A stretch of DNA of 64,000 bases from a virus (taxonomy: Duplodnaviria; Caudoviricetes), in IMG/VR virus record IMGVR_UViG_3300008262_003210; one strand, given 5' to 3'. The notes under the pieces are model-generated. The model searched no databases. It was not told the origin of the DNA and worked only from the letters and a program-made list of their open reading frames with translations. Position numbers and translations under genes: made by a program. This document shows, one piece after another, positions 1 through 64,000 of this stretch; positions within the stretch are counted from its first letter, which is position 1; each line of letters starts with the position of its first letter.

Positions 1-16
1 ATTTAGGAGCAGACAC

Positions 17-1204
17 ATGGCACATGCCGACCCAATTATTGATAAAATTATTGTAGCACGAGTAGGTCTACTACTACGTCACCCTTTCTTTGGTAACTTG
101 GCTACCCGTATGCAAATTAAAGAAGCAGACGACTGGCTTCCTACTGCAGCTACTGACGGGCGCCACATATTTTTTAATCGCAAATTTTTCGAACCACTAA
201 CTGTCAAACAAGTTGAGTTCGTCATTGCTCACGAAATTCTTCATGCTGTTTTTGAACACATGACTAGAAGAGAAGGTCGTGACCCAAAAATCTTTAATAT
301 TGCCTGCGACTATGCTGTCAATGGACAAATTGTGCGCGACCGTATTGGAGACCATAATTTGCCAGATATCAAAATTTTCCATGATACAAAATATTACGGC
401 TGGTCGGCTGAACAAGTGTACGATGAAATTTACGAAAAATACGATGACGAACAATTAGCCGCTCTTGGACAAATGCTAGACGAACATCTGGATTCTGAAG
501 GCAACAACAGCAAAGATGGCCAACCTAAGTATAGCAAAGACGAGCTGAAAAAAATCCGAGACGAGATGCGCGAAGCTGTAATGCAAGCTGCACAAGCCGC
601 AGGTGCTGGCAATGTTCCTGCTAACATTGCTCGAATGATTAAAGAGCTTACAGAGCCTAAAATGAATTGGCGTGAAATGTTGCGTCAACAGATTCAAAGC
701 ATCATTAAAAACGATTATACATTCATGCGTCCTAACCGCAAGGGCTGGCATATGAGTGCAATTCTTCCAGGAACTAACTACGATGAAACAATTGATATCT
801 GCATAGCAATTGATATGAGTGGTAGTATTGGAGACGAACAGGCCAAAGATTTCTTGTCAGAGATCAAAGGCATTATGGAAGAATACAAAGACTTTAAAAT
901 TAAATTGTGGTGTTTTGATACCAGCGTTTATAATGAAGCCGATTACGATGGTTATAACATGGACGAATTTATGAACTACGAGCCAATGGGCGGCGGTGGA
1001 ACCGACTTTGATGCAAATTGGGAATATATGAAAGAACATCAAATTCAACCCAAAAAGTTTATCATGTTTACAGACGGATATCCATATGGTTCTTGGGGTG
1101 ATGAGATGTATTGCGATACACTATTCATAATTCACGGAAATAATACTATTGTTCCTCCCTGGGGAGAATATGCGTATTACGAAGAAGCCAGGGAACTTGC
1201 ATAA
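17..1204 (+). CDS. HEXXH metallopeptidase-like + VWA domain protein (DUF2201-type, usual MoxR AAA+ partner)
   Basis: N-terminal HEILH in VIAHEILHAVFEH; C-terminal MIDAS-type DMSGS plus GGGGTDF and MFTDG; AGGAG RBS at 5-9. Confidence 0.8.
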   Translation: MAHADPIIDKIIVARVGLLLRHPFFGNLATRMQIKEADDWLPTAATDGRHIFFNRKFFEPLTVKQVEFVIAHEILHAVFEHMTRREGRDPKIFNIACDYAVNGQIVRDRIGDHNLPDIKIFHDTKYYGWSAEQVYDEIYEKYDDEQLAALGQMLDEHLDSEGNNSKDGQPKYSKDELKKIRDEMREAVMQAAQAAGAGNVPANIARMIKELTEPKMNWREMLRQQIQSIIKNDYTFMRPNRKGWHMSAILPGTNYDETIDICIAIDMSGSIGDEQAKDFLSEIKGIMEEYKDFKIKLWCFDTSVYNEADYDGYNMDEFMNYEPMGGGGTDFDANWEYMKEHQIQPKKFIMFTDGYPYGSWGDEMYCDTLFIIHGNNTIVPPWGEYAYYEEARELA

Positions 1205-1491
1205 TGGCACTAAAAAACGGCAAACCAAATCCTTTAAATTATTTTAATATTAGACGGATTAGTTTTGCCGCGCCTCATTTTAAATATACAACAATAGAAA
1301 AATACAGCCCTTCTCTAATAAAAAATTTAGATGCTTGGATAAAGCATAATCTAAACAGTCGTTACTATATAGGGCAAGCACTTTCTTTAGACCATACTAA
1401 CAGTATTGTATATACTACAGAAATTGGTTTTGAATCTGAAAAAGAACTTAGCTTCTTCACGATTGCCTGTCCTTATCTCCAATTAAGATAA
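1204..1491 (+). CDS. hypothetical protein
   Basis: 95-aa ORF coupled to the upstream stop by a TAATG overlap. Confidence 0.6.
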   Translation: MALKNGKPNPLNYFNIRRISFAAPHFKYTTIEKYSPSLIKNLDAWIKHNLNSRYYIGQALSLDHTNSIVYTTEIGFESEKELSFFTIACPYLQLR

Positions 1492-1519
1492 TTATATTTG
1501 TACTTTATAAGGAGATACC

Positions 1520-1762
1520 ATGACTGAAAACGTACCAGAACAAAAAGCAGTTGAACAAGCACCTGCACAGGCGCAAGCACCTAAGCAAGATCCAAACGAG
1601 CTTACACTTAATGACTTAAATGCAATGAAAGTTATTATTGATATTGCAAGCTCAAGAGGTGCATTTAAACCAGCAGAAATGACTGTTGTTGGACAAACAT
1701 ATACAAAATTAACAACATTTTTGGAACAAGTTTCTAAACAATCCGAAAAACAAGGAGCATAA
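1520..1762 (+). CDS. hypothetical helical phage protein
   Basis: 80-aa ORF with AAGGAG RBS. Confidence 0.7.
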   Translation: MTENVPEQKAVEQAPAQAQAPKQDPNELTLNDLNAMKVIIDIASSRGAFKPAEMTVVGQTYTKLTTFLEQVSKQSEKQGA

Positions 1763-1764
1763 TT

Positions 1765-2385
1765 ATGCAATCATTAAAACACATTGGTAGAATTAAAACC
1801 ACAGGAAAAAAAGTTCTAGTAGCATACAGAACAATTCCTGGAGATGCTTATAGCGCATTAGTTGTACCAACAGAAAACTTACCAGACGAACTTCACAATG
1901 CTATTATTAATCTAGTAGAAAGCCCTGCGGCACAACAGGCATACGAGTTTGCTGAAGCATTAGATCGTACGCAATTTCCAGACGGAAGCCGTATGCTTCC
2001 TAACCTACACGGAAATGGACGTCTAGTTAAAGTAAGTACAAATCAAGTTGAAATGACTCCAACACTTAGCACATCTATCCTACTAAGTGAATTAAATCAA
2101 ATTATTGCTGAACAACGAGGAATTGCAGTCGACGAATTGCATATTAAACCTGGAAGCAACGATGTTGTACAAGTTAAAGAAGTAGCAACTGCTCGCGATT
2201 TAACTGAAACACACGATGTTAGTAAAACATCTTCTCAAAGTATAAACGAATCAGTTCAAACTTCTTTTGATAGTCCAGAATCTGAAGCAAAATTCTATCG
2301 TAGTCAAGCAGACAAGTTAGCTAAACAAGCCGCTGAATTTCGTAGAAAAGCAGAGGAGTTGGTTCCGGCCAAAAAAGCAAAGTGA
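1765..2385 (+). CDS. hypothetical protein
   Basis: 206-aa ORF packed tightly in the operon; helical C-terminus. Confidence 0.7.
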   Translation: MQSLKHIGRIKTTGKKVLVAYRTIPGDAYSALVVPTENLPDELHNAIINLVESPAAQQAYEFAEALDRTQFPDGSRMLPNLHGNGRLVKVSTNQVEMTPTLSTSILLSELNQIIAEQRGIAVDELHIKPGSNDVVQVKEVATARDLTETHDVSKTSSQSINESVQTSFDSPESEAKFYRSQADKLAKQAAEFRRKAEELVPAKKAK

Positions 2386-2702
2386 TGACCGAGGGAAGAA
2401 ATCTTCCCAAAGAAGTTGTTGATTGTTGGCCTGAAGTATTCGGAGAGGTAAAATTAAATGTTCTACCCTTACGATATTTACACGCAGTTCTTATTACATT
2501 CAAAGACGGAAAAGTTTGGGAAGTTAAAATATCAAAAGATGACCATGACAAAGGTTGGAAATCTTTAGAAGAAACTATCGGCGAGCTCTATAAAAACTAT
2601 GAAAATCGTATTGACAACATTGATTTTCGTTTAGATACACAGAGTATAAAAAAAGATATTGAACGTGGAACTCAAAAATTTTTAAGAAAGAAAAGACTAT
2701 GA
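2382..2702 (+). CDS. hypothetical protein
   Basis: 106-aa ORF overlapping both neighbours by 4 nt. Confidence 0.65.
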   Translation: MMTEGRNLPKEVVDCWPEVFGEVKLNVLPLRYLHAVLITFKDGKVWEVKISKDDHDKGWKSLEETIGELYKNYENRIDNIDFRLDTQSIKKDIERGTQKFLRKKRL

Positions 2703-3394
2703 AAGTAAAATTAATTAGTGTGAGCAAACCAAGTCAAGAAATGTTTGACGAAGGAGTAGGCGATGCTCAAGAGTTAATTGCGTTTTGTGCTAGAGTTAGC
2801 AATCCTAGCAATCAATTTAATTTAGAAACCAGTGAAAAATTAATCAGGTATCTTGTAAAGCACAAACACTGGAGTCCGTTAGAGATGGTAAGCGCCTGTT
2901 TAGAAATTGAAACTACTAGAGATATTGCTAGACAGATTTTAAGACATCGTAGTTTTTCCTTTCAAGAATTTAGTCAGCGTTATGCAGACCCAACAAAAGA
3001 AATCGGAGATGCATTTGTATTAAGAGAAGCACGATTTCAAGATACTAAAAATCGTCAAAATTCTGTTGAACTTGATATGAATGACGAACAACAACGGTTA
3101 TTGGCCTTTGAATGGGAACGTGCTCAAAAACGTGTTCTTTGGGCTGTAGAAAAAGAATACAAATGGGCTATTGAAAATGGCATTGCAAAAGAACAAGCTC
3201 GAGCAGTTTTACCAGAAGGATTAACTGTAAGTAGATTGTATATGAATGGCACACTACGCAGTTGGGTACATTTTATTGAGTTGCGTAGCGCAAATGGAAC
3301 ACAATTAGAACATCAGTTAGTGGCTAAAGAATGTGCTAAAATCATTGCAGATGTATTTCCTATGGCTAGTGAATTTGTTCAAATTGATTCTTAA
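2699..3394 (+). CDS. thyX: flavin-dependent thymidylate synthase
   Basis: ThyX motif RHRSFSFQEFSQRY; HWSPLEM; KEQARAVLP; HFIELR. Confidence 0.95.
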   Translation: MKVKLISVSKPSQEMFDEGVGDAQELIAFCARVSNPSNQFNLETSEKLIRYLVKHKHWSPLEMVSACLEIETTRDIARQILRHRSFSFQEFSQRYADPTKEIGDAFVLREARFQDTKNRQNSVELDMNDEQQRLLAFEWERAQKRVLWAVEKEYKWAIENGIAKEQARAVLPEGLTVSRLYMNGTLRSWVHFIELRSANGTQLEHQLVAKECAKIIADVFPMASEFVQIDS

Positions 3395-4046
3395 GCCATT
3401 CAAAGTCGTTAATCTTTACTAATGCCGGATTATTTCCGGCATTTTGTTCTCCGTACGCTCGGCCGGCGAGTGCGCCTTTTATTGCAAATTCACCAAAAGG
3501 TTTATCTGCACCTACACTACACCATATTTTTAATCGAGCAGATGTTTCTAAATCAACTTGACCTTCAATCACACGGCTAGCTAGTTTACAGCATTCTCTA
3601 AACCCGCTACGCCAAGCACTAAACGGATCAGTATTAAATGCAGTAATATTACTAACCTCTGTCATTGGAATAAAATAAGGACTGATACTAGTGCTCATAT
3701 CTGTATTATTAACATCCATAGCTAATGTTAATTTTTTAGGTAATAATTTAACTCCGCCGTAGCCGTATTCTAAACCATTTATTGGATTTAAACTTCTCCA
3801 AACATGCACATGATCTCTCTGATGCGTCGGTGGTTCGTAGTCAAATTTAAAAGTATCAAGTACTTGGGCATCAGCATCAACTACCCAAAACATTTCAAAA
3901 AAACTTCTTTTTGCGGCTTCTATATGAGCTTGATGTATTCCTTTTACACCGCTAACATGTTTTACAAGAGGAAATCTTTCTTTTAATTTTTGAAAATTTT
4001 CTTCTGATGTAGGTTCGTTGTAACTTATAAAAATTATCTCAAACAT
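3366..4046 (-). CDS. GT-A fold glycosyltransferase-like protein
   Basis: N-terminal IIFISYNEP strand, FWVVDADA (DxD), YGYGGVKL, AWRSGFRE; paralogue of 4039..4944. Confidence 0.65.
   Translation of the reverse strand: MFEIIFISYNEPTSEENFQKLKERFPLVKHVSGVKGIHQAHIEAAKRSFFEMFWVVDADAQVLDTFKFDYEPPTHQRDHVHVWRSLNPINGLEYGYGGVKLLPKKLTLAMDVNNTDMSTSISPYFIPMTEVSNITAFNTDPFSAWRSGFRECCKLASRVIEGQVDLETSARLKIWCSVGADKPFGEFAIKGALAGRAYGEQNAGNNPALVKINDFEWLKNQFEQIH
3421..3450 (+). terminator. rho-independent terminator of the thyX operon, lying inside the opposite-strand GT gene
   Basis: AATGCCGGA-ttatt-TCCGGCATT 9-bp stem followed by TTGTTCT, 27 nt after the thyX stop. Confidence 0.65.
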
Positions 4047-4944
4047 TTTTACGAAGTATCCTTGGAGTATTATTGTAAACTATCTTAAACATCATACTTG
4101 CTGCAGGATCCATATTAGCTATTTCTAATCCGCACTTTTCTTTTAATTCTTTACCATAAAAATTAATTTGTTCAGTTTTTGTTTCAACAGAAGCATTTTC
4201 ATAATTTTCGTTCCAGTAATTAGTTAACCAGTCAAAATCGCGTACATTAGCATAATCCCAGTCTGTACAATTAGTTAATGCAGCTCCTTCTCTTGCTCCA
4301 AGAATACTGTAAATTCCATTTTCAACATCTGCTCCTACACTACACCAAATTAACAATCTATGATAGTTTTGCCACCAGATTTTTTTGATATCGCTGACTC
4401 TTGCACCTTGATCCAATGACATCTTTACACCTTCACGAAATCCTGCTCGCCATGCTTGAAAGGGCGTTGCATTCGTGTAACTAACAGAATAGTTTTCATT
4501 AAACTGGTAATACTTGTCGTCAAAACAAAATTCAACAAGACCTTTTGTATCATTAGGATCACTGTTTTCGTGAGTACGCATGTTGTTAACAAATTTACGT
4601 GTCCACATTTTAAGGCCGCCGTTGCCATACATTAAACCATTGAGGTGAACTTTTCCGCACCAGCTAAACACATGATCTGGCGTTAATCCTAATTCTTCTA
4701 CATCTACTTCAACTTCTAAGAACTTTGGATCTACAATATTATCAGCATCAACAGTAATAAAATATTCAGTATCGCTTAATGCAGCACAGGCTTTGTGTGC
4801 GGCGTCACTGCCTTTAACACCGTGTACACGTTTTGCCCAAGGCACCTTAACACACAAATCTGCGTAATTTTTTTCAGCATTGGGCTCATCATAAGACAAA
4901 AATATAATGTCTTGTTCTATTATTTTAATTTTATCCATTAACAA
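4039..4944 (-). CDS. GT-A fold glycosyltransferase-like protein
   Basis: IIFLSYDEP, FITVDADN (DxD), YGNGGLK, AWRAGFRE; paralogue of 3366..4046. Confidence 0.65.
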   Translation of the reverse strand: MLMDKIKIIEQDIIFLSYDEPNAEKNYADLCVKVPWAKRVHGVKGSDAAHKACAALSDTEYFITVDADNIVDPKFLEVEVDVEELGLTPDHVFSWCGKVHLNGLMYGNGGLKMWTRKFVNNMRTHENSDPNDTKGLVEFCFDDKYYQFNENYSVSYTNATPFQAWRAGFREGVKMSLDQGARVSDIKKIWWQNYHRLLIWCSVGADVENGIYSILGAREGAALTNCTDWDYANVRDFDWLTNYWNENYENASVETKTEQINFYGKELKEKCGLEIANMDPAASMMFKIVYNNTPRILRKNV

Positions 4945-5509
4945 TCCTTAATCCATAACTTTTAAAAACTAATTTTGAACTGATTGAAATTTTATCTATT
5001 TTAGATTCGATACTGTGTTGAAAAGGCACAATGTACTCTAAATTAGATAATATCAAATCTTGAACATTAATAATTATAGTTCTAATTAAAAAATCAAAAT
5101 CATCTTCTAGGGTAACAAAAAAAACTAGTTTAGGAGCTGCGGCAACATTATAATAATCTTCAAATCTTGGGTCAAGTCTAATTTCCCATCTTTTTCCTGG
5201 ACCATTCCATGTTACTGTACATTCAACAGAATCACTTGTTTCTTTTATCCACTCAAACACATTATTTTTAAAAGCAAACCCATGATCACCTGCAGGTACT
5301 ATAGCAAGAACAGTTTTTCCAGAATCATCTTTTTTATATCCAATTAGATAATCCTTAAACATTAATCTACCAGTTATAAAACCTTCCGCTTCTTCAAACG
5401 AAATATTTAAACTGTTTTCAAAAGAAGGTTCTTCATAATTAGTCACACCAAGGATAGTTCCAGACTTTCTATCAAAATGTATATAATGGGATAACTTAGA
5501 CACGAGCAA
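4931..5509 (-). CDS. hypothetical protein in the GT cluster
   Basis: 192-aa ORF overlapping both neighbours. Confidence 0.6.
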   Translation of the reverse strand: MLVSKLSHYIHFDRKSGTILGVTNYEEPSFENSLNISFEEAEGFITGRLMFKDYLIGYKKDDSGKTVLAIVPAGDHGFAFKNNVFEWIKETSDSVECTVTWNGPGKRWEIRLDPRFEDYYNVAAAPKLVFFVTLEDDFDFLIRTIIINVQDLILSNLEYIVPFQHSIESKIDKISISSKLVFKSYGLRIVNG

Positions 5510-6368
5510 ATCCTTCTAGTTTTGTTATCATTTTTTTAGACATAAAGTTTTTTTCAACATAGTGAAATAATTTAGGTTGTCTTATGTTTCCTACAACTAA
5601 TTGATTTTTAGAATTCAGAACGTAAGGAACAGAATCTTGCCAACTTTCTGGTAATACTGGCCAACCTTGCAAACCTGATTTCATATGTACAAATTGTAGT
5701 GGGCAACATACATCAATTACTGTTTCATGCAATCCTGACATTTCTATTGCTATGGCTGTAGCTAAATCAAGACTCAACCAATTTTGATAACTCACCGGTG
5801 CAAATTTAGTGTAAGCCCATTCCCAGTTATTACACACAAATTCTAAAGTTTTATAAAAAGCTAGTGCATTGTCTGAGAATTTAAAATAGTGACAAGCAAC
5901 ATAAGGATTAGTTAATTTATTATCTGTAAATGCTCTGCGATATATGTCGTCGTGTTTAACAGGTTCTAGTTTATAGTTAAGAACTTGTGAACAAAATCTG
6001 AGATCAAAACGACTACAGTATTTCCACCAGTCTGAAACATCATCTAAAAAAATCATGTCTGCATCGAGGACCATTGTTTCTTTATAAGGAGTAATATGAT
6101 ACAACTTCCATCTATGCTCCGCTTTAAATGTTGTTTCAATTATATCTTTGTTTATCCAAGGAATAGGAATAATATTGTCAAAAACTTTTTTTTGTTTTGC
6201 TGTAAGTTTGTTGTTAGTAACTATGCTAACACTTTTTATTTCTTTTTGAGTAGCTTTGATACTTAGAGCGAGAGCGTATGCTTTTTCAACATAGTTGCAA
6301 TCTTCTATATTTTGAGCAAAAATTAAAAATCCTTTACTCACGTGCATCTCCCATAATTTCTCGTTCAA
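5496..6368 (-). CDS. glycosyltransferase (GT8-like/nucleotide-diphospho-sugar transferase); true start probably ~6347
   Basis: YVEKAYALALSIK, ETMVLDADMIF (DxD), QFVHMK. Confidence 0.65.
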   Translation of the reverse strand: MNEKLWEMHVSKGFLIFAQNIEDCNYVEKAYALALSIKATQKEIKSVSIVTNNKLTAKQKKVFDNIIPIPWINKDIIETTFKAEHRWKLYHITPYKETMVLDADMIFLDDVSDWWKYCSRFDLRFCSQVLNYKLEPVKHDDIYRRAFTDNKLTNPYVACHYFKFSDNALAFYKTLEFVCNNWEWAYTKFAPVSYQNWLSLDLATAIAIEMSGLHETVIDVCCPLQFVHMKSGLQGWPVLPESWQDSVPYVLNSKNQLVVGNIRQPKLFHYVEKNFMSKKMITKLEGFARV

Positions 6369-7179
6369 GACTAATTTTGTTTATAACATGAACATCAAGA
6401 TTTTCTGTTTTTGCTACAGTATACTCTCCTAGACGATCTTTTACTTGTAACAAAAATTTTAAAATTGGACCGTCTGCTGAAATTAAAATATCCCTGTCTT
6501 CAATAAAATTTAATTTTCCCGGTAACTCTACTACAAAATCGCCGTTCATTTTTCCGTTCATTATGTGAATAGCAATACTAAAAGCAAAATCATTTCTAAA
6601 ACTTTCCATATCAATATTGTATAACACTCTGAAATAGAACCAATTCTTTTTTATATAAGAAACTAAATTAAAAAAGGCTTCAACAACAGGATCTTTTTTA
6701 AAAGTAAAAACAGTAGCCCAATATAACGGTATTGAATACGGGTTCATTCGAGTATACGGAGATTGATCCCTCCACCCGGTGATATCAAAACTCTTTTTAT
6801 AAATTTGAAATGGAACGTCTCTATGAATAGCAGATTTTAGTTTGTCAGAACATATAACCATGTCGCTGTCTAAGACTAGAGTTGTATCATACGGTGTAAC
6901 ATCGTAGGCTTGAAATCTTGTTCCATTTTTCCATTCAAGTTTTTTACTGCTAAGGGTGCCATCGTAGAATAGCCTGTTCTGCGATTGTTCAACTGATACA
7001 GGTATAATTTGATCAAATGGGTGGTCTGGATAATTTTTTGTTAGCCATTCTACATTATCTGTAACTAAAGATACTGGTAAATCTAGATATTTTCTAACTC
7101 GTTTTCCACAAAACACAGCAAGTCTTGTGTAATCTATACCAGCGTTGTTGTGAGCAAATATTAATGCACCAGTTGTCAT
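6334..7179 (-). CDS. glycosyltransferase (GT8-like), paralogue of 5496..6368
   Basis: TPYDTTLVLDSDMVI (DxD), YWATVFTF, FRNDFAFSIA. Confidence 0.65.
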   Translation of the reverse strand: MTTGALIFAHNNAGIDYTRLAVFCGKRVRKYLDLPVSLVTDNVEWLTKNYPDHPFDQIIPVSVEQSQNRLFYDGTLSSKKLEWKNGTRFQAYDVTPYDTTLVLDSDMVICSDKLKSAIHRDVPFQIYKKSFDITGWRDQSPYTRMNPYSIPLYWATVFTFKKDPVVEAFFNLVSYIKKNWFYFRVLYNIDMESFRNDFAFSIAIHIMNGKMNGDFVVELPGKLNFIEDRDILISADGPILKFLLQVKDRLGEYTVAKTENLDVHVINKISLEREIMGDARE

Positions 7180-7526
7180 AGATTAACCAGATCAGCAATT
7201 TTTCTTTTTGACTTTAAATCGGCATATTTTATTGAATACTGATTTAATGCAGTCATATACTGCAATAAGATTTCATCAAAAAACTTTTGGACATCTGGAA
7301 CAACAATTGGAAAACCATTAATATCAACAAATGGTACGTCATTTGCATATCCTAGGTCAATCATACTTTTAGTAAAAGTGATTAACTCTGGGCTTATTTG
7401 AAATGTTCCGCCGTTAATGTAGTAGACTATACTTTGTTCAAATTCTTCTGCTATGATCCGACGTTGATTTGACAACGTGGACATGTAATTTGCGATTGCA
7501 AATGCTTTTTCTAAACGTTCATCCAT
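7176..7526 (-). CDS. hypothetical protein, first gene of the GT operon
   Basis: 116-aa ORF; GGAG RBS at 7534-7537 (minus strand). Confidence 0.7.
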   Translation of the reverse strand: MDERLEKAFAIANYMSTLSNQRRIIAEEFEQSIVYYINGGTFQISPELITFTKSMIDLGYANDVPFVDINGFPIVVPDVQKFFDEILLQYMTALNQYSIKYADLKSKRKIADLVNL

Positions 7527-7547
7527 AAAATAACTCCGTAGTGTAAC

Positions 7548-7576
7548 ATACTACACTACTTTAGTTATCTTGTCAA
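7548..7576 (-). promoter_or_regulatory. sigma70-type promoter for the GT operon
   Basis: minus-strand TTGACA (7571-7576), 17-nt spacer, TAGTAT (7548-7553). Confidence 0.75.
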
Positions 7577-7594
7577 GATTAAAGGGGAAGTTTT

Positions 7595-8545
7595 TTAGGC
7601 AATACCGGTAGTTGAACCAGTTACTGGAGGAACTGCAACATTTGATCCAGTAGCACGATTATACTCAACATAACTAGTTAAGGTACCGTCAACTTGCTCG
7701 TCTATACCAAACCCAGGATCTGGAGCCGATACAGGAGCAGTAGAATCATCTGCCCAAACTATGGTAAAGATAATCTTTTTCCTGTCAGTAACACTATTAA
7801 CACGAGCTAATATATAGAATTTATTCAATGCATATAGTCCAGCTGGCGGTGCATCTTTTTGGAATATAAGTGAATCAGTAGCGTTTAATGTATAAAATCC
7901 TGAGTTGATCGGAACTCCGGTTCCTGTACATATAGTTGTATTATGTCTTATTTTTATAATACCCATATTTAAAAGCATTGTTACCCATGTAGTATTTTTA
8001 TTACCAGCAATTCTAGGCACAAAATCAGAACTGAACCAAATTTCTCCGCCAGTGTTCCAAAAATATCTAGCATCGTCAGCTGTTGGCCATTCTGCTGTGA
8101 CTGTTTGTTGGACCGAAGTATTCCAAAGAGCAGATCTAATTTGATTAGGAACTAATGAAAGTTTAGAAGATTCTGTAGCGGGTGGCGGAACTGTAAGATA
8201 GTTTGTATCTGCGTCAGTTGCCATGTCTAAAAAAGCAACTCTCCAACTTTCTTTAACTTGTTCTGATGCTGCAGGAACAGGCAAATTAGTACCAGCAACA
8301 TACCCAACTTCACCTGGTGCTTTTGTACCAATAACTGTACCAGTTTGATGCTGTCTAGCTCTAACAATATCGCTTCGTAAGTTATTCCACTGAGCAAGAG
8401 TTATTTTACTATTTGTACCAACTTGTGCGCTAGATAGTGTTTGGCCGTAACCTTTGTTTCCAGTTCCAGTACCCATAACTAGGGTAATCTTCGATTGAAT
8501 AACATTATAGTCATTAGCAATAATTAACGTATTTTGTCCGGCCAT
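7595..8545 (-). CDS. putative virion structural protein (tail-associated)
   Basis: 316-aa T/G/S-rich ORF ending the fibre block, preceded by an ATAAATA late-promoter motif. Confidence 0.55.
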   Translation of the reverse strand: MAGQNTLIIANDYNVIQSKITLVMGTGTGNKGYGQTLSSAQVGTNSKITLAQWNNLRSDIVRARQHQTGTVIGTKAPGEVGYVAGTNLPVPAASEQVKESWRVAFLDMATDADTNYLTVPPPATESSKLSLVPNQIRSALWNTSVQQTVTAEWPTADDARYFWNTGGEIWFSSDFVPRIAGNKNTTWVTMLLNMGIIKIRHNTTICTGTGVPINSGFYTLNATDSLIFQKDAPPAGLYALNKFYILARVNSVTDRKKIIFTIVWADDSTAPVSAPDPGFGIDEQVDGTLTSYVEYNRATGSNVAVPPVTGSTTGIA

Positions 8546-8571
8546 TATATATCCTTATACTGTATCTCGAG

Positions 8572-8578
8572 TATTTAT
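8572..8578 (-). promoter_or_regulatory. T4-type late promoter core
   Basis: ATAAATA on the minus strand, 26 nt upstream of the start at 8545. Confidence 0.6.
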
Positions 8579-8580
8579 TT

Positions 8581-10113
8581 TTAAAGAATCAAACATTCAA
8601 CAAGTTTGACGTTGTCAGATGTGTTAGATTCTAATGCTATAGCAAATGTATCTGCATTATCTATAGTAACATTAGTATCAACAGATGATTTAGCTGTACC
8701 GTTTGGTCCTGCTACCATCCTATCTCCTTTTTTAACTGCACCAGATACTTTAACCGGAACACGCCCCTTAAGTGCGATAAATGTTCCGCCGGCCAATTCT
8801 GCATTCATCATGTAAGCTGGATTAGCTGAAACTGCCCCAATTGCTCTATCGCCGTTTTGACAGGCTGTAACTTCTTGTTCTCCACCTACTGTAACAACAG
8901 TACCTGTTTCATACTCTTGGTCTGCTAGATATTTTTCAGCCAAGTCAGCATAATTAGCTGCTGTTGCTGTTCCTACAAAGTAAGTTGCTTTCAGAGCACC
9001 TGCTGTGATATTTACACCGTTAATAACTTCAGTACTGTTTGTTCTAACTGCAATAGACCCAGATGACGAAGCTGAACTTGCAGTTCTATAATCGTCTGCA
9101 GCAACGTATAGCGAATCTGATCTTGTTGATGTACCAGCAAATGTTACTGCATTTACTGTTTTAAATCGTAATGCACCGCTACCAATATCTGATTGATTAT
9201 CTACACCTGGTAATATATCTGATCCAACTAACTGTAATGGAGTTTTTGTTGCAGCTCCAACTGTTGTTTGAAATTTGATAGTATCATTTAATTGATTTTG
9301 TATTACTGGAAATGTAGTTAAACCAGTTGTATTATTAAAAACACGTAATCTTGGTGTGTCTCCTACAGTAAATCCAGCGTCACTGAAACCAACTAAACTA
9401 TTAAATACTGCACTTCCTTTTTGAACAAAATTTTCTGCTAGTACACCGCCCAAGCGGTCTGAGTTAGTTGCAGTTCCCCAAAATCTATGATTAGCATTAA
9501 CTGTTTGTCCTAGGAATGTATCGTTATTTGTATAAGCAAGGGTAATACCTTGCTGTATTTTTGTAAATCCGTTAATAGAACTAGTTGTAGGATCTAAAGT
9601 AAATGTAGAATCTGCACTGACTACAAAGATAGTGTCGCCGTCAACGACAGCTTCAATAATTGCGTGGGTTGCACTTAATGTATCACGTACACTACGACTA
9701 CGCATTTGTGTAGTTTGGCTTCCAGCAACACCCTGAGGTCCAACTAATATGTAGCTTGCACCATCCCATGTATACAGTTGTTTATTTTGTGTGTCCCACC
9801 AAAAATCTCCAATTGTTAATCCTGTAGGTGCGCTAGACCCAAGTTCTGCGCCACCGGTTGTACGGAATTTTGCTCCATCGTAGAATTTAAGTTTGCTGTT
9901 GCCAGTGTCATACCATAATTGGCCAGGTAAAGGCTTTGGTGGTTGATTAGTGTTTGCAAAATTCTCAAGCAAAAACAGGAAATTTTCATTCTGAACTTCC
10001 CCGTAACCAGCATAATTTTTGCCAATCAGTTTAAGATCTGTGGAACTGTCAATTGTGCCGTCAGCTACTGTGGCAACAACTTGTCCGTTATATTTGTTAA
10101 TGGTGTATGGCAT
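8581..10113 (-). CDS. tail fibre/spike with a C-terminal intramolecular chaperone-like domain
   Basis: Shared fibre N-domain (GKNY..ENF..LLENFA..GQLWYD); C-terminal ANYADLAEKY...GTVVTVGGEQEVT...ALKGRVPVKV of autocleaving chaperone-type domains. Confidence 0.7.
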   Translation of the reverse strand: MPYTINKYNGQVVATVADGTIDSSTDLKLIGKNYAGYGEVQNENFLFLLENFANTNQPPKPLPGQLWYDTGNSKLKFYDGAKFRTTGGAELGSSAPTGLTIGDFWWDTQNKQLYTWDGASYILVGPQGVAGSQTTQMRSRSVRDTLSATHAIIEAVVDGDTIFVVSADSTFTLDPTTSSINGFTKIQQGITLAYTNNDTFLGQTVNANHRFWGTATNSDRLGGVLAENFVQKGSAVFNSLVGFSDAGFTVGDTPRLRVFNNTTGLTTFPVIQNQLNDTIKFQTTVGAATKTPLQLVGSDILPGVDNQSDIGSGALRFKTVNAVTFAGTSTRSDSLYVAADDYRTASSASSSGSIAVRTNSTEVINGVNITAGALKATYFVGTATAANYADLAEKYLADQEYETGTVVTVGGEQEVTACQNGDRAIGAVSANPAYMMNAELAGGTFIALKGRVPVKVSGAVKKGDRMVAGPNGTAKSSVDTNVTIDNADTFAIALESNTSDNVKLVECLIL

Positions 10114-10136
10114 TTTCCTCTATTCCTTATTCCTTA

Positions 10137-10144
10137 TATTTATA
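10137..10144 (-). promoter_or_regulatory. T4-type late promoter
   Basis: exact TATAAATA on the minus strand upstream of 10113. Confidence 0.7.
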
Positions 10145-10160
10145 CTGGTTTGGGCTTACT

Positions 10161-11822
10161 TTAAATGTCCGTTTGATATGTCCATACTGGCCCAATAAGT
10201 TTGTATTCCTTAGAAATACCTGTATCTAAACAATAAACTCGTAAAAATGTGTCTTCATCGTGGTCTGCTGGTGGAAAAATTTTAGTTAAAATTGTTCCAG
10301 CTAATTGTGCTTCTGTTAATGCACCAATGTTTACGCTAAATCCTAAACTTGCTTGACGTACTTTGTTGTCAACATAGTTTTTGTTTGTTGCATCTGTTCC
10401 TGTAGTCGGTGTATCAACATCAGAAATTCGTTTTGAGCTGACACTAACTACACCTGTTCCCTTTGGTGTTAGTGTAATATTACCTGCTGGAATACTAGGA
10501 TTTACAAAACTAATAGTACTGTCGTTGATATTGATATTATCAATTTGTAGTTGATTTAACGTACCTATAGAATTCAAACCTAATGCACTAGTTACTGTTG
10601 TTCCTAAGGCTGTTTGTGAAAGAACTTCAAATGCATTAATTTTATATACATTACCAGTAGCTAAATTTAAGTTTTCACTTGATGTCCACGAATCAGTTGA
10701 AGCTGCCCAAGTTAAAGTTTTATTAGTTGTTCCTGCAAGGCTTATGCCGCCGCCTTCAGCAGTACTGTCTGTAGGAGTATCTACTTTTCCTAACTCAATT
10801 AACAAATCTTCAATGACAATATTTGAAGTGTTAATTGTGGTGGTCAAGCCTTCTACTGTTAAATTTCCTCTAATTCTTGTATCTCCAGATACGTCTAACG
10901 TAGCAGTTGGCGATGCAGTATATAAACCTATATATTGACTTTGTGCATTAATATAGATACTAGGTAATAAACCAACATTGTTTAGACTTTGTATGGCGAA
11001 ATTTTGATTCGCAACATTAGAGTTAATTTGAAAAGAGTTGCCAACGATTTGTACTTCCGTATTCTGATTAGTTCCTAAAACCAATGGATTTCCATTAAGG
11101 ATACGAATAGTGCCGTTGGAAATTGTAAAACCGTCAGCAGGATCTACTTGTAAAAAACTTTGAGCATCTTTAAAAGAACCATCTTCCGCAATTAAACCGT
11201 CTGCTTGACTAGATGGCACATTGAATTTTAATCCGCTTACATTGGCTGCATTAAATCCAACTTTTATGTCTCCAATATAACCTGGTATTTCAGTTGCTGG
11301 AGTAAAAGGTACTATTGCACTACTGAATATTCCTAATAAAACTTGTCCGCAGTATAAAAATAAAGTGGTATGATTAATTTGATTAGTATCAACTATATCA
11401 ACTACATTCCAACCAGACAATCCTTGTTGTGCTGTATATATAGGACCAGCTAATAAATTAGCAGTCCCATCATTAAAAAACATTCGTTGGGTGGCTGTAT
11501 CAATCCAAATATCACCCGACGATATACCGCTTGGTATAGTTGAACTTACTATGGTTCCACCAGTAACCTTAAAACCTGTTCCGTCGTAGACTTTTAAACG
11601 GCCTTCAGTTGTGTCATACCATAATTGCCCTTCTGTTGGTCTGTTAGGCTGACTAGTATTAGCAAAATTTTCTAGTAGTTTAATAAAGTTTTCATTAAAC
11701 AACTCTCCATAACTAGTGGAATTTTTGCCTATTAATGTCAAATCAGTAGTAACCTGATCAATTGTTCCGTCTACAACTTCAGTTAAAACCGTTCCGTTGG
11801 TTTTGTTAATAATATAACTCAT
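10161..11822 (-). CDS. tail fibre protein (paralogue 2)
   Basis: Same N-terminal domain as its neighbours; beta-rich fibre-like body. Confidence 0.65.
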   Translation of the reverse strand: MSYIINKTNGTVLTEVVDGTIDQVTTDLTLIGKNSTSYGELFNENFIKLLENFANTSQPNRPTEGQLWYDTTEGRLKVYDGTGFKVTGGTIVSSTIPSGISSGDIWIDTATQRMFFNDGTANLLAGPIYTAQQGLSGWNVVDIVDTNQINHTTLFLYCGQVLLGIFSSAIVPFTPATEIPGYIGDIKVGFNAANVSGLKFNVPSSQADGLIAEDGSFKDAQSFLQVDPADGFTISNGTIRILNGNPLVLGTNQNTEVQIVGNSFQINSNVANQNFAIQSLNNVGLLPSIYINAQSQYIGLYTASPTATLDVSGDTRIRGNLTVEGLTTTINTSNIVIEDLLIELGKVDTPTDSTAEGGGISLAGTTNKTLTWAASTDSWTSSENLNLATGNVYKINAFEVLSQTALGTTVTSALGLNSIGTLNQLQIDNININDSTISFVNPSIPAGNITLTPKGTGVVSVSSKRISDVDTPTTGTDATNKNYVDNKVRQASLGFSVNIGALTEAQLAGTILTKIFPPADHDEDTFLRVYCLDTGISKEYKLIGPVWTYQTDI

Positions 11823-13990
11823 TATATTTCACCAGTAAAAATAATATAATTGATCGTTGCATATGGATTCATAGCATTAAAAGGTTGACCAATTGTTGGG
11901 CTAATAACATTTCCACTGTTTCTTAATCCTGAACCCGAACCTGAAGCATTGCCTAGTCCTGGATCTGCTGCTGGATCTGCGCCTGCGCCTGGAAGTCCAG
12001 CTGCATAATATTGAGCAAATCCGCTATTAAGATTGTGTTTATGATCAGGAAGATTACTAACAGACAACGTTCTAAATTCGCCTGCTGTGGTTCCAGCTCC
12101 TAATGTATCTGCAACAATGTCTGTTACACGATTGGCATTGCCGCCGCCTGCCGGAATATCAACAGTTGGATCGTCCTTTGCTGGAACTTTTCTTGGTTGA
12201 CCCGACAACGGATCAAGATTTTGCATATTATCTCTACCAAGCGGAAATCTTCCTCGAAGATCTGGAAGTGCAAACGTTGCTTTTCCTATTAACAAGCTAG
12301 GAGACTTATATGTATACCCAATAACAGCATATAAATTTGAATAGTCACCAATTAAAACTTCGCAACCATCGCAAAGTAAATATCCTGTAGGAGGTACTGA
12401 ACCTGCAAATGGAAAAATTGCGCCAACTGGAACAATAGGAATATTTTGAATAAATGTTTGTTTAGATACTTTTCTTAATCCTATTCCCGATCTATAAACT
12501 AATAGCTCGTCACTTAAAAAACTATCTAATGTTTCTGTCTTAGTAGCAATTACGTCTTGTGTAATTGTTGTAAAAAATCTTTGATATCCCGAAGGAGTTG
12601 TGCCTCCTTGAGGTAACTGTCCGTCAAATACAACATCAGATGTTGTTTCAATATCTCCTCGTATTTGAAAACGAGTTGGACTAGCCAATTTAACAGCACT
12701 ACCACTAATGTTTCCTGATAAACTACCTGTAAAAGCACCGTTAAAGTTACCAACAAACGACTGAGCGTAAATATTTCTAAATCTTCTCGTGCTTGTTCCT
12801 AAATCGTATAAATCAGTTGCATCATCGCTTGATGGTTGAATAACCACTCCAGCTGTTGGATCACCGTTTAAGTCTAAATTGTTAAAATGAATACCGCCAT
12901 TAATACTAACATCGCCACCAAATTGACTTTGTTTGTTAACACTTAATCCACCATTAGTTGAAATACTGCCAACACCTAAAACTGTTGCGTCAGTAGTTCC
13001 CAATACAATTAAATTTCCGTCTGAAGTTATATTACCTGCTACATCTAGTGCTTCTACTGGGTTAGTATTATCAGGTCCAATACCAACATATCCGTTAGCA
13101 TCAATATGAACTGCTGTTACATTGGTACCATTGTTGTTTAATTTAAATTCTATATAATTGCCGCTTGTTTTTGATATAAACAAAGTAGAATTAACATCTG
13201 TTGCAATATTAAAACTCTTATTACTTCCAATACTAATACCACCATTGTTAGCAATGTTTAATGGAGAATTAGTTGTTTGTTCAATATCTTTTCTAACAAA
13301 ATTTTCAGCATTAACAGTATTACCTAGCACGACTAAAGCATCTGCTTGACTAGCTGTCCCCCAAAATTTTGTTGGAGCAGTTGTACTAGTTGAATCAACA
13401 GTTGATAAATTTATACCTTGGCCAACACTAGGAAACCCTGCAATAGAAGTCTTAGGCGTAAATGATGCCTTGCTAATCATTGCTATTCGATTATTTTCTG
13501 AATATATTGTAACAACACTATGGTCAACGTTGCTGGTGTCTGTAATTGTTTCAATATCAGGGCCAGTCTTTAAACCTGAACTAAACTGAGGACCAACTAA
13601 CAGCCAATTTGAACCTGAGTACACGTAAACTTGTTGGTTTTCTGTGTCAACCCACAGGTCTCCTTTACTACTGTTAACAACTGCGGGCTCTGATGCAGAT
13701 TTTTTTACTGTGCCTGCAGGAGTCCAGCCTGTGCCGTCGTATACTTTAAGAACATTTTCTCCAGCACTATTGTCATACCATAGTTGACCCTGAATAGGAT
13801 TTGGTGGAGCAGTATTTTTAGCAAAGTTTTCTAATAAATGTAAAAAATTTTCTGCTAGAATAGGAGCATACGCACTATAGTTTTTACCTGGAAACTGTAA
13901 ACTTGTTTCTTGATTAATACTTTGATCTGCTACTGTGATACTTGGTTTAGCAGGATTTGTAGTTTCAGTAAATTTAATTTGATATGGCAT
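11822..13990 (-). CDS. tail fibre with phage tail-collar domain (gp12-like C-terminus)
   Basis: PVGAIFPFAGSVPPTGYLLCDG...FALPDLRGRFPLG collar motif, DHKHN, C-terminal MNPYATINYIIFTG. Confidence 0.8.
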   Translation of the reverse strand: MPYQIKFTETTNPAKPSITVADQSINQETSLQFPGKNYSAYAPILAENFLHLLENFAKNTAPPNPIQGQLWYDNSAGENVLKVYDGTGWTPAGTVKKSASEPAVVNSSKGDLWVDTENQQVYVYSGSNWLLVGPQFSSGLKTGPDIETITDTSNVDHSVVTIYSENNRIAMISKASFTPKTSIAGFPSVGQGINLSTVDSTSTTAPTKFWGTASQADALVVLGNTVNAENFVRKDIEQTTNSPLNIANNGGISIGSNKSFNIATDVNSTLFISKTSGNYIEFKLNNNGTNVTAVHIDANGYVGIGPDNTNPVEALDVAGNITSDGNLIVLGTTDATVLGVGSISTNGGLSVNKQSQFGGDVSINGGIHFNNLDLNGDPTAGVVIQPSSDDATDLYDLGTSTRRFRNIYAQSFVGNFNGAFTGSLSGNISGSAVKLASPTRFQIRGDIETTSDVVFDGQLPQGGTTPSGYQRFFTTITQDVIATKTETLDSFLSDELLVYRSGIGLRKVSKQTFIQNIPIVPVGAIFPFAGSVPPTGYLLCDGCEVLIGDYSNLYAVIGYTYKSPSLLIGKATFALPDLRGRFPLGRDNMQNLDPLSGQPRKVPAKDDPTVDIPAGGGNANRVTDIVADTLGAGTTAGEFRTLSVSNLPDHKHNLNSGFAQYYAAGLPGAGADPAADPGLGNASGSGSGLRNSGNVISPTIGQPFNAMNPYATINYIIFTGEI

Positions 13991-13993
13991 CTG

Positions 13994-14602
13994 TTATACT
14001 CCAGCTAGACCAGTTAAACTTTGAATACGTACAGTATAGTCAATTTGAATTAATCTGTTTAAAGATTTCTGCACAGGATGAAAAATCACATGTGTCAATA
14101 GTAAACTATTACCTGTTGAACTATAAGATTTAAGTCCTAATTCATCAAATACATACAATCCGCTATTGTTATTTGAATTATCAAATGCTTGTTGTCCACT
14201 AGGTTCGCCGTAATCTAATAGGCAAGTTACAAAAACATCAGTATAATTAGTGCCTGTTACATGTCGTGTTTCAATAAAATTACGTGTTGGGTCAACGTTG
14301 TTACTACTTCTGTCATCAACTACTTTAGTGTATGTTTCGTTATAGAGACTAGCATTAGATCCTGTTGAATTCGGAGTTAAGTACGTAACAATGCCCGTTG
14401 GATCAACAGCAGTTCCGCCGTTACCAAAAGCCATTTCATAGACAAAGCCCTGACCACTGTTGGCTAAACTTTGTGCTAGGGCTATACTGATGTTTTCATA
14501 ATGAATGGCATTACGTTTATTGATAAACACTTCACCCGATTCTGGGTTGTAAATTTTTATATGTCCCTCAATATGAACGCCTGTAACGTCTTTACTCTGC
14601 AT
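13994..14602 (-). CDS. putative virion structural protein
   Basis: 202-aa beta-rich ORF preceded by a CTAAATA late motif. Confidence 0.55.
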   Translation of the reverse strand: MQSKDVTGVHIEGHIKIYNPESGEVFINKRNAIHYENISIALAQSLANSGQGFVYEMAFGNGGTAVDPTGIVTYLTPNSTGSNASLYNETYTKVVDDRSSNNVDPTRNFIETRHVTGTNYTDVFVTCLLDYGEPSGQQAFDNSNNNSGLYVFDELGLKSYSSTGNSLLLTHVIFHPVQKSLNRLIQIDYTVRIQSLTGLAGV

Positions 14603-14622
14603 AGTAATCTCTCTTTATTCTA

Positions 14623-14629
14623 TATTTAG
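14623..14629 (-). promoter_or_regulatory. late promoter variant
   Basis: CTAAATA on the minus strand, 20 nt upstream of 14602. Confidence 0.5.
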
Positions 14630-14654
14630 CTGAATTCATTATGTGCTAGTTTAA

Positions 14655-17600
14655 TTAATCCCATGATCCACCTTGTTGCTGCCAAGCACCATCTGTGAAT
14701 ATCAGTGTGCAGAATGCACGACTATTATAATAGCTAGAGTCAGCATCATTGAATATTCTAAATGGAAATAATTGTCCGGTGGTTCCTTGAGAGCCATCTA
14801 TTCTATAGTTGGCTACAATAACATCTATAGAACTAGGATCTATTCCAGTTTGCGGAACTAGATGCATGATCTGACCTTCTATACCGTCGGCTAATGAGTA
14901 CGGGCCGTCTGCTAGTTTGTTCACAGATTTTGTTAAATTTAATGGTACTCGAACTAATTCTGAAACATCAATGTTGGAAGTATTTCCAGGTGTGCCGCCT
15001 AAGTCCCCAGCATCCAGTGTACCAATAACTTGATTAATAGTAAACGTTGCGTTATTGAGAACGCTAGTAATAGTATATATCGGCGATCCACCTACTACTT
15101 GAACAGTAAACACAATGTCACTTCTTGTAAACGGCCCGTAGTTGCCATCAACTAGTGGTGCTGGATATGTGGAATCTCCTAGATAAAGTGGTGCTCTTGC
15201 GGCACTAACTGTGTTAGTCACTGTGCTGTTAACTACAGCACCTGGTATAGTTAGTTTACCAGTTGTACTAAACTCCCATACATTATCATTGGTGCCTATA
15301 GAAATAGCACCACCTAATCCTAGTTTTAGATATTTGCCGTCATTACCAAAATACTGATCGTATACTGCGGTGTCGCCAACGCTGAGATGTAAGTGAGTTG
15401 GATTATCCCCTCCATGTATTCTAAAGTACATGTCTTGGTCAAGATCGGGGCCTGGTGCCAGATTTAATCCTTGAAAACCGTCGTTTGAACCTGTACCTCT
15501 CAAGGTGTTGCCCACCACAGTCAAGTCACCAATTGGTATACTGAGACCGTATCTAGTTGTCACTAAAAAGTTGGTACTTTCATGTGCAAATGTTGGAATA
15601 TCTGTGGTTATGTTTGAAGAATTATCGCTGTCAGTTTTACCACCAGCAGTTACTGTGATGTCCGATGCAGTATTGTTTAATATACCGCTGAAACTAGCAC
15701 CTTTAAAGTCCCAATCGCCTGTGGCAAATAATGTTCCACTGCTACTAACCTGTGCAATAAAGGCCTGCAACGAGAGTGAACCCGGGTCGCCAAATGCGCC
15801 AGATACAGCTACATAGCCATCTTTGACAGCAATATTACTGCCGCCGCCTTGCTGAAACCAGTTACTGCCAAATGACCAAGTTGCAGTATTATCTAATAAA
15901 CGTTGCCATAGTACTTGACCTGAAGTGCTGTACTTGGCTATAACGAATGTATAATCATCAGTAGCATCTGTACCGGTTATGCCTGATAGATATAAGCAGT
16001 TATCTGGGCCTACAACCACGCTGGAAGCAAAATCTTCACAGTCACCTACTACTCTACGACTCCATACCTTAGTGCCATCGTCTTCGAGTTTTATCAGACT
16101 CATTGCGGTATTCCACGGGCCTTCACCATCAGGTCTAGTGTAAGTACCACAGACATAGATATTGCCCGCTGAGTCTATGTCAGCATCTGCTCCTGCACAG
16201 TTAACTCCTTCGTCAAACTCAATGGCCTTTTGCCACGCAATGGTTCCAGTGCTGTCATATTTGACTACCAACATCTTATCAGCAGTATCGTTTCCAGTTA
16301 CAGAACCAACTTTGAGAATCATGTCATCAACGCCTGTAACGCCACCAAACGATACTCCATTGATAGTGCCAATTATACCATCTACTGTTCTATTTCCTAC
16401 ATAGTCTACTATGTTGGTAAATGTTGGAACGCCGTCTACAAAACTAACTGTACAACTAAACTCGCCGCTAATAAAAATTCCTGTGCCTGTTGTCCAGTTA
16501 GGATTGCTCACGGGATCTGTATATAAAGTTGCAGCAGCATCTAGAACCCCTACGTTGTCCATGTAGCCAATAACAACCACTTCGCCTGATGGGCCTATAG
16601 CCATGCCATAAGCGTATTCACCGTTTTGTCCGTCTAATTTTCTACTCCAGATCACCTCACCGGTGTCTTTGTCAACTTTAGTAGTAGTAACGTATGCTTC
16701 GCCATCAAAATAAGCATAGCCTACCATGACAGGGTGGCCGTCACTAGCTACATCTACTACCGCACCAAAACTCTGCGCATTAAAATCATAAGTTTTCAAC
16801 CATATAAAATTGCCGTTGATAGTGTTTAATTTTATTAGCATACTACGGTCGTAACTTGCTTCCGTATCTGATCGGCCGGCTATATATACTGCTTGACTAT
16901 CTACAGCCAATCCCCAACCATCTGTATATAAATCAGCAGTAAGTCTTGCTGACCATAGTTTATTACCAGCAGTATCAAATTTAGCTACGCTGGTATATAT
17001 ACTTACAGGATCAGCATTAGTATCTTCGTGCCGAAAGAGTGCTACAATATTGCCGTCACTATCATATTCTACGCTGGTAGCATATTGTACATTATCACCC
17101 GCTGTATCTGAAACAAATGTTTCTACCCAAACGTTAGTGTCTAAAGAACTGCCTGTTGGGTCTGCGTAAGTGACTTCACCTGTTGTAGTATTATAATAAA
17201 GTGCTTTTGCGGTATTCTCTACTATTTCACGAACAGGTTTAATATACAAACCATCTGCTGTTGGATCAAGAGCAACGCCAGTTGCATTTAGGGTAATACT
17301 GTTGTCTTGAGCAAAATTGCGAGCGGCTCTAGCACCAATAGCAATGGCAAACTCACCTTGTGGATCTTCAAGGTCGTTCCAGCCTGCTTCATAACCAATA
17401 TAGACACCGCCTTGTTTACCGTCGTAACCAACGTCGTTGTTACCAATAGAAATAACTCCACTTCTAATAGGAGTACTAGTATTGCCTAAACTAATTCCAA
17501 CCCCAAGATCGCCAGGGCCTGTGCCCTGCTGATATGTTCTTAATTTAATATCATTGTTGATATCTAGCGAATATCGTATATCGCCTTCATTTGCTGGCGT

Positions 17601-17717
17601 GTAGTCAGTGTTGCCTGTTAATCCATTAACACTTATAGGATCACCATTTGAATCTACAATGTCGTCCCCTGCTTGTATGCTAATGCCGTCTTGGGTTTCA
17701 AATCTTTTAATTGTCAT
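14655..17717 (-). CDS. virion-associated beta-propeller repeat protein (putative receptor-binding)
   Basis: At least six blade repeats of the form K(Y/F/L)DxxGxxxW(S/Q)(R/K); YadA-like AIAIGARA stretch near the N-terminus. Confidence 0.6.
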   Translation of the reverse strand: MTIKRFETQDGISIQAGDDIVDSNGDPISVNGLTGNTDYTPANEGDIRYSLDINNDIKLRTYQQGTGPGDLGVGISLGNTSTPIRSGVISIGNNDVGYDGKQGGVYIGYEAGWNDLEDPQGEFAIAIGARAARNFAQDNSITLNATGVALDPTADGLYIKPVREIVENTAKALYYNTTTGEVTYADPTGSSLDTNVWVETFVSDTAGDNVQYATSVEYDSDGNIVALFRHEDTNADPVSIYTSVAKFDTAGNKLWSARLTADLYTDGWGLAVDSQAVYIAGRSDTEASYDRSMLIKLNTINGNFIWLKTYDFNAQSFGAVVDVASDGHPVMVGYAYFDGEAYVTTTKVDKDTGEVIWSRKLDGQNGEYAYGMAIGPSGEVVVIGYMDNVGVLDAAATLYTDPVSNPNWTTGTGIFISGEFSCTVSFVDGVPTFTNIVDYVGNRTVDGIIGTINGVSFGGVTGVDDMILKVGSVTGNDTADKMLVVKYDSTGTIAWQKAIEFDEGVNCAGADADIDSAGNIYVCGTYTRPDGEGPWNTAMSLIKLEDDGTKVWSRRVVGDCEDFASSVVVGPDNCLYLSGITGTDATDDYTFVIAKYSTSGQVLWQRLLDNTATWSFGSNWFQQGGGSNIAVKDGYVAVSGAFGDPGSLSLQAFIAQVSSSGTLFATGDWDFKGASFSGILNNTASDITVTAGGKTDSDNSSNITTDIPTFAHESTNFLVTTRYGLSIPIGDLTVVGNTLRGTGSNDGFQGLNLAPGPDLDQDMYFRIHGGDNPTHLHLSVGDTAVYDQYFGNDGKYLKLGLGGAISIGTNDNVWEFSTTGKLTIPGAVVNSTVTNTVSAARAPLYLGDSTYPAPLVDGNYGPFTRSDIVFTVQVVGGSPIYTITSVLNNATFTINQVIGTLDAGDLGGTPGNTSNIDVSELVRVPLNLTKSVNKLADGPYSLADGIEGQIMHLVPQTGIDPSSIDVIVANYRIDGSQGTTGQLFPFRIFNDADSSYYNSRAFCTLIFTDGAWQQQGGSWD

Positions 17718-17730
17718 TTCGCTCTTCCTT

Positions 17731-18765
17731 TTAATCTGTTCCGTTTAATTCGGTTATTTGTGTTCTAACATTGAGTGTATCGATTGCACTGACTGGGCTT
17801 GCGGTAATCTCAAAGTTAAAAGTTAATGGGTTATATTGTCCATCGAATGTTGCTATTGGAGCAACTCCAGTATATGTAATACCATATACTGACACGTAAA
17901 TTTCATTTAATGCTTCGTCAATTGTTGCTATAATTTCACACGCTTGCGACTCGTATCCGTTAGTGAATTTTTCAACTAGTGCAAATATTTTAACTGCTCT
18001 AACATAATTTCCATTTGTAGAATAAATTACTGTATCTACACTAGGAGCAATCTGTTCAAAATTAGTTTGTTGATGTACACCGTTTCCTGGATAACTAATC
18101 CTGCCCGATGTATCAAGTATCAATGTTTGATCGCTGGCTGTTAATCTGTCTGCAATTCCAACTTCTTGAGTATCAGCACTTAATACACCATCAGTAATTG
18201 TTAGCCTCGATCCAACTTTAATACCGCCAAGAACAGTTGGCGACGCTGTTGGTAGTGCATATTCTGTTGCTGTAACGCTTACTATTCCCCCAGCATCAAT
18301 TTGAAGTCCGCTACCAATTTTAATACCACCAAGCGCACTACCAGTTGCTTTAGGTAGTGTGTATGCGCCAGGGTCTGCACTTAGAACACCGTCAGCATCA
18401 ATACTAAGGCGATCTCCTACTTTAATTCCACCAAGTATTGTTTGACTAGCTTTTGGCAACTGATAAACACCAACACTAGCCACGCCTTCTTCGTTTACTG
18501 TAATACCTGTACCAATCTTAATTCCGCCCAGATCATTTACAGTAGCAACTTTATTTGTTATTAGCACTTCGCCTGTGGCGGCGCTAATAGCTATTCCGTT
18601 TCCGGCCATTACTTTAGAAACAATACTTAACGGTGCTCCGGATTCTCCTCCAAGAGTGTTGTATAATTCTGTAAAGTTATCGTTGATTTTGCCACCGGCA
18701 ATTCTTAGCGAATCCCCCGAATTGTCATTTGCGGTTGTTCCTACATTGATTACTTTTTTTGCCAT
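17731..18765 (-). CDS. gp9/gp10-like baseplate-fibre connector with four LGGIK(V/I)G repeats
   Basis: N-terminal INVGTTANDNSGDSLRIAGGKINDNFTELY matches the T4 gp9/10 N-terminus. Confidence 0.7.
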   Translation of the reverse strand: MAKKVINVGTTANDNSGDSLRIAGGKINDNFTELYNTLGGESGAPLSIVSKVMAGNGIAISAATGEVLITNKVATVNDLGGIKIGTGITVNEEGVASVGVYQLPKASQTILGGIKVGDRLSIDADGVLSADPGAYTLPKATGSALGGIKIGSGLQIDAGGIVSVTATEYALPTASPTVLGGIKVGSRLTITDGVLSADTQEVGIADRLTASDQTLILDTSGRISYPGNGVHQQTNFEQIAPSVDTVIYSTNGNYVRAVKIFALVEKFTNGYESQACEIIATIDEALNEIYVSVYGITYTGVAPIATFDGQYNPLTFNFEITASPVSAIDTLNVRTQITELNGTD

Positions 18766-18768
18766 ATT

Positions 18769-21700
18769 TTATTCCTGATCGAATGTTATCGATTCGCTAT
18801 CAAATGTTCCATTATCACTGTCAAAACTGGATGGAATTCCGGCCTTGTTCTCATATTTACCAATATTTGCATACCAAATTCCAGGAACAGCTTTTAAGAA
18901 ACGTGCAATTTTACTGTCATCTTCTAGTATATTTGTAGTCGAATCCCATGCTGTGCCTGTTCGTTTAACAACAGTTACCCTAGTTCCAAATTCTAATTTA
19001 TGAGTTAACCATATATTGTTTGATACACCGTCAACTGCAAATTCAGCGTCTAGTTGTATATCACCCTCTGGGCTATACGGAGCTTCATTGATGTTATGTA
19101 CATGATATGGTTTCTTTTTCAGTCTGATATTTCCTACAAAGAATACCCAGTACTGTTTATCTGTAAAGAAATCTAAAGTACTTGTGTGTGCTTCTACACA
19201 GCGATATGTATAGCTTCCTACTTCTACAATATCATCTACAACATACTCTGCTCCAGAAACCCAAGGTACACTTGAATATCCTCCCACAAACACTTCTATA
19301 TCATTTGGCTGAATAAAATAAAGTTCTGGTATAGTTGATACAAAGTCTTCATCATACTCTCTAAGTTCTGGCAGTATAAGTCCGTATTGCGGATCCATTG
19401 GAGCAAAAGATAAAGGTACAATATTAGTGCCGTCAGATTTTACCTGCTCTATAATAGTAGATTCAGTGTACGGAATAGTTTCGCTTGGTCCAAGATCTTG
19501 AACATAACTGCCTGCTCTATGAACATAAGCAACGCCTGTTCCTAATGTACCTCTACGTAATTGCCCCAGTACATAGGTTGTAGTTAACCCTTCAGTTTTT
19601 TCCGTAAGAGTAAAGAACTCAATACGTTCACCTCTAATTTCAATTATTCCTGGTTTGTTATTTGGAATACTTGGTCTGTCAAAATTACTTGCATCTTCAA
19701 CTTCAATAGTGCTGTCAGTATATTTTAAATTTTTAACTAGTGTACTTCTTTTATTGGCATTTAATCGTTTATAGTGTACTCTGTTTAGCATATCTTTAAA
19801 TTGCATATAAGAAATGCCAGAAGTTAAAACTTTGCTGCCATATGTAATAATTGTAAAAATATCTGCTGGGTCTGGATAGAACGCTAGTTTAATACTCTTC
19901 TTATCTTCATTTAATCTGAAATCTGCACTTGGGGTTAATAATATACCGTTCTTAATTACCCAAACATAGTTTTCATCAATCACGTGTCTATCTAATTGAA
20001 TTACACCTCCAGAAACTGCCTTATAATTGTAAAACTCTGGAGTGTCTGAAATTAATTCTAAATTTGATGTCACGTTAACTTCTGTTCTTTGGATATCTAA
20101 AATATTGTGTCTATAAGAGCTTAACACCTCAATTAAATCAGTTGAATCATATGTTTGATTGAAAATAATCTGTGGAGGCTGAATTCCAGACGGTGGAACG
20201 TATTCGTAATCTTGAGTTTGTTTTACACTTATAATCAATTCTTGATTCAAATATGTTTTTCTAACATTCTGAGTTATTTTAATATTGATTCCACTTAAAT
20301 CTACAACATAATCTATTCCAGATACTAATAAATTTCCGCCTGCATAGACAAAAATATCATTTATTGATAATGTATAAGGAAGATATTTTGTTGAATCAAT
20401 TGAGTAATTAACCCTGTTGCCTGTGATTGCAAAATAGCTGTTATTTGGTCCTTGTAAAAACTTATTATTAACTCTAACTAACATGTTTGCTTCTGCTGGC
20501 AGACTATCACCAACTACATTTTGTAAGTTATAAGTTGTTGTTCCATTACCTGGAAAGCGTTCTGTTTTAGTAACTGAATAAGTTTGCTGAGGTCCTTTTA
20601 CTATGACAAAATTAATTAAATCTCCAACTTCAGGAGCAGATGCAAATATTAGCCCCATCCTGTTACTACTTTCATAACTTGAATCTGTTCTGAACAAAGA
20701 TGGAGTTCCTGGTATTGGCTCTGTTCCGTTAATGTAAACTAGATAGGTAACATCTTCATTTACCCAAGGTGCTTTGGTAATAAATTCTTTTGTTACACCG
20801 TCACCGATAAAATAATCAAGATCCAAAATATTTGAACCGTTAAATCCAAAGCTAAAGATCGAAACCATCTCACCAGCTGGAGGAGGAGTTAAGAATTTAA
20901 TTAATCTGTTCTGATAATCAACTGTGTAGTCAATGTTTAAATTTTTCACAGTTGAAGAAGAAGATAAAATTCCTGATATCTGATCTCTTACACCTGTTGT
21001 AAACTTTACAATAACTGCGGTTCTTGTATTTGGTTGTTGTGTAATTTCAAAATCAGTGGTAATTCCGTCAGCAATATAACTGTCAACTTTTATATTAGCA
21101 GATCCAGATTCTGGTCTATCGTATACTTTAATAGCAACAGTATCAACAATTTGTCCTGGAACAACTTCTTCTGTTGCAGGACTACTTGTTGGAGTAACAA
21201 AGCCGTCACCGTCAACAATAATGTCATCTGCGGCAATACCTGTTGCAGAACTGTATGCAAGATTTCCGCCGCTTAGTGCTGTGTCGTAATCTTGTTCTTG
21301 TGGCAATACTGATCCATCGCTACCAGCTTTGCGCCAAATAAACTGATCACCTTCAAATACAGGAAATGTTCCTGGAATAGTGAATGTTTTATATGTTGGA
21401 TCTAACTGATTGTCTGGCACTCCGTCAGAAATAATAGTTTGCATAATAGCAGTATTATTTGCCAACGGTGTCAACGTATTAATGTAGTCAACTTGATCAG
21501 CAATCTCATCAAGTTTTTCATTTTTGTCTATTTGATTTTGTGCTATATCCGCGTTTATGTCATTAAGATTAGTTTGTTCCGTTTGAATTGTCAACTGGAT
21601 AGCTGGTATTGTTGTACCAATTAAATTAGTAATGTCGCTAACTGTTGGTGCGTATAATGGATCTGCTGGAGTTAGGCCGTCTAACACAACATAAAGTGCA

Positions 21701-24700
21701 TTAAGCTCTGCCTGTTTATCTGCAAGAGCATCGTTGGCATTTTCTAAATTTGATTCAATAGTAGCTTTAGAATTTTCCAATACATAAAATTCGCTAGTAA
21801 GCACATTATATTCAAGCTGAAGACTGTTTAATTGATTTTCAGCCACACCAGTTATTGTATAGTTAGGATCATCTAATCTAACCGGGCTTGTATACGCTGT
21901 GATTGAAATATTTGCACCAATTGGAATTGGTTCAACTAAAAATACTGTTCCATTAGGATTGATAGTACAATCTGTTGGATCTACTAGTGTCCTAGTAAAA
22001 ATTGCGCTTGTTCCTGCTGTAATTGGTTTGAATAATATCTGATTTAATTTGACTGTAATAGAATCTACAACTTCTACTACTGTTGTTTCAAAACCTAGAG
22101 TTTTATCTACATCAGGACTAATTGTTAAAACATCGCCTTGTTTAATACCTACAGTATCATCCACAGTAATTATATCGCTACCTGCAACGTTTGTAGGAGA
22201 ATCAGAAATAACAGTAGTAACAGCAACTTTTACAGTTGGAGGATATATGTCATTTATATTAAAATTATAAATGGTTGAAAACCCATCGCCTGTATAAGAA
22301 TCTGTATTTTTTCCGGCATAATAAACGTTTAACTCACTGCCTTGTTCTGGAACATAAGGCAATGTAAACGAATGTGTTCCTGCTGCAACACTAACTACAT
22401 AATCGTCATATGTTTCATCAAAACTTGCCCATTTGTCGGTGTAATAAGGAACACTATCCCATCCTGATCCAATATCAAAATTTAATCCATGAACACTGAC
22501 ACCACCGTAGTCAACTCCAGTCATCAATTGTGCTAGGTCTTTTCCTAGTTCGCCCGCTGCAGGATCATAGTAGAACTGTATTCTATCTGCTGCGTTGAGT
22601 AGTTGTAAATCTTTTGTATAATTAACTGTTACGACAGAACCTTGTGCTGGTGCATTTTTAAATGTTAATGATCCTGAATAACTTGTAAATCCTTTTGATG
22701 TTGATTTAAGAACAGATAACGTATAATTGTCTTTAAGAATTTCTATGTTATTAATCAACACAGTAGCTTTACCACTCTGAACATTCTGAATAAACGTGTT
22801 AGTTATGTCTGGTGCCCATTTTAAAACAAACTGAATTCTAGAACCATTTACAAGAGAGTTTCCACTTATAACTTCAGTTTCTTGAAGTTTAGACATAACA
22901 TAATTCTGAGACAACCTATCAAATTTTAATTTAATTAGATTGCTTCTAATCAATCCGTTGCCTAATATAGCTACAACTTTTGCAGGTGTTCCACCATCAG
23001 CTAGTCCACCTGAAATAACAACAGTTGGTGCGCTTAAATATCCTGAACCTTTTGTTAATAATACTACTCTGTTTATTTTTCCGTTGGTAAAAAACACTCT
23101 AGCAGTGGCGCCAGATCCAGTGTTGCTAATTATACTGACAGTGGGTTCTGATCTATAGCCAGAACCGCCATCAACAATAACTAAAGAAGTTACAGAAAAT
23201 CCTAAATTGTCATACCAGTGACGCCACGGATAAGATAACACGGTATTGTTATCTGACTGTACTACACCGTTAGTTACACTGGTTGCAATAGAAACTATAG
23301 ATCCGTTTTCATAAGTAGAAGGTAAATCAAAATCAGTAGTTACAATCTTACTTGTGTCTAATTTATTATAAGAACTAACATACTCTCTAACTTTAGTTCT
23401 ATAAGGTTTAACTTCGTTAATAAAGTCTTCAAAATTTTCTAAATTGTCACTATTGTAAGTTACTTTTTCTTTTAGTTCTCCAACATTGTGTCGAGCTTTA
23501 ATAAAACTTGTCTTAAATATCCAATCAACATAAGTTTGTTCGCTGAAAATATATCTAACGCTATTGAAGAATAAATTTAAATATACATCTTTTAAATTAT
23601 CAATCAAAATTTCATTTTTCAAAGAATTCAAAATTATTGTTAATTCTGTAGAAGCTGAATTATCAAATATTGCCGAATCGTAAAGAGAGCCGTCAAAACC
23701 ATATAAAGTATTTTCAAATTTATATAATGTTGAATAGAATTGAATTGTTCCTTTTTCTTTTCCAATTATTTTATAATTTTGAGTCCAATCAACACTTTCA
23801 GAATTAGCATATTTTTCTAATAATATCCAAGTGCCTATACTTGTTGTTTTAATTTTAACTGTTTGTCCAATAGAACACTCTAAACTTAATAAATCTGTAA
23901 ATGTATTAACTGTATGGTCTATAGATGTAAATTCATTGTACCCTAAAAGATACCAATCAACATAGTTCCAATATCTTCTTACATCATAACTCTGACTCTG
24001 TACTCTGCTCCACGTTAATGTTGTTGGCTCGTACGAATATATACTCCATGCCCCGCTGGCTTCACTATCGCTGTGAACTAAAACACTATAATTTCTTAAA
24101 GTTACTGTGGTAGCAGAAGTATATCCTTCGCCTGATGAAATAATTTCATAACCTGATATTTGCCCTTTGTTGTTAATTTTAGATTTTACTTTAGCTCCAA
24201 TACCTGTGCCATTTATTATAAAGTAAGGTGCAACTGTATAACCTCTGCCTCGGGCAATTATATCTATGCCGATAATTTTTCCGTTTTCAATTATTGCTGA
24301 AAATTTTGGTTTTTCGAATGTTCCGATATTAGCAAATCTTAATTCAGCATCACTGTCAAGGGTAGTATCATATAAACCTGTTAAGGTGCTTGGTTCTTTT
24401 TCATAAGAATTTAATTTTGAAATATCTCTGTTTTCAACAATTAAATTTTTAAATAATTCGTTGTTAACTTGTTCTATAAATTGTTTTAATGCTTCAAAAC
24501 GATTTATAAACATTCCTTGTCTAGGTCTATTTTCTATACCGTATTTGAGTTTTTCTGGTAGTAACGGATCTGGGACTAATCTACCCTGGGTGTCTTTTCC
24601 GCTTAGACTATCAAACCACTTTTGTTCAACAGCTGATGGAATTACAGTACTAGTTTCATTATTAATAATTTTCCATTGGCTGTGAACATTTTTACCAGTG

Positions 24701-27700
24701 TTTTCTGATGTCCAATATTCTATACTTAATACAACATCTTTGTCTTGCAACAATGGTTGAACATTAACTAAACTAAAACTATTTGCACCAGTTAAAGCAA
24801 TATACTTGTAATCGGCGCCGCGTGGATTTTCTATTAGAGATGCAACATCTCCTGCTGATAATTTTCTATTTGGAATTGATGGAATAGTTTTCTTACCTTT
24901 AACCCAGAAATAATATGTATTTCTAAAAGTTTTAGAAATAGTGTCATATTTTTTAATTACTGAATAAACATTATTGTCATACAGACTAGTTCCGCTTATT
25001 CCTACAGTAATACCTTCTTCTGTGTCGGCTAATTCGTTCCACTGATCTGGAGTAAGTCTAGATTCAACCCATTCGTAAATATCAATACTAGCAAAAGGAA
25101 AAATTGTATTCCATGTGCTATTTCTATAAATTAAATCTGTATCATTACTATCAATAAATTTGGCTGTTCTTAAATCCCACCAAAGCGCACCAACATGCAT
25201 TTTAGTCCAAGCCATGCCTTCGTCTACATTTACTTCCGCAGTTCCAGAACTGTAGGTTGCAGGATCATAAAATGTTTTAAATCTTATTTCAGCGTCGGCA
25301 ATTCCTGGAATTTTACCTTGACTTGGGTCAATGACATCCAAGTATGAAATCATCTTATTTGTTTTTCTATTATATAAAAATGCTCTCTTTATTTGAGATA
25401 GATTAACTTTATCGTTTTCATTATATAACAGTTGCCAGCTTAGGTGTCCCGAAGGTTTACGATATTCGTATACTTTACCAGATTGCAATCCTTGATCAAC
25501 TGCATTAGGAATTCCTACAATTACTTGATTTGAGCCAACAGCAAATCCAGAACTGTATCCAGCTACATCAGTTTGTAAATTTTCAAAACTTTCACTGTAT
25601 ACCCATTTTGTAGCATATCTGTCAAAGACATCGACCCGGCCGTTATTTTCAATAGTATCAAATATCTTGGTTAAATTATTATCAAATGTTGTTTCACCGT
25701 TGTCAAATTTTGTTCTTATAAAACTATCAGCACCTTGACTAAAAACAATCAAGGACTCGTAATCGTTCATAAAGGAAATTTTTGATCCAAAAAGTTCAGC
25801 AACTTCTGGAGTTTTACTTACAAGTGTTTGATATAAAGTATAATCATTATTTGCATACTTGTAAATTGTTACAGCACCTTGATCAATTTCATCATTGTCT
25901 TGATATATTGACGAGATTGCAACATACTCGCCATATCCAGAAACACTGATGCTTGAACCAAAATTTTCATCTTGCCCTGTTATTGTTTTTATTAAACTGT
26001 ACTCGGAATTATCTTGTGTTTTGTAAACAAAAACTTTTCCAGCTGGCAATGTTTTAGGAGCAGAAACAACTAAAGTAGAACTGTCTTGACTAATTGATAG
26101 CACTGACCCAAAGTTACTATTTGACGATGTTGGTGCTAGAATATAGTTTTCTGTATCATATCTCCAACTAGTTGTAGTAAACTCAATAGTACCTGACGGC
26201 TCGCTATCTGGTAGAGCACTGATTATAATTGATTTAGTATTCTGGTCAATTGACGAAACATATTGATTACTTAAAAATCCTGTTCCTTTCAAATACATTC
26301 CTAGCCTAATACCTACTGTACTAGTTAAAACAATCGTTGTTCCTGAACTGCCAATTGGATTGTATGTAGTACTAACTTCTGTTATTGTCTTATAGCTTAA
26401 TCTATAAACTATGCCTTGATTGTTATTATAACCATTAGTACCAACAAATAAAGTATTGTTACCAAAAACTAAACTTGAACCAAATAGTTCATTTTGTGTT
26501 GGTAACGGACTTAATATAGTAGCAACTAAACTAAAAATATTGTTAGAATCTTTCTCATAGAGAGAAATTACACCTTGTTTTGAAAGTGTTGAATTGATCC
26601 CAGTACTATCGACTGGAATATAAGAAATTTCTTCCCAAAAATCTTTTGCAGTTCCAGTAACTGATACTGTGGCTATTGGTCCTGATGCAGCTCCTGCAAC
26701 AACAGATACAACCTTGATTATAAGATTGTTCATCGGGGCATCACCGCCTAATACATTTCCGAAAATTCTTATAGTGTTGCCTACTGCAAATGCTGTTCCT
26801 GGATTAACTACAGTAACAGAATAATTTGAGTTAGTTACAACAATATTAAATGTTGCACCAACACCAGCACCTATTAATGTTGTTCCAGATACATTGTTGT
26901 ATGTTCTAACATTCACTAAAGGATCTTTATTAGTATTAGTTGACGATGCTACAAAATGTTTTGAATTTCTTACTACTATACTGTTTTGCAAATAAGAAGT
27001 AGTCGAATCCCACACACCTTTGTAATTACTGCAAACTTCGGTTGCAAAAGGAGTACCCAATGCTAGCCATCTACTGTCTGACGATAAAGCTAAAATATCT
27101 CCTGTATAAGAATCTGGTGAATTTGATAAACCAAAAAGAGATTCTTTAGTAATGAATGGAGCTGTAATTGTTTGTCTTTGTAGCCAAGGAGAATTAATTC
27201 CTGTCTTATCTAATACAATAGATTCTCCTTGATTTGTTGTAACAATAGAAATATTTCCAGAAGAATTTAGTAATACCTGACGACCATATAGTAATCCTTG
27301 TTGTGGTGACGAGTTAACAATTTCATTTTGAGAATAAACATTATTATGCTTCCATACACCCCATTTGTCATTTCCTATATCATCTGTCCACATTAACTCA
27401 TTTTCTAAAATAGGAATTTTAATTGAATTGTCAATATTATCAATAGACGACACTCTATTAGATCTAAAATAAGATAAAGTAGCTTTAGCTTGGTCCTTAA
27501 AAGGTCTTGGTTGTTCGTCTTTTGTAGCTGAAAGTACAACAGTCTTGCCAATAATTTCTAGAATTTTATAGAACCCGTTATAATCACTAGTTTGATCTAT
27601 TCCTAAATAATCGCCGATGTCAAAATTAACAAGTTTTTCTAAGGTGACAGTTACCTTTCCTATTGAATAAGTTATATCAACAATAGAATTTTCGTATCGA

Positions 27701-30700
27701 GAATACCTGTAAACATTCCATTCGCGATTTTCAAAACCCACCCAAACATAATTACCATCTTCAAAAGATTTTACATCTTCGGTAGTAATATCTTCTAAAG
27801 TTTTTAAAACTGTTTTAACATCGCTAGATCTAACATAACCAGGTGTTCTCAAATAATTCTTTTTATTTTCTACAAGTGGCCACGGACTATTATTATAACC
27901 AATAGGTTTCAAATAAACGTCGTTTGGTGTTTGTCTAATTATAAAATCAGAATAAGTTGTATTAACTTGATTTACAAGCTCGAAGCCTTGAGGATTATTT
28001 TTAACAAGTTGTTCATCTATAATAAATTCTATATTTTCAAAACTACTACTTGCACCGTATTGTCCAGTTCTTAATGCCCATTCTTCATAAAAGGTAATAC
28101 TTTCTTGGCCTTCCGCACTAAGAACATCAAACAACTTATTCAATACATTCTGAGTACCTTTTTCAACAATCATCCCTTGATAAAATTTAAACTCACTAAC
28201 ATCATCTTTAATAATATTGCTGAGATATTGTCGCTTCTGATAGCCAATCAAATGTTGTGCCATAGCTTGTTGGTCGGCGTCGAAATTATCGCTATCCAGG
28301 TTATAAAAATCTTGGAACTGGTTGGCCTTATAAGACCAATTTGGTAATAGTTGAGCCGTTGGCTTACTATCTAGTTTCATCCACTTGGTAGAAATAAACT
28401 CCTCGTTTCCAGGCATAGACGATTTAGCTGTATAGTAAAATTGTTTGTATTTTACAATATCACCTAATGCATAATTTTGCCACGGTTGCCAATCTTGAAT
28501 TACTGCTTGGTCAAAAATAAATCCTGGAACATTAAAATCTCCATTCCAATTGCTGCTTAAATATCCAGATACTTTAATTCTTTCTTGACGATATCCGCTT
28601 GTAGGGTTGTATATTGTGTCATTAAATAGAGTGTTATTTTTTAAAACAATAATCTGTTCTTTCTGAACAAGATAAAAAGTAGCACCGTAGATGCCGTCTT
28701 CAACTGGAGTATAACTTACAGTATTTTCTTCTCTATAATTATTTAAAAATTGCGGTTGGATCGGAGACCCATCTACTTTAAATATTTCATACTTGTTAAA
28801 TTGATTTCGAATATCATCAACAACTGTCTGAGGAGAAGAGAAACTAAGTGCAATAGCTGCTGGACTTAGACTAATAACACTACTACCAATCGAGCTTAAT
28901 CCGTCTAATTTAACATATTCGTTGTAATCAAAGATATTAAAAGGATCAATATTATTGATTGCACGATAGTAATCACCGTTATATCTTACAATTTGTCCTA
29001 GCATTACTGGTTGATTTTCTTGCCACTCTGACCACTTGTCTTCTCCGGTACTCCAATTTTGAGTAGTCCAAAACATAAACTCTTTTGCGCTTGTTTCCCA
29101 ATTAGCAATAGCTTTTAATTCATTATTAAAATTATCAAAAATAAATCCTTGATCTTTTAAATATTCTCCATACCCTAACAAGAAGTCAACTACATCCTGG
29201 ATAGTTCTAAGTTTTGTTCCGTAAGGTAACACTATCTCTTCAGTTCTGTCCCATGCTTGTCTAATGTATGCATTTCTACCTCCAACAATAGGAAGGGATG
29301 GCAATAACGTGTAATAAATTGGATTGAATATTGTTTCAGTCGTATGACGAGTTTTTACTCTATAGAAGCGATTTGAATACGCAACGATTTTTCCAGCAGA
29401 GTATTGTTGCTCAGGTGTCCATGTAACATAGTTTTCTGAGACGCCGCCAATATTAATTTCTATACCAGTTTTAATCCAATTATAATATTTGAAAAACGGC
29501 TGGGTCTTACTGTAGCCTTTTAAACTAAATCCGTCTTCTAATTTTGTAATAATTACGCCACTGTAAATAATTTTCTTAACAGGACTAGATGTATTCAAGA
29601 TTATTTCATAATCTTCCGCAGGAACAAAAACACTTCCACTAGTTAATGGTGTTTTACTATCAAGAAGAAGTTTAAATTTCTCTTTACTTGTAAATCCACC
29701 AATCCTATGAGCAAGTCTTACTTGGATATTTTGTAAGTCATAAAAATATTGGTCATAGGATTTTAATTTGTCGCTCTGAATATAATCAACAAGATAGTTT
29801 ATTATACCGCTTGTTTTGACATTAGTAGAGCTAGAAAAAATGCTAGGTAATAAAATATCTTTAGGTCTAATTCGTTTTTTAGTTTCACTATAAACTATTT
29901 GGCCTGCTAAGTTCCTAACTACTCTAGATCGATCCAACAACAAGCCAAAAGATTTAGCAGGTTGTGTTAATATCAGTGTTATTAAAATTCCAAAAGGATA
30001 GTGACTGCTGCGGCGCCAAGCATTTTCAACAGGGCTCACATCACCAAATACAAAATCTCCAGCTGTAGAATTTGTAACTATTCCAGACGCCAAGCCTGAT
30101 TCAACTGGACTGAGTAGTTGTCCTTGCTGATTAACTGGAATATTTCCTTTTAAATATGTTCTTACATATTTTTTAATTTGTCTTGGAGGAGTTCCAGGTT
30201 CCCTAACAATTCCGTCTGCTAAGTCGTCCCACAAAATTAAATTATCACTAGTATAAGGTGCTGGACCGTAAACTTGTTGCCACCATGCTGGTTCCTCGCT
30301 GAAACCTAACATTTCCCAAGGACATAAGTTAGGCCTGTCTGTTTCAAGCATCCATCTGTAAATGCCTTTCCAATAACCTGGAAGCGGTGTTCTTCCGTCT
30401 GGCGTAGCCATCTCTCGATAATTGTATGTTCGAGGATCTTGATTATTATAACTTAATGGTTTTGTAAAATCTCTATCGATTAAATTTGCCCAAGAATAAA
30501 AATTAGTTGATAATACTTCGTCAAATTCCTTCAACGAGTATGCACCATCTCTATTATAAACAGGTAGAAAATCCCCCGCATCAAAAATTTCAGGATCGTA
30601 TTTTATCTTGATATTATTGTAGATTCTTTTTTCTAATTCAAGAATAATTGCATCTCTGTAATCACCATACGCTAATACAATACTGCCGTCATGCCCTTGA

Positions 30701-33681
30701 ATAACTTGTTGTGGAGTTATTAATGTTGTATCTAAATAAATTTTTGGTTCGTACTTTGGCCACAGACCCAACTTGGTTGGTGTAGGAGGCACAAAGCAAC
30801 CGTTGGTGTTTTCAAATTCGTAAATTGTTATTATGTCATTATTGACTATGGGTGCTGATATAACTACGAACCCCTGATCATCAAATGTATAATCTTTACC
30901 GTGTAATAATTGATCGGTGTTGTTTAGATAAACTAAAACTGCTTTATTTGAAAGTTCGTCTAAATTAAATACCGAACTTAATGGGTAAGTTTTGATTCTA
31001 TAATCAAATACTTTTAAATCGGTTCTAATATTTCCCGCATACGGAACCATATCACTAAAATAATAAGGAAACGACGTTGGTTTATCTTTATTAATTTCTT
31101 GTAAAATTGCGTTAACTTGTATAGCCGGGTCCGCTTCTATCCCTAAATTTTCAGCTACCTTGATAAAATTTCTTTTAAATTTATTATAATCATATTGAGC
31201 ATTTTCTATTGCTCTGATAATATTATTATTTTGAGATGTTAAGTGATATAAGGCCAATCCGATTGGACCGCTGTGCTGAACAAATTTAGTGCCAAATTGT
31301 GTGATATTACCTAAGTCTCTGATATTACTTGAGCCTGGAAAAATTCCTGTAAATTGATTTTGAATATTATCAATAATTGAATTTACGTGGGACGATATTT
31401 CGCCTAATGTGAAATCAGTTACATCGTCATTAAGAGGGTTGTTTTGCAATCCAATAGGAATTTCATAAAACCCGTTAGAATTTATATGCTGTTTAGCATA
31501 GGCTTTAATTGTTAAAATATCTGATTTATTGATACTGTTTTCTAAAATAATTTTTTTATAAGGAAACGTATCTTGAATACTCCAGTGTGGCTTTTCTAAT
31601 CTGATACCATTGACTAAAACAATAACTTCTAAGTCATTCAAATTAGTTGGGTCATCAAAAATATCTATCTCAAAGTTGTTTGTTATATTTGAATTTTTAT
31701 AAATTCTGATAGCCGCTTGAACATTTGTACTTGAAGATGTTTGCCAGCCGTTAACATATTTGATTTCGTTATTTGGCAAGGTTTTTAGTAGATAACCAAC
31801 GCTAGTTGATTTGTTAACTATAAAGGATATATCTTTATATTGAAATGTATCTGATATAATATTAAAATTAAAAACTATATCACCAATATTATCAATATTT
31901 TTATAAGTTAGCGGAAACCCTAAGACAGAATCATTGACGCTGGATCCTAGTTTATACGAAAATATTTTAGTTCCGTTAAAAGTAGAACCATCATATACAT
32001 CCTTATTGCCAAACGTTACTCCGTTCTGGTCAAATATATCAAACAACGGAGGTTGATTAACGTTATTCTTTTGTTGAGCAACCAGCCATTGAGATCCGTC
32101 AAACCAATACCACGATCCTTGATTAAACACTCCTTCTTTAATCAACACACTATCAAATACAGTTGGCGTTGATTCTTCTGTAAGATGTATTTGTCTAACA
32201 CCATCTAATATTAGAAAGTCAACTTTAAAAATTTTATTTTTTACTCTTATATCGGTATCAGCTGCAAACAAAATTCTCTGACCTTGTGCTACATCAATAC
32301 CATCAATATTATAACCTAATTGACCTTCAATTTTTGAAAAAACATCAGTTGTATAAGTATCAATTAAATCAACATCGCTTACTGATTTAATACCAAAATT
32401 AAACAGTTTCAAATTTGGTTCAAATTCAATAATGGGTCGAACTGCTCGATAAGTTTGATCTATATCTGCAATTTTTCCATTATATCTAGCACTGGCTTCG
32501 ATTGTATCTTTGTGGAACCAACGGTTATATCTGCTCCAGGGATTACTGTCCTTACTACTTCTATTAATAACAATATAATCTTTTTTTCCTGCGTAAGTAG
32601 TAGCATCACCAAAAGGCAAGTTATCAAACGGGTCTGCATCAAATAATACAGACTCCCTTGTTGTATAATTTCCTATAATTTCTAAAGAAGACTCTGCAAT
32701 TAATTCTATAGATTCTCCAACACCCTCAACATAATAATTTCCAACTTTATAATGCTCTGGAATAATATTTCCAACAAAGGATAATTTCATGCCGTTGCTT
32801 AATGAAGTTCCGTCAGGCAATGTGTAAGTTTTTTTACCTAATAAATCTGTTTCAAGGTTAAATGTTGTATTTTCATCTATTGATAAAATTTGAAAAACAC
32901 CACCTAAGTTTACATCTGCTTCACTTACATAATAAATTATGTCTGGCGAATTCATTGGAACGAAAAACTCAATCACACCTACTTCAACAGCATTACCTGT
33001 AATTTCTGGTATGTCATATCTGTATGTTTCGCCATCAATTCTTTTAGTTTTAATACTAAAAGGATTACCAGGACTATTAATTTCAAAACGATATGTCTGA
33101 CCTCTATACAACTGAATACTTGGATTTTGTATTAAACCGTTTGGATAAAATACATAAGTGTTATTATCAGCTTCAGCTTTAATTTCAACTTTGTAAGTGC
33201 TAACAATGCTTTCTTGTGCGCCAACAATTTTGATAGGATCAGGGCCATACGGTAGCCAGAAATATTGCTGAAAATTTACAAATTTATCCCAATTGATATG
33301 AGGATCCCAGCTGTAAAATTCTTGTTGATTTACCCTAGAATGATTTTTAACATTGCCGCCAAAAACATTTATTTGATTAATATAATCTTGGTAGTCTTTA
33401 AAAAATGTTGTATTTTCTAATTCATCTTTGATAATTAATCCTGGCTCAAGCTGATAATTTTGACGAACAGAATCTGCGGCTTGAACAAAAATGTCTTCGC
33501 CTGTTGTTGATTTACTATTTTGTCTTCCTACATAACCATTAACTTTTTTTACAGTACCTGGTTGTATTAATTGGTCAACTGTGGCTTGCAGAAACTTTTT
33601 ATTTGAATCTGTTCTATAATATCTTGGAAGTAGTTCTGAACTAGATACTTTTCCGCCTGTAGGATTAATTTTATCCGCCAT
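18769..33681 (-). CDS. giant (4970 aa) baseplate wedge protein, gp7-like, multidomain
   Basis: Directly follows gp6; G(S/R/E)GY repeats, FG-GAP-like propeller blades, five CBM5/12-like repeats. Confidence 0.6.
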   Translation of the reverse strand: MADKINPTGGKVSSSELLPRYYRTDSNKKFLQATVDQLIQPGTVKKVNGYVGRQNSKSTTGEDIFVQAADSVRQNYQLEPGLIIKDELENTTFFKDYQDYINQINVFGGNVKNHSRVNQQEFYSWDPHINWDKFVNFQQYFWLPYGPDPIKIVGAQESIVSTYKVEIKAEADNNTYVFYPNGLIQNPSIQLYRGQTYRFEINSPGNPFSIKTKRIDGETYRYDIPEITGNAVEVGVIEFFVPMNSPDIIYYVSEADVNLGGVFQILSIDENTTFNLETDLLGKKTYTLPDGTSLSNGMKLSFVGNIIPEHYKVGNYYVEGVGESIELIAESSLEIIGNYTTRESVLFDADPFDNLPFGDATTYAGKKDYIVINRSSKDSNPWSRYNRWFHKDTIEASARYNGKIADIDQTYRAVRPIIEFEPNLKLFNFGIKSVSDVDLIDTYTTDVFSKIEGQLGYNIDGIDVAQGQRILFAADTDIRVKNKIFKVDFLILDGVRQIHLTEESTPTVFDSVLIKEGVFNQGSWYWFDGSQWLVAQQKNNVNQPPLFDIFDQNGVTFGNKDVYDGSTFNGTKIFSYKLGSSVNDSVLGFPLTYKNIDNIGDIVFNFNIISDTFQYKDISFIVNKSTSVGYLLKTLPNNEIKYVNGWQTSSSTNVQAAIRIYKNSNITNNFEIDIFDDPTNLNDLEVIVLVNGIRLEKPHWSIQDTFPYKKIILENSINKSDILTIKAYAKQHINSNGFYEIPIGLQNNPLNDDVTDFTLGEISSHVNSIIDNIQNQFTGIFPGSSNIRDLGNITQFGTKFVQHSGPIGLALYHLTSQNNNIIRAIENAQYDYNKFKRNFIKVAENLGIEADPAIQVNAILQEINKDKPTSFPYYFSDMVPYAGNIRTDLKVFDYRIKTYPLSSVFNLDELSNKAVLVYLNNTDQLLHGKDYTFDDQGFVVISAPIVNNDIITIYEFENTNGCFVPPTPTKLGLWPKYEPKIYLDTTLITPQQVIQGHDGSIVLAYGDYRDAIILELEKRIYNNIKIKYDPEIFDAGDFLPVYNRDGAYSLKEFDEVLSTNFYSWANLIDRDFTKPLSYNNQDPRTYNYREMATPDGRTPLPGYWKGIYRWMLETDRPNLCPWEMLGFSEEPAWWQQVYGPAPYTSDNLILWDDLADGIVREPGTPPRQIKKYVRTYLKGNIPVNQQGQLLSPVESGLASGIVTNSTAGDFVFGDVSPVENAWRRSSHYPFGILITLILTQPAKSFGLLLDRSRVVRNLAGQIVYSETKKRIRPKDILLPSIFSSSTNVKTSGIINYLVDYIQSDKLKSYDQYFYDLQNIQVRLAHRIGGFTSKEKFKLLLDSKTPLTSGSVFVPAEDYEIILNTSSPVKKIIYSGVIITKLEDGFSLKGYSKTQPFFKYYNWIKTGIEINIGGVSENYVTWTPEQQYSAGKIVAYSNRFYRVKTRHTTETIFNPIYYTLLPSLPIVGGRNAYIRQAWDRTEEIVLPYGTKLRTIQDVVDFLLGYGEYLKDQGFIFDNFNNELKAIANWETSAKEFMFWTTQNWSTGEDKWSEWQENQPVMLGQIVRYNGDYYRAINNIDPFNIFDYNEYVKLDGLSSIGSSVISLSPAAIALSFSSPQTVVDDIRNQFNKYEIFKVDGSPIQPQFLNNYREENTVSYTPVEDGIYGATFYLVQKEQIIVLKNNTLFNDTIYNPTSGYRQERIKVSGYLSSNWNGDFNVPGFIFDQAVIQDWQPWQNYALGDIVKYKQFYYTAKSSMPGNEEFISTKWMKLDSKPTAQLLPNWSYKANQFQDFYNLDSDNFDADQQAMAQHLIGYQKRQYLSNIIKDDVSEFKFYQGMIVEKGTQNVLNKLFDVLSAEGQESITFYEEWALRTGQYGASSSFENIEFIIDEQLVKNNPQGFELVNQVNTTYSDFIIRQTPNDVYLKPIGYNNSPWPLVENKKNYLRTPGYVRSSDVKTVLKTLEDITTEDVKSFEDGNYVWVGFENREWNVYRYSRYENSIVDITYSIGKVTVTLEKLVNFDIGDYLGIDQTSDYNGFYKILEIIGKTVVLSATKDEQPRPFKDQAKATLSYFRSNRVSSIDNIDNSIKIPILENELMWTDDIGNDKWGVWKHNNVYSQNEIVNSSPQQGLLYGRQVLLNSSGNISIVTTNQGESIVLDKTGINSPWLQRQTITAPFITKESLFGLSNSPDSYTGDILALSSDSRWLALGTPFATEVCSNYKGVWDSTTSYLQNSIVVRNSKHFVASSTNTNKDPLVNVRTYNNVSGTTLIGAGVGATFNIVVTNSNYSVTVVNPGTAFAVGNTIRIFGNVLGGDAPMNNLIIKVVSVVAGAASGPIATVSVTGTAKDFWEEISYIPVDSTGINSTLSKQGVISLYEKDSNNIFSLVATILSPLPTQNELFGSSLVFGNNTLFVGTNGYNNNQGIVYRLSYKTITEVSTTYNPIGSSGTTIVLTSTVGIRLGMYLKGTGFLSNQYVSSIDQNTKSIIISALPDSEPSGTIEFTTTSWRYDTENYILAPTSSNSNFGSVLSISQDSSTLVVSAPKTLPAGKVFVYKTQDNSEYSLIKTITGQDENFGSSISVSGYGEYVAISSIYQDNDEIDQGAVTIYKYANNDYTLYQTLVSKTPEVAELFGSKISFMNDYESLIVFSQGADSFIRTKFDNGETTFDNNLTKIFDTIENNGRVDVFDRYATKWVYSESFENLQTDVAGYSSGFAVGSNQVIVGIPNAVDQGLQSGKVYEYRKPSGHLSWQLLYNENDKVNLSQIKRAFLYNRKTNKMISYLDVIDPSQGKIPGIADAEIRFKTFYDPATYSSGTAEVNVDEGMAWTKMHVGALWWDLRTAKFIDSNDTDLIYRNSTWNTIFPFASIDIYEWVESRLTPDQWNELADTEEGITVGISGTSLYDNNVYSVIKKYDTISKTFRNTYYFWVKGKKTIPSIPNRKLSAGDVASLIENPRGADYKYIALTGANSFSLVNVQPLLQDKDVVLSIEYWTSENTGKNVHSQWKIINNETSTVIPSAVEQKWFDSLSGKDTQGRLVPDPLLPEKLKYGIENRPRQGMFINRFEALKQFIEQVNNELFKNLIVENRDISKLNSYEKEPSTLTGLYDTTLDSDAELRFANIGTFEKPKFSAIIENGKIIGIDIIARGRGYTVAPYFIINGTGIGAKVKSKINNKGQISGYEIISSGEGYTSATTVTLRNYSVLVHSDSEASGAWSIYSYEPTTLTWSRVQSQSYDVRRYWNYVDWYLLGYNEFTSIDHTVNTFTDLLSLECSIGQTVKIKTTSIGTWILLEKYANSESVDWTQNYKIIGKEKGTIQFYSTLYKFENTLYGFDGSLYDSAIFDNSASTELTIILNSLKNEILIDNLKDVYLNLFFNSVRYIFSEQTYVDWIFKTSFIKARHNVGELKEKVTYNSDNLENFEDFINEVKPYRTKVREYVSSYNKLDTSKIVTTDFDLPSTYENGSIVSIATSVTNGVVQSDNNTVLSYPWRHWYDNLGFSVTSLVIVDGGSGYRSEPTVSIISNTGSGATARVFFTNGKINRVVLLTKGSGYLSAPTVVISGGLADGGTPAKVVAILGNGLIRSNLIKLKFDRLSQNYVMSKLQETEVISGNSLVNGSRIQFVLKWAPDITNTFIQNVQSGKATVLINNIEILKDNYTLSVLKSTSKGFTSYSGSLTFKNAPAQGSVVTVNYTKDLQLLNAADRIQFYYDPAAGELGKDLAQLMTGVDYGGVSVHGLNFDIGSGWDSVPYYTDKWASFDETYDDYVVSVAAGTHSFTLPYVPEQGSELNVYYAGKNTDSYTGDGFSTIYNFNINDIYPPTVKVAVTTVISDSPTNVAGSDIITVDDTVGIKQGDVLTISPDVDKTLGFETTVVEVVDSITVKLNQILFKPITAGTSAIFTRTLVDPTDCTINPNGTVFLVEPIPIGANISITAYTSPVRLDDPNYTITGVAENQLNSLQLEYNVLTSEFYVLENSKATIESNLENANDALADKQAELNALYVVLDGLTPADPLYAPTVSDITNLIGTTIPAIQLTIQTEQTNLNDINADIAQNQIDKNEKLDEIADQVDYINTLTPLANNTAIMQTIISDGVPDNQLDPTYKTFTIPGTFPVFEGDQFIWRKAGSDGSVLPQEQDYDTALSGGNLAYSSATGIAADDIIVDGDGFVTPTSSPATEEVVPGQIVDTVAIKVYDRPESGSANIKVDSYIADGITTDFEITQQPNTRTAVIVKFTTGVRDQISGILSSSSTVKNLNIDYTVDYQNRLIKFLTPPPAGEMVSIFSFGFNGSNILDLDYFIGDGVTKEFITKAPWVNEDVTYLVYINGTEPIPGTPSLFRTDSSYESSNRMGLIFASAPEVGDLINFVIVKGPQQTYSVTKTERFPGNGTTTYNLQNVVGDSLPAEANMLVRVNNKFLQGPNNSYFAITGNRVNYSIDSTKYLPYTLSINDIFVYAGGNLLVSGIDYVVDLSGINIKITQNVRKTYLNQELIISVKQTQDYEYVPPSGIQPPQIIFNQTYDSTDLIEVLSSYRHNILDIQRTEVNVTSNLELISDTPEFYNYKAVSGGVIQLDRHVIDENYVWVIKNGILLTPSADFRLNEDKKSIKLAFYPDPADIFTIITYGSKVLTSGISYMQFKDMLNRVHYKRLNANKRSTLVKNLKYTDSTIEVEDASNFDRPSIPNNKPGIIEIRGERIEFFTLTEKTEGLTTTYVLGQLRRGTLGTGVAYVHRAGSYVQDLGPSETIPYTESTIIEQVKSDGTNIVPLSFAPMDPQYGLILPELREYDEDFVSTIPELYFIQPNDIEVFVGGYSSVPWVSGAEYVVDDIVEVGSYTYRCVEAHTSTLDFFTDKQYWVFFVGNIRLKKKPYHVHNINEAPYSPEGDIQLDAEFAVDGVSNNIWLTHKLEFGTRVTVVKRTGTAWDSTTNILEDDSKIARFLKAVPGIWYANIGKYENKAGIPSSFDSDNGTFDSESITFDQE

Positions 33682-36600
33682 TGTTTGCTCCGTATGAAGA
33701 ACTTGATATAGTCTGTTGAGAAGTTGTGTTTGATGTTGATGTGGTTCCAGCTACAGATTTAATCGATGAACTAGTTATTCCGTAGATAATTTCAACATCA
33801 TCAACTGTTGCGCCGTTAACAAATAGCTCGTCACCAGAAGATTTTATTTCAAACAAACTTCCAAATCCAAGTCCGCTAAGTCTTGGAACTATAACAAAAC
33901 TTGAAATATCTGGAGATAACTGAGTCATTACATAAGCAGATAGTTCTGTGAAATAAAACGTATCACCAAAGTCCCAATTTTCTAAAGCAAAAAATTCTTC
34001 TATTGCTGATACAATTCTTGTTTTAATATCATTATCAGACACTACTCTGTTAGAATTTTTGATAACTTTAAAACTTGCCTGTACATCTGGACTTGCTGAT
34101 TGTCCAAATAAAACTTTATAATTTGCTGGATGATATACTATCTCGTCGCTGATTGTTTTGATAAGGTTTAAGTTTGAAGAAATTAAATCATATAACTCAT
34201 TTGAACTCGGTGGCAGTGGTCGAGTATCTATTGCACCACTTAGCCATTGTCTAAATCTTATGTCAAAACTTTTTGTTAGTAAGTAAACATCTATAATATT
34301 ACTTGCGCCTGGATCAATCCTGCTGTCGTAATCTGCATTATGAATATATTGAAATTTTAAATTATCTCTGCCAAGATAAACTTTATAATCTAAAGTAGGA
34401 ACATACGGATCTGGTAATTTATCGTTGTACTTGAAAAGAGCATTAATATCAATAAAATAAAAATACTGCCCTGTTTTTCGTTCGTTTACAGATACAAAAT
34501 TTTTACTAGCTTTTATAAGAACAAGTTGATTAGAATTGTCAATATATCGATAGTCTTCTTGACCTTGACTTATTGAATATTTTTCTTGAACAATATATTT
34601 TTTCTGTAGTATTAACGAATCAGTTTCTCCGATAACTGGAGGTTCTACGATATTTAAAAATAACTCAGGATCGTCTACAACGCCATTGTCATCTGAATCT
34701 GCAAAAGAAACAATTAACTTTTTAGTATCAACATACCCATCAATGCCAATGTATTCTTTTTCTATATCCCATGCTTGATCGTATGTAAAAGCCGATGTGC
34801 TATCAGGTTTAGTATTAACACTTAAAATGTTAATCAAATCTTTTACTACTGCATTTGTCTTACTATCATATATCTTATTGCTAGATTCAAAATAGAATCT
34901 AGTTTGAGTATCGCTTTCAAAAATATATCGTTGGCAGCGTGATATAACAGTATAGAATTCATTATCCGTTGTGAACAATAGTAACCAACTAGCATCTTGT
35001 CTTAAGTTAGTTTGGTCGCCTTGTTTACCCAAGCTAAACACATTCTTTGTATCTAAGTTTAATTCAAATACAATTTTCCATTGTTGGGTCACAGCATCAT
35101 ATCTTAAACCAAATGGTTTATTTGAATAAATTAAATCTATCATAGTGCTGATTGTATCAGAATCAATCACTGTTCTCCATTTTGGAATAATCAACGATAA
35201 TTGTGGATTTACACCTGAGCCGGTTGTCAAAGAAGGAATAGTTCTATTCAGTGTCACAGGCCCAAATCCAGTGGACAATACACCGGTACCGTCTCCTGTG
35301 CCGTCATTAACTACATTTACTACTTCTGCCCATAATTCTGTTGTGCCGCCTTTTACAGTCGATGCTCCGTAGACTAATTTATTATTGTTTAATGTATCAA
35401 AATACCAACCAGCAGGAGCAGTAAATTTTATCAAGGCGCCTGCTTTAATATATTTTAAATCGGTTGAAGTAAAACTACCTACTTTGTAAATTGCATTTCC
35501 TGCGCCGGCGCTAAAATATCCTGTAGATAACCCTGTGTCACTTGTAACATTGGTCCAAATAGTGTCTAGGCCTTCTACGTAATTTAAAAATTTTTCATAG
35601 TAAAAGTTTCTTAAATCAACATTTTTTAAAATATCATTTATACTGTTATAGATAATACCTTCAATGTCTGTCTTATTAGTATAAGAAAATCTAAACGAAT
35701 TTTGAAATTCTTCTTTATAAATTACTCCGTCATCAGAAAATAGAGTTGTCGAACTGTATTTTCCTGTTGGGTCTGAAAGATCAAAATATCTACTAATGCC
35801 GCTACTGGTTCTGTTAATTGCTTTTATTTTAGCTATTTGAGTACTAGCAGATAACGGACTAATGTTGTAGTCTTCTCCAGTAATCATACGATTTTGTGTA
35901 TAGTATGTTTGAGGAGCGTTTGCTTTAATATCGTCGCTGGTTTCAGGAATTGCAGCATTAGACACGCTGCTGGCCAAATTCATTGATATTGTTAAATTTT
36001 CTTGCTGACCTGCATTAGAAATATACGGAAAAGAGATGCTTACATTTCTAATGTCTTGTGTATTAATTGTATAACTCAATGCGTTGCTTACACGATAATA
36101 GGTTCTAAAAGTTCCTAGAGGTAAGTCGCCAAATGTGCCATCACTAAATTGCAAACTAATTGCATCGTTAGTTCTAGTTATAACTGAAAAAATTGTTCTT
36201 ATATTTTTATTAATACTATTATAGATAATGTTGTTAGCTTCAAAATTTGAAACACTAGTCCAGAGTGCAGATTCTTTACCTTCAGTATCTAGTTGATACA
36301 ACCATACATCATCATTATTAATATTTTGACTGTCAATATCAACCGATTGATTGTTGCTTGGTTGAGTAATTGTAAAACTTCCTGTATTAAGTGTTCCTTG
36401 TACAAACCTCAAGAAAAAACCAGACCCTGGACTGCCTGTTCCGCGGCCGTCATCTTTGTAAATGCAACTTAGTTTATTTCCTAGTTTAGGAGTTTCTTCG
36501 TAGATGTAAGAACGCCCTTTAAATGTTGTACTAACAACTTCAAAATCCATGTTCCTGCCAGCTACTATTTTACTAAAACCAAATACTGGTAGCCCTGTTG

Positions 36601-37177
36601 TGTTATTTTGAAAAATATATTGATCAACTGGTGTTCCGTAGATGATATCACTGGCAGCTGGATTTCCAAACTGTTGTGTCTTAGGAAATGCAGCATTTAT
36701 AACTTTAATAAATTGGTCATACCAGTTAGCATTACTGGCATCATTCCAGTTAATTATTTGTCCTGATAAATTTCGTCCTGTGCTATCTGAAACGTTTTCA
36801 GTTGTTGAAACACTTGAAAACTTTAACAATCCGCTGGCAGCGACATTACGTTTAGCGTTATAAGATAATAGTCTAGCTAGACGCAATACGCTTTCACGAC
36901 GTTCTGCTAACTCTAAAAAATTGTCACGAGCATTTAAGTCAACACGGAAAGCTATGCTTTGGCCTAAGAACGCAATAAGGTCAATTAGGGCAAGGTATTC
37001 GCTAGACTCAATGTAATCATTATAATCTTCAGGATAATTTTGACGAATGTAATCAATCATTGTCCTGCGAAGATTTTCAAAATCGTAACTTTGGAAGTCG
37101 GCGTTTTTGAAGGATTGGTATATTTTTTTCCAATCTTCTGATATTAAAAGTTTATTTTGTCTAGCAGTAACCGTCAT
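33671..37177 (-). CDS. gp6: baseplate wedge subunit, extended
   Basis: N-terminal FQSYDFENLRRTMIDYIRQNYPEDYNDYIESSE; FSDGTFG; ET.DDIKANAP..YYTQNRMITGEDY. Confidence 0.85.
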   Translation of the reverse strand: MTVTARQNKLLISEDWKKIYQSFKNADFQSYDFENLRRTMIDYIRQNYPEDYNDYIESSEYLALIDLIAFLGQSIAFRVDLNARDNFLELAERRESVLRLARLLSYNAKRNVAASGLLKFSSVSTTENVSDSTGRNLSGQIINWNDASNANWYDQFIKVINAAFPKTQQFGNPAASDIIYGTPVDQYIFQNNTTGLPVFGFSKIVAGRNMDFEVVSTTFKGRSYIYEETPKLGNKLSCIYKDDGRGTGSPGSGFFLRFVQGTLNTGSFTITQPSNNQSVDIDSQNINNDDVWLYQLDTEGKESALWTSVSNFEANNIIYNSINKNIRTIFSVITRTNDAISLQFSDGTFGDLPLGTFRTYYRVSNALSYTINTQDIRNVSISFPYISNAGQQENLTISMNLASSVSNAAIPETSDDIKANAPQTYYTQNRMITGEDYNISPLSASTQIAKIKAINRTSSGISRYFDLSDPTGKYSSTTLFSDDGVIYKEEFQNSFRFSYTNKTDIEGIIYNSINDILKNVDLRNFYYEKFLNYVEGLDTIWTNVTSDTGLSTGYFSAGAGNAIYKVGSFTSTDLKYIKAGALIKFTAPAGWYFDTLNNNKLVYGASTVKGGTTELWAEVVNVVNDGTGDGTGVLSTGFGPVTLNRTIPSLTTGSGVNPQLSLIIPKWRTVIDSDTISTMIDLIYSNKPFGLRYDAVTQQWKIVFELNLDTKNVFSLGKQGDQTNLRQDASWLLLFTTDNEFYTVISRCQRYIFESDTQTRFYFESSNKIYDSKTNAVVKDLINILSVNTKPDSTSAFTYDQAWDIEKEYIGIDGYVDTKKLIVSFADSDDNGVVDDPELFLNIVEPPVIGETDSLILQKKYIVQEKYSISQGQEDYRYIDNSNQLVLIKASKNFVSVNERKTGQYFYFIDINALFKYNDKLPDPYVPTLDYKVYLGRDNLKFQYIHNADYDSRIDPGASNIIDVYLLTKSFDIRFRQWLSGAIDTRPLPPSSNELYDLISSNLNLIKTISDEIVYHPANYKVLFGQSASPDVQASFKVIKNSNRVVSDNDIKTRIVSAIEEFFALENWDFGDTFYFTELSAYVMTQLSPDISSFVIVPRLSGLGFGSLFEIKSSGDELFVNGATVDDVEIIYGITSSSIKSVAGTTSTSNTTSQQTISSSSYGANNGG

Positions 37178-37195
37178 GATTTATCCTAATAACAG

Positions 37196-37202
37196 TATTT
37201 AT
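37196..37202 (-). promoter_or_regulatory. late promoter core
   Basis: ATAAATA on the minus strand, 18 nt upstream of gp6. Confidence 0.6.
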
Positions 37203-37224
37203 CGATAAAAATAATATGCGTACT

Positions 37225-37668
37225 TTATCCTAACAATAGTCCGTTGGCTTGATCAAATCTCAATTGCATTGACTGACTAATATTGTAGGGCAGATAAGTT
37301 AATACACATTCTAATTGTATACCTGTTTCATATTGTCTAACAGACACTTCGCTTGCACTTATTCTAGGATCATAGTTTATAATTGTGTTTACATTTTCAA
37401 CTATTAAATCTTTAAGCTGGTCTGTCAACGGTTCAAATAACAAATCCCAAATAATAGTTCCAAATGCAGGGTTCATTAATCGTTCGCCCTGTCTAGTATG
37501 AAAATGATTTAACAAATCCTGTTGGATTAGCTGAAAATCATATAAAGCAAAATTTTCAGTTTCTTGACTAACTGTACTGAAACCTTTGTAAGTTTTAGGG
37601 GCTATAAGGTCGTTTCGTTGATTTGGTGATAAAACAATTTTATTGTATAATTTTGAGTTTTCGCTCAT
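37225..37668 (-). CDS. gp25: baseplate wedge subunit
   Basis: YKGFST...LIQQDLLNHFHTRQGERLMNPAFGTIIWDLLFEP. Confidence 0.9.
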   Translation of the reverse strand: MSENSKLYNKIVLSPNQRNDLIAPKTYKGFSTVSQETENFALYDFQLIQQDLLNHFHTRQGERLMNPAFGTIIWDLLFEPLTDQLKDLIVENVNTIINYDPRISASEVSVRQYETGIQLECVLTYLPYNISQSMQLRFDQANGLLLG

Positions 37669-39143
37669 TATGGTCCCCTTTGCTCACTACGTCCTGGCGG
37701 CAAGATTTTTTCAAATGTATCTGTTTTTGTTGTATATTCTTGATATGCTTTGGGAGTAGCAATTGATTTTGTAGTTTCTCTATCAGTATTTTTAAAAGAT
37801 ACTGGATCTAAATTTTCATGATGTGGCCATGGCTCGTGCTGTGGAACACGCATCATTATTGATTCTAAGTCGTGAATACCTTCCTTGTTTGGAACTGTAC
37901 AAACTTCTATCTTTTTTGTTTTTTCAGCAACTTCAGAACTGTTCATATAAATTTTTCCAGCAGTTTCTAAATGAGTTGTTCCGCTATTGATATGTGATGT
38001 TGTTCCGCTTGTAATTTTAGTATCTTTACCAGCTAGTGTTTCAATTTCAGAATCAGCTTCTACATGAATATTATTTTTTGCTTTTACATTAAAATTTCTG
38101 CCTGCTTCTAAATTAATATCTCTATCTGCTTTAATGTTTAAATCTTTTTCAGTATGAATACTGATGCTGTCTTCTGCGTAGATATCAATTTTGCCGTTAC
38201 TAGTTAGTTCTATCCAAGTTGTACCTCGAGCATTGCCAATGTAAATTAAATCTTCACTGTTGTGCATTAAAATTTGATGACCGGTTCTAGTACGAATGCG
38301 AACTAATTCATTGTGTAAAACTTTTCTCAAGCCAGTAGTTTCAAGATTTTCTAAAGAAGAATATTCAGGCGGACCTTCGCTGGCTAATGTTTTTCTTATA
38401 AACTTATCGTCTCCGTCGTCCATGACAAAAGTTGTACCGCCAAGTCTGCTTACTGGGACTTGTTCTGCCTGTCTACCTACAACTCCTATTTTTTGTGTAG
38501 GACCATTTTTGTCTAACGGTCCTGGAGTGCTAATGCCAAATACGCTACTTGGTATTTCTCTTCTTGCACTGGATGTAGTGATTCCTCGTATGTCGTCTTT
38601 TAATAATCCTTGTTCTGTTAACACATCTGTAAATATATGTTTAGGTTTTAAAATTTTTGTAGTATCACTTTTTGTACCATCATTTACTTTTCTATTGTAC
38701 TCAGTTACAGGAACTCGGCCACTACCATCTACTGTAAATTTTGTAGCAGCTAATCCTGGAACTGAAAAATTCATACCTTCATCTGGTACACATCCTATCC
38801 AATAGGCGTATTTAGGATCGTCTTGTACAAAAATTACAATTACAGTTGTGCCTACGTCAGGCGGAACAAACCACATTCCGTAACTTTTTTGTGTGTTAGG
38901 ATAATCGTCTGACTGTGTAACACCGTCATACGGTGTTGACCCATAAAACGGACTCATAAACTTTGCTTGAAATGTTTGTCCTCTTGCAATAGTATTGCCG
39001 TATGATCTATGTAATCGTACTTCAAGAATTCCCATACTGGTTTTATCTTGATGTCCTACTACTTCAGCTAAAAATATACCTTCTTTAGGTCTATTGACAC
39101 CTGCTGGGATTGTATCAAAGTTATTTGGATTTTTTGTATACAT
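37668..39143 (-). CDS. gp5: baseplate central spike (gp5/VgrG-like), no lysozyme domain
   Basis: OB-fold motif YGMWFVPPDVGTTVIVIF...YWIG; C-terminal beta-helix repeats (IDIYAEDSISIHTEKDLNIKADRDINLEAG). Confidence 0.75.
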   Translation of the reverse strand: MYTKNPNNFDTIPAGVNRPKEGIFLAEVVGHQDKTSMGILEVRLHRSYGNTIARGQTFQAKFMSPFYGSTPYDGVTQSDDYPNTQKSYGMWFVPPDVGTTVIVIFVQDDPKYAYWIGCVPDEGMNFSVPGLAATKFTVDGSGRVPVTEYNRKVNDGTKSDTTKILKPKHIFTDVLTEQGLLKDDIRGITTSSARREIPSSVFGISTPGPLDKNGPTQKIGVVGRQAEQVPVSRLGGTTFVMDDGDDKFIRKTLASEGPPEYSSLENLETTGLRKVLHNELVRIRTRTGHQILMHNSEDLIYIGNARGTTWIELTSNGKIDIYAEDSISIHTEKDLNIKADRDINLEAGRNFNVKAKNNIHVEADSEIETLAGKDTKITSGTTSHINSGTTHLETAGKIYMNSSEVAEKTKKIEVCTVPNKEGIHDLESIMMRVPQHEPWPHHENLDPVSFKNTDRETTKSIATPKAYQEYTTKTDTFEKILPPGRSEQRGP

Positions 39144-41329
39144 TATGATGTGCCGCCTTGACCGCTATTTGGAGGATTGTTAGAATTAATAGTACTTTCT
39201 TTTTTAGCAATAGTTTTATATTCTTGGCCGCCTCTTCTAAATCCTTCAAGAACTTGTCTAAATTCACCGTTCCTAAAAAAGTTCTTTACAAGAGTGACAC
39301 AATAAGCACCTGTAAATCCAATTGCAGGTCCTGCCTTTGGATCCTTTGACATGTCCATGTGATTAGGTCCTGCAAAGTTATACAAGCCAGTGGTTTGATT
39401 AATATCAACAGGCGTTCTAAAATTTACAACAACATCAACTTGGCTTGTTTGCCAACTAACTGAGCCATCTTGATGTAAATCTTTAAATCCTGTCACAGGC
39501 TGTGCAACATAATTGCCCATGCCGCTAGTAGCAAACCAATAAGGATCACCCATTATTTCCATATCTAACATAACCATATCATAAGGATTAGTAATTGCTT
39601 CGTGAAAAGTTTTTGCTAGACGAGTAAAGGCAGTTTCTGCTGCATTTCCTCCAGGTTGATCCATTGAATTATTTGTAGCATCTTCTCTAGACTGTTGTCG
39701 TTGAGCTGATTTATCGTCGCCCGATGGTGCGGCACCGTCAGGTTTGAATGCTACCACTGCTTTTGGTGCAGAGCCTTGTTGATTGGCTTGCGGAGTTGTA
39801 TCGCCTGTAGTTTCAGACTTGGCTCTAGTAACGCCAATAGAATTTAAAAAAGAATCGCTAGCATAATTGTTTGAAAATCCTACGTTGTAATCAATATTAA
39901 ATTTTATAATTTCAGTATTTTTTCCTGTAAAAATATAATCGTAGCGTTTAATTGCTCTTGCTTTAAGTAAATCTATACCATCTACGTTAGTACCTGAACC
40001 TGCGGCTTTGCTAAGATGTACCTTGAACGGTACTACTCTATAAACAGCAATCTTTGGCATCTTACCGGTATCGGCATAATTTTCTTTTGTTTCTATATAA
40101 TATATTTGTGTATCTATGCGCCACCATGTTACTAGTCCGTTTTCAGCTTGCGCCAATGCCTTTTTTGGGTAATCGCTTGCTATAATGATTTGATTAATGA
40201 CTGAAGGAATATCCATTTGCTGATTAAATTTAAATGTTCCTTCGCTCCAGTTAGGTATTAATTTTCCCCTAAGCCATATTTTTAATTGCGGATCCCACGT
40301 GTCTATTGCATCTGCTGGGGATTGATCCGATTTTCGTTCAGGATTGAATCCTAAGCTACTGGTCCCAATGTCATTAACATCTCCAGCGGCTTGTGTCAAG
40401 GTATCAACTGTTACACCTAATTTTTTTAAAATTTCTGCTGAAGGGCCAGCTTGAGGATTGATTACAACAGTATTTGTTGATTCGTCTGCCCTATTAACTT
40501 GTGCAAACGCCTTACTGTCAGCTATGTCTTTTGGAAAAACGATAACAATCTGGTCTGCAATTTTTTTAGTGCCGGTGTCAACTGCTTCGTACAATTTTGC
40601 ATTAACAACATTTTGAAGACTTTCTGCTCCAATTTGCAAAACTTCTTGGACTGTTTTTCCTTTAATACTTAGATCGGTTCTTAATGATGCAAATTCGTTT
40701 GTCAGAGCAAGGCCGTTAGTTGCATAAGCATTAATCATATACCGTGTTCCTTGCTCTGACGAACTCATCTGAATTGTTGCAAAACGAACAGGAATAAATC
40801 GTGTAGAAAAAGGAACTTTTTTCATTAATCCCTTTTCAGTGTTTCCTCTAAATTCAACACTTAAAAGAAAGGGTGCATCTCGCCAGTTTTCATACCCAGC
40901 TTTGTTAGCAGCTGCTTGTAGAGAATTAATGAATAATCCTATGCTGTAAGGCTCGTACACGTCAAATTGAATTGTTGCAACAGATGTTGTTTTGGGACTT
41001 GTATGACCTAGATAAGTTTCAAATGTTAAATTGTTAATAAAAAAATCTTGTTTTCCAAAATTTGGAGTTTGAATTCTATTAATAGGGTCCGCAAATGCAG
41101 ATTTACAAATTATTGGAAGAACTCTACCTTGTAGATAGGATTGATCTGGAAAATTAAGTTCAGTAACTGTTAGTGGATGTAACGCTATTACATACGTATA
41201 ACTAGCATAGTTTGATAAAATATTAGGAGCCGGAACACTTATACCTGCAGGGATTGATCCAAAACTATTACCTAAAGAACCAGCTGTTTGAACAAGATTA
41301 GTTGTGGCACCTATTACATCAATTCCCAT
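39143..41329 (-). CDS. putative baseplate hub (gp27-like)
   Basis: Sits between gp53 and gp5; size and beta-rich character fit; C-terminal LDMEIMGDPYW...GAYCVTLVKNFFRNGEFRQVL. Confidence 0.5.
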   Translation of the reverse strand: MGIDVIGATTNLVQTAGSLGNSFGSIPAGISVPAPNILSNYASYTYVIALHPLTVTELNFPDQSYLQGRVLPIICKSAFADPINRIQTPNFGKQDFFINNLTFETYLGHTSPKTTSVATIQFDVYEPYSIGLFINSLQAAANKAGYENWRDAPFLLSVEFRGNTEKGLMKKVPFSTRFIPVRFATIQMSSSEQGTRYMINAYATNGLALTNEFASLRTDLSIKGKTVQEVLQIGAESLQNVVNAKLYEAVDTGTKKIADQIVIVFPKDIADSKAFAQVNRADESTNTVVINPQAGPSAEILKKLGVTVDTLTQAAGDVNDIGTSSLGFNPERKSDQSPADAIDTWDPQLKIWLRGKLIPNWSEGTFKFNQQMDIPSVINQIIIASDYPKKALAQAENGLVTWWRIDTQIYYIETKENYADTGKMPKIAVYRVVPFKVHLSKAAGSGTNVDGIDLLKARAIKRYDYIFTGKNTEIIKFNIDYNVGFSNNYASDSFLNSIGVTRAKSETTGDTTPQANQQGSAPKAVVAFKPDGAAPSGDDKSAQRQQSREDATNNSMDQPGGNAAETAFTRLAKTFHEAITNPYDMVMLDMEIMGDPYWFATSGMGNYVAQPVTGFKDLHQDGSVSWQTSQVDVVVNFRTPVDINQTTGLYNFAGPNHMDMSKDPKAGPAIGFTGAYCVTLVKNFFRNGEFRQVLEGFRRGGQEYKTIAKKESTINSNNPPNSGQGGTS

Positions 41330-41330
41330 A

Positions 41331-41630
41331 TTATACTCCTAAAACTGTTCGGAGACCGCTTGACTTAGGAATATAAATTTTCTTGCCAGGAATAAAATCA
41401 AATATAGGATCTTCTAAGACATCCATATTACGTTGTACAAACACCCACCAAAGTTGTGCATCTCCATAAAGGTCAAATGCCAACAAGTCTGGTCTATACA
41501 TATATTGACTTTCTATTGTGTAAAGGAAATCGTCTGGTTCTGCGCTAACTGGCCTGACCTTTAAGACGTCAAGATAGTTTTGTTTGATTTCAGTGGTGTT
41601 CCAAGGACTTAAAATACTATACTGAGCCAT
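41331..41630 (-). CDS. gp53: baseplate wedge protein, LysM-like
   Basis: YTIESQYMYRPDLLAFDLYGDAQLWWVF. Confidence 0.8.
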   Translation of the reverse strand: MAQYSILSPWNTTEIKQNYLDVLKVRPVSAEPDDFLYTIESQYMYRPDLLAFDLYGDAQLWWVFVQRNMDVLEDPIFDFIPGKKIYIPKSSGLRTVLGV

Positions 41631-41632
41631 GA

Positions 41633-42634
41633 TTAAACGTACCCGAATGAACTATTTAAATAGGAACCTGTGACAAACCTGTCAAGGCTGAACTTGCGAA
41701 TACTTGTTCTGCTGTACATTGGTATCAATGAAACTGTAAATTCACTTTTTGTTGGCACATAAGCCTTGCCGCCACTAGTAGTTCCACCAATTCCAAATGA
41801 ACCAAGTAAGCCAGCGACTTGGCCAACACCGCCAGCAATGGCACTAAAGTTGCTAGCCGCGGATGCAATACCAGGAATAGCTCCACCTAATGAATCTGCT
41901 AGGCCGCCTACTGCATCTGCTGTTCCTGCAAAATTTCCTGCGGCACTACCAACAACATTACATGGTATATAATCTACATCATTAGGCAGTGAAAGACTAA
42001 AATTTTGTATAGCTACTGGTACATTTTTAAAAACATAATTTCCGTAACCATTTAGAAAAACAATCGGGGGCGGGTTTCCCGCTTTTGGATCAAAACCTGT
42101 AAACATTTTTGACACAGAACGTAAATAATGAAGAGCTGCAATCCAATATAGTGCTTGTCCGGCGTCTTCTACTGCCATCGTTGCTGTAATTTCAATAGTG
42201 CCTGGGTCACTACTCTTGTAAGCATTTACTGGATAGTTTGAATGTACTATTGGCTCTGCGGAATATTTTGCGTTACCTTTAATTTGAATTTTAGGAGTAA
42301 ACGGAAACACTAGCCCACCTGCATCTTTAAGTGGTTTTAACACTGGACTAGATCTAAAACTAGTCCAATTTGGGAGACTTAACCTGACACGCCAATCGTT
42401 CGCAAACGGATCACCTTGGAACGCGGTAATTGCACTAACTAAATCGCCAATTGCTTCACCGCCTGCTGGCAAGTTTATAGCTCGCAGGGCACCGCCAACT
42501 CCGGATGCGCTATCTAAACTGGATAACGCAGAACTAATAGCAGATACAGTATTAACTGCCTGTGCCGCGGCACCGAATACTGCTGCGCCAGCAGTAACCT
42601 TATTCACAAAACTATTACCAGATGTAAAAGCCAT
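41633..42634 (-). CDS. tail tube initiator / baseplate-tube junction (gp48/gp54-like)
   Basis: GLVFPFTP, PPPIVFLNGYGNYVFKNVPVAIQNFSLSLP tube-like motif; first gene of the baseplate operon. Confidence 0.6.
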   Translation of the reverse strand: MAFTSGNSFVNKVTAGAAVFGAAAQAVNTVSAISSALSSLDSASGVGGALRAINLPAGGEAIGDLVSAITAFQGDPFANDWRVRLSLPNWTSFRSSPVLKPLKDAGGLVFPFTPKIQIKGNAKYSAEPIVHSNYPVNAYKSSDPGTIEITATMAVEDAGQALYWIAALHYLRSVSKMFTGFDPKAGNPPPIVFLNGYGNYVFKNVPVAIQNFSLSLPNDVDYIPCNVVGSAAGNFAGTADAVGGLADSLGGAIPGIASAASNFSAIAGGVGQVAGLLGSFGIGGTTSGGKAYVPTKSEFTVSLIPMYSRTSIRKFSLDRFVTGSYLNSSFGYV

Positions 42635-42657
42635 ATATATTTTCCCTTTTGGTAATA

Positions 42658-42664
42658 TATTTAT
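42658..42664 (-). promoter_or_regulatory. late promoter core of the baseplate operon
   Basis: ATAAATA on the minus strand, 23 nt upstream of 42634. Confidence 0.6.
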
Positions 42665-42693
42665 TTGACTTTATAATATACGTAGTTTATAAT
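42665..42693 (+). promoter_or_regulatory. sigma70-type promoter for gp55-gp47-gp46
   Basis: TTGACT (42665-42670), 17-nt spacer, TATAAT (42688-42693). Confidence 0.85.
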
Positions 42694-42715
42694 TAACAAT
42701 CCGGAGACATGTCTA

Positions 42716-43558
42716 ATGACAACAATAGCACCAAAGATTAATTACTTAAACAATAAAGATTTACTATTAGAAATACACAAATCAAAAAGTACATTCTGTA
42801 GTTTTATTAAACCAGAATACCATCAATATGATATAATTTTACCTAGTGTAGAAAAAGTAAACATACGTACTATAGCAGAAGCTAAAAGAAACAAAGCAAA
42901 GCGGCTAGGAGACGAAGATTATGCTAGAAGAAAAGCTTCTGGCGAAAAAGTAAAACTAGCAGACTGTGCTGTAGACTATAAAAAAATTGCAAAAGCTGAT
43001 TTGATTTTTAGAATCATGACCTTTGAGCACATACCTACTAACGGTATTCGTAAAAAGAATCCAAAAAGCACAGCAGACAAACACGACAAAGTAAACTTTC
43101 CGCCGTTTCAACATTTCAAGTTTGACGAAAATGACGAGCTTGTATGTGTTGGCAAAAGCCATTGGCGAGGCAGTTTAAAGACAGGAAAGTTTGATAAAGA
43201 TGCTGGACAAATTACTAATAATCTTGCTCGTATGATGATTAAATTATGCGAACGATACGCTACACGAGGTAACGTCCGAGGCTATACCTACAATGATGAA
43301 ATGAAAGGCCAAGCAATTCTTCAACTAACTCAGATAGGACTACAATTCGATGAAAGTAAATCAGACAATCCTTTTGCTTACTTTACTGCTGCTGTTACTA
43401 ATTCATTCGTTAGAGTTATCAACATTGAAAAGCGTAATCAAAACATTAGAGACGATATTTTAGAAATGAACGGTATGAATCCAAGTTATACAAGAACCGG
43501 AGCGGGTGAACACGAAGCTGCATTACGCAGACATACAGAAGGAACAACCGATGAGTAA
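42716..43558 (+). CDS. gp55: late-transcription sigma factor
   Basis: NYLNNKDLL N-terminus; RGYTYNDEM...QFDESKSDNPFAYFT...NSFVRVINIEKR; precedes gp47/gp46 as in T4. Confidence 0.85.
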   Translation: MTTIAPKINYLNNKDLLLEIHKSKSTFCSFIKPEYHQYDIILPSVEKVNIRTIAEAKRNKAKRLGDEDYARRKASGEKVKLADCAVDYKKIAKADLIFRIMTFEHIPTNGIRKKNPKSTADKHDKVNFPPFQHFKFDENDELVCVGKSHWRGSLKTGKFDKDAGQITNNLARMMIKLCERYATRGNVRGYTYNDEMKGQAILQLTQIGLQFDESKSDNPFAYFTAAVTNSFVRVINIEKRNQNIRDDILEMNGMNPSYTRTGAGEHEAALRRHTEGTTDE

Positions 43559-44564
43559 TCTTTTTAAGAAGGTAGCATGTTTTACTGACATACACTTTGG
43601 ATTAAAGTCTAACAGCCAAGTACACAATCAAGACTGTGAAGATTTTGTAGACTGGTACATTGCTAAAGCAAAGGAGGAAGGCTGTGACATTGGAATCTTT
43701 ATGGGCGATTGGCACCATAACAGGAATAGTCTTAATATCACTACCATGGATTATAGTATCAGAGCACTGGAAAAATTGGGCCGTGCTTTTGATCAGTTTT
43801 ACTTTTTTCCTGGTAATCATGATCTTTACTATAAGGACAAGCGCGACATACATTCAGTTGAATTTGGAAAGTACATTCCCGGTATTACCATTGTACACCA
43901 CCCGATGACCGAAGGCAATGTTACATTATGTCCGTGGCTTGTTGGAGAAGAATGGAAGGCGATAGGTAAAAAGAAAGCCAAGTATATCTTTGGACACTTT
44001 GAGCTTCCACATTTTTATATGAATGCCATGGTACAAATGCCAGATCACGGTGAAATACAGTTAGATGCATTTGACGGATATGAGTTGGGCTTTAGCGGAC
44101 ACTTCCACAAACGCCAAAGCAAAGGAAATATGCATTATATTGGCAATGCCTTTCCCCACAACTATGCAGATGCATGGGACGATGAGCGTGGAATGATGAT
44201 TTTAGAATGGGGCGGGCAACCAGAATATCATACTTGGGACAGGCAACCTACATTCCGTACAGTAAAATTAAGTCAATTGATCGATGAAGCAGATACATTG
44301 ATTAAACCCAAACAACATTTACGTGTTACATTAGATATTGATATTAGTTATGAAGAAGCCAGTTTTATTAAAGAAAACTTTATGGCCAATTATGACATCC
44401 GTGAACTTACTTTGATTACGGAGAAGAAGCAAGTTGAGATTAATACAGACATTGATATTCAAGCATTTGAATCAGTTGATCAAATAGTGTCCAGTCAGCT
44501 TGTGAATATTGAAAGTGACACGTATAATAAGAATACGCTACTAGCGATTTATAACAGCCTATGA
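43551..44564 (+). CDS. gp47: recombination endonuclease subunit (Mre11/SbcD-like)
   Basis: FTDIHFG, GDWHH, PGNHD, FGHFE, SGHFH metallophosphoesterase motifs; ATG at 43551 with GAAGGA RBS. Confidence 0.93.
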   Translation: MSNLFKKVACFTDIHFGLKSNSQVHNQDCEDFVDWYIAKAKEEGCDIGIFMGDWHHNRNSLNITTMDYSIRALEKLGRAFDQFYFFPGNHDLYYKDKRDIHSVEFGKYIPGITIVHHPMTEGNVTLCPWLVGEEWKAIGKKKAKYIFGHFELPHFYMNAMVQMPDHGEIQLDAFDGYELGFSGHFHKRQSKGNMHYIGNAFPHNYADAWDDERGMMILEWGGQPEYHTWDRQPTFRTVKLSQLIDEADTLIKPKQHLRVTLDIDISYEEASFIKENFMANYDIRELTLITEKKQVEINTDIDIQAFESVDQIVSSQLVNIESDTYNKNTLLAIYNSL

Positions 44565-46339
44565 TAAAAATTAAAGAACTTACAGTCAAAAACTTTATGA
44601 GCGTGGGTAATCAAACCCAAGCTGTAGATTTTGGCAAGCAACAATTGACGCTCGTACTAGGTGAAAACTTAGATATGGGCGGAGATGATAGTGGAAGTCG
44701 CAACGGCACAGGTAAAACTACTATTGTTAATGCATTAAGTTATGCATTGTTTGGTACTGCTCTAACCAATATTAAGAAAGATAACTTAATTAATAAGATC
44801 AACAACAAGAACATGCTGGTTACATTGGCGTTTAACAAAGACGGAACGGACTATCGTATCGAGCGTGGACGCAAACCTAACATCCTACAGTTCTACGTTA
44901 ACGATGTTGAACAAGAAACAGAAGAAACTGATGATGCTCAGGGCGATATGCGTGAGACACAGAAAGATTTAGATGAGTTGTTGGGTATGAGTCACGATAT
45001 GTTCAAACATATCCTAGCACTTAATACCTATACAGAACCGTTTCTCAGTATGCGAGCTAACGATCAACGGGCAATCATCGAACAATTATTAGGTATAACT
45101 ATCCTAAGTGAAAAATCTGAAACCCTTAAAGAATTAATCCGCACTACTAAAGACGATATAGTTCAAGAAAATGCTAGGATTGAAGCAACTAAAAAATCAA
45201 ACGAAGGCATTCAGAAGAGCATTGACAGTTTACTTACTAAACAAACTGTTTGGAATAGTCAAAGAGACGCAGATGTTGAAAAGATAGGACGGGCTATCAT
45301 AGAACTTGAGAGCGTAGATATCGAAGCTGAGCTTGCGAAGCACGGCGAGCTCAAAGTTTTTGAAGAAAAGACAGCGAAGCTGCGCTCGCTGAATAAAGAA
45401 CGTGCTACGTTAGAAAGCGCGATAGCGCAAGCAGAGCGAAGCGTCACAAAGTACGACAGCGAGCTTGCCAAATTGGCTAACAAGACCTGTCACGCATGTG
45501 AACAACAGCTGCATGACCACAAACATGAAGAGTTGTCCACTCAAGCCCGGGATAATTTAACTGAAGCGCAAAAGTATTTTACCAAAGTACAAGCAGACTT
45601 GAAAAAAATACAAACAGAAATTGTTGCTATAGGCGAAGTAAGTACCCGACCCAACACCTATTATGACACAGTTGAAGAAGCACTTAAACATCAAAACAAT
45701 CTCAAGACTCTGGAAACTCAGCTGACTGTACGTGCGGGCGAACAGGATCCCTATCAAGAACAAATTGAAGAACTGTTAAACACCGCAATGGTAGAAATAA
45801 CTTGGGACCATGTCAACGACCTCAACAGTTTAAAGGATCATCAAGAGTTTTTACTCAAGTTGCTGACCAGCAAGGACAGCTTTATACGTAAAAAGATTAT
45901 AGATCAAAACCTAGCGTATTTAAACAACAGACTAACTTATTATCTAGACAAGATGGGATTGCCGCACACAGTGACATTCCAAAATGACTTGAATGTTGAA
46001 ATTACTCAGCTAGGGCAAGACTTGGATTTTGATAATCTCAGTCGAGGTGAACGTAATAGGCTTATACTGGGCTTATCGTGGGCGTTCCGTGATGTGTGGG
46101 AAAGTCTATATCAAAACATCAACTTGTTGTTTGTCGACGAATTAGTTGACAACGGCTTGGATGCGTCGGGAGTTGAAAGTGCTCTAGCAGTACTGAAGAA
46201 AATGGGCCGTGAACGCAATAAAAACATATTCTTAATCAGTCACAAGGACGAATTGATTGGGCGTGTCAACAATGTGCTTAAGGTTGTTAAGGAAAATGGC
46301 TTTACCAGCTATGCCAACGACTTGGAGATAGCGGACTGA
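44561..46339 (+). CDS. gp46: recombination ATPase subunit (Rad50/SbcC-like)
   Basis: Walker A NGTGKT, zinc hook CHAC, signature LSRGE, Walker B LLFVDE, H-loop ISHK. Confidence 0.95.
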   Translation: MIKIKELTVKNFMSVGNQTQAVDFGKQQLTLVLGENLDMGGDDSGSRNGTGKTTIVNALSYALFGTALTNIKKDNLINKINNKNMLVTLAFNKDGTDYRIERGRKPNILQFYVNDVEQETEETDDAQGDMRETQKDLDELLGMSHDMFKHILALNTYTEPFLSMRANDQRAIIEQLLGITILSEKSETLKELIRTTKDDIVQENARIEATKKSNEGIQKSIDSLLTKQTVWNSQRDADVEKIGRAIIELESVDIEAELAKHGELKVFEEKTAKLRSLNKERATLESAIAQAERSVTKYDSELAKLANKTCHACEQQLHDHKHEELSTQARDNLTEAQKYFTKVQADLKKIQTEIVAIGEVSTRPNTYYDTVEEALKHQNNLKTLETQLTVRAGEQDPYQEQIEELLNTAMVEITWDHVNDLNSLKDHQEFLLKLLTSKDSFIRKKIIDQNLAYLNNRLTYYLDKMGLPHTVTFQNDLNVEITQLGQDLDFDNLSRGERNRLILGLSWAFRDVWESLYQNINLLFVDELVDNGLDASGVESALAVLKKMGRERNKNIFLISHKDELIGRVNNVLKVVKENGFTSYANDLEIAD

Positions 46340-46608
46340 TGAGCAAGAAAGTCGATCCAGTAGACTATCAAGATGAGGAACTACACGCAGAACTGCTGCG
46401 CTTGTTTCGACTTTACTTTGAAGCCAATCAAAAATGGATCAACCGGGCCACTAAACAAAGTTCAATTGAACTGCGGCAGGTGCTAAGTGAAATACGCAAG
46501 GTCTGTATTCAGCGTAGAGAAGTAGTTCGTGCATGGGCAGTGACCAAAGAAGCGCAGTTGGCTGAAAGAAAAATTCTTAGAAATGAAAAAACCAGCAAAC
46601 AAATTTGA
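46339..46608 (+). CDS. small basic helical protein, possibly Hc1 histone-like family
   Basis: 89 aa; RATKQSSIELRQVLSEIRKVCIQRRE loosely recalls the Hc1 family KGNKAA..RARK..LEI.K...ERR pattern. Confidence 0.4.
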   Translation: MSKKVDPVDYQDEELHAELLRLFRLYFEANQKWINRATKQSSIELRQVLSEIRKVCIQRREVVRAWAVTKEAQLAERKILRNEKTSKQI

Positions 46609-47341
46609 TTGTATCTACGTCAATGGCTGTAGCTGGGCCTACGGCAGTGAGCTGACTGATCCAGGCAGTCCAAGAATTACCAATCACTTTGATCCAGTGC
46701 ATGAACGGTACCGCGAACAAAACAACTGGCCCACGAGACTGGCCACAGCATTTGGTGTGCCTGTACACAACAACAGCATGCCTGGCGGCAGCAATGATAG
46801 GATTTTAAGAACTGGCATGCTGGATATTATTCAGTTGATCAAGCAGGGTGCTAGGCCCTTTGTGGTCATAGCATGGAGTCAGTTGCATAGATTTGAACTG
46901 CCCGACAACAACAACAACTATGGTTGGAGGCCTTTTGTCAGTCCCAAGGATCCAAACAATCTTGAAATTGCTAGGAAAATTTGGGCCGAACACAGTTCAG
47001 ATAGATCAGATATTGAACGATGGCTGGTGCAAATCATCAGCTTGGATGGGTTTTTAAAGTCACATGACCTAAACTATGTGTCTACCACAGTATTCAACAG
47101 TACATATCCTATCTTTGAACGGGTCACTGAAGAAAAATACTTTGATCCCTATCTACACTATTTAAAAACGCAGATGAATCTTGACCATCATCTGTTGCAC
47201 TACAGTTTAGAAACATACTTAAGGCAACAAGCAGGCATAGACTACGGCCCCGGAGGACATCCTTTGGTTTCCGGGCACGAGTTGATCAGTAATCACTTGA
47301 GAAGGCACATGTTAAACACATTTCAATTTCAAAGGCAGTAG
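46583..47341 (+). CDS. SGNH/GDSL-like hydrolase
   Basis: Block I YVNGCSWAYG, block II MPGGSNDRI, block V DYGPGGHP. Confidence 0.6.
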   Translation: MKKPANKFDCIYVNGCSWAYGSELTDPGSPRITNHFDPVHERYREQNNWPTRLATAFGVPVHNNSMPGGSNDRILRTGMLDIIQLIKQGARPFVVIAWSQLHRFELPDNNNNYGWRPFVSPKDPNNLEIARKIWAEHSSDRSDIERWLVQIISLDGFLKSHDLNYVSTTVFNSTYPIFERVTEEKYFDPYLHYLKTQMNLDHHLLHYSLETYLRQQAGIDYGPGGHPLVSGHELISNHLRRHMLNTFQFQRQ

Positions 47342-47365
47342 AGCAGGTGAACCAATATATAGTTG

Positions 47366-56033: not shown

Positions 56034-57140
56034 ATGTTGGATGCACTAAAAACGCTATTTGAAAATAATGTGATTTCTGAGGAGATCAAAGTATCAATTG
56101 AGCAAGCATGGGAACAGCGTATCGCTGAAAACCGTGAAGAAGTTGCTCATACACTACGCGAAGAATTTGCTCAAAAATATGAGCATGACAAGCAATCAAT
56201 GATTGAAGCAGTTGATCGTATGATCACTGACCAACTATCACAAGAGCTTGTTGAGTTTGCTGACGATCGTAAGCAACTTGCGGAAATGAAGGCTCGTTAT
56301 GCTGTTAAGATGAAAGAACATACTGACACAGTAGCAAAATTTGTTACTAGTCAGTTAGCTTCAGAAGTCAAAGAGCTACACGAGGATCAAGTCGCAATGG
56401 CTGAGAAATTTGGCGATCTAGAAAAATTCGTAGTTGAGGCTTTGGCTGAAGAAATCGCAGAGTTTTACAAAGACAAGCAGGACTTGGCAGAAACCAAGGT
56501 ACGTTTAGTTCGCGAAGGACGCGAACAACTCGGTAAAGTAAAACAACAATTTGTAACCCGTGCCGCTAAGATGGTCGAAGGTCTTGTAACTAACGGTTTA
56601 AAAACCGAAATTACAGCTCTTAAAGAAGACATTGAAGCAGCTCGTCGTGCAGATTTTGGACGTAAACTATTCGAGGCTTTTGCCGCAGAATATAGCACAA
56701 GTTACTTGAATGAGAAATCAGAAACTGCAAAATTACTCAGGGTCATAGACATGAAAGATGTTGCTGTTCAAGAAGCCGCTAACGCTATTGAAGAAGCACA
56801 GCGTATCGTAGAAAGTAAAGAAGCAGAGATTGCGAAACTAAAAGAATCGCAAGCGAGAAAAGAAATCATGAATGAGTTACTTGCTCCACTTAACAGTAAG
56901 CAACGCGAAATCATGGGTGAGTTAATGGAGGGTGTGAAGACTACTCGTCTAAACGAAAGTTTTGAAAAGTATCTTCCAGCAGTTCTTAATGGAAATGTTA
57001 GAGCCCCGCAGAAGAAACAGGCACTTGTAGAGGCTAAAGAAATTACAGGTAATAAGGAAATAATTACCAACGCAAATCGTAGCGGCGAGGAAGATTCAAA
57101 TATTATTGATATCCGTCGCCTCGCTGGACTAAAAATTTAA
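56034..57140 (+). CDS. gp22: prohead scaffolding protein
   Basis: Coiled-coil E/K-rich protein between gp21 and gp23. Confidence 0.85.
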   Translation: MLDALKTLFENNVISEEIKVSIEQAWEQRIAENREEVAHTLREEFAQKYEHDKQSMIEAVDRMITDQLSQELVEFADDRKQLAEMKARYAVKMKEHTDTVAKFVTSQLASEVKELHEDQVAMAEKFGDLEKFVVEALAEEIAEFYKDKQDLAETKVRLVREGREQLGKVKQQFVTRAAKMVEGLVTNGLKTEITALKEDIEAARRADFGRKLFEAFAAEYSTSYLNEKSETAKLLRVIDMKDVAVQEAANAIEEAQRIVESKEAEIAKLKESQARKEIMNELLAPLNSKQREIMGELMEGVKTTRLNESFEKYLPAVLNGNVRAPQKKQALVEAKEITGNKEIITNANRSGEEDSNIIDIRRLAGLKI

Positions 57141-57151
57141 GGAGAAATTAA

Positions 57152-58312
57152 ATGTCTGAACTACTAAACGGCCGTTGGGCAGAGACCAAAGAGGCACTAC
57201 TTGAAGGCCTACAAGGTACCAAGCGTAGTGTAATGGGTGTAACTTTAGAAAATACTCGCAAGTATTTGACTGAGAGCCCAACTGCAGGTGCTACTTCTGC
57301 CGGCAACGTCGCAACTTTAAACCGCGTGATCCTACCAGTGATCCGTCGTGTTATGCCAACAGTTATCGCTAACGAGTTGGTCGGTGTACAACCAATGACT
57401 GGACCAGTTGGTCAAATTCACACTTTACGTGTTCGCTATGCAGATAGCAGCACTGGTGTTACAGCTGGTGAAGAGGCATTAAGCCCATTCAAGATTGCTG
57501 AAGCTTACTCAGGTAATGAGGCAAGCCCAGCAAAAGCAGCAAGCACAGCAACCCTAGAAGGTCAAGCTGGTAAGCGTATGTCAATTCAAATCTTGAAACA
57601 AACTGTCGAGGCAAAAACTCGTAAGTTAAGCGCAAGATGGACATTCGAAGCTGCTCAAGATGCACAAGCCCAACAAGGTATTGACATCGAAGCAGAAGTT
57701 ATGGCTGCTTTAGCTCAAGAAATTACAGCTGAAATTGACCAAGAGATCCTAGCTTCATTGCTAAGTCTTGCTGGTACAGCAGTTGAGTCTTTTGACCAAA
57801 ACGCTGTTTCAGGTACAGCTACATTCGTTGGTGACGAGCATGCCGCATTGGCAGTTCAAATCAACCGTGTAAGCAACTTGATTGCTCAGCGTACACGTCG
57901 TGGTGCTGGTAACTGGGCCGTTGTAAGCCCATACGCTTTGACAATTCTACAAAGCGCAACAACATCAGCATTTGCACGTACAACAGAAGGTACATTCGAA
58001 GCTCCAACAAACACCAAGTTAGTTGGTACATTGAATAATGCAATGAAAGTGTATGTTAACACATACGCAACCGATACAACTGATATTCTTATTGGTTATA
58101 AAGGTTCAAGCGAAAGCGATGCAGCAGCATTCTACTGCCCATACATCCCATTGATGTCAAGCGGTGTTGTGTTAGATCCATCAACATTCGAACCAGTCGT
58201 ATCATTCATGACACGTTATGGTTATGTTGAGTTGACAAACACAGCTTCTTCTCTAGGTAACGCAGCTGACTACCTAGGTCGTATTAGCTTGTCAAACGTT
58301 TCTTTCAAGTAA
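57152..58312 (+). CDS. gp23: major capsid protein
   Basis: VGVQPMTGPVGQIHTLR, KTRKLSARWTFEAAQD, TAEIDQE, AFYCPYIPL, FMTRYG. Confidence 0.97.
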   Translation: MSELLNGRWAETKEALLEGLQGTKRSVMGVTLENTRKYLTESPTAGATSAGNVATLNRVILPVIRRVMPTVIANELVGVQPMTGPVGQIHTLRVRYADSSTGVTAGEEALSPFKIAEAYSGNEASPAKAASTATLEGQAGKRMSIQILKQTVEAKTRKLSARWTFEAAQDAQAQQGIDIEAEVMAALAQEITAEIDQEILASLLSLAGTAVESFDQNAVSGTATFVGDEHAALAVQINRVSNLIAQRTRRGAGNWAVVSPYALTILQSATTSAFARTTEGTFEAPTNTKLVGTLNNAMKVYVNTYATDTTDILIGYKGSSESDAAAFYCPYIPLMSSGVVLDPSTFEPVVSFMTRYGYVELTNTASSLGNAADYLGRISLSNVSFK

Positions 58313-58335
58313 TCAGTTACTTAGAGCAACAAATC

Positions 58336-58363
58336 AAAAAGGACTCTTCGGAGTCCTTTTTTT
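58336..58363 (+). terminator. rho-independent terminator after gp23
   Basis: AAAAAGGACTC-TTCG-GAGTCCTTTTTTT. Confidence 0.9.
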
Positions 58364-58370
58364 ATCTCAG

Positions 58371-58377
58371 CTAAATA
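58371..58377 (+). promoter_or_regulatory. late promoter variant
   Basis: CTAAATA just after the terminator. Confidence 0.55.
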
Positions 58378-58386
58378 CATAGTACG

Positions 58387-58443
58387 ACTTACATAGGGTA
58401 AGTTTTATGCGGAAATCCAACCGCGTATGGCCTAGAACGCCAT
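58387..58443 (+). promoter_or_regulatory. structured 5' leader with three hairpins
   Basis: ACTTAC/GTAAGT, TATGCGG/CCGCGTA, ATGGC/GCCAT upstream of the AAGGAG RBS. Confidence 0.5.
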
Positions 58444-58464
58444 TTTTCTTAAGGAGAAAACAAA

Positions 58465-59160
58465 ATGGGACGTCCAATTCAAAAGAAATTTTTCGCAAAC
58501 ACCAATTACGAACTATTTGGTACAGCAAATGTAGGTGGTGAGTCAATTGCTAGTGTAACAGCTCCAGCAGGAACATTAGCAACATTAGTCAACGGTACAT
58601 ATACAATTCCTCCAGCCAGTATTGGTGCACCTGATATCGATGGCGGTGCTAAACCAGTATTAACTGTTACAGTAACAGGCGCAACAGCTTATACAGTAAC
58701 AGTAGTTTCAGCAGGCTCTGGTTATACAAGTGCTCCAACAATTACATTTGCTGGTAGCGTAGCAGGTGGCTCTGGTAGTGCTACTCCTATAGCAACATTG
58801 ACATCAGGCGCAACAGCACGTCAAAATGGTATTAAATGTGAAGCACAAGTTCCAACAGTTGCTGAAGCAACTACAGGCGATATTATTAAACAAGTTGGTA
58901 GTAAACGTTACAAAGTAAATGTAGGCGGTGTGGAAGGCATTTGCAAACTAGTACAATCTGCTAGTCTAGGCGACGGAGAAATGTCAATTACAGCAACTGA
59001 TGCAAATAGCAACGCATACTTTATTAGAAAGCTAACAGCTCGTACATGTATTGTTGAGCGCAAGTCTTCTGGCGACGGTGATTTTGCTACAGGTGCAAAA
59101 GTTAAATGGACTTTTACAAGCCCAGCACCAGCAGATTCAGTAACTATTGAAAATCAATAA
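58465..59160 (+). CDS. putative virion structural protein
   Basis: 231 aa; VTVVSAGSGYTSAPTITF repeat unit also present in the giant wedge protein. Confidence 0.6.
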   Translation: MGRPIQKKFFANTNYELFGTANVGGESIASVTAPAGTLATLVNGTYTIPPASIGAPDIDGGAKPVLTVTVTGATAYTVTVVSAGSGYTSAPTITFAGSVAGGSGSATPIATLTSGATARQNGIKCEAQVPTVAEATTGDIIKQVGSKRYKVNVGGVEGICKLVQSASLGDGEMSITATDANSNAYFIRKLTARTCIVERKSSGDGDFATGAKVKWTFTSPAPADSVTIENQ

Positions 59161-59166
59161 TTAAAT

Positions 59167-59184
59167 TAGGGGCTTCGGCCCCTA
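59167..59184 (+). other. C(UUCG)G hairpin (weak terminator or mRNA stabiliser)
   Basis: TAGGGGC-TTCG-GCCCCTA with no U-tract. Confidence 0.55.
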
Positions 59185-59197
59185 TTAAGGATTTAGA

Positions 59198-60133
59198 ATG
59201 TCTAGAATATTAAGAGTAACCGAAGGTGATTATAGAGTCAAAGTTCAAGATGCTGGGAGCATCACGCTTGATACTGGACTCGAACAAGGTACGGTTATTA
59301 TCACCGGAGATTTACTAGTTAAAGGCAATACAACTACAGTTGATACTGCTAATCTTAATATTGAAGACAATTTAATTTTATTAAACAAAGGCGAAAGCGG
59401 AGCAGGAGTTACAGAAGGAACAGCAGGTTTAGAAATTGAACGAGGATCACTTGAAAACGCACAATTTTTGTGGGACGAATCAATTGATAAGTTTAAAATT
59501 CAACTTGATACAGATGTTCTTTCAGGTATTGTAGTTGGAAATATTGCAACAGATCCAACTACAAACTTAGAGTTTGATATGCAAAGTGGACCTGGTACCC
59601 TACGCATTACAAATTCAACAGGTTATGAAAGTCGTGTGTTAGATCCAGACGATATTCCAAATAGACAATATGTAACCGACTATGTGTTTGCCAGCGGCGG
59701 ATCTGCTGTTGTTAGTTTAATTCAATATCCAGTTGGCGCTTCGTACGGCAATGCAGATACTATGGTAGAAGCACTATCATCAAGTATTAAAATTTGGGTT
59801 GATCCGGGCACTGGACTTTCTCAAGTAGCACAATTTTCTAATAATGGTCTTGACGTTGACAATGTAAATATTTTAGAAAATACAATTTTAAATTCTGACC
59901 CAGCAGAATATTTGATTCTGACAGCGGCTAGTACACATGTTCAAATAGATGGTGTTCTTAATTTGAAAGAATTAATTACTGCACCAACTTCTACCGGAGG
60001 AGATGCTAGACTTTATGCAAAATCTGTCGCAGTTGGAGAAGAATTTAACAGTGGTGTGTTTATTGCTAACAGCAGAACACAAGATGAAATTGTAGTTAAA
60101 AATAGAGCGTTACTTTTAAGTATGCTCTTTTAA
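59198..60133 (+). CDS. putative virion fibre/structural protein
   Basis: ITGDLLVKGNTTTVDTANLNIEDNLILLNK fibre-type motif, similar to the one in 10161..11822. Confidence 0.6.
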   Translation: MSRILRVTEGDYRVKVQDAGSITLDTGLEQGTVIITGDLLVKGNTTTVDTANLNIEDNLILLNKGESGAGVTEGTAGLEIERGSLENAQFLWDESIDKFKIQLDTDVLSGIVVGNIATDPTTNLEFDMQSGPGTLRITNSTGYESRVLDPDDIPNRQYVTDYVFASGGSAVVSLIQYPVGASYGNADTMVEALSSSIKIWVDPGTGLSQVAQFSNNGLDVDNVNILENTILNSDPAEYLILTAASTHVQIDGVLNLKELITAPTSTGGDARLYAKSVAVGEEFNSGVFIANSRTQDEIVVKNRALLLSMLF

Positions 60134-60145
60134 GGATAAAAGAAT

Positions 60146-60463
60146 ATGGCAATATATAATACACCAATTACAGCACTAGTTGAAGCAAGTGCAGACACAT
60201 TAGCATCGGGTTCTGGTGCTAGGGCAATTACTACTGTCATAGTGTGTAATACAACAAGTGGAGATAAAACAGTTTCATTATATGCTGTTGCAGGCGGCGG
60301 TTCAGCAAGTGCAAATAATATGATTGTAAACACTCTTACTGTTCCAGCAGGAGATACTGTAAGTTTTGATCAAGAAAAAATGGTATTAAGCACCGGCGAC
60401 CAATTAAAAGCAATTTGTAGTGCTAGTGGTTTAACAGCAACAGTAAGCACATTGGTAGTTTAA
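60146..60463 (+). CDS. small beta-rich putative virion protein
   Basis: 105 aa, AAGGA RBS. Confidence 0.6.
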   Translation: MAIYNTPITALVEASADTLASGSGARAITTVIVCNTTSGDKTVSLYAVAGGGSASANNMIVNTLTVPAGDTVSFDQEKMVLSTGDQLKAICSASGLTATVSTLVV

Positions 60464-60464
60464 T

Positions 60465-61004
60465 ATGAGATTTTTAAAAACACTTACTCTAAATCGAAGA
60501 GCAATTTACGATAGTCGTGTGGCACTAACAACCAGCAATGACTTGACTCTTGCTGACAGCAGGACTATGGTCCTTCCAAAAAGCAGTAGTAGTGTGTCAA
60601 GCCCAACAATTGGACAAATGCGTTACAACACATCAACAGACCAAGTTGAAGTTTATCAAGGGGTTGGCGGTGGTGCAACTTGGAGATCATTACGTTTTAA
60701 AGAAGCAACACAAATTAGTAGAGAAAATTATACAGGTGATGGCACAAGTACTGTATTTGGACCGTTAACTTATCAACCACCAGCTGTAGTTGAAAGCGGC
60801 GCTACATGGACCGGAAACAATTTAATAGTTATAGTCGGAAACGTTTTTCAAATTTACAATACAAACTATCTAATTCAATTAGGTTCTACATTAGGTGCTC
60901 CTTATAATACTCCGCCTAACGATACAAAATATTATATTCAATTTACATCAGCTACACCAGGTTTATCAACACCAATAGTCATACTACATGGTTTTGATCA
61001 GTAA
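60465..61004 (+). CDS. putative virion structural protein
   Basis: GQMRYNTSTDQVEVYQG fibre-type motif. Confidence 0.55.
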   Translation: MRFLKTLTLNRRAIYDSRVALTTSNDLTLADSRTMVLPKSSSSVSSPTIGQMRYNTSTDQVEVYQGVGGGATWRSLRFKEATQISRENYTGDGTSTVFGPLTYQPPAVVESGATWTGNNLIVIVGNVFQIYNTNYLIQLGSTLGAPYNTPPNDTKYYIQFTSATPGLSTPIVILHGFDQ

Positions 61005-61015
61005 GGAGTAACACA

Positions 61016-64000
61016 ATGCCATTACTACCAGAAAACGTAGTAGCATTAGGTAGAATAGGCGGCCCGCTACTAGACAGCAACCTTAAAAGAAAAAACGCAG
61101 GAACAGGCGAAGAAAATCTTGCGTTCGGCAACACATCTCTAGTTAACCCAACTGTACTTTATCTAGATGTAATAAACGGCCGTGTGGGTATTAACACAGA
61201 TACTCCAACTCATCCGCTCAATGTAAGTAACATACGAACAACAAATTTAATTGTTCCTACACAAACTGAAATAGAAAATTTTGTTATAACAACTAACACA
61301 ATTCAAAATATTTCAACAGCAATAACAATTAGTCCAGATCAAACAACAGATCCTGTTATTGATATGGTCAAAATAGGAACTTATGATTATGGTTCAAGTG
61401 TAGCGTACTTGAACATCAGCGATCAACTGATTGAAAATATCAACAACAATAGTAATATTGAAATAAGTCCAAACGGCCTGGGCGCTGTTAATATTACTAC
61501 TTCCAAATTATATGTTGATGGAAATTTTACAGCAACAGGTAATATTAATTGGGACGGCTCACTAATTACATTAGGTAGTAATGACAGCGATAACGTAGTT
61601 TTTAATGCAGACGTAAACAGTAATATTGTACCTAATATTAATGAAACATATGATTTAGGCACAGCATTAAAACGTTGGAATACAATTTATACTGAAGATT
61701 TTCCAGTTGATAATTTAAATTTAGATTCTGCAATAATTAACGGTATAGACATGTTGCTTGAACAAGGCAACACTATCTATGTTAGTATATATGGAGATGA
61801 TTTAAATGTAGGAACACATCTACACAACACTTATCGTACAGTAAAATATGCACTTAGTCAAGCAACGGCCGGTGATACTGTTGTAATTTTTCCAGGAACA
61901 TACGAAGAAATATTTCCACTAACTGTACCAGCAGGTGTGACAGTTAACGGTGCGGGTATTAGAGCAGTAACAATAATACCTACAGTTGGAACAAATACTA
62001 ACAATGCATTTTTATTAAACGGCGAAACAACTGTTAGTAATCTGACTGTTAAAGATTTTTATACAGGCTACGCATTTAGTTTTGCTAGTGGATTTACAGT
62101 AACCAGTCGTAGTCCTTATGTACAAAATGTTACAGTAATAACAACAGGACCAAATGCAGGTAACGGCGCCTTAGTTGACGGTAGTTTAGCCAACAGCTCC
62201 AGTAAAGAAGCCAGTATGTTGTTTCATAGTATCACTATGATTGTACCTAACAGTATAGGCATTACGGCAACTAACGGCGCTCGTGTTGAGTGGTTAAACA
62301 GTTTTACCTATTTTGCTGAAAAAGGAATTTACCTAACACAAGGTGCATTAGGTTTTGCAAGTCTCGGAGTCAAGTACGGTGCAGAAATTCGCAGTATTGG
62401 ATCAGCAAACGTGTACGGAACTTATGGTGCTGTAGCAGACGGTGCTAACACATTAGCCTACTTGATTAGCCATAATTTTGCTTACATTGGTGCAGGAACA
62501 ACTACTTCAAACGAACCTCATTTAGTAATTCAAGCTAATGAAGTGGTAGAGTTAAACAGTGGAAAAATTTATTACGAAAGTGTTGATGCAAAGGGTGATT
62601 TTAGAATAGGCGATATATTCTATGTAAATCAAGAGACAGGCGCAGTAGTATTTAATGCTCAAAGCATAAGTTTTCTTCCTACCGGAAATATTACGTTAAC
62701 TGGCCCAACCAGCTCAGCGTTTATTGATGCAACTACTGTAGATGTTGGAAATATACGTGTATACGACAACACTATTGAAAGTGTTATTGGACCAATCAAT
62801 TTTTCTACTTTTTCCGGAACAACTAATTTAAGTACAAATATATTTGTAACTGGTAATACAGAAATTTCAGCAGATGCTATTGTAAGAGGTAATTTATATT
62901 TAGGCAATCAAGCATCTGATACTATAACCATATATCCAGAATTTACACAGGATTTATTACCAGACGATGTTGGCGGCCCGTTTACACTAGGTACTGATCC
63001 TAAGCGATGGGATACACTATATAGTTCTTTGTTAAATGTTGATGATATTATACAAATTGATAGTAATACTATTGAAACCCTGACAACAGATACTGATTTA
63101 ATACTTCAAGCTGCTGGTATAGGAAAAATTAATGTTGTAGATACTAACGTTACAGTTAATAACAACCTTACAACTGATAGTTTAACTGTAAATGGGCTAT
63201 CTACGCTACAAGACTTAACAATTACTGGAACTACCTTGCAGACTGGAAACTGGGGACAGACTGGTAATTTAGATTTAACAGGCGATGTAACTGTTAATAT
63301 TCTTAAAATAACCGGGCTTACTTCATATTTTACTGTTCCTGATTTCAAGTTTGAAGGAAATGAAATTAGCATAACTGCGCTAGATCAAGATTTAAATATT
63401 TTTGGTAATACTACTGGAGCAGTGATTTTAAAAGATTCCGTAAAAATTTCTGGCAGCACAATTGAGTCGGTGTCTAGCTCACTGTTAAATCAAAATTTAA
63501 CTTTTACACCTGACGGTACTGGAAATTTTATTGTAGATACAACAAAGTCTTTAAAAATTCCAATAGGTAACAATACTACCAGAACATTAAACGCAGGAGA
63601 AATTAGGTACAATAATGTAACTAATTTGTTTGAAGGTGGCGGTGCCACAGGTGGACTGATTAGCTTTAACGGGCTATACGATAGTGACAGAAATACCTAT
63701 ATTACTACTGGAGGATTAGATAATACAATCTATTTTGGTATTAATAACAGCGTAAGAGCTACTATTGATAGCACCTCATTAGAATCATCTAGATTTGACA
63801 TAGGAAATATTCGTTTTGAAGGAAATACAGTTTTAAATTCTTTATCTGGAAATGATTTAATTTTATTGCCTACTGGAACAGGAAACACACTTTTAAACAA
63901 CATAGGATTTTCTTCAGAAAGTACTATAACAAATCAATCAAATAGTCCGCTAGTAATTAAAGGAACAGGCTCAGGCTATATTAGTTTTGCATCTGCGGCT
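61016..64000 (+). CDS. large tail fibre/spike with pectin-lyase-like beta-helix, 3' truncated by the window (missing from the ORF track)
   Basis: AAGGAG RBS, ATG at 61016, frame open at spot checks to the window end (995 codons); TIYVSIYGDDLNVG...TVKYAL...GDTVVIFPGTYEE; repeat LGT..KRW.T.Y. Confidence 0.7.
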   Translation, partial: MPLLPENVVALGRIGGPLLDSNLKRKNAGTGEENLAFGNTSLVNPTVLYLDVINGRVGINTDTPTHPLNVSNIRTTNLIVPTQTEIENFVITTNTIQNISTAITISPDQTTDPVIDMVKIGTYDYGSSVAYLNISDQLIENINNNSNIEISPNGLGAVNITTSKLYVDGNFTATGNINWDGSLITLGSNDSDNVVFNADVNSNIVPNINETYDLGTALKRWNTIYTEDFPVDNLNLDSAIINGIDMLLEQGNTIYVSIYGDDLNVGTHLHNTYRTVKYALSQATAGDTVVIFPGTYEEIFPLTVPAGVTVNGAGIRAVTIIPTVGTNTNNAFLLNGETTVSNLTVKDFYTGYAFSFASGFTVTSRSPYVQNVTVITTGPNAGNGALVDGSLANSSSKEASMLFHSITMIVPNSIGITATNGARVEWLNSFTYFAEKGIYLTQGALGFASLGVKYGAEIRSIGSANVYGTYGAVADGANTLAYLISHNFAYIGAGTTTSNEPHLVIQANEVVELNSGKIYYESVDAKGDFRIGDIFYVNQETGAVVFNAQSISFLPTGNITLTGPTSSAFIDATTVDVGNIRVYDNTIESVIGPINFSTFSGTTNLSTNIFVTGNTEISADAIVRGNLYLGNQASDTITIYPEFTQDLLPDDVGGPFTLGTDPKRWDTLYSSLLNVDDIIQIDSNTIETLTTDTDLILQAAGIGKINVVDTNVTVNNNLTTDSLTVNGLSTLQDLTITGTTLQTGNWGQTGNLDLTGDVTVNILKITGLTSYFTVPDFKFEGNEISITALDQDLNIFGNTTGAVILKDSVKISGSTIESVSSSLLNQNLTFTPDGTGNFIVDTTKSLKIPIGNNTTRTLNAGEIRYNNVTNLFEGGGATGGLISFNGLYDSDRNTYITTGGLDNTIYFGINNSVRATIDSTSLESSRFDIGNIRFEGNTVLNSLSGNDLILLPTGTGNTLLNNIGFSSESTITNQSNSPLVIKGTGSGYISFASAA

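Follow-up and report, generated by a model that had tools for sequence, protein, structure and literature searches.

Three exact copies of the heptamer GCGAAGC lie close together within the gp46 coding sequence of an uncultured T4-like jumbo phage. This raises the question whether they form a nucleic-acid signal overprinted on the gene or merely reflect its codons. We analyzed the locus within a window of 64,000 nucleotides (the whole stretch of DNA under study, to which all coordinates refer) and against a comparison set of 80 homologous IMG/VR loci. The features discussed below are collected in Table 1.

Table 1. Features of the gp46 locus and their positions in the window.
Feature	Position	Strand	Remark
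gp47/Mre11-like nuclease gene	43506–44564	+	Pfam Metallophos
gp46/Rad50/SbcC-like ATPase gene	44561–46339	+	592 aa; hosts the finding
GC/CpG-rich patch	45310–45480	+	many G-ending codons
Stem with 8-nt loop, followed by T run	45328–45353	+	
GCGAAGC copy 1, GCG AAG C(AC)	45335–45341	+	Ala259-Lys260-His261; labile
GCGAAGC copy 2, GCG AAG C(TG)	45374–45380	+	Ala272-Lys273-Leu274; labile
Synonymous-constraint core, codons 286–295	45416–45444	+	Ser-Ala-Ile/Thr-Ala-Gln-Ala-Glu-Arg-Ser-Val
GCGATAGC, GCGNNAGC-type motif	45419–45426	+	apex of GCGC-GATA-GCGC
GCGCAAGC, GCGNNAGC-type motif	45425–45432	+	
GCGAAGC copy 3, (GA)G CGA AGC	45436–45442	+	Glu292-Arg293-Ser294; conserved
Zinc-hook codons 310–313, Cys-His-Ala-Cys	45488–45499	+	from translation

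The gp46 gene and its surroundings

The open reading frame that harbors the heptamers matches the Pfam families AAA_23 and SMC_N as well as Rad50 ATPase chains in the PDB (E 1e-9). Its product is 49% identical to the 'recombination endonuclease subunit' of phages Phosso and PA5oct. A megablast search of the gene against named phages gave 0 matches, and relatives are found at the protein level only, with at most 49% identity. The translation shows a Walker A motif (GTGKT), a coiled coil, a CxxC motif (CHAC), the sequence LSRGE and a Walker B motif (LLFVDE). With its ATPase lobe, its hooked coiled coil, its C-terminal motifs and an adjoining Mre11 gene, it is a member of the Rad50/SbcC/gp46 family. 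The gp47/Mre11-like gene overlaps the start of gp46 by 4 nt, and in PA5oct-type phages its homologue, annotated as SbcD-like, lies beside that of gp46.

The patch encodes a segment of the ascending coiled coil in this phage Rad50. A preliminary description of the locus had placed it just before the zinc hook, and it indeed lies 15 codons upstream of the CxxC motif, which is kept in all relatives. The coiled coil had also been called tolerant at this point, a view that the alignment contradicts: residues 276–298 are among its better conserved parts.

The GC-rich patch and its three heptamers

The sequence elements first reported for the patch were all recovered. The three heptamers are exact and lie on the plus strand, and TGCGAAGCA and CAGCGAAGCTG read as described. 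GCGC-GATA-GCGC is located at 45417–45428, and the reported 9-pair stem (45328–45336/45345–45353) consists of eight Watson-Crick pairs and one G-T pair. This stem results from two Glu-Leu dipeptides (GAGCTN). Copy 2 sits within CAGC-GAA-GCTG, which provides a 4-bp stem (CAGC/GCTG), and copy 3 is frame-shifted relative to copies 1 and 2. The patch is also as rich in GC and CpG as had been stated, with a GC content of 0.51 compared to a window mean of 0.366 (standard deviation 0.057, 150-nt windows) and with 17 CpG per 150 nt (4.1 ± 2.3 in general), which ties for the maximum of the 64 kb. The GC content at third codon positions (GC3) is 0.49–0.57 in the carrier clade and 0.19–0.27 in relatives without the patch, and it is raised over approximately 240 nt. 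In this stretch, a single clade of uncultured T4-like jumbo phages has switched to G-ending codons.

Six copies of GCGAAGC are present on the two strands of the window taken together, compared to 3.1 ± 1.7 in dinucleotide shuffles of these 64 kb. Three or more copies arose in 0.15% of gene-wide synonymous-codon permutations and in 1% of permutations confined to 45250–45500. The general motif GCGN(N)AGC, which was predefined in the literature (PMC13037366), has five copies in the patch (P 0.0012 gene-wide, 0.007 locally) and clusters nowhere else in the window. At one place or another in the window, 31 further heptamers likewise have three occurrences within 115 nt. According to the preliminary description, the idea of an element would fall if codon-preserving shuffles reproduced the density or if no homologue had such a patch. 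Since the shuffles do not reproduce it and many homologues carry the patch, the idea withstood both tests.

The three heptamers do not form one unit, as had been supposed. Among 97 unique sequences that bear the conserved core around copy 3 (see below), copies 1 and 2 are each present in a minority (35, or 36%, and 43, or 44%, respectively). L028, the second-closest relative of the window, has lost both by silent G-to-A changes, and the two copies come and go among close relatives. They are in-frame Ala-Lys-C triplets, which arise easily given GCG for Ala and AAG for Lys, and are at most dispensable satellite copies. This ordinary part of the result matters too: of the three heptamers first pointed out, two are labile by-products of the codons.

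A core under synonymous constraint

The cis element suggested earlier holds for the surroundings of copy 3, where a 29-nt core is frozen at its synonymous sites, but not for copies 1 and 2, which are not conserved. Among 25 non-redundant carriers, a group recognized by the feature itself, the synonymous identity of codons 286–294 is 0.89 (9-codon windows), compared to a gene mean of 0.516 (standard deviation 0.082). The next-best 9-codon window in the gene reaches 0.74 at most, and across four neighboring genes no island of synonymous conservation is stronger than the core. In a wider set of 34 sequences the core peak is only 0.65, level with other peaks. In a tree of the remaining gene the carriers form a clade of 31 rows (SH-aLRT 84) in which six non-carriers are nested. 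The 20-mer GCGCAAGCRGAGCGAAGCGT occurs in at least 119 IMG/VR viral contigs, one per contig and 118 of them in gp46 context, and a search with the upstream half of the core recovers the same family.

The borders of the core are sharp. Codons 285 and 295 vary freely at their third positions (major allele 0.37 and 0.60, respectively), the nine codons between them are 85–100% fixed, and linkage of the flanking sites is near zero (r2 0.02–0.08). Sharp edges combined with unlinked flanks point to long-term selection and not to a recent sweep. The core is invariant over at least 97 unique flank haplotypes; among its fixed third positions are the G of Ala287 (97%) and the A of codon 288 (100%). Copy 3 is retained in 74 of 82 unique contexts, which were chosen on the upstream half only, and six of its eight variants alter the loop N alone. 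Rare codons are fixed in the core, namely GCG three times (13% usage), CGA (13%), GAG (26%) and ATA (17%). GCG is enriched approximately 3-fold, GCC is not. These comparisons show that purifying selection maintains the nucleotide sequence of the core as such; the core is a real, clade-specific cis element.

A chain of mini-hairpin motifs

The core reads GC[GAYA]GC[GCAA]GC[GGA/AGA]GC[GAA]GC and comprises four overlapping mini-hairpin motifs. The patch of the window has five plus-strand matches to GCGNAGC or GCGNNAGC (45335, 45374, 45419, 45425 and 45436); relatives have up to six or seven. Four chained motifs are found in 85% of the relatives' cores. The codon GCA at Ala291, present in 15% of the carriers including this window, breaks the third motif. 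The four-motif configuration represents a maximal-motif coding: it accounts for 1.1–1.5 × 10−4 of all synonymous codings of the peptide, and for approximately 1–2 × 10−5 under the codon usage of the clade. G-ending Ala codons alternate in the core with A-ending ATA/ACA, CAA and CGA, and these A-ending codons within the motif chain argue against GC pressure. Variation falls on the loop N, i.e. on the Y of AYA and on the third base of the Arg codon (A 74, T 5, G 1; n = 82), and the stem sites Glu-G and Ser-C are invariant. As RNA, GCGCAAGC corresponds to C(GCAA)G, a GNRA tetraloop. The earlier reading of the heptamers as mini-hairpins suits the surroundings of copy 3 even better than had been recognized.

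A consensus fold pairs 98% of the cells. Its covariation score was reached by 51 of 500 shuffles, and the core is nearly all invariant. One pair co-varies (codon 288 position 2 with codon 291 position 3), with four C-A exceptions and a Fisher P of 0.02 without tree correction. The fold energies of patch and core, as DNA or as RNA, are no better than those of shuffles (z from −0.3 to −1.9), and over all calculations z ranged from +1.1 to −1.9. A nearest-neighbor DNA model, which has no mini-hairpin term, yielded −2.1 to −7.6 kcal/mol with z about 0. No Rfam match was obtained at E ≤ 1 for 44000–47000. Because the GC stems of the chain overlap, at most two motifs can fold simultaneously.

Discarded candidates

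A number of candidate functions were discarded. Alternative and antisense frames across the core extend over 24–76 aa from stop to stop; for an overlapping ORF, a constraint limited to 10 codons would be too short. A dispersed repeat or regulatory box would recur, but a search of the window that allowed up to 3 mismatches found no second copy of the core, which is single per contig elsewhere. Host mimicry or a CRISPR target is not indicated by four matches in 596 Gb of prokaryote genomes, which is about the chance level. A homing-endonuclease sweep was rejected, as the GIY-YIG gene at 47363–47800 is a near-universal neighbor in carriers and non-carriers alike and the variable ORFs at 46339–47341 do not follow the core. 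Linkage of core-spanning pairs is not below that of same-side pairs, which speaks against a recombination hotspot. The search for a long-range RNA partner, including the neighboring Polynucleobacter-1 RNA, gave a best duplex of −26.5 kcal/mol compared to −29.8 ± 2.9 kcal/mol for the shuffled core, and no inverted repeat involving the core was found. The T run behind the stem at 45328–45353 is not conserved, which speaks against an intrinsic terminator. No match in IMG/VR was obtained for GCGAAAGCGGAGC at 59391, a candidate for a second conserved array.

Proposed explanation and alternatives

Based on these results we favor, with roughly even confidence, the following explanation: the patch lies in the gp46 coiled coil, its core is a selected plus-strand cis element that folds when single-stranded, and copies 1 and 2 are by-products. 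The GC dinucleotides of the core, spaced by G(N)NA loops, would provide the four overlapping motifs, all within a possible stem-loop of 38 nt. The core would then be cis-acting in the form of a folded single strand, which could be either the gp46 mRNA or a displaced or lagging-template DNA strand. A hairpin in the mRNA explains the conservation of the core about equally well. Freezing of bases, however, is also expected from a sequence-specific protein site; real covariation is absent, the folding energies are ordinary and the third motif is not intact in all carriers.

A more specific form of this explanation, which we regard as unlikely, assigns the mini-hairpin chain in silent Rad50 positions of a large, freshwater T4-like clade to a single-stranded DNA signal on the lagging-strand template or on a resected strand. 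Such a signal might, for example, offer a site free of SSB at which priming or the loading of a helicase could start, or might stop an exonuclease and so set the 3' end for recombination-dependent replication. Satellite copies such as those at 45335 and 45374 would be dispensable and turn over nearby.

The core could instead be a double-stranded site for a sequence-specific protein of this clade only (a regulator, nicking enzyme or nuclease), its hairpin look being incidental to (RAGCG)x3 and a GCGC dyad. The tandem pentamers AAGCG-GAGCG-AAGCG with the dyad GCGC-N4-GCGC, a 25-fold enrichment of AGCG in the patch, loop bases that are nearly invariant as well, and the single copy per genome are all compatible with this. 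We nevertheless consider such a site improbable. The 64 kb contain no second copy of the core, no clade-specific gene is associated with it (the GIY-YIG neighbor occurs in carriers and non-carriers), the variable positions are the loop N and not a random subset, and the maximal-motif coding is left unexplained.

The preliminary description had interpreted the three heptamers as nuclease-resistant single-stranded mini-hairpins that jointly form an origin, a primosome-assembly site or a recombination signal overprinted on gp46. Besides the failure of codon-preserving shuffles to give the observed density, it is in favor of this view that the core itself is a chain of such motifs and that GCG is always accompanied by AAG (copy 1 in 35/35, copy 2 in 43/43 cases) and never by AAA. 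Outside the core the carriers have 27 motifs compared to 7.2 expected, uncorrected for shared ancestry. Furthermore, the plus-strand motifs would be on the lagging-strand template for forks from the skew minimum, and two-base-pair stems are stable in DNA only (PMC13037366). We still judge it quite doubtful. Most carriers are without copies 1 and 2, and L028 did without both at no cost to the protein sequence. The GC-skew analysis, suggested as a check, placed the cumulative minimum at approximately 42 kb and not at the patch. This turn is 3 kb off in a divergent promoter region and coincides with the flip of gene orientation (42634/42716); the skew climbs steadily through gp46. No promoter-like site was detected on the plus strand in 44530–46700, and the sole one near the patch is a weak minus-strand match (45324–45296). 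The arrangement of T4 oriF/oriG, a promoter together with an AT-rich unwinding element, is missing, as are iterons of the oriE type (PMC3016281). Known natural mini-hairpins sit in stems of 5–8 bp (single-stranded DNA replicons, N4 promoters), compared to 2–4 bp here, and linkage does not drop across the core. Skew, promoter, AT content, linkage and stem length thus all fail to support the proposed signal.

It is similarly doubtful, and slightly more so, that the patch has no function at all and is a by-product of drift towards G/C-ending codons or of GC-biased gene conversion, with the core as a recently spread allele. The patch is a mosaic, its three-copy haplotype appearing in at least four places on the tree of the remaining gene. 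Two relatives (L027 and L011) have a synonymous identity to the window of 0.8 in the patch and 0.49 elsewhere, and the sister sequence L004 reaches only 0.42. The extent of the raised GC3 fits such a process, and the unconserved two-motif array at 59391 implies that such arrays can arise by chance. This origin does not account, however, for the sharp 29-nt edges with saturated and unlinked flanks, for A-ending ATA, CAA and CGA fixed within a GC3-rich patch, for the selective enrichment of GCG over GCC, or for an identical core in so many flank haplotypes. Translational selection, in which a rare-codon cluster slows ribosomes before the zinc hook and aids co-translational folding or dimerization of the coiled coil, is very improbable: seven adjacent rare codons do lie 15 codons upstream of the hook, but any rare synonym (GCC, CGG, AGG) would do for pausing, whereas specific codons are 97–100% fixed, and the common codon CAA is fixed as well.

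Comparison with known systems

The motifs match exactly the DNA mini-hairpins of the Hirao type, d(GCGAAGC) and d(GCGAAAGC), with the general form GCGNAGC or GCGNNAGC (review PMC13037366). As in those, GC stems and G...A loop ends correspond to the conserved synonymous sites and the loop N varies. In contrast, the motifs described here are chained by their GC stems and lie in the coding sequence of a double-stranded DNA phage. The complementary-strand origins of G4, St-1 and alpha3 and the ssiA signal of RSF1010 likewise have a mini-hairpin on the would-be priming-template strand. Those signals are non-coding and belong to single-stranded DNA replicons or a plasmid oriV, whereas the core is located in a conserved ORF of a T4-like double-stranded DNA phage. 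Their mini-hairpin sits on top of a stem of 8 bp (G4) or more and is recognized by DnaG or RepB' primase, features that the core does not show; both the coding location and the stems of 2–4 bp set the core apart from this class.

The promoters of the N4 virion RNA polymerase consist of GCGGAGC with a 5-bp stem and a 3-nt loop. Most relatives have AAGCGGAGC, which shares an identical 9-nt stretch with the N4 hairpin core, but the flanks here give a 2-bp stem and the window itself has GCAGAGC. Instead of the 5–7 bp typical of N4-type promoters, stems of 2 bp are formed at the GGA/GAA loops of the core and of 4 bp at copy 2. To our knowledge, no T4-like phage uses a virion RNA polymerase.

T4 oriF and oriG are located in or beside uvsY and gene 32, and T4 origins have a middle-mode promoter with an A+T-rich unwinding element, or 12-nt iterons (PMC3016281). 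They set a precedent for origins placed within or alongside genes of recombination or replication, and the patch, like oriE/F/G, is near a switch of transcription direction and skew (3 kb away). Unlike a T4-type R-loop origin, however, it is GC-rich (51% GC) and has no plus-strand promoter match.

With its peak of synonymous identity (0.89 compared to 0.516 ± 0.082) and its edges at codons 285 and 295, the core has the properties of a synonymous-constraint element. It shares with other viral and phage elements of this kind a short block of frozen silent sites, rare codons, sharp edges and restriction to a single clade. Those are RNA hairpins, operators or frameshift stimulators, whereas for the core no overlapping ORF, Rfam family or partner sequence was found, nor, in this window, a slippery site.

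Biological significance

That silent sites are so sharply constrained, over 29 nt in more than 100 diverged phages, is the mark of a functional nucleic-acid signal hidden within an essential recombination gene. The codon pattern of the core is about one in 10,000 codings and maximizes a motif that is chemically known as an ultra-stable DNA hairpin. If the signal acts as RNA, it would be a new element that controls the expression of Mre11-Rad50 in jumbo phages from within the gene. If it acts as DNA, the mini-hairpin would gain a natural, selected role beyond small single-stranded DNA replicons, and the core would hint at a cis-acting signal for replication or recombination of the T4 type. Should this be a single-stranded DNA signal on the lagging-strand template or resected strand, it would be the first natural mini-hairpin array for which selection has been shown in a coding region of a double-stranded DNA phage.

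Heptamers and their chance expectation

The three GCGAAGC heptamers of the preliminary description are exact matches in the window (Table) and lie in one open reading frame, which its matches identify as a gp46/Rad50/SbcC ATPase. It matches Pfam AAA_23 and SMC_N as well as PDB Rad50 ATPase chains (E 1e-9) and shares 49% identity with the protein annotated as recombination endonuclease subunit in the jumbo phages Phosso, PA5oct and Atu_ph07. The surrounding patch has a GC content of 51% versus 36.6% for the window, and its CpG density is tied for the highest in the 64 kb. A second CpG-dense stretch in the window abounds in short heptamers of the GACGAAG/CGAAGAC type that occur in triplicate; these probably reflect a coding-region repeat of acidic or charged character.

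Codon-preserving shuffles rarely reached the heptamer density: three or more copies occurred in 0.15% of trials with synonymous codons permuted gene-wide and in 1% with permutation confined to 45250–45500, although 31 other heptamers likewise occur three times within 115 nt at some place in the window. The literature motif for the mini-hairpin, GCGNAGC or GCGNNAGC (PMC13037366), occurs five times in the patch (P = 0.0012 gene-wide, 0.007 locally), its sole cluster in the window. Elsewhere, GCGAAAGCGGAGC combines the classic octamer of G4 type with an overlapping GGA heptamer. The 19-mer around it, used as a negative control, had no IMG/VR match; we therefore rejected a second conserved array there, and this one looks like chance.

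Features in and around the gp46 gene and elsewhere in the window
Feature	Position	Strand	Remarks
gp55-like late sigma gene			5' of the Metallophos gene
Metallophos (Mre11/gp47) gene			directly 5' of gp46; Pfam match
gp46 ORF	44561–46339	+	592 aa; contains copies 1–3
GC/CpG-rich patch	45310–45480
Copy 1	45335	+	in frame, GCG AAG C.., Ala-Lys-His
Copy 2	45374	+	in frame, GCG AAG C.., Ala-Lys-Leu
Core	45416–45444		29 nt; contains copy 3
Copy 3	45436	+	other register, GA-G CGA AGC, Glu-Arg-Ser
Codons directly 3' of core	45443–45451		GTC ACA AAG
CxxC hook codons of gp46	45488–45499
Variable stretch	46339–47341		between gp46 and GIY-YIG gene
GIY-YIG-like gene	47363–47800		145 aa
Palindromic GCGAAGC	48163–48169	−	AAACGC-GAA-GCGTTT
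Second CpG-dense stretch	54500–55300		17 CpG per 150 nt at 54592–54741
GCGAAAGCGGAGC	59391–59403		inside ORF 59198–60133

Fate of the three copies in relatives

An IMG/VR scan yielded 80 loci with gp46 homologues of 65–90% identity, which were codon-aligned. Relatives below 78% identity have neither the motifs nor the GC-rich patch. Many closer ones carry them: about 25 of the 34 closest retain copy 3, compared with 11 for copy 1 and 12 for copy 2, and a 20-mer that covers copy 3 was found once each in at least 119 viral contigs, 118 of them with the gp46 context AQAERSV. A search with the upstream half of the core recovered the same family.

Copies 1 and 2 are labile. In the second-closest relative (L028) both are gone through silent GCG-to-GCA changes, and synonymous identity around them, averaged over all 34 sequences, does not exceed the gene mean; they are thus not individually protected. 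On a tree built from the rest of the gene, the three-copy haplotype is scattered over at least four positions, and the patch is a mosaic: that of L004, the window's sister, differs strongly, and L027 and L011, though more distant, have the window's version. GC3 over codons 261–320 is 0.49–0.57 in carriers (relatives bearing the core) versus 0.19–0.27 in the others. Motifs outside the core number 27 in carriers against 7.2 expected, a comparison that ignores shared ancestry, as do the figures for GCG-AAG co-occurrence.

The 145-aa GIY-YIG-like nuclease accompanies gp46 in nearly all of the 80 loci, which suggests a core gene resembling T4 endonuclease II rather than a mobile homing endonuclease; its top PHROG hit carries the label 'NAD synthetase', and homing-endonuclease families match more weakly. 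Within the variable stretch, a DUF6071 ORF (252 aa) is confined to four of the 80 loci (L001, L002, L004, L027); an 89-aa ORF is widespread but diverged.

Synonymous constraint on the core

In 25 non-redundant carriers, codons 283–297 show the strongest synonymous conservation of the whole gene. Nine-codon synonymous identity reaches 0.89 at the core (gene mean 0.516, sd 0.082; next-best 0.74), higher than in every window of three neighbouring genes. The carrier clade is defined via the feature itself; on the tree it is a 31-row group (SH-aLRT 84) that also encloses six non-carriers. The peak drops to 0.65 when all 34 close relatives are included.

The core reads AGC GCG AYA GCG CAA GCR GAG CGA AGC GT and can be parsed as GC[GAYA]GC[GCAA]GC[GGA]GC[GAA]GC, a chain of four GCGN(N)AGC motifs that overlap. 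The window's own core has three because its Ala291 is GCA. Enumeration of all synonymous codings of Ser-Ala-Ile/Thr-Ala-Gln-Ala-Glu-Arg-Ser gave a maximum of four motifs, attained by 1.1–1.5e-4 of codings, or about 1–2e-5 under the clade's own codon usage. The pattern requires Ala codons ending in G to alternate with the A-ending ATA/ACA, CAA and CGA, a choice that neither GC pressure nor GC-biased conversion would favour. At copy 3, tallied in 82 sequences with contexts chosen on the upstream half alone, the third bases of Glu (stem G) and Ser (stem C) are invariant; the first base of Arg (stem C) shows two variants and its third base (loop N) six.

In a set of 97 unique contexts of 320 nt, codons 286–294 are 85–100% fixed at their third positions, codons 285 and 295 vary freely there (major-allele frequency 0.37 and 0.60), and flanking silent sites appear saturated. 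Linkage between flanking sites is about zero even at <15 nt. That the edges are sharp and independent of lineage, with flanks both saturated and unlinked, favours long-term purifying selection on the core over a recent sweep.

About 58% of core-bearing relatives (e.g. L002, L006, L010, L012, L041) have GTA AAA AAG or GTA AAA AAA directly 3' of the core. In frame zero this makes a slippery heptamer of the dnaX type, A_AAA_AAG, preceded by GGAG at a distance of 8 nt and followed after three codons by a stop in the −1 frame; the window is without this site. The alleles are linked, GTA always occurring with AAA and GTC/GTT always with ACR.

Possible roles of the core

Whether the core acts as DNA or RNA was approached by folding. 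Its 2-bp stems and GAYA, GGA and GAA loops are DNA-type features; its GCAA apex and outer stem suit RNA. RNAalifold gave a 38-nt stem-loop (ACGYU/AGCGU, then CGC/GCG, apex GC-GCAA-GC) in which 98% of cells pair, the same covariation being found in 51 of 500 shuffles. The single co-varying pair is C-G in 50 cases, U-G in 31, U-A in 11 and C-A in 4. Folding energies did not stand out for RNA or DNA, whichever strand was folded; the DNA model has no mini-hairpin term.

The proposed origin, primosome or recombination signal found no support. The cumulative GC-skew minimum lies at ~42 kb, outside gp46, where gene orientation flips. There (~42000–42700), − strand genes (to 42634) give way to + strand genes (from 42716), and two GCGN(N)AGC motifs, one per strand, lie at 42582 and 42585. 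T4 origins comprise a promoter and an AT-rich unwinding element, or iterons (PMC3016281); a search of the patch found neither. Natural mini-hairpin signals (G4, St-1, ssiA, N4) sit inside 5–8 bp stems (PMC13037366) and belong to other kinds of replicon or promoter. No linkage drop was seen across the core. A further GCGAAGC, just past the Polynucleobacter-1 RNA, lies in a perfect palindrome with a 6-bp stem, much better than any gp46 copy.

An overlapping ORF, a dispersed repeat, host mimicry, a homing-endonuclease sweep, a long-range RNA partner and a terminator were each tested and rejected.

The observation of the heptamers is thus confirmed, and their interpretation as a mini-hairpin element partly supported: copy 3 lies in a constrained motif chain, but this does not extend to copies 1 and 2 or to an origin. 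From the sequence comparisons, the real feature is the 29-nt core, a clade-specific, synonymously constrained chain of hairpin motifs containing the third heptamer.
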